Assembly: GCA_039096225.1 (NCBI GenBank)
Contig: JBBPEB010000028.1
Coordinates: 186,001 to 250,000, forward strand
Length of the DNA stretch: 64,000 bases
Direction of reading: 5' to 3'
DNA from: Blastocystis sp. Blastoise
Taxonomy: Eukaryota; Protista; Bigyra: Opalinata
The notes beneath the pieces were generated by a model. It worked only from the letters and a program-made list of their open reading frames with translations, did no database searches and had not been told where the DNA came from. How positions within the stretch are numbered: position 1 is the first letter of the stretch; each line of letters starts with the position of its first letter. The position numbers and the translations under genes are program-made. Below, one piece after another: positions 1-64,000 of this stretch.

Positions 1-184
1 CAATATTAATAGATTCGAAACGTATTTTTTTCTTCTTTGTTTTTTTTTTTTCATTATCAATATACATTTTTATTTATTTTTATATAGACACAATGATATA
101 CAACAACCAAAAATGATGAATTCAATTCCAAAGAAACGGGAAAGCTTTTGTGATTATATAATGAAATGGATTTTTAACTATTAA
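1..184 (+). CDS. 3' end of an unidentified gene entering the window (exons <1-21 and 88-184)
   Basis: GT-AG intron 22-87 joins NINRFET to HNDIQQPKMMNSIPKKRESFCDYIMKWIFNY-stop. No recognisable homology. Confidence 0.5.
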   Translation, partial: NINRFETYFFLLCFFFFIINIHFYLFLYRHNDIQQPKMMNSIPKKRESFCDYIMKWIFNY

Positions 185-710
185 AAATGAAAATTTTTCA
201 TATATCAATCTTTCATAATACCATTTACATATATAAATATTTACTTTTGTTTTTTCTCTGTTTCTTGTGGGTTTATTTCTAGAATTTGTTAAGTTATATG
301 TTTATTATCAGTTTCATGTTTCTTTTATATATTTTGTAGTACTCTCATATAATTAATGTTTATATTGGCATGATCATCGATCATAAAGCAACATATGTGT
401 AGTAAAAACAATTTCTTTTCTTATTTATTCGATATCATTTGTGAACATCAACGTTTAGATGCTGATCATTACACGAAAATAAGCATTGATACTGATTAAA
501 TGATAAAAAATGTCTTTTTTAAAAAATAAGAAAAAATAGTTTATTTATGATTATGAAAAGGAAATGACGGTCATTATATAAATAATCAGAAAAATCAACT
601 TTTATTATTTTTCATGAAAAAAATCTTGGGAAACAACTTTAGAATTATATATTTGCTGATTAGTTGATTATATATCCTTTATTATTCCATATAAATATTG
701 GATAGAATAG

Positions 711-4043
<3,333 letters not shown>

Positions 4044-5266
4044 TCGTCAACATTGAATGAATAACGATATTCATATTCTTAAATATATGTATATAAATAT
4101 TATATACTATTCTTATTAATTATTCATATATTATTCTTTTAGAATGATTCTAAATGAATTCTTTACACATATTCTTTGAAACACTTTATTTTTCATTACC
4201 TATTTTATATTTTTGATTTCTAATTTATCATCTATATTATTAATAAGTTTTGTTATTACTTTTCTTCTGTAATCAATCCCTTCATATATTTTATTTAAGT
4301 ATTTTTTTTTGTCATGTTTAAACCACTCCTGTCATTCTCTATTGTTGTTCTTATTATGAAATACAAAATAGTATCATATATTCATTCATTTATAAGAATA
4401 ACACTACTTTATCAATGTTTATATGGAAAACATTTTTGAAATCACTTTAAAGACACTAACAATAATATCAAGAAAGTTATTAGAAAGCTACATTTTAAAT
4501 ATTATAAAAATATACAAGTTTATTTATTTATTATTTTGTTCTTTTCTTCTTTTTTTTATTAATTTATTTACTCAATCATATCATGATTAAAATGAAAGTT
4601 ATCCACAAACTAGAATGTTTGTATCCGTGATCATTGATTATCACCTATTCCATTTATTAGGTCATCATAAGTATTGTCATATCAATGAATTTATTGTTCT
4701 AACCATTTGTAATGATAAAAAACATAATATAACACTGAATATCATATGAAAAACATAATTAACTAATAACCATCTCGGCAACTTGCCAAAATGCCATGAA
4801 AACATGATAGGAATATTAATAAAAAAAATAAATCTATATAATCAATGAAATTAGTCTTCTTGTAGCATTTTGATCAATAATCTGAAAATATATTCCTGTT
4901 GGATACAAATATGTATAAATATTAACATTTTGGTTATAAACGACTATTTTATCTGCTTGTTTATCAAGATTATACAAGAGAGAACTATTTTATTAAAAAA
5001 AAAGACAACAATCATAATATTATTTCTTTATATTTCCAGTATCTATAGGCCTTCAAAAGTTGATCTCAAATTGTACAACAACAATATCTTAATGAACTAA
5101 ATTACATTATATATATATAAATTAGTACTCTTTTAATGCAAAACAAAGAATTTTGTTTTCCCGTGGTTTTATATCAGTTTCTACTGATATTTTTTTATAT
5201 AGTTTTTGCAGATTTTGCTTTATTATTTCCGAGTTTGTTTGAAATAAGTTTTTGATTTTTAACACG

Positions 5267-7305
<2,039 letters not shown>

Positions 7306-8623
7306 ATAATGAATTATTGAGAACAAGTATACTTTAAACTATGCATTATTCTGAACATATATATATATATATATCAAAACTAATTCATATTGTCTATTTG
7401 TTATATATTATACTAAATTTCATCATTATATGTATATATATCTTATATTTTATTTCTATACATTCTATTGTTTTTATCCTGTCTTCTCAATACAGACGTG
7501 ACAATGGTCTTGTTAAGTTAATAAATGTTTTTTTTTGTTTGGTTTCTATAATAATCACAAATAGAAAACACAAATATCTATTCCAAACATAAGAATAAAC
7601 ATACAAATTTATTCAATCAAATATGTATATTATTATAATCATATGAATAATCATAATAGTGAATGCTAAAAAAATTATTATAATATTTTTCGGAATACAT
7701 TTTGACTACAAGAAAAAACTAAACAAAATTATAGAATAACTCCATGATATTTACAACCATAAATTCCTATAATCAAAATTGTTTTTATTATAATATATTA
7801 AGTAATATTCTGTAAATAAGCAATACTGTTCTTCGTCTTATTATTTGAGCTATTATGGTATATAACTACTCTTAACATATATATATATATATATATCTTT
7901 CAAACAGCAGATGATAAACAAAATTCATTTCCTTCTTATTATCCTCTTTAAATAAGCCAATTATTTCTGTTGTTACATGCTCCAATCTCGTAATATAACA
8001 AACAATATATATATAATAATCATATTATTAATGAATAAAAATAGATTTTACAAATACTGGTAGATACCTAGAAAATCTATAACGTATTCTATTCATTTCG
8101 TGTATATATTAATTAATATGATGAATATAGATATTTTAACACTATTTTGGAAATAATAACTATAAAAAACATTTATCTTAAAGAAACTCTATTCATTTCT
8201 ATAGTATATACCTAAGACTGTACGGATTATATCTTCGATATTATGAATTATTTTTAAACAACGTTATTTATATACTTATGAAGATTTTAATCAATTAATT
8301 ATAATCATTCATCGATATTAACAACATCATAATTTATGCTTTGAAGCTATATTTATACTCTATTTATTGTTTTCATAATTCTAATCATTATTTATTCTAT
8401 TCATTAAAAGTGTTGAGATATAATGTATTGTTTCTATTAATTATATATATATACTATTGTCTATTCAAAACAAGTATTCATATATAAAATAATTTAAAAA
8501 CATAAATAATAAAAATAAGTTAGCGTAATTATATTAAAAAGAGTAGATACAAAAATAGTTATAATTTATTTAGAAAAGAAATAATATAAAGAGTACTCAT
8601 TAATAATATATATAAATAGTTAT

Positions 8624-10209
8624 TTATTTATCTCTTCCCCAAACTTCATACTCATCGACTTGAAACATATTTGTAGAATTAGAATCACTAGTATTCACAA
8701 ATAATGATGATTTCTGAGGAGTATCAACAGTTGAGAATGAGTGTGACGCGATATTTGAGTTAGTAGTAGTATGACAATCATCATTTATAAATATATCATA
8801 ACCATCGCCAAATATAGGTCCAAGACATGAAAAACAACATATACCACTACCTTCACCATTATGTTTATATTTAGTAGGTGGAATATTATGTTCATTACTT
8901 AAGGTAAACAGAAACTCCTTAGACGAAGGTATGTAATCTATATATAATTAATATTAATTACATAAACAATATATAAATACATACCACCTGAACAATTCCA
9001 ATTTTGATCTGTATATCCTCCAAATATATTAATATGATTATTATGACCGATATGTTTGATTAATACTACTGTTTCTCCTTGATTATCACAATACTTATGG
9101 AATTCAATTGCAGAATAATTATGCTCACTTGCTCTATATAATATAGATAATCTTTATAACAAAATAAAACAAAATATAAATATACCTAAATAATAATTTC
9201 CATTTCCTTTCTTTACTAAGCCAATTAACTAATGGAGTTTCAAAACATTTCTTCTTAAGTATAGTGGAGTTCATAAATACAGTTGCATTTTCATTCATAT
9301 TGGCTCTGGCAGCTTCTTTTCCTTCTTTTCCAAATATGCTAAACATTTCTTTCTCTAATAATTCTTTATCAATCTTTTCATAACTTTCATCATCAATAAA
9401 AATACATTTATTAAGTGCAAAACAGTCAATATAATAAATATATTCATAATTCTTCTTTATAAGCATTTCATTATTCTTTTCATCATAATCTACATATCCA
9501 TAATTATATTCATTAATAATCTTATTCCATAATCCATTCTTCTTCCAATAATCTCTTAATAGTTCATCTTTCTTATCATTTATATAAAGAGTAACATCAT
9601 CACCTTCTTTATATTTCTTAATAATATTTTTTTTGGAATAAACTCTCGTTAATTCTTCAGGAATAGGTAAATTACAATATTCAAATAACCTAATAATTCA
9701 ATTTGATCTTTTAACACTAGTTGATCAACATTAATTGGTTTATTCATCAAAGAATCAATTAATAAAGGAAAAAGTGTTTCATCTCCATGATAATCTAAAT
9801 AAATGCTTCCATCAACAGTTCTTAGATTTTCTTGGGAACATTCATAGATAAAACTACCTACTAAACTATTTGTTATTCTTTTAGGAAGAGAATAAACTGG
9901 ACCATTACTTGTAAGTCGAATATAATCAATTCCATTATCATTATTATTCATAATAGCATCATTTTCATGAACATAAGAAGATTCTTGGATAATTATATGT
10001 GGATCATCACCATTCTTATCATTCATTCCTTCATAATTTCTTACGGATTGCTTTACTAATTCATTTATAGACTCACCTGAATGAATACAGAAACTTATTG
10101 ACTTACTTAAAATACCAACCAAATCACCAATCAGTCTTTCAAAATGAATTACATCCTTCTGAATATCAGCAATCTTTCTAGCATCAAATTCTACACTCTC
10201 TTTCACCAT
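8624..10209 (-). pseudogene. BTB-like/TLDc domain protein with one apparent 1-nt frameshift near 9690 (pseudogene or sequencing error)
   Basis: TLDc motifs WKLLFRASEHNYSAIEFHKYCDNQGETVVLIK, IFGGYTDQNW, GPIFGDGYDIFINDDC, VDEYEVWG. The frame breaks at TTAGGTTATTTGAATATTGT with no intron available. Confidence 0.7.
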
Positions 10210-10423
10210 TCTAAATAATAAAAGAAACAAAATAAAAACAAAAAGAAATTCTTCAAAAGGAAATTTTTTTTTAAATAGAGAAACATCAAATAACTAGTTT
10301 TTAACCAGATTCTTAATAAATGTCAAATTTTATGTATGATTTATAATTATCAAATCAAATAAATGTGTTTTCATTTATATAAACATCAACAATACACATA
10401 TACATGACAAATTAATTATTACT

Positions 10424-11146
10424 TTAAATATTTTTCAATGCATTTCGTCTTTCAACTTCTTTCTTTAAACGTTCTAATGTCAATTTTCCATAGTTAATAT
10501 CCTATACACATTATTATTATCAATAATACTAATATAAATTATATACATAATATCGTTCAGGAAATATTCTTGTTTTTGTTATATCTATAGATAATTAAAT
10601 ACAGAATATATATATATATACTTGATTGAATATCATTTTCTTTTGATTGTTTTCCAAATAATTTCTCTTTATATTCTTCATTTCTTCTTCTTATATCTAT
10701 TAATATCGTTTGATCTTTATCCATTTTATACATCATCTTTTCTTGTTGTTTCTGTTTTGCTTGTAATTCTTTTTGAAGTAAATTATCTGTCATTTCTCTT
10801 TGCTCTTTATTCATTTTTTCTCTTTTTTCTTTCATCTGTAAACGAGATTTTAACTTTCGATCATATTCACTTCTTTTAATTGGATCAATAAGTATATCTT
10901 TTGCTTTTGTTAATGCATCAAATCTTGTAGCTATATTCAAGTATTGTTAAACTCATCTTCTTTTTAATTGATAAAAAAAAAATATAAAAAAACATAAATA
11001 TATATACCTGCTGTAGGATCATCAGGATGTTTATCAGGATGACAAGACATCGCCATCTTCCTGTATGCTTTTGAAATCTCTTTTGTACTCGATGACACAT
11101 CAATACCAAGTAAATCATAATAATCACCAAAATCTTCTTTTGACAT
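10424..11146 (-). CDS. J-domain protein, DNAJC17/Cwc23-like, 4 exons
   Basis: DYYDLLGI...AYRKMAMSCHPDKHPDDP, then ATRFDALTKAKDILIDPIKRSEYDRKL and a coiled coil with REMTDNLLQKE. Confidence 0.8.
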
Positions 11147-11499
11147 TCTTCTTATACTCTATTTTTACTTTTATTCAATTATTCTATATCTCTTTAATCT
11201 ATAGAGAACATCAAATTAGAAATATCTCATATAGTATAAACAACAAAAATGGAAAAGTGTATTGAAATACAATATTTATAATTTATAAGCAATGAAGATA
11301 TATTCAGTAATTATTTGTATTATCTATATACCTTTAGAATCTTATACTAGAATTGATTCTAACAAATTAATATTTTTTTTTTTTTTTAAAATAAAAAAAA
11401 TATTTTCACAAATTATTTCGATTCATCAGCGAGATTTCAATGAAATTCCAAGAAAATTATTATTATTTTAAATTTATTCTTTCGTTTTATATTCTTCAA

Positions 11500-12130
11500 A
11501 TGAAACGTTTTAAAGAGCCAATGGTATTTCATTATACCTTACCCTATATAACAGGACAGAAAAGAAGGTTAATACAGAAGTATAGTCTCAATTGTTTTTC
11601 GAAAATTATTTATTTTTATTATTTTGATTTCTAACATTGACTATCTAGGAAGATGTTAGATGAGAAGATTCATAAATATGACGAAAAGCAAAATGATAAT
11701 ATACAAAAAGAACTAGGTATATTTATATATTTTATTTTTAGATTTATGTATTATTTTACTTTAGAAACTATTAAGAAAGATCAGATTGATTTAAAAGAAG
11801 AAGAAGAAGAACTTCAATATTGTAACGAAATGATACAAACTGAAAAGAATGAAATTCAAAAGATGAACGACTGTTTAAGTACTTTGAAAGATCTACAAGA
11901 TTTCATTAAAGTATATTTATATTTATATTTATATTATTATTTTTATTTTTATTTATATATATTTATATTTATATTTATATTTATTTATATATATTTATAT
12001 TTATATTTATATTTATATTTATATTTATATTTATATTTATATTTATATTTATTTTATTAAATATGCAGGATGCAAAGAAGAATACTACAGCAACAATCAA
12101 CTCAAAAATAAATAGTACAAAAGGAACATA
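11500..12130 (+). CDS. Small coiled-coil hypothetical protein, multi-exon
   Basis: Charged exons (KMLDEKIHKYDEKQND, ETIKKDQIDLKEEEEELQYC) separated by GT-AG introns. No family recognised. Confidence 0.45.
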
Positions 12131-13901
12131 AATATAGTATATTATAATATATATATATTTATGTAGTTCAAGAATTATGTTTTTCAATTTTTTATTTAAT
12201 TCTTTTTTACTTTTATTCTTTTCACTTTTCATTCATATTTCTTTTCTTTTCCTTTTTCATATTATTATAAATATATTCAAGTTTATAAATAGTTTGTTTT
12301 ATATTATTATTTAATATTTTTAATTTGAATTTCATGAATTATGATATATATATATAAATCTGAAATTCAGAATAACATCATTTTCAGTATAAGAATAGCA
12401 AATATTTTATTTTTGAATTTCTTCTCATTAGCTATAGAAATAATATCTAGAATTATGTTGATTAATATACTCATAGAACTAATATTAAGTGAATATCACG
12501 AAATGATTATTTAAAAAAATGTATCTCTTTTTACCACGAAAATAAGATATATATATATCAAAAACGATTTTTAATGATTTTATTATTGCAGAGATTAAGG
12601 TTCTAGTCTGTTTTCCATATATAGTGAGTGTATTTATAAGCTATTTCATAATAACTTATATCATGTTATATAATATAGAAACATATGTGTTTTTATCTCT
12701 TAAAATAAATATACTAAATAATATATATTCATAGCAATCTATATTCTTTTAAATATAAGTAGAAGCACATTTATCTTCAACATATTTTTCATTTACTTAT
12801 AGTAATCTGAATCACCAGAAGTGACAGAACAATAATAATGAGCTATACAAGCAAATCCTTATATATAAATCATTAATATACTAACTTCAAACCCATATTC
12901 AAGACTATTCTATTATATACATATATAATAAAAAACAGCAATTATATATACTAAATAGTATTGATAATAACATATTTATCTTACAAAAGGATATATAGCG
13001 TGTTATTTATTATATTACTCTATGATATGAGACAAATTCGTTATAAACAATATATACTAATAATAATACTATAATCACACATAATATATATTACTATATA
13101 GAAAAGTAGTCTTTATAAAAGAAAGCCATTTCAGACGATGCAGCCATGAATACAGCGCAAAATATAGCAATAGCGATATAAATAAAACAATTAAAGTTTA
13201 TTTTAGAGGTTTCATATATTGCTTCTTTGATATACTTATAAATAAAGAAGCATAGACTAGAGGGTAGTTATATAAAATATAATACATATTATATATATTG
13301 ATCATTGATATGTAACTATAACTCTAAAATACAATATAATGAAAGCACGATTATCAACCTTTAGTGCAATTAAATAACTATCAGCATTATTCATCATAAC
13401 ATTAAATAATTAACTTTACTATAAGCGGCCTTATTCTATTTTTGAATATTTTTTTTTTTTAAAACATTATATTTCATTATATAAGCTTTTACAGTATTCA
13501 CTCACTTCTTTTCTCAGTAAAGAACATTATAACACCTAAATAAAATGACTTATCGGAGATTCATCTTCAAATTGTTTCCTAAATATAGTCCTAAAAAATA
13601 ATTTATATGTTTCCTTTATTTCCAAATTTTGTGTAGCATGTCTGGAATATATTTAAGATCATAAATAAAGATAAATTGTCATACAATCTAATAAATGTTC
13701 TTTTATTCCTTTGAAATAATTTCTTATAATATTACATATTTGCTCATACATCATCATACTTTTAACATACAGTACAAACTAATAATAAATGTTATAAAGT
13801 GTAAAAAAAGTAATAAAAGTATTTCGTGATTATTTTCTTTTTCATAGAGAAACATTTAAAAAAATGCAAAGTTGAACAATTATATGATTTTATAAAGAAA
13901 T

Positions 13902-14346
13902 ATGGAAGAAACAAGCTCAGTAACTGCACAAGGTGATGTTGAAGAGATTGAGAATATAACAACTTTGAATGGTTCTACTAATTCTGTCACATCTGATGAG
14001 TCAGGTTTGAATAATAGTTTTGTTCAAAACAATGATAAGTATGTACCCCCAGATTACATAAAATTAGCACATCTTGAGCAATATATGCAAAATACAGATG
14101 GATTGGATACTACCTCTTCTTTGGATAATCATTTTGTCGAGCAAGAATGTGCTAGAAATTATATACCATTAGATGAAATCTCTCGAGAATATAAATTATC
14201 CTATATATCCTTGTTTTTTAATTAAATTAGGAATATATGCAATTTTTAAAAGACAATGATGCACTTGATGAACATGGAGAGGTATATATTTCATTAAAAT
14301 ATATATATATTATGGGAATATTTTTTTCGGAATCGATGATGATGAT

Positions 14347-14377
<31 letters not shown>

Positions 14378-14472
14378 TACGTTTAATGGTAGATAAACAT
14401 TGTAAATATATTTCACAATTTCTCAAAAGCATTCCTTTTTATTATCAAACCTTCGATAGTTCGTATATAATA

Positions 14473-14530
<58 letters not shown>

Positions 14531-15006
14531 TTATTTATTATTTATAGAAAACCGTGGTTATTTTACTATTTATTACATCCACTCACATTGATGAAACAAG
14601 AAAGAAAAGATTTATATCCCTTATGTGCAAAGGCTATATTATCATGTCAGTCTATATATGGCGGTTTCTCGGGTAGTCAATATGAATATCCTCATGTTAT
14701 GTGTACATATGCGGCGGTGATGACACTCTGTATATTAGGGGACAATGAGGCTTTAAAACAAATAAATAGATATAAAATGTATAATTTATTTCTCTCTCTT
14801 AAACATTCTGATGGATCTTTCTCTGTTCATGAACATGGAGAGAGTGACATTCGAGGTACTTATTGTGTTATTATACTGTGTTCCTTACTGAATATGCTAA
14901 CTCCAGAAATTACCGCGGGAGTTGTCGATTATGTGAAATCGTATATATTGTTATTATATCAATATTTATAACTATTTAATTCTCCTAATAATGTAGAAAT
15001 ATTATA

Positions 15007-15037
<31 letters not shown>

Positions 15038-15966
15038 TACTATCTCTAGATTACGTACCTATGAAGGTGGTTACGCGGGAGAATATGGCGGGGAAGCTCA
15101 CGGGGGATATAATCACTGTGCTATAGCTATTTTAAGAATACTCAAGGAACCTATATATACACCCGAATTAGATGTATATATATATATACTCTATATTGTT
15201 TAAAAATATATGTTTATTTATATATTTATATAACTATTATTGTTGGTATTAGTGAATCAATATATATATATATATATATATATAGATATGGTTATCTTAT
15301 TGTCAGGCGCCATTGGAAGGGGGTTTCGCGGGAAGAATTAATAAGTTGGTGGATGGTTGTTACACGTGGTATCAAGGAGCTGCCTTTGATCTAGTAGCTC
15401 TAGATAGACCCTATAATGTATACTTACATATATATATATAACTTATTTATAATAATGGATTGAATGATTATTTTTTATTATTATTATATTTTGTTATACT
15501 CATTTTATAATATAATATAAATATAATATTTTAGCATTATAATTGAATGAGTTCATTCTTCTTTTTATTATATACATATATATAGCATACTCCATCCTTC
15601 AATACCGCGGGGATCGAGCGTTTCTGTTACAAGGCATGCCAAGAGATAGAGAATAATAGTCCATTTATTCACGGGGGATTACGAGATAAGCCAAGCGTTT
15701 CGATAGACCCCTATCACACGTGCTTTGTAACCAGTGGATTAGCGATCGTTGAGAAAACCAAAGATACGTCTTTATTAGTAATCATATATTATTATTATTA
15801 TTATTATTATGTTTATTATTATGTTTATTATGTTTATTAATAATAATAATAATAATAATAATATCTATAGGAGATTAATGATCCTATATATAATATAACT
15901 GTATCCCAACTGACAAAAGCTCAGTGTATATTTAAGTCCATGCCTTGTCCTCCAGTTCAAATGTAA
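13902..15966 (+). CDS. FNTB: Protein farnesyltransferase beta subunit, multi-exon
   Basis: SKPWLFYYLLHP, GGFSGSQYEYPHVMCTYAAV, GESDIRGTYC, TYEGGYAGEYGGEAHGGYNHC, EGGFAGRINKLVDGCYTWYQG, GGLRDKPSVSIDPYHTCFVTSGL. Confidence 0.93.
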
Positions 15967-16303
15967 ACTATCAATGATATTCATACTTCAGAATATATAT
16001 TAATATAAAATATATATATAATAAACGAAATTTCATGTTAATAATCATTCTTTTGTTTAATCTCTCAACAAAACAACAATATAATATATAATAACTTGGA
16101 TCAATTTGATTATATCAAATATATAATACAGTCAAAAAAAATTAGTATTATAATACCATCTAAAAAAATGAAAAAGGAGAAAAAAATATATATATATAAA
16201 TAACTGTTTTTATTTAATAGAGATATACATTATAAATTAGAAATGAGTTAATAAGATAGATAATAGATATATATATGTATAAGTAATGGATATCAATCGT
16301 ATA

Positions 16304-16567
16304 TTATATATTTCGTTCTGAAAGATGAATATAGAGTGGTGTTGAGCAATAAGGGCACTTTCCAAACAGAGTATCGAAGGACTGCTTTGTAGTTGGGTTA
16401 CCTATATATATATATATATATAATAATGAATACTTTATGTATTATCAAATAATATAATGATATATATATAATAGAGTATATAATGATATACATATAATAA
16501 GAGTATATTATATATATATATACTTTGTAGCCATTCAATTAAACATGTTGAATGGAAACAACGGCCA

Positions 16568-16624
<57 letters not shown>

Positions 16625-18130
16625 CTTTTTCATTTTCACATGTTTTATCAGGTATATATGATTTCCCATTAATATTCAAATTATACCTATACATATATAC
16701 ATATATATATATATAATAATAGTAATAAACATAGAATATTTCTAATAATATATATGATTATATATATATATACGAATAGCAAATAACACATTGAGTATTT
16801 AATGTAATATCTTGCCGTTGAGAAGGAGGGGGGATCGTGAGGGACAAGATACGCTCTAGATTCTCACGAATAGAAAACTGAAGAGACCTATTATAATATA
16901 TATATTAAATAAATTCATTATATATATATATTCATACCATTGGTTTATATTATTAACAAATAAGGATATATATTTCTCAGCTTGTTGTTCTGGACCTGTA
17001 ATACGCCATTCCCCCAATTCCCGCGGGGATAATGGATTAATTGATAAATATATAGAGCACTTCATATCTATATACATATATATATAAATTAAAATGAGTA
17101 GTTATATATATATACCAATCAGAAATCTTCTATAGGTATCTCTGCACGTGGGTTGTGAGGGATCTACAACAATTGTATTATTATCTATATCTTCCATTTC
17201 CCTCCAAAAAGTTGTATATAAAGATATATCCTATATATATATAATAATAATAATAATAAATAATGATTTGAATTCAATAATTGTTTATGTTTATATATAT
17301 AGATATATATATATATACCTTTTCAAATGCTTTATATATATCAAGAAGATGGCATGATGATTTCCAATTAAAATCAAATTTCTTAGGTAAATCCGTTAAT
17401 AATCGCGGGGATTCATTTGGAAATGATGGTGTTAGTAATATCTATATATATATATATTGGTATCATCATTAAATAATAAAATTTATAAACAAATACATAT
17501 ATATATTACTATTATTTATAATAATGATTATTATATCATAATAAATACATACTTCTAAATCATGGCATTTGCCAAGATCATCCGTTGCGAATGTGACAAT
17601 ATGATGCAAAGATAAATCGATATCTTTTAACTTCGTCCAACCCAAACTCTCCAATTCGGACATTAATGTGGTGAAATACGTAGATTGAGGTATCTAAGCA
17701 TATATATATATATACATAAATAATAAGGAGAACAAATTTATACATAAAGAGTGAAGAAATATATTATAGATACTTGTAATTCGTTAGAATTGTCTTGGAA
17801 TTTATCAATAATGAAACCTAGTTCTTTTGAAAAGACTTCTGGAGACCTACATTGCTTTAATCTCTATAAAAAAAAATCATTATTCATTCCAAAAAGCATA
17901 CAGTGAGAAGCAAAACTTCCTGACCGTCTATTATCGATAGTAATGAGTCATTACACCAAATTGATGCGTTTTCAAGGGTTTCTGCACCTTTTAGAATTTG
18001 TAATGAATAAATATAGACGGAATTCTATAATAATGAAAAAGTACATTCATTTATTTACTTCTTTTTTTATGATTCCTTTGTATGATAAATGATCTACATC
18101 TATGGGAAATATTATATTATAATCTAGCAT
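16304..18130 (-). CDS. FANCL: Fanconi anemia E3 ubiquitin ligase FANCL, multi-exon
   Basis: LMSELESLGWTKL, FWREMEDIDNNTIVVDPSQP, INPLSPREL, C-terminal RING (CVICY...CENE.CGRCFHSTCLIEWL...QSFDTLFGKCPYC). Confidence 0.88.
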
Positions 18131-19047
18131 TAATAAAACACATGATAATAAGAAAATTATAACTTTTCGTGCCAATTCACGAAAATTCTAAAAGTTGCCC
18201 CTCAAAATTGAATATTTTTCTCGAATTGATCCTTTTTCAATTTATCCTATATAATATCCTCTGTTGTTATTGAACTCTTATTAATTAATTTAATGTGATT
18301 CTCAGAGCTGTGTGGGCATGACAAAATATTCTCTTTTTTTTTATAGAACTTTTAATTATGACATCCTGTTTATTAGTTTTTGTAGATATTTATGATACCG
18401 ATGTGTCATATTTAAGATATAGAATAAAGTCATTCTGATTATACATAAAGGTAGATATTAGTTTTTTGTTATTTTTCTTTAATTATGTGTATATATTGTG
18501 AATATTTATGAGACATATCACATAAATCAATTCGAATGCAATAGAATGTCGCAAAAGGAGAATACTAATAAAGTGAAAATATAAATTACATACTGTTGAT
18601 TTAGATAAATACATACAAGAATGCATGTGATTAGAATGAATTTTACTGGAAGAGTAATTAAATATTTATAATATTTCTTTATCATTTTAGGCAGAATAAA
18701 TAAGCCATGTGTTGTTCGTAATAATACTATTATGGTTATTCCTGTCTAATTTTTCACTGTTTTTTATGCTATTCTTTGCATGTCATTCAAATAAAAGTAT
18801 ATATACTGATAATCTTGTTAAATATATGTATAATAATTTCAGTTATTCATAATAAATAGTAGTAATGTATTTTCATATAAAATAGAAATAATGTAAAAAA
18901 CTATATTTTATTATACGAATATATATATAAAACAAACCATAATAAATGTACATACATAGAACTATAAGAAATACAAACAATACATAAAAATATATCAATA
19001 TGAAATTGTATTTATAAGTATACATGTATATATATATATATAGTAGT

Positions 19048-20802
19048 TTAGAAATCATAGATAGAATTAAGATCTTGAGGTCGGGTAGGAGCAGAGGAAG
19101 CAGGATAATCTTCTCTTCTTGATGGTTCTATATATATATATATAGAAGGATATAGAAGGATATATAAGGATGTATAAGGATATATAAGGATATATAAGGA
19201 TATATATATATATAAGGATATATATATATATAAGGATAACTATAAGCATACGTTCATTTCTTCGTTGATAATTATTATTATTATTATTATTATAGGAGCG
19301 ATTATAGTTATTTTGATAATAATTACGTTGATTTCCATTTCTATTATTATTATAATTATTATTATTATTATTATTCGTATAGTTATGTCTTCTATTGAGG
19401 ATGAGAGGGAGTTTCTTGTGTTCATCAGCCATGTACTCATCATAATATAAATCTGTCAAAACTTGCTATATATTGATATATATATATTATTATTATTATC
19501 ATTATTATATAATATACAAGGATATAAATACATATAAGAAGAAGAAAAATAATGATATTATTATATATAAAACCATAATATAACAGTAGTATAAAAAACA
19601 AAAATAGCAATATATATATATATACAGCAAAAGATCCTTCAAAGAGATATATATCTTGTTTGTGTTTCGCTAAGAAGTGTTTTGGTATATAACTGATATT
19701 CTCAAATCGTTTATCTCCAAAAGGACATTTGGCGGGCTCTGTGGCAGTAGTCACACAACATAACTTATATAATTGTTCTTCTCCTGTCTATAGTATATAG
19801 TATATAATATAGTATATAGTATAAATAGATATATATATTATATATATACTTTGGTTAATATATCTTGTTCCTTTTGAATTTGTTCCTGTTTCTTTTGTTT
19901 TCCTTCTTCGCTATTTATAGATTCATATCGCTTTATACACTCCTCTATGGACTTATCTAACTGCTCGCACCATCCACTATCAACAGCATCCTCATCAGTT
20001 GGAGTAATTGTAGATCGCTTCATATCTTTACCAATTGTTTGAATAAGAGCACCATATTCTTTGAATTCTTTTCCCTCGTAATATTCAAAATTATGGACGT
20101 TACGTAAATAGTAACGTAAAAGATCCATAAGATACGTGTTGTCGAGGGGTTCGTCATGACAACGAACATTCTCAAGAATAGACAAAAAGTCACTAGAAAT
20201 ACCCTTATCTTGATCCATAAGTGTAATGAGTTTCTTCGCTTTCTCGATATCCGCGGTTAATCGGCTCTCACGATTGGCCTCCATGGGGATTATAGTATAT
20301 ATATCCGCGGGACGATAGACAGAGCAACGGAGAGAGAAACCGATGTCCAGGCGAGAAGAGTAATCATTCTCTATGAATAATATATACATAATGTATACAA
20401 AATATATATATAATATTCATCTTATTAAAAGTATTAAAAAATATAGAAGATTATATATAGATAGAAATAGACATAATACTATATATATACTATCCTTAAC
20501 AAATTCATTCATATTTTTATTCTTATAATTAATATTTTTGCCGCCAATAGAAAGCGCGGCATCTTTAGCAAGAGTGGGGTTTTCATAGAATAAGTAGATG
20601 GGTCTATTAAGAAGAGAGGGAGACCTTCTGAGTGCGTCTCCATAAGTGGTATAGAGTAGTCCATGTTGACTATCAGGAATGTCCTCTAAGAAAGTAGAGA
20701 AATCCAATCGGGTGAAATAAGAATCAATAGAATCTATTATACTATATATATATATATATATTGAGTAGTAAAAATCATAGTTTATAAATCAAAGCATCAT
20801 AG

Positions 20803-20840
<38 letters not shown>

Positions 20841-22181
20841 GATAGAATTAAGATGATTCTCGAAGGATTGTGGATCGACAGGAGCAGCAGGAGTAGCTTC
20901 AGAAGAAGCTATATATATATAATACATAAATACAATAATATATATATATATATACGTTCTTCAACAGGACCAACATATTTAGTTTCCTATACATATATAT
21001 ATATATATATATATTCTATGTTATGTATTAAATATACAGGAAGTAATATTTCAAGTGCATTATGTTTAATTCCTTCAATAATATCATTTGCTCTTATTTG
21101 AGCGATCTTATTATTCTGTTCCTTCAATTTATCTTGCTTTACAATACTATATAATTCCTGGAAAAACTCGAAATTCTTGGCATAAGTGAAGAAAGTGGAT
21201 GATAATTTAGTATCATATACTTTTACATAACTATAAAAAGATATATATATATATATATATAGAATAGTATCTATTCAATAATCAAGTTTCAGATTATATA
21301 TATATAATTGAGAATAAATGAGTTTATATATATTTAAAAGAAAAAAAAACAATAAGAAAAAAAATATTAAGAAAACATTAAAAAAAATCAATATAACCTA
21401 ATAATATACTCAACATATTCCTTAGCAAGAGCGAAGGGATCCTGAGAATCGTTCGCATTAAGAACGAAATCCTTAAAAGTTTGTTTTGGATCAATGTCAT
21501 CCAAGTATATTTGAGGAATTTCAGGGTCAGATTTCTCAACAGAATCCTTATCATTCTATATATATATTTATATATATATATATAGTTATAAATGATATAA
21601 ATAAAAAAATATATCATAATAAAAAACACAAAAAGTAAGCTTCACATACATATTGATTTCTGTTATAACGATTGTAAGGTCTGTTATTTCTATTATCATT
21701 ATAACGACCGAAACGTGACTGAGAATATCTATCATTTGAATCATATCTATATAGAATAATAGAGTATGTCAAGAGATTCATCTAAAATAATTATTAATGA
21801 TTATATAATAGCATGATTACTGAGGTTTATCTTCTTCAAGAGCCATGGATGGGGTGGCTTCAACAGATCGACTTCTACTTCTTGTTCTTTCTTCACTTTT
21901 TCGGTCACCATCATATCTTCTACTATATATTTGTATAATAAGATTATCAAATATGAAAGAATATTAAAATATAAAAATGTAACAAACCTTATATCTCTTC
22001 CAAATTCATCAACACGATCTTCTTCATCTGCTCTGGACTATATAAATAATAATCATATAAAAATAAAACAAAGGAAATAAAAAAATGAAATACACGTCTG
22101 TTGGCATAACGTCTGTCGTTATCTTCACTATCCTAAATATAAATCAATAATCAATAAATCTAGAAAACTTACAGAGGACAT
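19048..22181 (-). CDS. SRRT: SERRATE/Ars2 RNA effector homolog, multi-exon
   Basis: R/D-rich N-terminus with RDRVDEFGRDI, KSFKDFV, FFTYAKNFEFFQELY, DLLRYYLRNVHNFEYYEG, zinc-finger-like KCPFGDKRFENISYIPKHFLAKH, LYYDEYMADEHK. Confidence 0.8.
19141..19238 (-). repeat. 10-nt tandem repeat (TCCTTATATA-like) in SRRT intron 19128-19251, containing six ATATCCTT copies on the sense strand
   Basis: AAGGATAT on the + strand at 19146, 19156, 19176, 19186, 19196 and 19214, plus two degenerate copies. Confidence 0.85.
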
Positions 22182-22398
22182 GATTCAATTTAGTTTCTTT
22201 TCAAAATATCAACACAAAACTTCTCTAAAAAAAACAAACAAAAGTTGTCTTTTTATACCCAGAGAACTTCCAGTATTATTTTATTTTTTTAAGCTACATT
22301 TTGAAAACTATCATGAGAAATTACAGTTTTAGAAAAGCAATTTTTGTTTGTATATTATACATTGGATTTTGTGTTAAACTCCTAAATAATTTATAAAG

Positions 22399-23202
22399 AT
22401 GACTGAAGAAATACGTGTTTCGGAATTAGGTAACAATAAAGTAATGAAACAATTACTTGATGAAGAATTCTCTAAGGTATGATATATATTAGTTGGTATC
22501 TTACCTTTTAACTATATGTTTATTCCTTTCTTATTACATTTTTATTGCATAGTGTCTAACAAAGAGAAATATCAAGCCAGATCACTTATTCAACAATAGT
22601 CAGATTATTGTTATGACTGTGTGTTCTATATTTGCCCTTCTTTCTCATTTCAATGGAATGACATGGCCTGATAGTAAATGGGTTGTAGCCATTTGTAGTG
22701 TTTCTTATTTCATTACATACGTTATTGGTGAGATTATTGCTCATTATACATATGCAAATGTCTTTTTTGCCGGTCAACCTGCAGATACTCCTCTTCATTC
22801 TCATATGAATAAGATATTTGTCACTAGTCAGTTAGATAGATTTGATAGTGTGTATGTAGTGTTTTTATATTTATATCTATATCTATATTTATATTTATAT
22901 TTATTTATTTATTATTTATTAATCATAATATTTATTATATTATTATATTTATTATTTTTTATTATGGGAATAATAATAATAATCATTATTATATTTATTA
23001 TGTATATTGTAGTTATCACTTAAGTGTATATACAACTCATAAGGGTAAGAAAATAAGTTATGCAATGAATAATTCAGTAGGTCGTTATTTCCAAGAAGAT
23101 GGTTTATTAGTTCAAAACCAGGTCAAAGAAGATACTGATGAATTGATGAATAATTTTGTCGAATTATTCAACAAAAAAGGAAAGGCAAAGAAAAACGATT
23201 AA
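22399..23202 (+). CDS. SPCS2: Signal peptidase complex subunit 2 (SPC25 family), 3 exons
   Basis: MKQLLDE N-terminal motif, two transmembrane segments, SQLDRFDSVY and SVGRYFQEDGLLV. Confidence 0.8.
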
Positions 23203-24460
23203 TTCTTTATTAATTATTTATTTTTTATTAGCATATATACATATGTATCAGTAATTAGTTTTTTAATGTATTTTTTATGAATAAGACGTTATCCTTATAT
23301 TCATTAAATGTAAAAATGGATACATTCTACACTGTCAGGCCATTTCCATGATACTTTTTGGAACATTTCGTAAATAAAAAAAGATGCTGACTTTTTCATT
23401 CATTCATCACTTTTTAAAACGTCATTATTTTCATTTATTTAATAATTATGTGAATGATAATTGAAAATATATATAACAAAAAATAATAAATAATAATATA
23501 TAATTAAAAGTATTAAAAAATTAAGAGCTATTTTAATTTAGTTTGGAATAATTAGTATCTCGTTTTGAACTATATATATAGATATAATAGAAATAATAGT
23601 AATAATGATAATATAATATATACCTTCTAGTAACACTTCTAGGCAATCCCTTTCATAAAAACTACAACTATAAAATATAATGAATATATATATATAATGA
23701 TACCAATTATTTGTTGACCAAAGGAGACCACAGAGAACACCTATTATCTATATAAATAGAAAATAGTTAATTGCAAATAAAAAATAATAATATATACCTT
23801 TAAGACCATAATGTTGTTGATAAAAAGGACTATAACAACATTGGAACCCATACAAAGTAATGAATAATAATGATTTAGAGAATAAAAAAAAAATACCTTC
23901 AACAACACAGGACACTCCACAACTTATTGTTCAACTATATAGATAAAGAAAAGAAAAACAAACATACTGTCAAAAAATGAATACCAATTACTACCTATTT
24001 GAATCTATTTTGACATACCCTCTAAAACCTATATAGAATAAAACAAATAAAAAAATATTATATACATTTTAAAATATAAAAAAAAAGTTTCAAATAAAGA
24101 AAAAAACAGTATGTTTTTATTCTTTGTTCTTTAGTTTTTTAGTTGTATATATGAGAAATAATATTATTACTGTCATTTCAATTCTATTTATATATTAACA
24201 TAACTCTATTCTACTTAAATACAAAACAATAATAAATATCAATATTTATCTAAACTAAAATTTCAAAATGATACAATTATTTAAATGTATACTCATATAT
24301 ATAAGAATTAAATATATCAATGAATAATTAAGCAAATGAATAAATAAATAAATTTTAAAAAAACATATATATAAAAGAACAAATTAATTAACAAAAAAAA
24401 TTAAATAAATAAAATAATAAAATACTTAAAAAATGATAACAAAAAGCATTGAAAAAAAAA

Positions 24461-24973
24461 TCACCTATAAATTGCATATGTAGTATGATAACCAATTTCC
24501 ATTTGAATACTAGTATCCATAGTCCATTCTATTCGTTTCAATTGAACATCTGTGAAAGGAGCATAAACAGGTTCTTGTGTATTAGTATTCTTTCTACTGA
24601 GTTTATTAATCTTTATCTTTCTTGAACTCTTCTTTATATCTGGTGTAGCTGTGCATAAAAATATGTAAGTACTAACAGTGATATGATACTTATTATTCAT
24701 GTTTTCGATATCAATTTTATAAATAATGGTTCTGTTTTCTCTACCTCGAGTATCAGGCTTTCTACGAAGAGCAAAAGTTTTGTTGCAACCTTCAGGAGTT
24801 ATACAAGCTTCTTTGATCTCAGGAGTCAAATGTATTTCTATCTCATATTCAATGAAGTATATCATATCATCAATACTACTAACAGTATTATCACAACTAT
24901 GACATATATGAGTAACAGGATCAATGGCAAATGTGTTTGTATTTTCTACGGAACCTCTATCATGAGTATCCAT
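24461..24973 (-). CDS. Intronless hypothetical protein, 170 aa
   Basis: Uninterrupted non-repetitive ORF with exon-like GC content. No motif recognised. Confidence 0.5.
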   Translation of the reverse strand: MDTHDRGSVENTNTFAIDPVTHICHSCDNTVSSIDDMIYFIEYEIEIHLTPEIKEACITPEGCNKTFALRRKPDTRGRENRTIIYKIDIENMNNKYHITVSTYIFLCTATPDIKKSSRKIKINKLSRKNTNTQEPVYAPFTDVQLKRIEWTMDTSIQMEIGYHTTYAIYR

Positions 24974-25681
24974 GTTTAGAAATTATGTTTCTGAATAATT
25001 CTAAAATAAATAAAATATATTTTATTTTGTCTTTTCATAGTTACAAAAAACTTAATAAAAATACTAGAAAAATTCTAGTCATGGGAAACTGAATCTTTAT
25101 GAATTAAGTCTTTAATAATTTCAAGAAATTCGGAAGAAATTTTTATTCATGCTAAACTTTGTAGAAGATATTTTTGAAATAGTAATCATAGTAAAATAGG
25201 CTAATAAGTGGATGGCCTATTAGTTTGAGCCATGCTGAGTATAGTAAACTGTCTCAAATTTAGGAAATGATAGAATTGAGCATATTATTGTCAACAAATT
25301 GGACAATAAAACATTTTATATTATTATTTATTCATTGTATGCATATGTATACTCCTGTTGATTCATAATAACAAATCTGATTACGTATCTTATAGAATAA
25401 AATGACAGCTTTTATGAATTAATTATTGTTATTGACTTTTGAATTGATATAACACCACTAAAACCTGTTTTCGATAGATTAAATGGAAAAAAAAATAATC
25501 ATCTTAAATTTTTAAGACAATAAATAAAATACCAAAGTTTTCAGAAAGACAATTTCAAAATTACCGATTTCTTGAAAATCTACCAACTCAAATATATTAC
25601 ATCTCAAATGATTCCATAAATAAAAGCTAACAAAACAAATTACATATAATAATAACGAAATAAAATTGAAAACAATACTAT

Positions 25682-26941
25682 TTACATTAAGTCAACAATT
25701 TCTTGTCCATTTCCATTAAGAGTAGAACATAAGAAAGCAAGAGTATGAGTATATTGAAGAGAATAATCCGTGAATTTATGGTTTGAAAGATATTTATCTA
25801 ATACATTATTATAGCATTTCCAATTAATATGATGAATAGGATAAGATAAATAAGTATCATTATTACCATTAAACTTTTTAATAAGAGTAGAGAAATAAGT
25901 ATCAGCTTCTTTTCTAGACATAACTTCTTTTTCATATTCTTCATTAGCTTTAGAGTCACCTTGTTTCATTCTATATTCCCAGTAAAGTAAACTATTATCA
26001 CGAGAACTCCATGATTTCTTTGCTATTTGTTTCTTTCCTGATTTACATTCCTTGAAATTTGTTTCAGAAATAAAGTCACCTACCGTAATATTTGTCCATG
26101 AAAGATCTCCATATTGAACAGAGGTCGATGTAGTAGTAAAGAAAGCAGAATCATCAAATTGTTTTTGAAGAGTTAATGTTGCAAGATTAGCATCATCATC
26201 TTGTTCTAACCATGAACAACTCCATACTTCACCAAGACAAGTACCTATATGTTTACCACGAACAAGATCATTCATATCTACTTCTTCTCCAGGACAATAA
26301 GTACCCCAAGAATTTTCATCAGGAAGAGTAGAAGAAACAGCATAAAGATTAATATCAGTAGGTAAATCTAACCACATAGAACCAGATTCACAAGCTTCCA
26401 TATAATAAACAGCCTTAGAATATTTCTTAGTTTCATATAATTCCTTTAAAACAGCTTGAAGTTCATTAGCTTTAAGATAAGTTTTATCATCAGGCATACA
26501 TACAATACCACTACCACCATGATCAATAAAATAGAAGAATACAGTATCAGTAGGACCAGAATTAAGTGTTTTAACTTCAGTTTTACCTGTTAATTCTTTA
26601 ACTTTTTCAGCATCACCTTTTAAGATGGCATAATAAACTTCAGCACTTACTTCGTCTTTATAATCAATAACGACACCTTCATAGTAGTTACGAGGATTCT
26701 CACCAGGATGATTAAATATAGTTCCAGGGAAAATGTTTGCTTCATTATTAGCAATATCATCAGCCATAATAGTAATAATGTGTTCAGGATTCATTCCATG
26801 ATCCGTTAAGACATGATACATATGACAAAGATCAGCTTGATGTCTGTAGTTTTGGAAACCCTTAGACCCAGCAAGAAGAACAGCCCATTTATCAGCAGCA
26901 GCTAATGCTACAAATATGGCAAAAACTAAATAAAATTTCAT
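25682..26941 (-). CDS. Legumain / asparaginyl endopeptidase (peptidase family C13), intronless, with signal peptide
   Basis: KWAVLLAGSKGFQNYRHQADLCH, catalytic His in FIDHGG, catalytic Cys in MEACESGSM, ENSWGTYC, TCLG, QYGD. Confidence 0.96.
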   Translation of the reverse strand: MKFYLVFAIFVALAAADKWAVLLAGSKGFQNYRHQADLCHMYHVLTDHGMNPEHIITIMADDIANNEANIFPGTIFNHPGENPRNYYEGVVIDYKDEVSAEVYYAILKGDAEKVKELTGKTEVKTLNSGPTDTVFFYFIDHGGSGIVCMPDDKTYLKANELQAVLKELYETKKYSKAVYYMEACESGSMWLDLPTDINLYAVSSTLPDENSWGTYCPGEEVDMNDLVRGKHIGTCLGEVWSCSWLEQDDDANLATLTLQKQFDDSAFFTTTSTSVQYGDLSWTNITVGDFISETNFKECKSGKKQIAKKSWSSRDNSLLYWEYRMKQGDSKANEEYEKEVMSRKEADTYFSTLIKKFNGNNDTYLSYPIHHINWKCYNNVLDKYLSNHKFTDYSLQYTHTLAFLCSTLNGNGQEIVDLM

Positions 26942-28257
26942 TCTTTATACAAAATATAAATAACGAAAAAAAAAGTATATAAAAGAAATCGAAATGCAAT
27001 AAACGGTTTATATGAGAAACGAGAGAAACAGAATGACAACCCTTCATTTTCATTCATGACGCATCGAAATAAACATTTTAAAAGAATATAATGGAATCAT
27101 TGTGTTTTCTATTTGATGACGCCTTTTTTATTTCTGTTCAATGAATAAAATAGTCTTTTAGAACTTGTTCAACCATTAAAAAAAGTGTAAATTCTAAATT
27201 GTATCGATGACGAATCATTAATAAATGTATGGTCATTGAATCTATATAAGGTTCTCCTTTATACTATATATAACAAAATATGACATATAAATGATATAGA
27301 TCAAATATCAAATATGAAAGCAATATAAATAAGATAAAAAACATTGAAAAACATTAAAATATAATTATGTGTACTTAAAAAATGGGTATTCAAAAAAGCA
27401 AAAAATTGGTTTACGAATAGAGTAAAAGATAAGAATAATAAATAAAATTAAATAAAATCTTATAATCGTCAACAAATAGAATGCAAATACACTCTTAAAG
27501 AATTTACAAAAGAAAGGAAAAAACATATAAGAAATTTGTTGGATTCTTTGAAATAAGAAAATAAAATGTATTTTATTAAAAAAATCTTCAGAAAATATTT
27601 TTTGATGTCTCCAGAAGTTTATTATTTTATAAATGCTGTCAATTTTATGAAAAACTAGCGATGGATGATTTCATGAATATTTCTTTTCTTAAACAATATA
27701 ATGAGAGGTATATTTAATAAGATCATTGACATTTAATATATATAAAATGCATATTTAATAATTATCTCAATTAAAATTGCAAACAAATGTTTCAAATGAT
27801 TGTCTCCAATAAAAATTGTATGAGGAACATAATGAAGACGCGATAGAATAGATTAAACTAGTTGAAAAAACACAAAATTCCTGCATAGTTTCAATCAATC
27901 ATTATATAATATGTATTTTTATAAGTTGTTTATCATAGATTCTTATTTGTTTCACTTGAAATAGTTTATATCACAACAAGTAATTGCATTTGAACCTATA
28001 TAGTCTTGATGTATAATGTCTTACAATTGGAAAATAATGAAATTCTCATTTTGAATCTATTCAGTTTGACGCTTATTTAAAAAAATCAAAATTTCTAACT
28101 GTGTTCTGATACATTATTGCCTATATTTAAATAGGATCTGTAGATAAGTGTAAACCACATGATGCTAATAAAGAATTGTTGATTTTATTTAATTATATGA
28201 TGTTATTATATAGATATGAATGAAAAGGAGAATGAAAAATAAAATGGAAAAAGGAAT

Positions 28258-28346
28258 TCCGAGCTGCCGGAATCGAACCAGCGACCCTTAGATTGCTGCA
28301 ATGCAGCCACTACAGTCTAACGCTCTTCCAACTGAGCTAAGCTCGG
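28258..28346 (-). tRNA. tRNA-Tyr(GTA) with a 16-nt intron at position 37/38 (28294-28309)
   Basis: CCGAGCT/AGCTCGG acceptor stem, AGCTCAGTTGGAAGAGC D arm, TTAGA-CT-GTA-G...A-TCTAA anticodon arm, GGTTCGATTCC T loop, discriminator A, T5 run downstream. Confidence 0.96.
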
Positions 28347-28551
28347 TACTGTATTGTTTTTTCATATCAGCATATATGAAATTCTGTCTTATCAATACAA
28401 CTATAAAATAAATGTTTTTCTATTATTGTCATATGTCTCTATTCTTATTGTCGTGTGATATATTGACATAAAAAATAAAGTTGAACAAAAAAGAAACATA
28501 CTAATAATAACAATAAAGTACTCACTACTTTATAAAACCTTATCAAATCAT

Positions 28552-29038
28552 TTATTCAAGAAGGGGAATAACAACAGTCTTTCCATTGAAAGCTTCAGTA
28601 ACCTTAACTTGACAAGCAAGACGAGAACTATAAAATATGTATATTATTGTTAGATCAATAATAAGCATAAAAACTATAAAATAACAAAAAAATATATATC
28701 AATATATATATATACGTAGGTTTGACACCCTTGATCTTCTTTAAGAGAGTAGCTTCAGTCTTACCAATCTTACCGGCAGCAGCAAAAGTGGCATCATCAA
28801 GAACGCATTGACAAGTACCGCAAGTACCTTCACCACCACAACCGTTAGGGATAGCAATATCATTATCTTCACAAGCTTGAAGAACACTGACTTCATCTTC
28901 TAATTCAACTTCAACGACATTTTCTTCACCAGCGGGGTTGACAGCCTTAAGATTGAAGGCAACGGACATGTTTCTTTGGAAGAAAGCGGGTTTGAAGGCA
29001 CGGAAGGCAGCAGGGGCAAGTCTAGCAAGGGATTGCAT
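28552..29038 (-). CDS. Mitochondrial/MRO-type [2Fe-2S] ferredoxin with N-terminal targeting peptide, 2 exons
   Basis: CGGEGTCGTCQC plus SRLACQV in exon 2, and an Arg/Ala-rich presequence MQSLARLAPAAFRAFKPAFFQRNMS. Confidence 0.93.
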
Positions 29039-30232
29039 GTTGATTTACAGTAATATGAAAAACAATAATATATGAGAATAGTTTTACATAGAAATCATGC
29101 CAATTATTTGTGGATTTGTCATTTGCTATCATTCCCATAAGAGAAACCCAAATCATGTTGTTTTATTTTTTCATTGTTATTCTTTGAAATATACTGAAGA
29201 CAATATGAATAACCACGAATCTAGACAACTTTATCCACTTTTTGTGATTTGATATTCCCGTGATTATTTAGTTTTTTCTATAGAAAAGAAAAATTCCATG
29301 ATTGTATTCGAGGAAAAGTTTCCCTGTATCTCGTTTCTTACTGAAGTTTTCATATTCTGTCTTCTTTTGTTACCAACTGGATACTAGATTCATTGAATAT
29401 GCTTGTTTTATCACTTTCTAGCCTTTCTACACTCTATGTGATGAAAATAAACATTTATAGTTTCTATAATCATTCAAATAATTACTTACTATTTGAGTAT
29501 TTCTTGATAAGTATGGTTTTTTATAATATTAAATATCTTGAATATACTTACAAGGAACTTTCAAATATGAAATACGTTTTTCTTTATTTTCTTTTTCATT
29601 ATTCTATGTTGTTATGTGGTAGTTTTTCACTTCATATCTATACCGTTAAATGAACCATAGATATATTTACTCAATTAAAGATTAAAATCAAATCAATGAC
29701 TTTTAACAAGAGTTACTTAGTTATTCTCTGATTCTGAAGATTCTATAGCTATTCTTTAAGTGATCTATGTAGTTAAACAAATATATGAAAGAAATAGCAT
29801 TTTGTATTTAAATAATAATATTATTAAAAGTAGTTATTTTACAAATTTAGATTAAACTATTTACAAAAGGTCAATGAATAATTTGAAGATATATGTACAA
29901 CTGTATCTACTTTATGGTTACCTTAAATACAGGAATAAAGAGATTATCTAGTACTGTAATTATCAAATAAAGTGAAGGAAATAGTTCATGAATATAATAT
30001 AATGACGACTTGCATAAATACCTACGTGGGCATAAATATAGTTGATGATAAGTGATAGGAAACAATAAAAATTAAATTAAAATATTCTCAAGACTATTAT
30101 GAAAAATATAAGCAGAATTGTGAAAATAAACAGGAGAGAAATCTTAAAAAAAAAAGATAATGAAATCAATAAGAAAAACAAGTCGTGTTCTTTTTAAATG
30201 AGCAATATCTTTCATAAACTGTATAAAATAAA

Positions 30233-31860
30233 ATGAATTGGCTTATTTATGTATTGATTGTGGTCTTTGTAATTCTTATATTAGCAATTACATGGAGATT
30301 GATTGATGTTTATATTTCCGAGGATTATAAACAAGGCAATTATTTTGGTAAAATTATGTTTACCATCAGTGTATTGGTGGCAACAATGTGTGTTGTCTTG
30401 TTCCCATTGGATGTTTATAATGGAAGTGGTCTTGCTGCTTGTGATGTACTTGATGTTGGCTGTGGAAATATTAATTTTTCTTTGATATGGAACATCATGT
30501 TTTGGGTCATTATTATCTTTTCGGTTTTTATTATTCCTTTTACTATGTTTTATTATGAAGCCGATGGTATCGATAACCCTCCAGTATCTAAGAAACTTCT
30601 TAGTGCATTCATTAGTGCTTTTATTACTACAGTTGTCGTAGCTGTTCTTTGTGTTGTTTTCTATTTTATTACTCATACTACAAATTTACCTATTACTTCG
30701 ATTGATGTTCCTACTCCTTATAGTTATGATCTTCCTATAGATGAACTTATTAATGTTGCTACAAATACTACATCTGATATTGATTATCTTACAAATACAG
30801 AAATATCAAATGCTAATTTATATACATCTGTTAATACGGAACTTAGAGTCGAAGTATATATATACATTTTTTTTTTATTTAATTATATTCATTAATTTTT
30901 ACAAATAAATTAAATTAAATTATTTTTATTATTATTTATTTTAGTTGAATTATATTCATTTTTTTTTTATTATATAAATAAATTAAATTAGCTTATTTTT
31001 TTTATTATTTATTTTAGTTTAATTATATTCATTTTTTTCATTTATTTATATAAATATAAAAAGTCATATATAATTCTTCTTCTAGGTACCTATAACTGCT
31101 TCTGTAGTTGGTTTATTCTGTATTGTTGGTTGGCTCCTATTTGCCTTATTCGCAGGAGCAGGTCTCACCGCTCTTCCTTCTTCTCTTCTTAGGTATATAT
31201 ATATATATATATATAGTCTATTCTTTTTAGTATTCATTATATTATATATAGCTATCTTTAGTATTTTTTTAATTATTTTTATATTTCTACATTTTTTTAT
31301 ATCATTTATATATTTATTTTTTATGTAGTTGTTTATACTTTATAAATATATATTTAAAGCTTTTTTATATATATACTCTCTTTTCTATTATATATTACTC
31401 TCTTTTCTATTATATATATATATATATATATAGAAGTTGGATATATCGTCCTCGTTATATGCCCCCTGAGAAGTTTAATGAGGAGAAGTCGAAATTAGCC
31501 GGACGTTTAGATGAATTAATCGAATCTGGGGAAGCTCTTCAAAAACATATTAAAGTATATATATTTATATGTTTTTATTATATAAATATTTTTTTTTGCT
31601 ATATTTTTTTGTAACATGTTCGTATATATATTTTTTTTATTTATATAAATATTTTTTTTGTTATATATTTTTAATATGTTTATATATATATATATGTTTT
31701 TATATATATAAATATTTTTTATAATATTTTTTTAATATGTTTATTTAAATATAATTATATATATAGGATTCTAGTGGTCTTACATTTAAATGGATGGAAA
31801 AGAGAAAGGTGAATAAAGAATTAAAGAAAGAAATAGCAGATTATAGAGAAGTATATAGAT

Positions 31861-31903
<43 letters not shown>

Positions 31904-32575
31904 GTGTAAGCAATTAGATGATGATTATCAGACCTTACGTGCTGAGCATTTAGAATATAAGAATAACAACCCACTTATTCCCGTGTTTAATCTCATGGGA
32001 GGCATTGTCGCGTATATATATACATTTATATTATATGGATATTCTATATATTCATTATTTTATATATTCTATTTCTTTTTAATTATTCTATAGATTCTGA
32101 TATTTTTTATTCATTTGATTCTATTAATTATATATATTTTATAAATTATTTTCATTTTATAAATATATCAATTTTAATTTTTCTCTCTTAATATCACTAT
32201 TCTCTATATAGTATTATTATTACTGTATTATGGTTACTTCAATTAGCTTTATATGTATTCCCTATTCAATTCTCAGGATCTCCTCTCTCTCTGTTCCTTA
32301 ATACATTCCTTATTTGGTGTAATGATATTATGACCATTCTTGGCATTGTTTTGGTATATAGACTTATTATACATTATTATATACTATACTATACTATACT
32401 ATACTATACTATACTATACTATACTATACTATTATCTATATACTATACTATACTATACTATAGTTATTAATATTGGTTCTCTATTTGATGTTATGTAGTA
32501 TGAAGGGTGCTTTCTCTCTTGGTCTCAAGTTTATAGGCATGGATGTATATATATATATATATATATATCTTTATA

Positions 32576-32606
<31 letters not shown>

Positions 32607-32769
32607 GATTCACTCAATGAATGTACATGATACCATGATTAACTCACTTGTCTTTAATGGAGGTTTATTTTTATTGGTTACTCTTCCTTTATTAGAATTC
32701 TCTCAAAATACATTCTCTGATTTTGCTGCGAACTCAGATATTAAATATATCCTCCATATATAACTGTAT

Positions 32770-32817
<48 letters not shown>

Positions 32818-33214
32818 CCTTAATTTATTTACTATTCTTCGGTGTGATGATTGAGAAGTTAGATTACGTTCGTTATTTATTTGAATATAATGTCTTTATA
32901 TACTTATTATTAGTATCTTTAGTTATTTCCGGTCTCTACTTTGTATATATATATAATAACTATTATTATTATTCATTCATAATATTATATAATCAATATA
33001 AAATGTATCTTATATATGATTATATAATTAGATGTTCAAGCCTAATGATCGTAAGAAGCGACTTCGATCTTTAAAGAAGGATATTGCATTCACGGATAAG
33101 AGAGAATATGACAGAGATATGAAGAAGAGAGAATCCAAGAGGAAACGTCAAGAGGAACAAGAAGAGAAAGATAATAAGAAGAATCAAACTGAAATTGAAA
33201 TGGTACCTATTTAA
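30233..33214 (+). CDS. LMBR1/LIMR-family multipass membrane protein, multi-exon
   Basis: VLFPLDVYN, IIPFTMFYYEAD, GWLLFALFAGAGLTALP, IHSMNVHDTMINSLVFNGGL, RYLFEYNVF. The model needs the AT-AC intron at 32747-32832. Confidence 0.88.
32747..32832 (+). other. U12-type AT-AC intron in the LMBR1/LIMR gene
   Basis: Donor ATATCCTCC, branch TCCTTAAT at 32817-32824, ends AC. Removal gives SDIK-L-FFGVMIEKLDYV in frame. Confidence 0.9.
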
Positions 33215-33861
33215 ATACTCTAATAGATAAAATACTATTTGTCTATCTATTATCTATATTAATATAAATAATATTCCTTTATCTATTTATGTACTATTTT
33301 ATTCTATTTTATATTTGTATAATTTATCAATATCTTCTTCTTTATGTATATTTATATTCTTCATATATACATCTTTGTTTTCTATATCATTTTATTTTCT
33401 TTGTATACTCTTCTCTTTTCTATTTTCAAATTCTATTCTGTCCTCTTTTTTTCTTTAACTTTTATAACCATAGATTTTTTATAATAATTAATATTAAAGA
33501 CTTTTATATATAAATAGCTAATTGTATTTACTGAAATCTTTATATTCCACTATTTACAGACACAACTCAACAAAAATAAGACAATTTAAATAATAGCAAA
33601 AAAAAAAAAAAGATTATTTCTTTTTTTTTGTCCTATTTTTTTACTCAATGTAAACTCTAAAAAACATGATAGATCTATCCTTATTCCTTAATGAACTCAA
33701 ACAAACTATTATTACCCTAAAACCCTGTTAATTCAGTCTATTTATGACAATATGATATCGATATATATATATAAATCAACTTTTTTAGAGTCTTTTAAAC
33801 ATGGTGTCTCAACAGAGACCTTATTCGTTGTGTAAAACACTCCAACTAACAAAATATCTAT

Positions 33862-34076
33862 AATGAATAAACGAATGGATTCTGTTCAGTGTTCGCCATA
33901 GCCTACCCAGGGTAAGGGGTCTACCCCAGAAGGTTTTCTACCTACGCCTTGAGCCGCCAGAAGTACCCTTAAAACTGGCTCTTTTAGGAGTTTTGTACCC
34001 CAGCAGAGTCTTTGTAGCGAACCCTGATTCTGTTGACCATAAAGAGGAATTGTCCAATCATTCGTCATTTTCATTT
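33862..34076 (-). ncRNA. Unidentified structured non-coding RNA candidate
   Basis: GC-rich intergenic island with nested helices on the - strand: AATGAA..GACGAATG/CATTCGTT..TTCATT, TCAG.GTTCGCT/GGCGAAC.CTGA, CTGCTGGGGTAC/GTACTTCTGGCGG, and hairpins AGGT-AGAAA-ACCT and GGGG-TAGA-CCCC. G-U pairs favour the - strand. Confidence 0.6.
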
Positions 34077-34330
34077 AACCGTTGAGATGTCTCTTGAATA
34101 AGAATGGAGTAGAACCAATAATTACCGCGGTACTTCTCGTCTATTTTATGCTATTCTTCACCATCCAATTGATTATCCATAAAATTGTGGTTTTCTTTTC
34201 TGTTATGGAATATGACGCACCATGGTAAATTCCCTTCATTGTTACATTTCAAGAAACGTTGTACTTTTACTTTTATATTATCTATTTCTTTTCATTAAGA
34301 AATTATATACTTCTTTCTACTTTCTAGAAG

Positions 34331-35047
34331 ATGGCAAAAGATCCTAACTTATGTAATGCTATTCATATGAGCGTTGGTTTCTTCCTTTTATTCTTAGGTA
34401 TTCTTTTTTTTGAATATTATTTTGACTTATTAATTGTCTATATAGGATTTAACACTGCTCAAAACTTCTCTACTTCCATTCTTGGTATATTTATCATTTG
34501 TTTTTTGTATATTCATTAGGTGATATTGGTGCTATCTCACTTGCTATTTGTTATTTTGTTGCTGCTGTCTTTAGTATCTTTGTCCCTTCCGTTATCTCCA
34601 TGTTCCCTTCTGTCATGAGTCTTATGTGGGTCGCTACATTATGTTACGCGTATTTATACAAAATTTATTCTTTTTAACATTCTCTTAAACTCTCTAGTCT
34701 TTTCCTTCTTACTTATATTTACATTGTACCTTGGCTTGTCATTGTTTTATCCTTTGTCCTAGGTTTTGGTGCTGCTGTATGTGTGTTTTTTAGTTTATTC
34801 TTTTTATTTTTTATTTTTTTATTTTTTTATTTTTTATTTGAAAATTTGTTTATAAATGAATATTTAAATGATTTTCTCTGTATATATAGAACTTATATTC
34901 TTGTGAAGGTATGTATTTGAATGCTTGTTGTACTGATAAGGATCGTGGAATGAAAACAGGTGTTTATTGGTGTATGGCCATGGTGGGAAATATATCCTTT
35001 ATTATTATTATTATTATTATTATATATTATTATTATTATATATTATA

Positions 35048-35081
<34 letters not shown>

Positions 35082-36770
35082 TATTATTATTATTAATAAG
35101 TGTTCTAATTGTGTTCTTAATCTATTTACGGTCTTGGTGCATTCATAGGTTATTGTATTATTGCTTATCTTCCCCCTGTATGTAATAATAATCATAATCA
35201 TAATAATAATCATAATCATAATAATAATCATAATAAACATAATAATCATAATCATAATATATATAGTCTGAAGGTATAGTTGGCCAAGGTTGGCAGGGTA
35301 CTAATTCTATTCTCTTTATTATCTTAGCCGTTGTTCTTTTCATTGGTGTCATTGTCCTCGCTACACTTCGTAAACCCACCTTAGTTCCCGGTAAAGGCGG
35401 CAATGAAGGTCCTTTGAAGTTAATTAATGAAAAGGACAAGAGCGTCTCTTTATGTCAACGTGTTATGGGAGTATTAAAACTATTAGTTAATCCTAGAATG
35501 CTACTTATTGAACCACTCATGTTCTGTAATGGTATATATATATATATATATAAGAATCATAATCATAATAATTATATTATTTATATGATTCTTTAAAAGT
35601 ATAATATACTATATATACTATATTTATATAGGATACATTGCTATTTTTGCTCCTGCTCAAGTATCTCGTCAGATACGTAATACATCAATTGTTGGATTAT
35701 GTACAGTTGTGTTCTCTGTCGTTGAAATTGTATTCTCATTTATTAACGGCTGGTTTAACGATAAAGTTGGTAACTGGATTGTCATTGTTTATGGTAGTAT
35801 TGCTCAAGTATTTATATACTTTATTCTATTTATTATATTAATATTTTATATTATTTATTATATTAATCTTTTATATTATTTATTATATTACTATTTATTA
35901 TACTTTAGGCTGTAGCTATGATATTATCCTTAGTAGAAGACCAAGAAGATCAACGTTTATATATGCTTTTCATCGCTTATGCTCTTTATGGTGTTGGTGA
36001 TTCTGTCTATCAAAACCAAGCTCTTGTATTAACAATGAATACATTCCCTGATCAATCCGATAATGCTAATTCTGTCTTTAGATTAGTATTCATACATATA
36101 TATACATATTTACATATATATTCTATATAATGTATTCATTAATATATAACTATATACATATTCATATATATATATATTTACCTATGTAGGTACAATTCTT
36201 TGCTTGTGGTGTTTGCTTTGTTTTAGCCCCTCTTTTTGTGTCCAATGGTTCCGTTGTTGCTACTCACGATAATGTATTTATATATATTTATAATAATAAT
36301 AATTCTACTATATTATACTATATATACTATACTATACTATATATTATATATATAGTTCTTAATTGAATGTTATATTCCTTGGATTCTTCTTCTTCTTTCT
36401 CTTATTTTCTTCTTTATATTCCAATTCACTTCTCCTAAAAAAGATAAAGTATATTATTTATATATTGTCCTTTATTTTTATTATATACTGTTATAATACT
36501 AAGAATCATCAATAGAATATATACTATATTTTTATATTAATAATAATAATATATATATGTATATATATATAGAAGATAGTTGCTCATACTTCCACTCCTT
36601 CTACTGCTAAGGATGTTGAAACAATTGCTGTTGAAAATAAAACTTCAGAACAAAAAGAAGATGTTCCTGCTGTTACTGTTGCTGAAAACACAAATACTCA
36701 AGTAACTCCTGCTGTTACTGAAAGTACAGAAGTAACTCCTGCTGATGTACCTACTGTTGTTTCTGCCTAA
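34331..36770 (+). CDS. UNC-93-like major facilitator superfamily membrane protein, multi-exon
   Basis: SVGFFLLFLGFNTAQNF, GAISLAICY, LGFGAA.LYSCEGMYL, KLLVNPRMLLIEPLMFCNG, YGVGDSVYQNQ, ANSVFRLVQF. The model needs the AT-AC intron at 34992-35129. Confidence 0.88.
34992..35129 (+). other. U12-type AT-AC intron in the UNC-93-like gene
   Basis: Donor ATATCCTTT, branch TTCTTAAT at 35114-35121, ends AC. Removal joins MAMVGN to GLGAFIGYCII in frame. Confidence 0.9.
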
Positions 36771-37254
36771 ATAGGAATTATATATATATAATTCTAGGTT
36801 TATAATATAATATAGATCTTTCTTCTTATCTCTTTTATTCTATATCGGACATTTCATCATTATTATATATATTAACTTCGTGATATAGAAATAGAATAGT
36901 ATTTATTTTTTAATTAACTATAAAAACAGTTGTTTATTTTTGTATGTCTTTTTATTATTTTGTTTCGTTTATATTTGTTTGATTGAATACTCTTCAAATC
37001 TTTTTTTTTTTTTGAAAATAAACAATTATTCTATTTCTTTAATCATATTAATAAAGGTATACACTGTTTCAAAAAATATATATAATTATTTAAGAACAAC
37101 AAAACAACTCATAAATACTAACGTTTATATATGTAAATATTGTTAGATATTTACAGTATGCCCAAGTCATAATAAAACCAAATTTTTCACAATCAAAAAA
37201 AAAAAATAAAAAGATATATATATATATATATAGATAAGAAATTTATTCAAATAA

Positions 37255-40479
<3,225 letters not shown>

Positions 40480-40738
40480 TGTTATGTATTTAATTAATCA
40501 AAAATCTAAAGAGAACAATAATTAGCAATAAAAAAGATGGAAAAATCATTAGACTTACGAATAAATAAAGAAATCAAAACAAAAAACAATTAACATCATT
40601 TCCATTTTTAATGTTCTTCCAAAAGAAGCGATTGAAAACAATGTCGAAATATGAACATCCAGTTTTCAGACAGTCTGAATTGTTTTGAAATTCAAATATT
40701 CAAATGCTATTTTCTTTGTATTGACAGTGGTAAAGTAC

Positions 40739-42099
40739 ATGAAACGTTCTTATTATGATTCTCTTATTCTATATTTTGAAACGAAAATTGATCGATCCGA
40801 GGATTTCACTGAGGATGATAGTCTGAATTTCCCAGAATATTCGTATTCTCAGTTATTAACCATATTCAAGTATTGTATATTACTGTTTAGTTCATTTATA
40901 ATAAGTTAGACAACATTATAATTTATATGTTCAGTCAAAAGAACGTTATCAACAAAATGAGATACAGAAAACAATTTCACAGTATGTTATCTACATCTAA
41001 AAACTATGTCGATACTAATAGAAATTCAACAGGTATAAAAGTGGTTCTTCACTGTTATCTTTGGCAAGATCTTGTCATTTATATCCGATAGAATTTGTGG
41101 TTGCATTCTTATGTGTATATTTAAGACAAAAGAAGGTATCTGCTTTAAGAACAATGCAGAATCTGAGTAGTTTAAACGATTCTCGTCTTGAAAAAGAAGT
41201 AAATAAAATTATTGTATTTTTAGTGTATTATTATAGATTGATGAATGTATTCAAAACGATACTGTTAATTCTATTTATTATGATTCTATTAGACATGCTG
41301 CTGGGATCGAATATGAATATAAATTACAAGTATATATATGTTTTTTATTTTTATTATATTTTATATGACATTTAATATATATGTATATGTATAAATAGAA
41401 AGAATTATCAGATCGAAAAATTCCCTTTAAAACAGAAGCTGATATGAGGTATATATATATATATAGTATTTATTATTACTCTTGTTAACTATATTATTCA
41501 TCCTATTCATATATTATTTAATTATATATATATATATATATATATAGAGATAGAGGAATGGCAAAAACTCCAGACATTTTATTAGATGTTCCTCTAGCAA
41601 TAAAAACTGAAAAGTATATATACGTATTATTCTATTCTATTCTATTCTATTCTATTCTATATATATATATATATAAAGTGGTTGGACTTGTATAAAATGG
41701 ATTGATAGTAAAGCGATGTTTGGAAATCCTTATTGGTATATATATATATAATTACTATTCTATGTTACACCACTTATATATAAATATATATATAATATTT
41801 CTACATTATTTAATACTATCAATAACTAAATCTATATAATCTATAGGCAAACCCAACATGAGGAACAATTATTTTCATATGTCAATCGATTTGGAAATGG
41901 TTGTGTTATTTATATATCCTTTTCAAAAGATTCATTATTTATAAAAATTATTATTATAAATATATTATTATTTGCCTTAATATAATAATGGTTTGGATTT
42001 GTAGAACCTGAAACATCCTACAAGGAAATCCTCTTTTTTGACTCATTTCCAAAGTCTTATTGTTCATTTCATACTGGATTATGTATTGAAAAAGACTGA
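40739..42099 (+). CDS. CDIN1: CDIN1/C15orf41-like (TPD domain) nuclease-fold protein, multi-exon; start codon uncertain
   Basis: IRHAAGIEYEYKL, PFKTEADMR, KTPDILLDVP, KWIDSKAMFG, QLFSYVNRFGNGCVIY-WFGF. The model needs the AT-AA intron at 41914-41988. Confidence 0.88.
41914..41988 (+). other. U12-type AT-AA intron in CDIN1
   Basis: Donor ATATCCTTTT, branch GCCTTAAT at 41974-41981. The conserved VIY-WFGF motif fixes the 3' end at AA. Confidence 0.87.
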
Positions 42100-42694
42100 A
42101 ATGGATCTTAAACATGCATACAAATGTAACGATAATCTTTCTGTATTGTTTATTTTACTAAATTAAGTATAAATAAAATAAACATTTATGTATATTACTA
42201 GTATTCCATGATTCTTTAAGAAATAGTTCTATTATTAAATTTAATAATAGGTGTATATTCTTTGTGAATCATTTCTATATTTCAAATCATTATTTTAAAT
42301 ATAACATTCACAAAAGTTATAAACAAATATTATTGAATCCATTTTTAAAGAATCATAATAATTTCAAATATCTTAACTACATCTCCTCTATACATATTAT
42401 GTCACTACAATACATATCTTTCAATTTAAATTACTCCAAAAATGACCTAAATTGAATATTCATTTTCCCTACTTAAAGAGTTTTTCTCATAAAATTTATT
42501 TTGAATGATTATCGTTAGTTTTCTCCAGATTACCCCAAAAAGAAACGAGTTTTATTGGAATTCTTCAGAATTCGCCACGTCAACGAATTTTTTATTGTTT
42601 TTTTGAAGCTATATCATTAATTAGCACTTTTACACTTATAAGGTGAAAGGCTTCTTGGTTATCCATCTAAACTTGCTATTTTTGAAACTACCTA

Positions 42695-45731
<3,037 letters not shown>

Positions 45732-46588
45732 TACTATTTCAGGCATGTATGATCGAAATATATATATATATATATATCATATATCAAATATACTGCTTTT
45801 CGTACCTAGTCATTTTCTATTTTGTTACTCTTGTAATCTTACTAGTTATATATCTGTTCTTCTATTTTATCTCTCTTTAAAGCATTATTGACTTCTTTTT
45901 TTCCATTTTTTAAGTGTTTTTATATTATATTATTTCTTTTCTATTTTTCAAATCAAGAATCTAGTTATTTTATTTAGTATTTTTATTTATATGAGTTTAT
46001 AGAAACAGTCATATTCAATATTTTCTGTTTTTCTTATGATATTTGAATCGGTAAATAATAATAAAAATTTTTGTTTTGTATTTTGAGTATATGTATAGAT
46101 TGTTATAAATCAAAGAATATGAGTATATATTATTATAACTTTACGATTATCTATAACGAAAGAATGTTTTAGAAGAAAGATCGAAAAAGTATGTTTTGAA
46201 TAATAGCAACCAAATAGTGTTCTAATTATTTTATTGTTCTTATTTATTTGTATATAAAGAATATATCTCAACAAAAAACAAAAACATTATAATTATTATT
46301 AAATATAAAATAAAAAAAAACATATACAGAAGAATGTTTATTATTAATAAAACAATAAAACAAGAGAAAAAAGAAAACAATAATATATAATAAAATAAAA
46401 ATACACATAATAAACCATGATATTGATATGTGTCTATAAATAAGAAGATAAAAACAATATACATGAACAAATAATTATCTTTATAAAATAAAAAAATATA
46501 TATATAAAATTTTATATAATAAATAAAATATTCATAACAGTTCTATCTCTTTGATATATAAGAGAATATATATAAAATAAAGACTGTA

Positions 46589-49005
<2,417 letters not shown>

Positions 49006-49370
49006 AATAATCTGAGGATTTAAAGAAAATACATAAAAATTTCCTTACACAGTAATTATTTATGAATAAAAGTGGATTAAGAAAATTGCTTTTTCCTATA
49101 AAGTAAACAGGAATTTTCTTAAGAGTTGCTAGCTTTTCTGTTACGAAAACAATAGGGAAACATATAAGTTTGAGGACAGGGTAGAAAAGTCGATTACAAC
49201 GAATTTCTATGAATAACCACGGTATTCATGTGCTATCTCAGTCAAAAACGAAAAATTCTTTTATGATTCCAGCTTAAAAGTGTCTGAAAAATGTACAGTT
49301 TTCACTGAAGAGTCATTTAAAACTAAATGAAGAGAATATTCTTATTGGTATAAATAATTATACTCTGGGA

Positions 49371-50006
49371 ATGCAAAGAAAAGTGATGAACGACAGAAAG
49401 GAATTATTTGGACAAGTATTAGGATTATTTTATTTCTGTTATATATGAAATTGTATAGTATCCAGGAAGTAGCGAACGAAACTCTCTTTTAGAAAAGAAT
49501 AAAACGTTCTTAGAACAAGAAAATGAAGAGAGACTAGGTGATCTTCATAGTAAAATGTCGTCTTTAAGAGAAGTATGTAATCATAGTCGCATTTTGTTTT
49601 TATTTTGTTTCTTGTTTCTTTTCTTTTTGTCATTATATACATATATATTTTATTGTCTTATGATCCTCTAATTTTCATGTTTTTTTTTCTTCTTTTCTTA
49701 GGATATAAATAATTCGTAATTATTGTCTATATATATAAATAGTTAGCTATTGATATCAATACAGAAGTTAAAACTCAAAATAAATATCTCGATGAAATGG
49801 TAATATATTTCTTCTTCTAATTATCATAAATATAATAGTATTATTTATCTCTATAGAATCAAGATATGAATAAAACTCAAGGTTTACTTGGAAATACTAT
49901 TGGTAAAATTGGTGAATTAATGAAGTCAGGAGATGGTAATTATATGTGTTTACTTATAGTCTTTATTGTCATTGTCTTTTTAGTTGTTTGGAAATTATTT
50001 AAATAA
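49371..50006 (+). CDS. BET1: Qc-SNARE, BET1-like, 4 exons
   Basis: LEQENEERLGDLHSKMSSLRELAIDINTEVKTQNKYLDEM SNARE motif and a C-terminal transmembrane anchor. Confidence 0.85.
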
Positions 50007-50719
50007 GACTATTACTTATAATTTTATATATATATATATATATTTAATATTCATATACATTTTCTAAAATCATTTTGATTTTTATTTATCTTCTTTTTCT
50101 CTTTTCAATTATTTTGTATATCTTTATTTTCAATTAAATCTATTTATTTTGTATTTTATTCCATAAGAAAAATAATTATTATGATTGGTATATCAATTTA
50201 TTATTATGAATTGTTCGTCTGTCATCTATTTGTGTTGTTCCATGTAATTCATATATATTTATATATTCGAGCTAGTCAATATTTCATTTATTAGAACAAA
50301 TCAAGAAACTTTAAAAATGTCTATAAACAATTGAATATACATATCTTTCAACTCATTTTATTAGAGTATATATGGCTATTCTTTACAAGAATTATATTTT
50401 AAATATTAAAATACTAGTTAATAGTTACAATTGTCGTCAGAAACATTCTCATATTTGTTTTAAATCATTTCAGTATTCGCAAACTTGTTTTTAGACAGAA
50501 AATATATAATTATTATGCCATAAAAGTGATATCCATTTGGATATAAAAGTAAAAAGTCTCATGTATATAAAAAATACAGAAATTCATAAATTCTTGGGAA
50601 AATGGTTCCTTTATGGGTTTTTTCGTTTATTTCAATGGGAATAAATAATGATTGTGTTTACAGAAATAAAGAAAAATAAGATATTTCATTAGTTTTATAA
50701 TTGTTTATTTGGAATTAAA

Positions 50720-51850
50720 ATGGAAGATCAATTATCTATCTTAGATCAATGCCCTCCTCTTGTTTGTAAGTGAATTCAAATTCCGAGAAACAATATAATC
50801 CTCATTTCTTTTTTATAGTATGTGGACCTAGTGGTGTAGGTAAGAGTGTTCTTATTGGAAAACTCATGAAAGATTATCCTGATTCTTTTGGTTTTAGTGT
50901 TAGTCATACTACTCGTCAACCTAGAGAAGGTGAAATCAATCATATTCATTATAATTTCGTCACTAAAGAAGAAATCACTAAGGATATCGATGCTGGACTT
51001 TTCATTGAGCATGCTAATGTTCATGGAAATATCTATGGTACTTCCATTAATTCCGTTGTTGACGTCGTCAAGAAGGGTAAAATCTGTATCTTAGATATTG
51101 ATATTCAAGTATGCTTTTTTATTTATTTATTGTGTTTTTCTTTAAATTATTACTTTTTATTTTAGATATAAATATATATAAATATTTTTTAAGTATTTAT
51201 AAGAACTTTAATATATTATACTCTATAGGGAGTTGAATCTGTTATGAGATTAGGTGTAAAAGCTGTCTATATTATGATATTACCTCCTAGTCACGAAGAA
51301 TTAGAAAGAAGATTAAGATCTCGTGCTACTGGTATGTTTATATATTTAGATATTATTATTATTTATAATATATTTATTATTATTTATTTTTTTTTATTTA
51401 TTTTTATTTATTTATTTTTATTTATTTTTATTTATTATTATTTATTTTTTATATTCTTCTTCTTCTTCTTCATGATTTATATATATGTATATATATTTCT
51501 TTCGTTTGATTCTATATATTAACTACTATTATCTCTCTATTATGATATGTGTATAGATTCTGAAGAAGCTATTACTCTTCGCTTAAAGAATTCCTTTAAA
51601 GAAATTGATGAATCTGAAAAAGTCAATTTTACTCATAGACTTGTTAATGATAACTTAGATGTATATATATTTATAGTTATTCTTAATATTTTTATATGCT
51701 AAATATTTCAAACAATCCTATTTATTCAATCGTAATATTATTATATATATATATATTATATATTCAATTTTATAGATTGCTTATGGTCAACTTAAGTCTT
51801 ACGTTGCTCCTTTGATTGAAAAATTAGAAGTATACAGAAAAACTTTGTAA
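50720..51850 (+). CDS. GUK1: Guanylate kinase, 5 exons
   Basis: [63 protein letters not shown]. Confidence 0.96.
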
Positions 51851-52074
51851 TGAATATGTTCTTTCTTTATTATTTCTATTATTATGACAATCAATTCTTT
51901 TGATCTTGTCTGATTTTGTTTTGTTTAAAATCAATATATGTAGAATCTGTCATATAGACTTAAATTTATTTAGAAAAAACATGTATCAATAAGAGAACAA
52001 ATATAATTCTTCATTAACTAAGAAATCATTTCTTTTCAAAATGAAACACCATTCTTTAAATAACTTTTTTTAAC

Positions 52075-53304
52075 ATGGATATCATTCAGATTAAAGAAGA
52101 AGCTAATAATTCAAGTACTCAACGATTTCTCTATACATATTTATGCATTTAATTAGGTTTAGCAAAACAATTAGATTCTACTTTTCAAATTCAGAATAAT
52201 ATGATTGGAATGAGCATCCCAATGAAGATTACAGACCGTTACACAATGCAAAAACAAATAGATAAATCTGCTTATTATGATAGAACAAAATTACTTGGTC
52301 GTGGTCGAATGGGTTCTGTTTATTTAGGTGTATATTCGTTTACTGTATTCATATATACTCTATTTATTATAGAAAGATCCAAAAACAGGAAAGAAAGTAG
52401 CTATCAAAACAATTAAAACAGATAAGAATGGTCTTGAAATGACTTCATTAAGAGAAATAAAGATTTTAAATGAGGTTTGTCAATCGAAACAACTTAATAT
52501 AATTCAACTTCTTGATGTTTTCCATACTCAAGGTGAGGTCAATTTAGTATTAGAATATTGTTGTACGGATCTTGGAAGAATTCTAAAAGATAAAGAAATA
52601 AAATTGTCAGAATCAGATATCAAGACTATTATGAAAGAATGTTTAGAATCTTTAGATTATTGTCATAAACATTGGATAATGCATAGAGATATAAAACCAG
52701 ATAATATTTTCATTGATGATCAAAACCATCATAAATTATCTGATTTCGGTTTATCGCGGTTTTATGGTACTCCTCGTGATAAATACACTTTTGAAGTCTA
52801 TACTATGTATATTTATATTCTATATATATATTATTTATTTTATTGTTTTATTTATGCTTTGAATATATTATTTGTTTATAAAGGTAATTTGAATTATATA
52901 TATATATATAGATTATATCGTCCCCCAGAATTATTCCTCCATGCCAATGCCTACGGTCCCGCGGCCGATATCTGGGCGCTGGGGATGGTCATGGCTGAAC
53001 TGGCTCTAAAAATACCTCTCTTACAAGTGACTAGTTATGTATATATAGTTATTATTATAATACTCTTTTTTTTGTTTGTTTATTTTTGATCCTTGATTAT
53101 CATTTATATTTTTTATATTAAATTTATTTTTTAAATTTATTATAATTATTCTATTTATTAGCATGTAATTTTCTATGTTTATTGTAGTATACTATTTATT
53201 ATATATTCTATTAATAATCTATAATATATGTATATAATAGGATGAAGCTACTCTATTATATACTATATATCACATTTTTGGAACACCTAATGAAGAATCA
53301 TGGC

Positions 53305-53335
<31 letters not shown>

Positions 53336-53603
53336 CTATATTACGAATTCATGATGATTTTTATAATTATAATATCTATATTCTATATATTAAGATGTTA
53401 TTATCTATTATTCTCCCTCAATATTCATTATATTGTCTTATCTTATATATATATAGGATTGCTCCCTTCTTCCGAATTATATGGAATTTGATTCCTGTTC
53501 TCCAATTAATTTTCATTCTATATTTCCGAATATGAGTGATCAATATATAGATCTATTTAAACAAATGTGCACTATTAACCCGAATCATAGAATCTCAGCA
53601 GAA

Positions 53604-53639
<36 letters not shown>

Positions 53640-53837
53640 CACTTTCGTCATTTCTTTAATTATATTTTTTATGTTCTTTATATTCTTTTTATCTATCTTA
53701 AATTTTATTTATTGAAATCATATTTATATTATATTGAATCATTTATATATCTATAGGCATTAAAGCATCCATTCTTTTCCGTAGATCCCCAACCAACTCC
53801 TTTTAATCAATTACCTTATGATAAATATCATAAATAA
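52075..53837 (+). CDS. Cyclin-dependent kinase, CDK7/CDKD-like, multi-exon
   Basis: VAIK, TSLREIKIL, HWIMHRDIKPDN, LSDFGLSRFYGTP, YRPPELFL, ADIWALG, FGTPNEESWP, ALKHPFF. Confidence 0.85.
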
Positions 53838-54787
53838 TATCTTTATCGTCTCTCAGTTGCATTCCGCATACTCTTTTGTTTAATATAATTACGATATCAT
53901 CAACAGATATCTGAAATACAACCTATTAAAGAACGAAATCTAGTCAAAGACATTAAAAATCATTTCAATTATGATTCACAGATATCTCAAATGCATTATG
54001 AAATCATAATATTAAATATAAATATACTTAAATAAAAAAAGGAGACAAGTGATTTCAAATCAATTAAGAATAATCTCATACTTTCAATAAGTATATGCTA
54101 TTCTGATAGTATTAGACCTTTTCAAATAAATAAACTAAGAAATCATTCATTTTACACTCATATTTATTTTCAACATATTTTTTTTAATTTATTTGTAAAA
54201 ATAAGTATACTTTTGTTATCAAAAAATATAATTAAATTGATTTTTATATCCTTCTCATATATATACATTATTCTGAATTATACATTTTATATTTAAATAA
54301 CTCTACGCTTCTAAATACGCAATGATTATTTTTTTATTGGAGATTATAAATATGTATTCACATCCATAATCTCCACATATCTTCTAAGATTCACATAAAA
54401 TATTAAGAACCACTTATAAACCACAAATGTGCTTCATAATTTTAAAAACTAAAATAAATAAGTGAAGAAACACGAATACATCTTCTCTTTCTATATATCA
54501 ACAACTTGTTAACAACTTTTAAAACCAAGTCGCTTGGACTATCTCTCGTACAAATACGGGAATTTATCCTTAATGTCCATAGATTTCGTGATAATCACGG
54601 ATAAACTGTATTGACAAAAATTATTTTTCATAAAACCGCTACTTATGAGTTTAAAAAATAAAAACTCTTTCTTTTATGTCTTTGAAGCTCATTTTGGTTT
54701 ATTACTATCAGTATATATAATATTTAAATACATAAAAATTGGTTTTAAAATTTATTTATATTTTTTCTTCAATATTTAGGTAAATTG

Positions 54788-55804
54788 ATGACACAAAAGA
54801 GAGAAACATTTCTAACTGGATTAGAATCTGAGAATTCTATACAGACGTTACGTGAATTCATGGGATATCATAACGATAAAGCAAATGATTTTAAATTTGA
54901 AGATTTTTTACAAACTTTTCCAAATAAAGTATGATGTTTGTATTAAATTTTGAATTTTATTGATTCTAGGATTTGAATCGATTATGGAAATCGTTAAAAG
55001 AAATAAATCAGAATGCCTTTTTTGCATCTAAATTTGATCAAAAGCAAATAAGTGAATATCAATTATCTCTATGTATATAAATTGGAATATAATACAATAA
55101 AACATCGAATAAATCATCTTTATTTCTCTAGTTAATGAGGATGATACTACTGTTATCCAATCTACATTTTTACTTGCTAAAGCCACTTTCTCTGTATATA
55201 AATATAGTATAGTTGTTATAACATTTTTGTATGCATATATATTATATATATACATATATATATAGGTATCTCCTCTTTGTCCAGAAAATCTCATTTCTAC
55301 TTTATGTTTATATCATGAACGATTCTTCTGTTTTCCCGCGGTTATTCAAGATAATATTGCATTAACTATTGAGAAACTATGGAACACAGAATATGCTAAG
55401 AAGGAAACGTGTATTCCTGCGATTATTACGTATTTATTATTAAAAGCCTTACAAGAGGATAAGACACAAAAATATATAAAACGATTGTATATATGAATAT
55501 ATATGAATATATATGAATATAAATGAATATAAATGAATATAAATGAATATATATAATTTTATTTTTGTTAATATATATATACATACAAGTGTTTTATTAA
55601 TCTTTGAGTTATCTATTGTATTTAATACATTATATAACAAAATATAAATCATGTGATATCATAGATATGCGTTAAAGAATGGATTTGTGTTCCTGGATAT
55701 TGATGCTCCTCAATCAGATACATTGCGCGCGCTTCTTTTAAAAGCTATATTTAGCCCGCCATTCTTGATTTCAAAAGAGGGACGTTCACTTTGTTCTATG
55801 TATA

Positions 55805-55848
<44 letters not shown>

Positions 55849-56965
55849 TTTATGATAATAATAATTCATAGTTTTTTTTTATTGTCTCCTAAATTCCCAC
55901 GGGAATTATATGGATCTATTTTGGCGAATATTATACACAGTCCTTTGTCTCTCGCTCGCTTTTATGGCGAAATACTGTTCCAGGCCTGGAGTGAAGCTGA
56001 TATGATGTATTTATATACTTTATTTATTCTATATATACTATTATATCTATATATATATTATTATAATTGTTATTCTTTATTATAGTCAACGAAAAGTACT
56101 TGAAACGGATATTCTACAGAATGTTCTAGCACGTGCTGTTCATGCCAGTACACCTACTTTGTTTCGTCCTCTTTCTGAGATACTTAACGCATTTAACCGC
56201 AATAAACTGGACTCTAATGTTGAATCCATGCTCTTTGATATGTATATATTCTATATATATCTATTCTATATATATTATATATGTATACTATAGTTATGAT
56301 CCTATTATTTGGCGGGCTTTAAATGCCGCGAATGCATCTGTTCGTAAAAATGCATTTATTATTTTAATTAATGTTTTCCCGCTTCAGAATGGCGGGGAAC
56401 ACAAAGAAGACACAAATATTATTCAAAAACAATTTGATATTCTCTTTGTATATATATATTTATGTTATTATAATTATATTATTTTATTGTTATTATATAT
56501 TTATATAATACATATATAGAAATTCCTAACGGATAATACTATAGCAGTTCGTGTCGCAGCAATAGAAGGAGTGTGTAAAATATTATGTATATATATATAC
56601 TATATACTATATATATATACTATATACTATATATATATATATATATATAGATCTATATTGGGAGTTGGTGCCTATATCTGTGTCGAAAACTATTCTTAAA
56701 TATATACTCTCTCAATCTATATATGATGTAGCTTCTAATTCAATCAGAATCGCGGTTATTCAAGTATTTATAGTGTTATTTAATAGGATATATCATAATA
56801 TATATATTAATATATATACAAATTCAATATATAGGGTATTGTATATTTATTAGATAATCCTCTTTCATTCTCTGAAGTAAAATCATATCTCCCGCGGTTA
56901 TGCTTGTTTATTTGTGATAAAAATGAACGAGTAAGATTTGAAACTGTTAAATTATTACTGAAAGT

Positions 56966-56999
<34 letters not shown>

Positions 57000-57447
57000 T
57001 TAGGTTAGTCAGATTCGTTCTCTCTCTTTATTTTCGTTGATTCCCGTGGATATTTTGCTCTCTCAGATATATATAGATCGTTCTGTGTCTCGTCTCTTAT
57101 CGTTATATACACAATTAATTCTACCTATATTCTGGCCAAGGGTATATATATATATATATAATGGTTTTATCAAGAATAATAGATAGAATGATTATTTTAC
57201 AAACATAATCGATATTATAAATATATTATAAATGATAAAATTCTGATAATTATATATATATATATATATATATAGAATGAGCCGGGTAGAGTACAAATAT
57301 TATATATATTAAACTTTATGTATTTAAACAAGGATACTGCGGGAATAATCTTGAGAGAGGCTTGTAAAACAGTTGGTCCCGCGGGAGTTAGTAAATTAGT
57401 TGTTTTATTATTACGTAGTTTAATATTATGTATTCACGAAAAGGAAG

Positions 57448-57502
<55 letters not shown>

Positions 57503-58001
57503 TATATAGTTAGTATTTCCTCCACTTCAAAATCAAGAATCTTCAGAATGTATATATTTATATATATAACTATATAATTATATATGTAGCTAAACAATCA
57601 ACAAAGAAGCGTTCTATAAGTCAATTGGATGAACAAAAAGATAATACTGAGGATCAATCTGGTGCAGCCAATGGAATATCTCGAAATGAGTTTCCTGCCA
57701 ATGAGCTTTGGTTTCAGGGTAATATCTTAGAGATTATTGGTTTATTGATGAAAGAAATGATGAGATTATTTACTGTCGCTAAAGACCAAGAAGTAAAAGA
57801 TCCAGATAACCGTGGGAATGATGAAAATGATGAAGATATAGATAGTGAAGATGAATTGATTACTTTGAAAACAAAAGAATTCACAAAGAATAAAAAATCG
57901 CGGGGATATAAGAATACAACTAAATATACAGAAAATAGTATTGAGGGCGATATTGAGAAAACGAGATCCTATCTCTTACAGGAATTCAATGTATATATAT
58001 A

Positions 58002-58051
<50 letters not shown>

Positions 58052-60518
58052 TTTTTAATAGATAATAATTATATTATTATATTATTACCTTTTTCTATTC
58101 CTACTGTTTCTTCTCTAGAATGACAGTCTGATGACACTCTACACACAATTCCACAATACCGATTCTCTTCAGTATATATATGATATCATCTCCTTCTTCT
58201 CTCCAACCCAACTGCAACAACAATGTGAAGTATATATATATATATATATATAGATTATCACATAGAGTATATTATATATTTATACTATTATTTATATATA
58301 TATAATAGAATTATAATATAGAATACATGAATAGTAACTCATTTCATATATATCTTATATATATATATATTATATATATAGACCTTCTACACAAGTATTT
58401 TATCGGTATCAATTACAAATAATTGGAATTTTGATAGTATATCAGCATATATATATACTATTTTCTCCTGGAATCTTCAAAATGACTTTATTCAGTCTAT
58501 TCTGAAAGTGACTGAAGAGTATTTTAAGAACCCTTCGTTATGTATACATAAATATGAAGATGAAGAAGAGAAAGAGAAAGAGAAAGAAGAGAAGAAAAAG
58601 GAAAAGAAGAAGTCTAAAGGAAAAAAAGGGAAGGGAAAGAAAAATGCAGTTATAGAAGAACATCCTGTGATTGACCAAACAACTGATTCCCACGGTTCTG
58701 ACGAGGAAATTGATATATATTTAGCTGTTAGTATTCTTGAAGTTGTTATTCGTTTATATATTCAATGGTATATATATATAAGTATGATTACTATACATAT
58801 ATATAGTGATATTTCATTGGATAGTACGGTAACTACGTTAATTCACCGTACATTCACACCTCTTCTTCCTATTCTTAATACTTTATTCCAAGATATAATC
58901 GTGAATAAACAGTTTGATTGGCAGATTATTGAAGTATATTCACGGTTATTTATACTTTACTGTAAATTGGAAATATATGAAATTGCAAGCAAAAGAGATA
59001 AACAATCAGATTCATTTGAGTATATGTCAACTAGTCTAGCCTTAACGGACCTCACATCTACTATTCAATCTCTATGTGATAATCAAGATAATATCACTAA
59101 TTACTGTATATATATTTATATAGAATTATTGTGTATATACTAACATTATTTATAATATATTTTAATATAATATAACATATATATAGCCCTTCGATTCTTG
59201 TATACTCTGTCTTCTATTCAATTATCATTATTATATACATCAATTTCTATCTATCAATATGATGAACAAGTTGTCCATAATACCTTTATATATATGACAT
59301 CTCTCTCTACCTGCCCTCAACTCTACCAAACCCCCGCGGGAGAACCTGCTGATTCTCCAGAATATTCTTTCTTTATTACTCATAATCTTCCTCTATTTAA
59401 TAAACTCATCTATCTATTATATAATACACTCAAATCATTGCCTATTGTTGTATATATATATTATTATTAATATTATACTTATTATACTTATACTTATTAT
59501 TATCTCTTTTTATTATTATTATTATTAATATATATATATATATAGACGATTGACTCCTACTTATCCTATATATATGTTATACTATCTTCATATCCCGCGG
59601 TTTTCCTTCATGTTTTAAGTACAATTCGTTCTATTATTCGAATAGAATGTATTCAAAATAAAAATGATGCTCTTTGCTTATATTTACTAAGTCAAATTGA
59701 AACAGAAGTCAATAATAAAAAAGAAGGTATATTATTATATTTATTATACTATTATTAACTAAGTTATTATAATAATAATAATTATTATTATTATATATAA
59801 TACACATATATATTATTTATATACCTATTAATATACAGAGCTTTCTGTATTAAATATTAATAACGATCTTTCTACTTTCAGCTTCTCTACGTTATCTGCT
59901 GAATTCTTCTTAATTTGTTCATCTTCAATTCCTTTATTTCAATATGTATATATATATATTTAATATATTGAATATATTAATTTATATACTATTATTTATA
60001 TACTATTATTTATATTATATATATTCTTAGAGTTATCATTTCTTTTTAAATAAAATGAATTCATTATCGGTTTCTCCTTCTTCTTATCATCAATATAAAG
60101 CTTATTTATATATATTATATATATTATACAAAGCAAATAATAGACGTATAACAATAAAACAAGTTCCTCAATTAGTTAAAGAACTCGATGAATTTGAAAT
60201 AAAATGTATAATTATTTATTATTATTATTATTATTATTAATATATTATTATTATTATTATTATTATTAATATATATATTTATTAACATATATATTATTAT
60301 TAACATATATATTATTATTCTTAATATATATATTATTCTATATAGTTCATAGTCAAGTTATGAGTAATCAAGAATTAAATGATGATAAGAATTCGAAAGA
60401 ACTCTATTTAGAAACATATAAAGCATTAGTCATTCTAATTGGATTCTTTAAAGAAACAAAACAAAAAGATAAAATAGACACACCCTCAGAAAAGAAATCA
60501 GAAGAACATGAAGAATAA
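54788..60518 (+). CDS. NCAPG2: Condensin II complex subunit G2, about 20 exons
   Basis: LLLKAIFSPPFLISKEGR, YGEILFQAW, YDPIIWRALNAANASVRKNA..LINVFPL, QKQFD, AVRVAAIEGVCKIL, YWELVP, LDNPLS, DKNERVR. Confidence 0.9.
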
Positions 60519-60738
60519 TCAAATGAATCAATATTTTTTTATATATATGTTTCTTGTTTTGAATAATCATAAATATATTTATCATTTATTCTCCACTCTA
60601 TATAATATACCATACTACTAATATTTTATATGCATACTTAATTTTTTTTTTCTTTTTTCCTTTTTTTAAATGTTTATATATTCGTAAATAAAGTAGCATA
60701 TATCATTTTATAATTGTCGTATTAGTTCTCATTATATA

Positions 60739-61087
60739 TTAGGACGTTGTAGTCCATTCTACTCGACATAAAGGACAACGTGATTCTTTTATTAACCATT
60801 TCTCCATACAATGCTTGTGAAATGAATGTCTACATTTTCCAGTAATTGGAGGACACGAATCTCCAGGAACTTTACAAGTTGGACAACAGGATTCGAATGG
60901 ATTCTGACAAATACCACAGCAATCATCATTTACATCCCATTCCCATTTTCCTACTGCATGAATTCTACAAGAATTATATATTATATTGTATAATTTGCTA
61001 CAAAACAAAAACTTACTCTATAGATGATAATAAATATAATTATAGGATTCATAAAAAAAGTAATATACTCTTAATAGTGACTTTCAT
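60739..61087 (-). CDS. APC11: Anaphase-promoting complex subunit 11 (RING-H2); exons 61087-61069, 61017 (1 nt) and 60964-60739
   Basis: MKVTIKKIHAVGKWEWDVNDDCCGICQNPFESCCPTCKVPGDSCP..GKCRHSFHKHCMEKWL...CPLCRVEW. Confidence 0.95.
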
Positions 61088-61516
61088 AACAAAAGAATAT
61101 ATTTTTAAACAAACAATTAAAAAAGCATTTTCAGTATAAGGCTGAAAAATTATTTCTATTCGTTACCCAAAAAAACCATGATTATCTTACAGAAATTAAA
61201 AAGAATGAAAAAAGAATAAGATCACTAAATAGTTCATCCAGTTATTTATTTGTATTCTTCGAGATTCTAACTATATAATTGGTAATTGATTTTGTTCATC
61301 CAATTATCTCGATAAAACCCACGACGTATGGAATTCCTTGTATAACGTGACTTGTTAGAAATAAGACGAAACTCCTATATAACCCATTCGTGATTATATA
61401 CTTTTATTTAAGAAAAGAGATTTTTCTTATTAATAATTCTGAACAAAAAACTTCAGAATCTTATCCTTTTGTTTTTTGCAGACAAAAGTTAACTTAATAA
61501 AATATAAATATAAATT

Positions 61517-63549
61517 ATGGGTCAACTAGAAAGTATAGAAATTGATGGTATTGGTGAACTTGAAACAAGAACTACTTTAAAAGGTGATTTAACATTAAGA
61601 GGAATTGCAGAATGTATCAAACGTGGTGAAGCTAAGAATATTGTTGTTATGTGTGGTGCTGGTATTTCAGTTTCTGCAGGTATACCAGATTTTCGATCAC
61701 CTGGAACTGGCTTGTATTATAATTTGAAGAAGTATCATCTTCCAGAGCCGGAGTGTATGTTTGATTTGAATTATTTTAAAGAAAAACCTGAAGCATTCTA
61801 TCGTTTTGTACTAGTATGTTATTTATTAATACTTTATTAGTTTATAGTTGATGTATTATATTCTATTTTATATTTGTATTCACTGTTTTATTAGTTTTTT
61901 TTTTCTTGTGATTCAAATAATTTTTGTTCTTTTGAGTTTTATATATATTTTTATTCTTTAGGAAATGTATCCAGATCAATATCTACCTACAATTACTCAT
62001 TATTTTATAAAATTATTATACAAAAAGAATTTATTGCTTCGTTGCTATACTCAGAATATTGATGATTTAGAGAGAAATGTTGATATTCCTGACAATCGTC
62101 TTGTTCAGTCCCACGGTTCTTTCTCTACTGCTTCTTGTATTAAATGTGGACGTCGTTATAAAACAGAAGTAGTGAAAAAAGCTGTTTTAAAAAGTATATA
62201 TATATATATATTTTGCATGTTTTATTTTTTATTATAATTATGATTAGTAATGTATATTTATTATATATCATTTTTATGTGTTTTTATCATTATTAATAGT
62301 TTTATTTTTTTTTTGATGTTTTATCATTAATAATAGTTTTATTTTTATATGTTTAATCATTAATTATTGTTTTTATTTATATATTTTATCAATGATAATA
62401 GTTTCATTTTGATTACATAATATCATTATACTATTAATTATATATATATAATAGATGAGATCCCTCATTGTAAGGAGAAGACTTGTCGTGGGTATATAAA
62501 GCCAGATATCGTATTCTTTGGGGAACCCCTACCTTTAAAGTTTAATATGTTAAATAAAGCAGATATGTTAGCGGCTGACTTACTGATTGTGATGGGAACA
62601 TCGCTACAAGTACAACCTTTCTGTGGTATATATATATATAATGTATAGTATACTTATTAAGATTATTATTAATAACAGTATTTTCAATAGTTGATTAGCT
62701 TATTACACTAGTCTATATTATATGTTAATAGAATCTTTTTTATTTATTTATTATCATGAATCATTCTATTGTATTATCTCTATATGTTTATATTATTTAT
62801 ATATCCATTATATATCACTTATATATTTATTATATATCACTTATATATTTATTATATATCATTTATATATTTATTATATATCATTTATATATATCTCTAT
62901 AGGTTTAGTAAATAAAGTGAAAGAAGATTGTCCTCGTCTTCTAATAAATAGAGAGCCTGTGGGTCCATTTCGTTTCTATACTATGGATTGTTGTTATAGA
63001 GATGTTGTGTATTTAGGGGATTGTGATAGTGGTGTACGTGCATTATGTAAAGAATTAGGTTGGCTTGACGAATTAGAGGACATGTTTACCAAGGGAAATA
63101 CTAAATTAGAAAAAATAAGACAGAAATATATTGCTTCTAAATTATTAGCAACTGCTAAGATAGATGAACATTTCCAGAATATAAATAATACTATAGAAAA
63201 AGATGAAGAAGGAAATGAGATTGTTAAAGAGCTGATGAAAGAGAAAGAGAAGGAAATAGAAACAAAGAAAGAAATGAAGAATAATGTTGAAAGTGAAATT
63301 GTGATATTACATAAAGATACAAAAGATATAAATACAACTTTACCCTTAGTAAAGTCAGAAGTACCTCTACCATCAATAGAGTCTAAACAAGATAGTTATA
63401 TACGTATGCGAAATTCTTCAGCGTCTTCTGTGAGTTCGGATATGCTATTATCAACAGATGATGATGATTTTACTTCTGATTATAATAGTATGAGACATCT
63501 TAATGGAAATATATCTCCTATTGGTAAAATACATACTATTAATATATAA
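61517..63549 (+). CDS. NAD-dependent deacetylase, class I sirtuin (SIRT2/Hst2-like), 4 exons
   Basis: GAGISVSAGIPDFRSPGTGLY, LLRCYTQNID, QSHGSF, KPDIVFFGEPLP, VMGTSLQVQPF, PRLLINRE, GDCDSGV. Confidence 0.95.
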
Positions 63550-63844
63550 TCTATAGTCTATATTCTTTATTTTTGTAAGATTTATATTATATTATATTAT
63601 ATTATATATTTTTGAAAATAATATATAAAAGAACAAAAAAATTACTCTCTAGTTAGTATTTATTATCAATATTTATTTTGTTTCTCTCTTTTTCTTTTTC
63701 TTTTTTTAATTTACATTTTTTTTTTAGTTTCTCTCTTATTCAATATATTGTATAGTATACTTTTTTCGTAGTAATTCTTACTTTTCTTTTATTTATTAAC
63801 TATCTTTTTGTTTCTTTTAAATTTTTATAAATATATATACTTTT

Positions 63845-63882
<38 letters not shown>

Positions 63883-64000
63883 ATCTCTAATTGGAAATAA
63901 TATTAAGAATATATCTTTCTAACATTCATTATAATCATTTCCTTATCATTCTTCTAACTTACATTGTTTTCTATGTATATATCCATTTATTGCTATTCTA

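What the first reader, a model, noticed from the sequence alone, without database searches (positions are those of the whole stretch)
60965..61068. Single-nucleotide exon in APC11
Seen on the - strand: ATG AAA GTC ACT ATT AAG A | gtatat..ctatag | A (61017) | gtaagt..ttgtag | A ATT CAT GCA. Two clean GT-AG introns of 51 and 52 nt flank one A, so codon 7 (AAA) is built from three exons. Skipping the A gives a frameshift and a stop within four codons. Established: a one-nucleotide A exon has been described in Arabidopsis APC11, as I recall near the start of the CDS. Inference: if the position is the same, this microexon is shared between plants and this protist and is very ancient. It may be spliced sequentially, using the AG|A|GTAAGT site.
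Basis: partly seen in the sequence, partly recalled or inferred. Interest (0 to 1): 0.85.

Follow-up and report, generated by a model that had tools for sequence, protein, structure and literature searches.

The report
One-letter exon in Blastocystis APC11
The cell-cycle gene APC11 of this gut protist contains an exon just one letter long, present in its RNA, at exactly the place where land plants have their known one-letter exon and where animal and slime-mould genes seem to need one, so this smallest possible exon is probably far older than plants.

Summary
On the minus strand, a 19-nt first coding exon (61087-61069) is followed by a 51-nt GT-AG intron, a single A (61017), a 52-nt GT-AG intron and a 226-nt last coding exon (60964-39). 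Exon 3 encodes an APC11 RING-H2 domain starting at residue 8.

A spliced transcript contig from a public run ends at 60964. It continues with the last 13 nt of exon 1 plus one extra A, giving AAG AAA ATT. Neither neighbouring genomic base is an A, so only a 1-nt exon explains it.

The position matches land plants. In Brassica rapa and Dionaea muscipula, exon 1 is also 19 nt and the microexon is CDS nt 20.

The same layout occurs in Blastocystis ST1, with G instead of A. The same 19-nt exon 1 and one-nucleotide phase gap occur in Dictyostelium, two corals and a sea urchin, but without RNA evidence, and a donor 4 nt downstream is a rival there. A cockroach keeps only the upstream intron and the alga Tribonema only the downstream one. 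Oomycetes and soil fungi have neither.

The literature I could search places this microexon's origin in early plants. Deep, possibly LECA-age, ancestry is the likeliest reading. Sequential splicing is inferred, not shown.

The parts
61069..61087 (-). APC11 coding exon 1, 19 nt: start codon, MKVTIK, and the first base of codon 7
   Evidence: Its last 13 nt are joined to the extra A and exon 3 in the X1 transcript contig. MKVxIK is the conserved APC11 N-terminus.
61018..61068 (-). Intron 1, 51 nt, GTATAT...CTATAG, between CDS nt 19 and 20 (phase 1)
   Evidence: It is absent from the X1 contig. An intron at the same position occurs in plants, Blastocystis ST1, Dictyostelium, corals, a sea urchin and a cockroach.
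61017..61017 (-). One-nucleotide exon (A), CDS nt 20, second base of codon 7 (AAA, Lys)
   Evidence: It is the only AG|N|GT in the interval. The extra A is present in the transcript contig and cannot come from the flanking bases, which are G on both sides.
60965..61016 (-). Intron 2, 52 nt, GTAAGT...TTGTAG, between CDS nt 20 and 21 (phase 2)
   Evidence: Contigs from X1 and X2 both stop matching the genome exactly at 60964. An intron at the same position occurs in plants, Blastocystis ST1, Dictyostelium, corals, a sea urchin and Tribonema.
60739..60964 (-). Last coding exon, 226 nt: third base of codon 7, residues 8-81 (RING-H2 domain), and stop TAA at 60741-60739
   Evidence: Translation. Pfam zf-ANAPC11 80.4 bits against a cut-off of 25. 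Human APC11 6.8e-22, with query residue 3 aligned to chain residue 10. Alignment A1.

Best explanation
[quoted passage not shown] Its coding sequence has three exons of 19, 1 and 226 nt. The middle exon is the single A at window 61017 (minus strand), flanked by canonical GT-AG introns of 51 and 52 nt. The mature mRNA contains this A as the second base of codon 7. Without it the frame breaks and the RING domain is lost.

Shown here:
- the genomic anatomy;
- the extra A in a spliced transcript;
- the identity of the protein;
- the same coordinate (CDS nt 20, after a 19-nt exon 1) as the land-plant APC11 microexon and as Blastocystis ST1.

Inferred: the two introns are removed one after the other. 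The 3' splice site of intron 1 and the 5' splice site of intron 2 are one base apart and cannot be occupied together. After either intron is removed, the A becomes the terminal base of an ordinary exon next to an ordinary splice site (GAA|GTAAGT, or CTATAG|AAATT).

Also inferred: the two introns, at nt 19/20 and 20/21, are old and inherited rather than reinvented, because both positions recur, together or singly, in four eukaryotic supergroups.
For: Anatomy.

RNA:
- The X1 contig covers 60346-60964 and then continues with exon 1's last 13 nt plus an A.
- The 13-mer is unique at 61069-61081, and the 14-mer is absent from the genome.
- The other end of the same contig is a GT-AG splice of the neighbouring gene (intron 60206-60345), so the contig comes from RNA.
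- A contig from a poly-A gut metatranscriptome (X2) also stops at 60964.

Identity:
- Pfam zf-ANAPC11 1e-22.
- Human APC11 is the top solved-structure match, well above RBX1 and RBX2.
- Exon 3 starts at the residue that aligns with residue 8 of full-length APC11.
- There is one APC11 copy, plus a separate RBX1-like gene.

Same position elsewhere:
- Plants: L005 and L008 have a 19-nt exon 1, then ...CAG|A|GTA..., then an exon 3 that starts with the last base of codon 7. In Brassica intron 1 is 333 nt, which fits the 'A333' of PMC4674806.
- Blastocystis ST1 (L048): 19 nt | 34-nt intron | G | 46-nt intron. This gives an N-terminus of the same length. The deposited protein starts at an internal Met instead.
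- Wider: Dictyostelium, Pocillopora and Porites and Lytechinus all have a 19-nt exon 1 and an exon 3 that starts one base before the Trp-8 codon.
- Half-states: Blattella has only the intron at 19/20. Tribonema has only the intron at 20/21.
Against: - The RNA evidence is one assembled contig with a 14-nt overhang, plus one contig that merely ends at the junction. No raw reads were available, so neither minor isoforms nor the share of transcripts that include the A could be measured.
- The contig does not reach the ATG, so the start codon rests on homology.
- The order of intron removal is not observed.
- Outside Blastocystis and plants the microexon is inferred from genomic phase alone. In species whose intron-1 donor is GTRAGT or GTATGT, a donor 4 nt downstream also restores the frame by adding one residue. 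The Dictyostelium database model uses this donor, and the eight residues before Trp in the Glandiceps (hemichordate) protein model suggest the same, though its genome was not inspected.
- In the long animal introns AG|N|GT is frequent by chance: 22 candidates in the sea urchin and 18 in Porites.
- The sequence around the two corals' candidate microexons is not conserved at BLAST level.
Confidence: 0.87

Rival explanations
1. The microexon here is real, but it arose independently of the plant one by parallel intron gain or splice-site sliding at a favoured site. The shared coordinate would then be convergence.
For: Intron sequences share nothing across groups. The microexon base differs: A here, G in ST1, A in plants. 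PMC8831610 concluded that the microexon evolved in early plants. Many lineages lack both introns, including oomycetes and soil fungi.
Against: The coordinate is identical to the nucleotide, with a 19-nt exon 1, in two Blastocystis lineages, two angiosperms, Dictyostelium, two corals and a sea urchin. Each of the two intron positions also exists alone in other lineages, Blattella and Tribonema. That is the pattern expected from loss of one of two old introns. Creating a 1-nt exon from one intron needs two coordinated changes, so repeated origin at one site is unlikely (inference).
Confidence: 0.22
2. There is no 1-nt exon. A single intron from the donor at 61068 to a downstream acceptor (exon resuming at 60953 or 60950) keeps the frame and gives a shorter APC11.
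For: One search shows that both models are open to the TAA stop (MKVTIK-IGKWEW... or MKVTIK-RKWEW...).
Against: The X1 and X2 contigs match the genome up to 60964, not 60953 or 60950. X1 then joins exon 1 through an extra A. These models also delete the conserved residues 8-11 that align across all APC11 proteins.
Confidence: 0.03
3. The extra A is not templated by 61017. It would come from polymerase slippage or RNA editing at the A-rich junction, or from an assembly error in the contig.
For: The junction lies in a short A run (AAGA|AATT). The evidence is an assembled contig with a word depth of about 13.
Against: A run of three A is far shorter than known slippage sites (established knowledge). 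A perfectly placed CTATAG|A|GTAAGT sits in the interval, where only 5.5% of shuffles have any AG|N|GT. Blastocystis ST1 needs a G at the same place and has CTCTAG|G|GTAATT. Plants have experimental proof of templating: a mutated base in the gene appears in the cDNA (PMC4674806).
Confidence: 0.03

Closest known systems
The constitutive 1-nt exon of land-plant APC11 (Arabidopsis At3g05870, Guo and Liu 2015, PMC4674806; conserved from moss to angiosperms, Yu et al. 2022, PMC8831610)
   Same: It is the same gene and the same coordinate: a 19-nt exon 1, with the microexon at CDS nt 20, the second base of codon 7. I checked this on Brassica rapa and Dionaea muscipula genomic DNA. In both cases the microexon is flanked by AG and GT, skipping it shifts the frame, and gene predictors miss it and give wrong N-termini.
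   Different: The host is a stramenopile gut protist, not a plant. The introns are 51 and 52 nt, against hundreds of nt in plants. Codon 7 is AAA (Lys), not CAG or CAA (Gln). Intron 1 here starts GTATAT, whereas the two plant genes start GTATCCTT, a U12-like signal. There is no mutational proof here.
The 1-nt exon of Fusarium CYP621A P450 genes (Nelson and Syed 2026, PMC12940212) and of plant VPS55 (PMC8831610)
   Same: A single nucleotide in an AG|N|GT context is required to reconcile a phase-1 exon end with a phase-2 exon start. It is supported by transcript reads and missed by annotation.
   Different: These are unrelated genes and positions, each restricted to one clade. The APC11 case now appears in several supergroups.
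Recursive (ratchet-point) splicing sites, AG|GTAAGT, of long animal introns
   Same: A 3' splice site sits directly next to a strong 5' splice site, so the flanking sequence has to be removed in two successive steps.
   Different: At a ratchet point nothing is kept. Here one base is kept and is coding, and the introns are tiny. No intermediates were observed here.

Membership tests
[quoted passage not shown] | RING-H2 domain matching the APC11 profile above its curated threshold, and scoring better than the RBX1 profile | tested here: met
   zf-ANAPC11 scores 80.4 bits (cut-off 25) against zf-rbx1 at 73.3. Human APC11 chains score 6.8e-22, against RBX2 at 1e-13 and RBX1 at 1e-11.
[quoted passage not shown] | Short N-terminal strand MKVxIK, then one residue, then an aromatic or aliphatic residue 8, with no long N-terminal extension as in RBX1 | tested here: met
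   Exon 1 encodes MKVTIK. Exon 3 begins at the residue that aligns with residue 8. The transcript joins them through one codon, AAA.
[quoted passage not shown] | Distinct from the cullin partner RBX1 encoded in the same genome | tested here: met
   The genome search finds one APC11 locus and a separate locus on contig C8 that scores best as zf-rbx1.
[quoted passage not shown] | Binds APC2 and recruits E2 enzymes in the APC/C | not testable with these tools
   No assay was possible. No complex prediction was run, because that would need the joined spliced protein.
One-nucleotide exon of the plant APC11 type | The mature RNA carries a nucleotide that is not contiguous with either flanking exon in the genome | tested here: met
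   The X1 contig reads exon 1 (13 nt), then A, then exon 3. The genomic neighbours are G on both sides.
One-nucleotide exon of the plant APC11 type | That nucleotide lies between an AG and a GT inside the interval, giving two canonical introns | tested here: met
   CTATAG|A|GTAAGT at 61017 is the only such site in the interval.
One-nucleotide exon of the plant APC11 type | Same codon position as in plants (orthologous intron positions) | tested here: met
   Exon 1 is 19 nt and the microexon is CDS nt 20 in the window gene, Brassica rapa L008 and Dionaea muscipula L005.
One-nucleotide exon of the plant APC11 type | A change of the genomic base is copied into the cDNA (templating shown by mutation) | not testable with these tools
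   Done only for Arabidopsis (PMC4674806).
Recursive or sequential splicing | Partly spliced intermediates in which exactly one of the two introns has been removed | not tested
   Only assembled contigs were available and the single read-laying run was used. No intermediate was seen, which proves nothing.
U12-type (minor) intron | 5' splice site RTATCCTT and branch site TCCTTRAY close to the 3' end | tested here: not met
   Intron 1 starts GTATATTAC and intron 2 starts GTAAGT. By contrast, the two plant intron 1 sequences do carry GTATCCTT.

The most novel reading that the evidence does not exclude
The APC11 one-nucleotide exon is not a plant invention. It would be a relic of two introns one base apart that already existed in the last common ancestor of plants, stramenopiles, amoebozoans and animals, that is, at or near LECA. 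It survives intact in land plants, Blastocystis, Dictyostelium, corals and sea urchins. It is half-resolved in insects and Tribonema, and erased in oomycetes, the soil fungi sampled here and, according to PMC8831610, most monocots. That would make it the oldest and most widely conserved microexon known. It would also explain a systematic annotation error in invertebrate and protist APC11 models.
Probability: 0.6. Interest if true: 0.9.

Novelty: new member of a known kind. Interest (0 to 1): 0.8.

Why it matters
One-nucleotide exons are the lower limit of what a spliceosome can keep. The held literature knows them only in land-plant APC11 and VPS55 and in one Fusarium P450, and it dates the APC11 case to early plants (PMC8831610, PMC12940212).

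A transcript-supported copy at the identical nucleotide in a stramenopile changes that picture. So do matching gene structures in amoebozoans and animals. Together they turn a plant curiosity into a candidate for an exon kept since early eukaryote evolution.

This gives intron-evolution work a sharp test case: two introns one base apart, with clean single-loss states in other lineages.

It also gives splicing mechanics a natural substrate with very small introns (51 and 52 nt here, 34 and 46 nt in ST1).

Finally, it flags a recurrent error in deposited APC11 protein models, seen here as wrong or truncated N-termini in Blastocystis ST1, corals, sea urchins, molluscs and insects.

Tried and rejected
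- The first word-indexed protein search with exon 3 gave only two hits. The exhaustive HMMER search was needed.
- P0028 (Barthelona) has no genomic record. P0006, the closest unnamed relative at 60% identity, has a contig but its DNA could not be served. P0126 exists only as short, apparently intronless Logan contigs, so it says nothing about gene structure.
- The metagenome scan returned 34 soil loci, apparently fungal. All have a contiguous MKVxxKxW and no intron. They are useful only as a 'both introns absent' state.
- Runs X3 and X4 held nothing.
- NCBIfam has no model for the protein.
- The motif AGNGTAAGT is at chance frequency in the window. Its other copy, at 38336, lies antisense to a minus-strand gene. 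I therefore rejected the motif as evidence by itself.
- BLAST between the two corals' microexon neighbourhoods found no conserved island.
- In-frame single-intron models were enumerated and rejected against the contigs.
- Literature searches for APC11 or ANAPC11 microexons outside plants, for Blastocystis microexons, and for a U12 annotation of At3g05870 found nothing.
Searches used exon 3 by reference. The only joined reading was a local frame check. For that reason no structure or complex prediction of the full protein was made.

Full report
**1. What is in the sequence**

Read on the minus strand, the window has an ATG at 61087. This is followed by AAA GTC ACT ATT AAG A up to 61069.
- Next comes GTATAT...CTATAG (61068-61018, 51 nt).
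- Then a single A at 61017.
- Then GTAAGT...TTGTAG (61016-60965, 52 nt).
- Then A ATT CAT GCA..., running open to a TAA at 60741-60739.

Exon 1 translates to MKVTIK. The frame from 60963 gives a 74-residue RING-H2 sequence. Joining exon 1 directly to exon 3 gives a stop four codons after the junction.

**2. Which gene it is**

- The exon-3 product matches Pfam zf-ANAPC11 at 1e-22 (80.4 bits, cut-off 25), slightly better than zf-rbx1.
- Against solved structures the best matches are human APC11 chains of APC/C cryo-EM entries (6.8e-22). RBX2 and RBX1 score eight to ten orders of magnitude weaker.
- Query residue 3 aligns with APC11 residue 10, so exon 3 starts at residue 8. Alignment A1 shows the same.
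- The genome (33.3 Mb, 34 contigs) has one APC11 locus. A separate locus scores best as RBX1.
- Earlier notes of this scan call the genome a very AT-rich tortoise-gut Blastocystis. I did not verify that name independently. It is consistent that a gut poly-A metatranscriptome holds near-identical contigs, and that Blastocystis ST1 has the same unusual gene structure.

**3. RNA evidence**

Only assembled contigs were available.
- In run X1, a 2019-nt contig matches 60346-60964 without a mismatch. It then carries 14 further letters before it ends.
- On the minus strand these letters are the last 13 nt of exon 1 followed by one extra A. The RNA therefore reads ...ATT AAG AAA ATT CAT...
- The 13-mer occurs once in the window, at 61069-61081. 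The 14-mer does not occur at all.
- The base after exon 1 and the base before exon 3 are both G. No shift of a single intron's borders can supply an A.
- The other end of the same contig leaves the genome at 60346 and resumes at 60205, across a 140-nt GT-AG intron of the convergent neighbouring gene. The contig is therefore RNA-derived, although the run's library type is only guessed.
- A 206-nt contig of the poly-A metatranscriptome X2 also stops at 60964.

Limits: this is one contig with a 14-nt overhang. There are no read counts and no view of minor isoforms or intermediates. The contig does not reach the ATG.

**4. Rival gene models**

A local enumeration of GT/GC-AG models finds two in-frame single-intron alternatives, with the exon resuming at 60953 or 60950.
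- Both delete residues 8-11, which are conserved in all APC11 proteins.
- Both are contradicted by contigs that match the genome up to 60964.

The 104-nt interval contains exactly one AG|N|GT. Only 5.5% of composition-matched shuffles contain any. The nine-letter motif AGNGTAAGT alone is at chance level in the window, and its second copy is antisense to a gene. The case therefore rests on RNA and phase, not on the motif.

**5. Comparison with plants**

- Guo and Liu showed by cDNA sequencing and mutation that Arabidopsis APC11 has a constitutive 1-nt exon, 'A333' (PMC4674806).
- Yu et al. found it from moss to angiosperms, absent from annotations, and concluded that it 'evolved in early plants' (PMC8831610).
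- Neither text states the codon, so I fetched plant loci through mis-annotated proteins from the HMMER search.
- In Dionaea muscipula (L005), exon 1 is 19 nt, followed by GTATCC...AACAG|A|GTACGT...TGTAG|A TGG CAT.
- In Brassica rapa (L008), exon 1 is 19 nt, followed by GTATCC...AACAG|A|GTAAGT...TGTAG|G TGG CAT. Intron 1 is 333 nt long, which fits 'A333'.
- In both, the microexon is CDS nucleotide 20, the second base of codon 7. This gives the correct plant N-terminus MKVKILQW seen in well-annotated proteins. That is exactly the coordinate found in the window gene.

**6. Other eukaryotes**

| Species (locus) | Exon 1 and intron 1 donor | Microexon | Exon 3 start | Notes |
|---|---|---|---|---|
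| Blastocystis ST1 (L048) | 19 nt, GTGAGG, 34-nt intron | CTCTAG\|G\|GTAATT, then 46-nt intron | A TGG | N-terminus has the same length as here. Deposited protein KAM7455410.1 starts at an internal Met and lacks the N-terminal strand. No alternative donor 4 nt downstream. |
| Dictyostelium discoideum (L010) | 19 nt, GTATGT, 91-nt intron | TATAG\|G\|GTAAAT, then 86-nt intron | A TGG | Gives MKVTIKRW. The database model uses a weak donor 4 nt downstream and so has one extra residue (KSIW), unique in the alignment. |
| Pocillopora verrucosa (L011) | 19 nt, GTAAGT | TTCAG\|A\|GTGAGT, about 200 nt downstream | G TGG | The RefSeq model ends its spurious first exon at that same donor. |
| Porites harrisoni (L049) | 19 nt, GTGAGT | CAAAG\|A\|GTAAGC, about 200 nt downstream | G TGG | |
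| Lytechinus variegatus (L013) | 19 nt, GTAAGT | best candidate CACAG\|G\|GTAAGT | T TGG | Gives the animal consensus Ser-7. With 22 AG\|N\|GT sites in 9.3 kb, the candidate alone is weak. |
| Blattella germanica (L012) | 19 nt | none | GT TGG | One 88-nt intron, only at position 19/20. |
| Tribonema minus (L009) | 20 nt, GTAAGT | none | G TGG | Intron only at position 20/21. |

- Oomycetes and 34 soil loci, apparently fungal, have neither intron.
- Many deposited invertebrate APC11 models diverge just before Trp-8 or Ser-7. Others, the two Lytechinus models, read exon 1 in the wrong frame ('DESQ...').

Caveat: wherever intron 1 starts GTRAGT or GTATGT, a GT four bases downstream also restores the frame. 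For animals and Dictyostelium the microexon therefore remains an inference until RNA is examined. That donor would add a residue that no well-annotated APC11 in the set has, apart from the Dictyostelium and Glandiceps models discussed above.

**7. Interpretation**

The window gene has a real 1-nt exon, at the same coordinate as the plant one.
- Two introns one base apart (phase 1 at nt 19/20, phase 2 at nt 20/21) recur together in Archaeplastida, Stramenopila, Amoebozoa and Metazoa, and singly in other members of these groups.
- The simplest history is old origin followed by repeated loss of one or both introns.
- Independent reinvention at one nucleotide would need coordinated changes each time, so I rate it clearly less likely.

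On mechanism: the 3' splice site of intron 1 and the 5' splice site of intron 2 overlap in the space that their recognition factors occupy (established knowledge of U2AF and U1 footprints). Removal must therefore be stepwise. Either order leaves a normal substrate. The order is unknown.

**8. Novelty**

Searches of the held literature found the APC11 microexon only in plants, and no microexon report for Blastocystis. A 2026 paper still counts Arabidopsis APC11 as the only precedent for a 1-nt exon. As an object this is a new member of a known kind. The new content is its phylogenetic reach.

**9. Procedure note**

Exon 3 was searched by reference. The only joined reading was a local frame enumeration.

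Noticed in passing
L005:2020-2027 and 2693-2700; L008:1200-1207 and 1479-1487: In both plant APC11 genes, the intron upstream of the 1-nt exon starts with GTATCCTT, the U12-type 5' splice-site consensus. It also carries a perfect U12-type branch-site word (TCCTTAAC or TTCCTTGAC) 41-47 nt upstream of the microexon. Guo and Liu placed their putative branch A 44 nt upstream. If the minor spliceosome removes intron 1, its signals would sit clear of the U1 site of intron 2. No paper in the library links At3g05870 to U12.
   Followed up: partly
L010:1001-1200 (Dictyostelium discoideum APC11): The database protein (87 aa, ...KSIW...) uses a weak GTTTCT donor and has one residue more than every other APC11 in the alignment. 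A 1-nt exon G at L010:1111 would give the consensus ...KRW... The model is probably wrong.
   Followed up: partly
L048:3001-3341 (Blastocystis ST1, KAM7455410.1): The deposited ST1 protein lacks the N-terminus. Its model also appears to splice out about 40 nt near the 3' end, which removes the conserved Trp after the last Cys pair. Reading that stretch unspliced gives ...CRAKWEE..., which fits the family. ST1 also has a 31-nt intron inside the CPP-VTG stretch that the window gene lacks.
   Followed up: partly
L009:2524-2606 (Tribonema minus): A degenerate second copy of the start of exon 2 (WHGVAVWKWDVEDD.CGICRMAYDACC) lies inside the first intron, about 200 nt upstream of the real exon. It could be a pseudo-exon or an alternative exon.
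   Followed up: no
window 60176-60560 (+) and 60346-60738: The neighbouring plus-strand gene ends at 60518 after a 140-nt GT-AG intron (60206-60345). One transcript contig runs without a break from that gene's last exon into the APC11 exon on the other strand. The two convergent mRNAs therefore probably overlap in their 3' ends.
   Followed up: partly
window 61088-61516: APC11 and a sirtuin-family gene (plus strand, ATG at 61517) are divergent, with only about 430 nt between their start codons. A transcript contig of the sirtuin starts at 61434, so the two genes probably share a bidirectional promoter.
   Followed up: no
proteins P0069, P0072, P0073, P0090, P0127, P0224, P0227, P0229, P0230, P0231, P0310, P0312, P0319: Deposited APC11 models of corals, sea urchins, molluscs and insects have unrelated N-termini up to the residue before Trp-8 or Ser-7. 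Some of them, the two Lytechinus models, read the 19-nt first exon in the wrong frame. This looks like a systematic annotation error caused by the tiny first exon and, where present, the 1-nt exon.
   Followed up: partly
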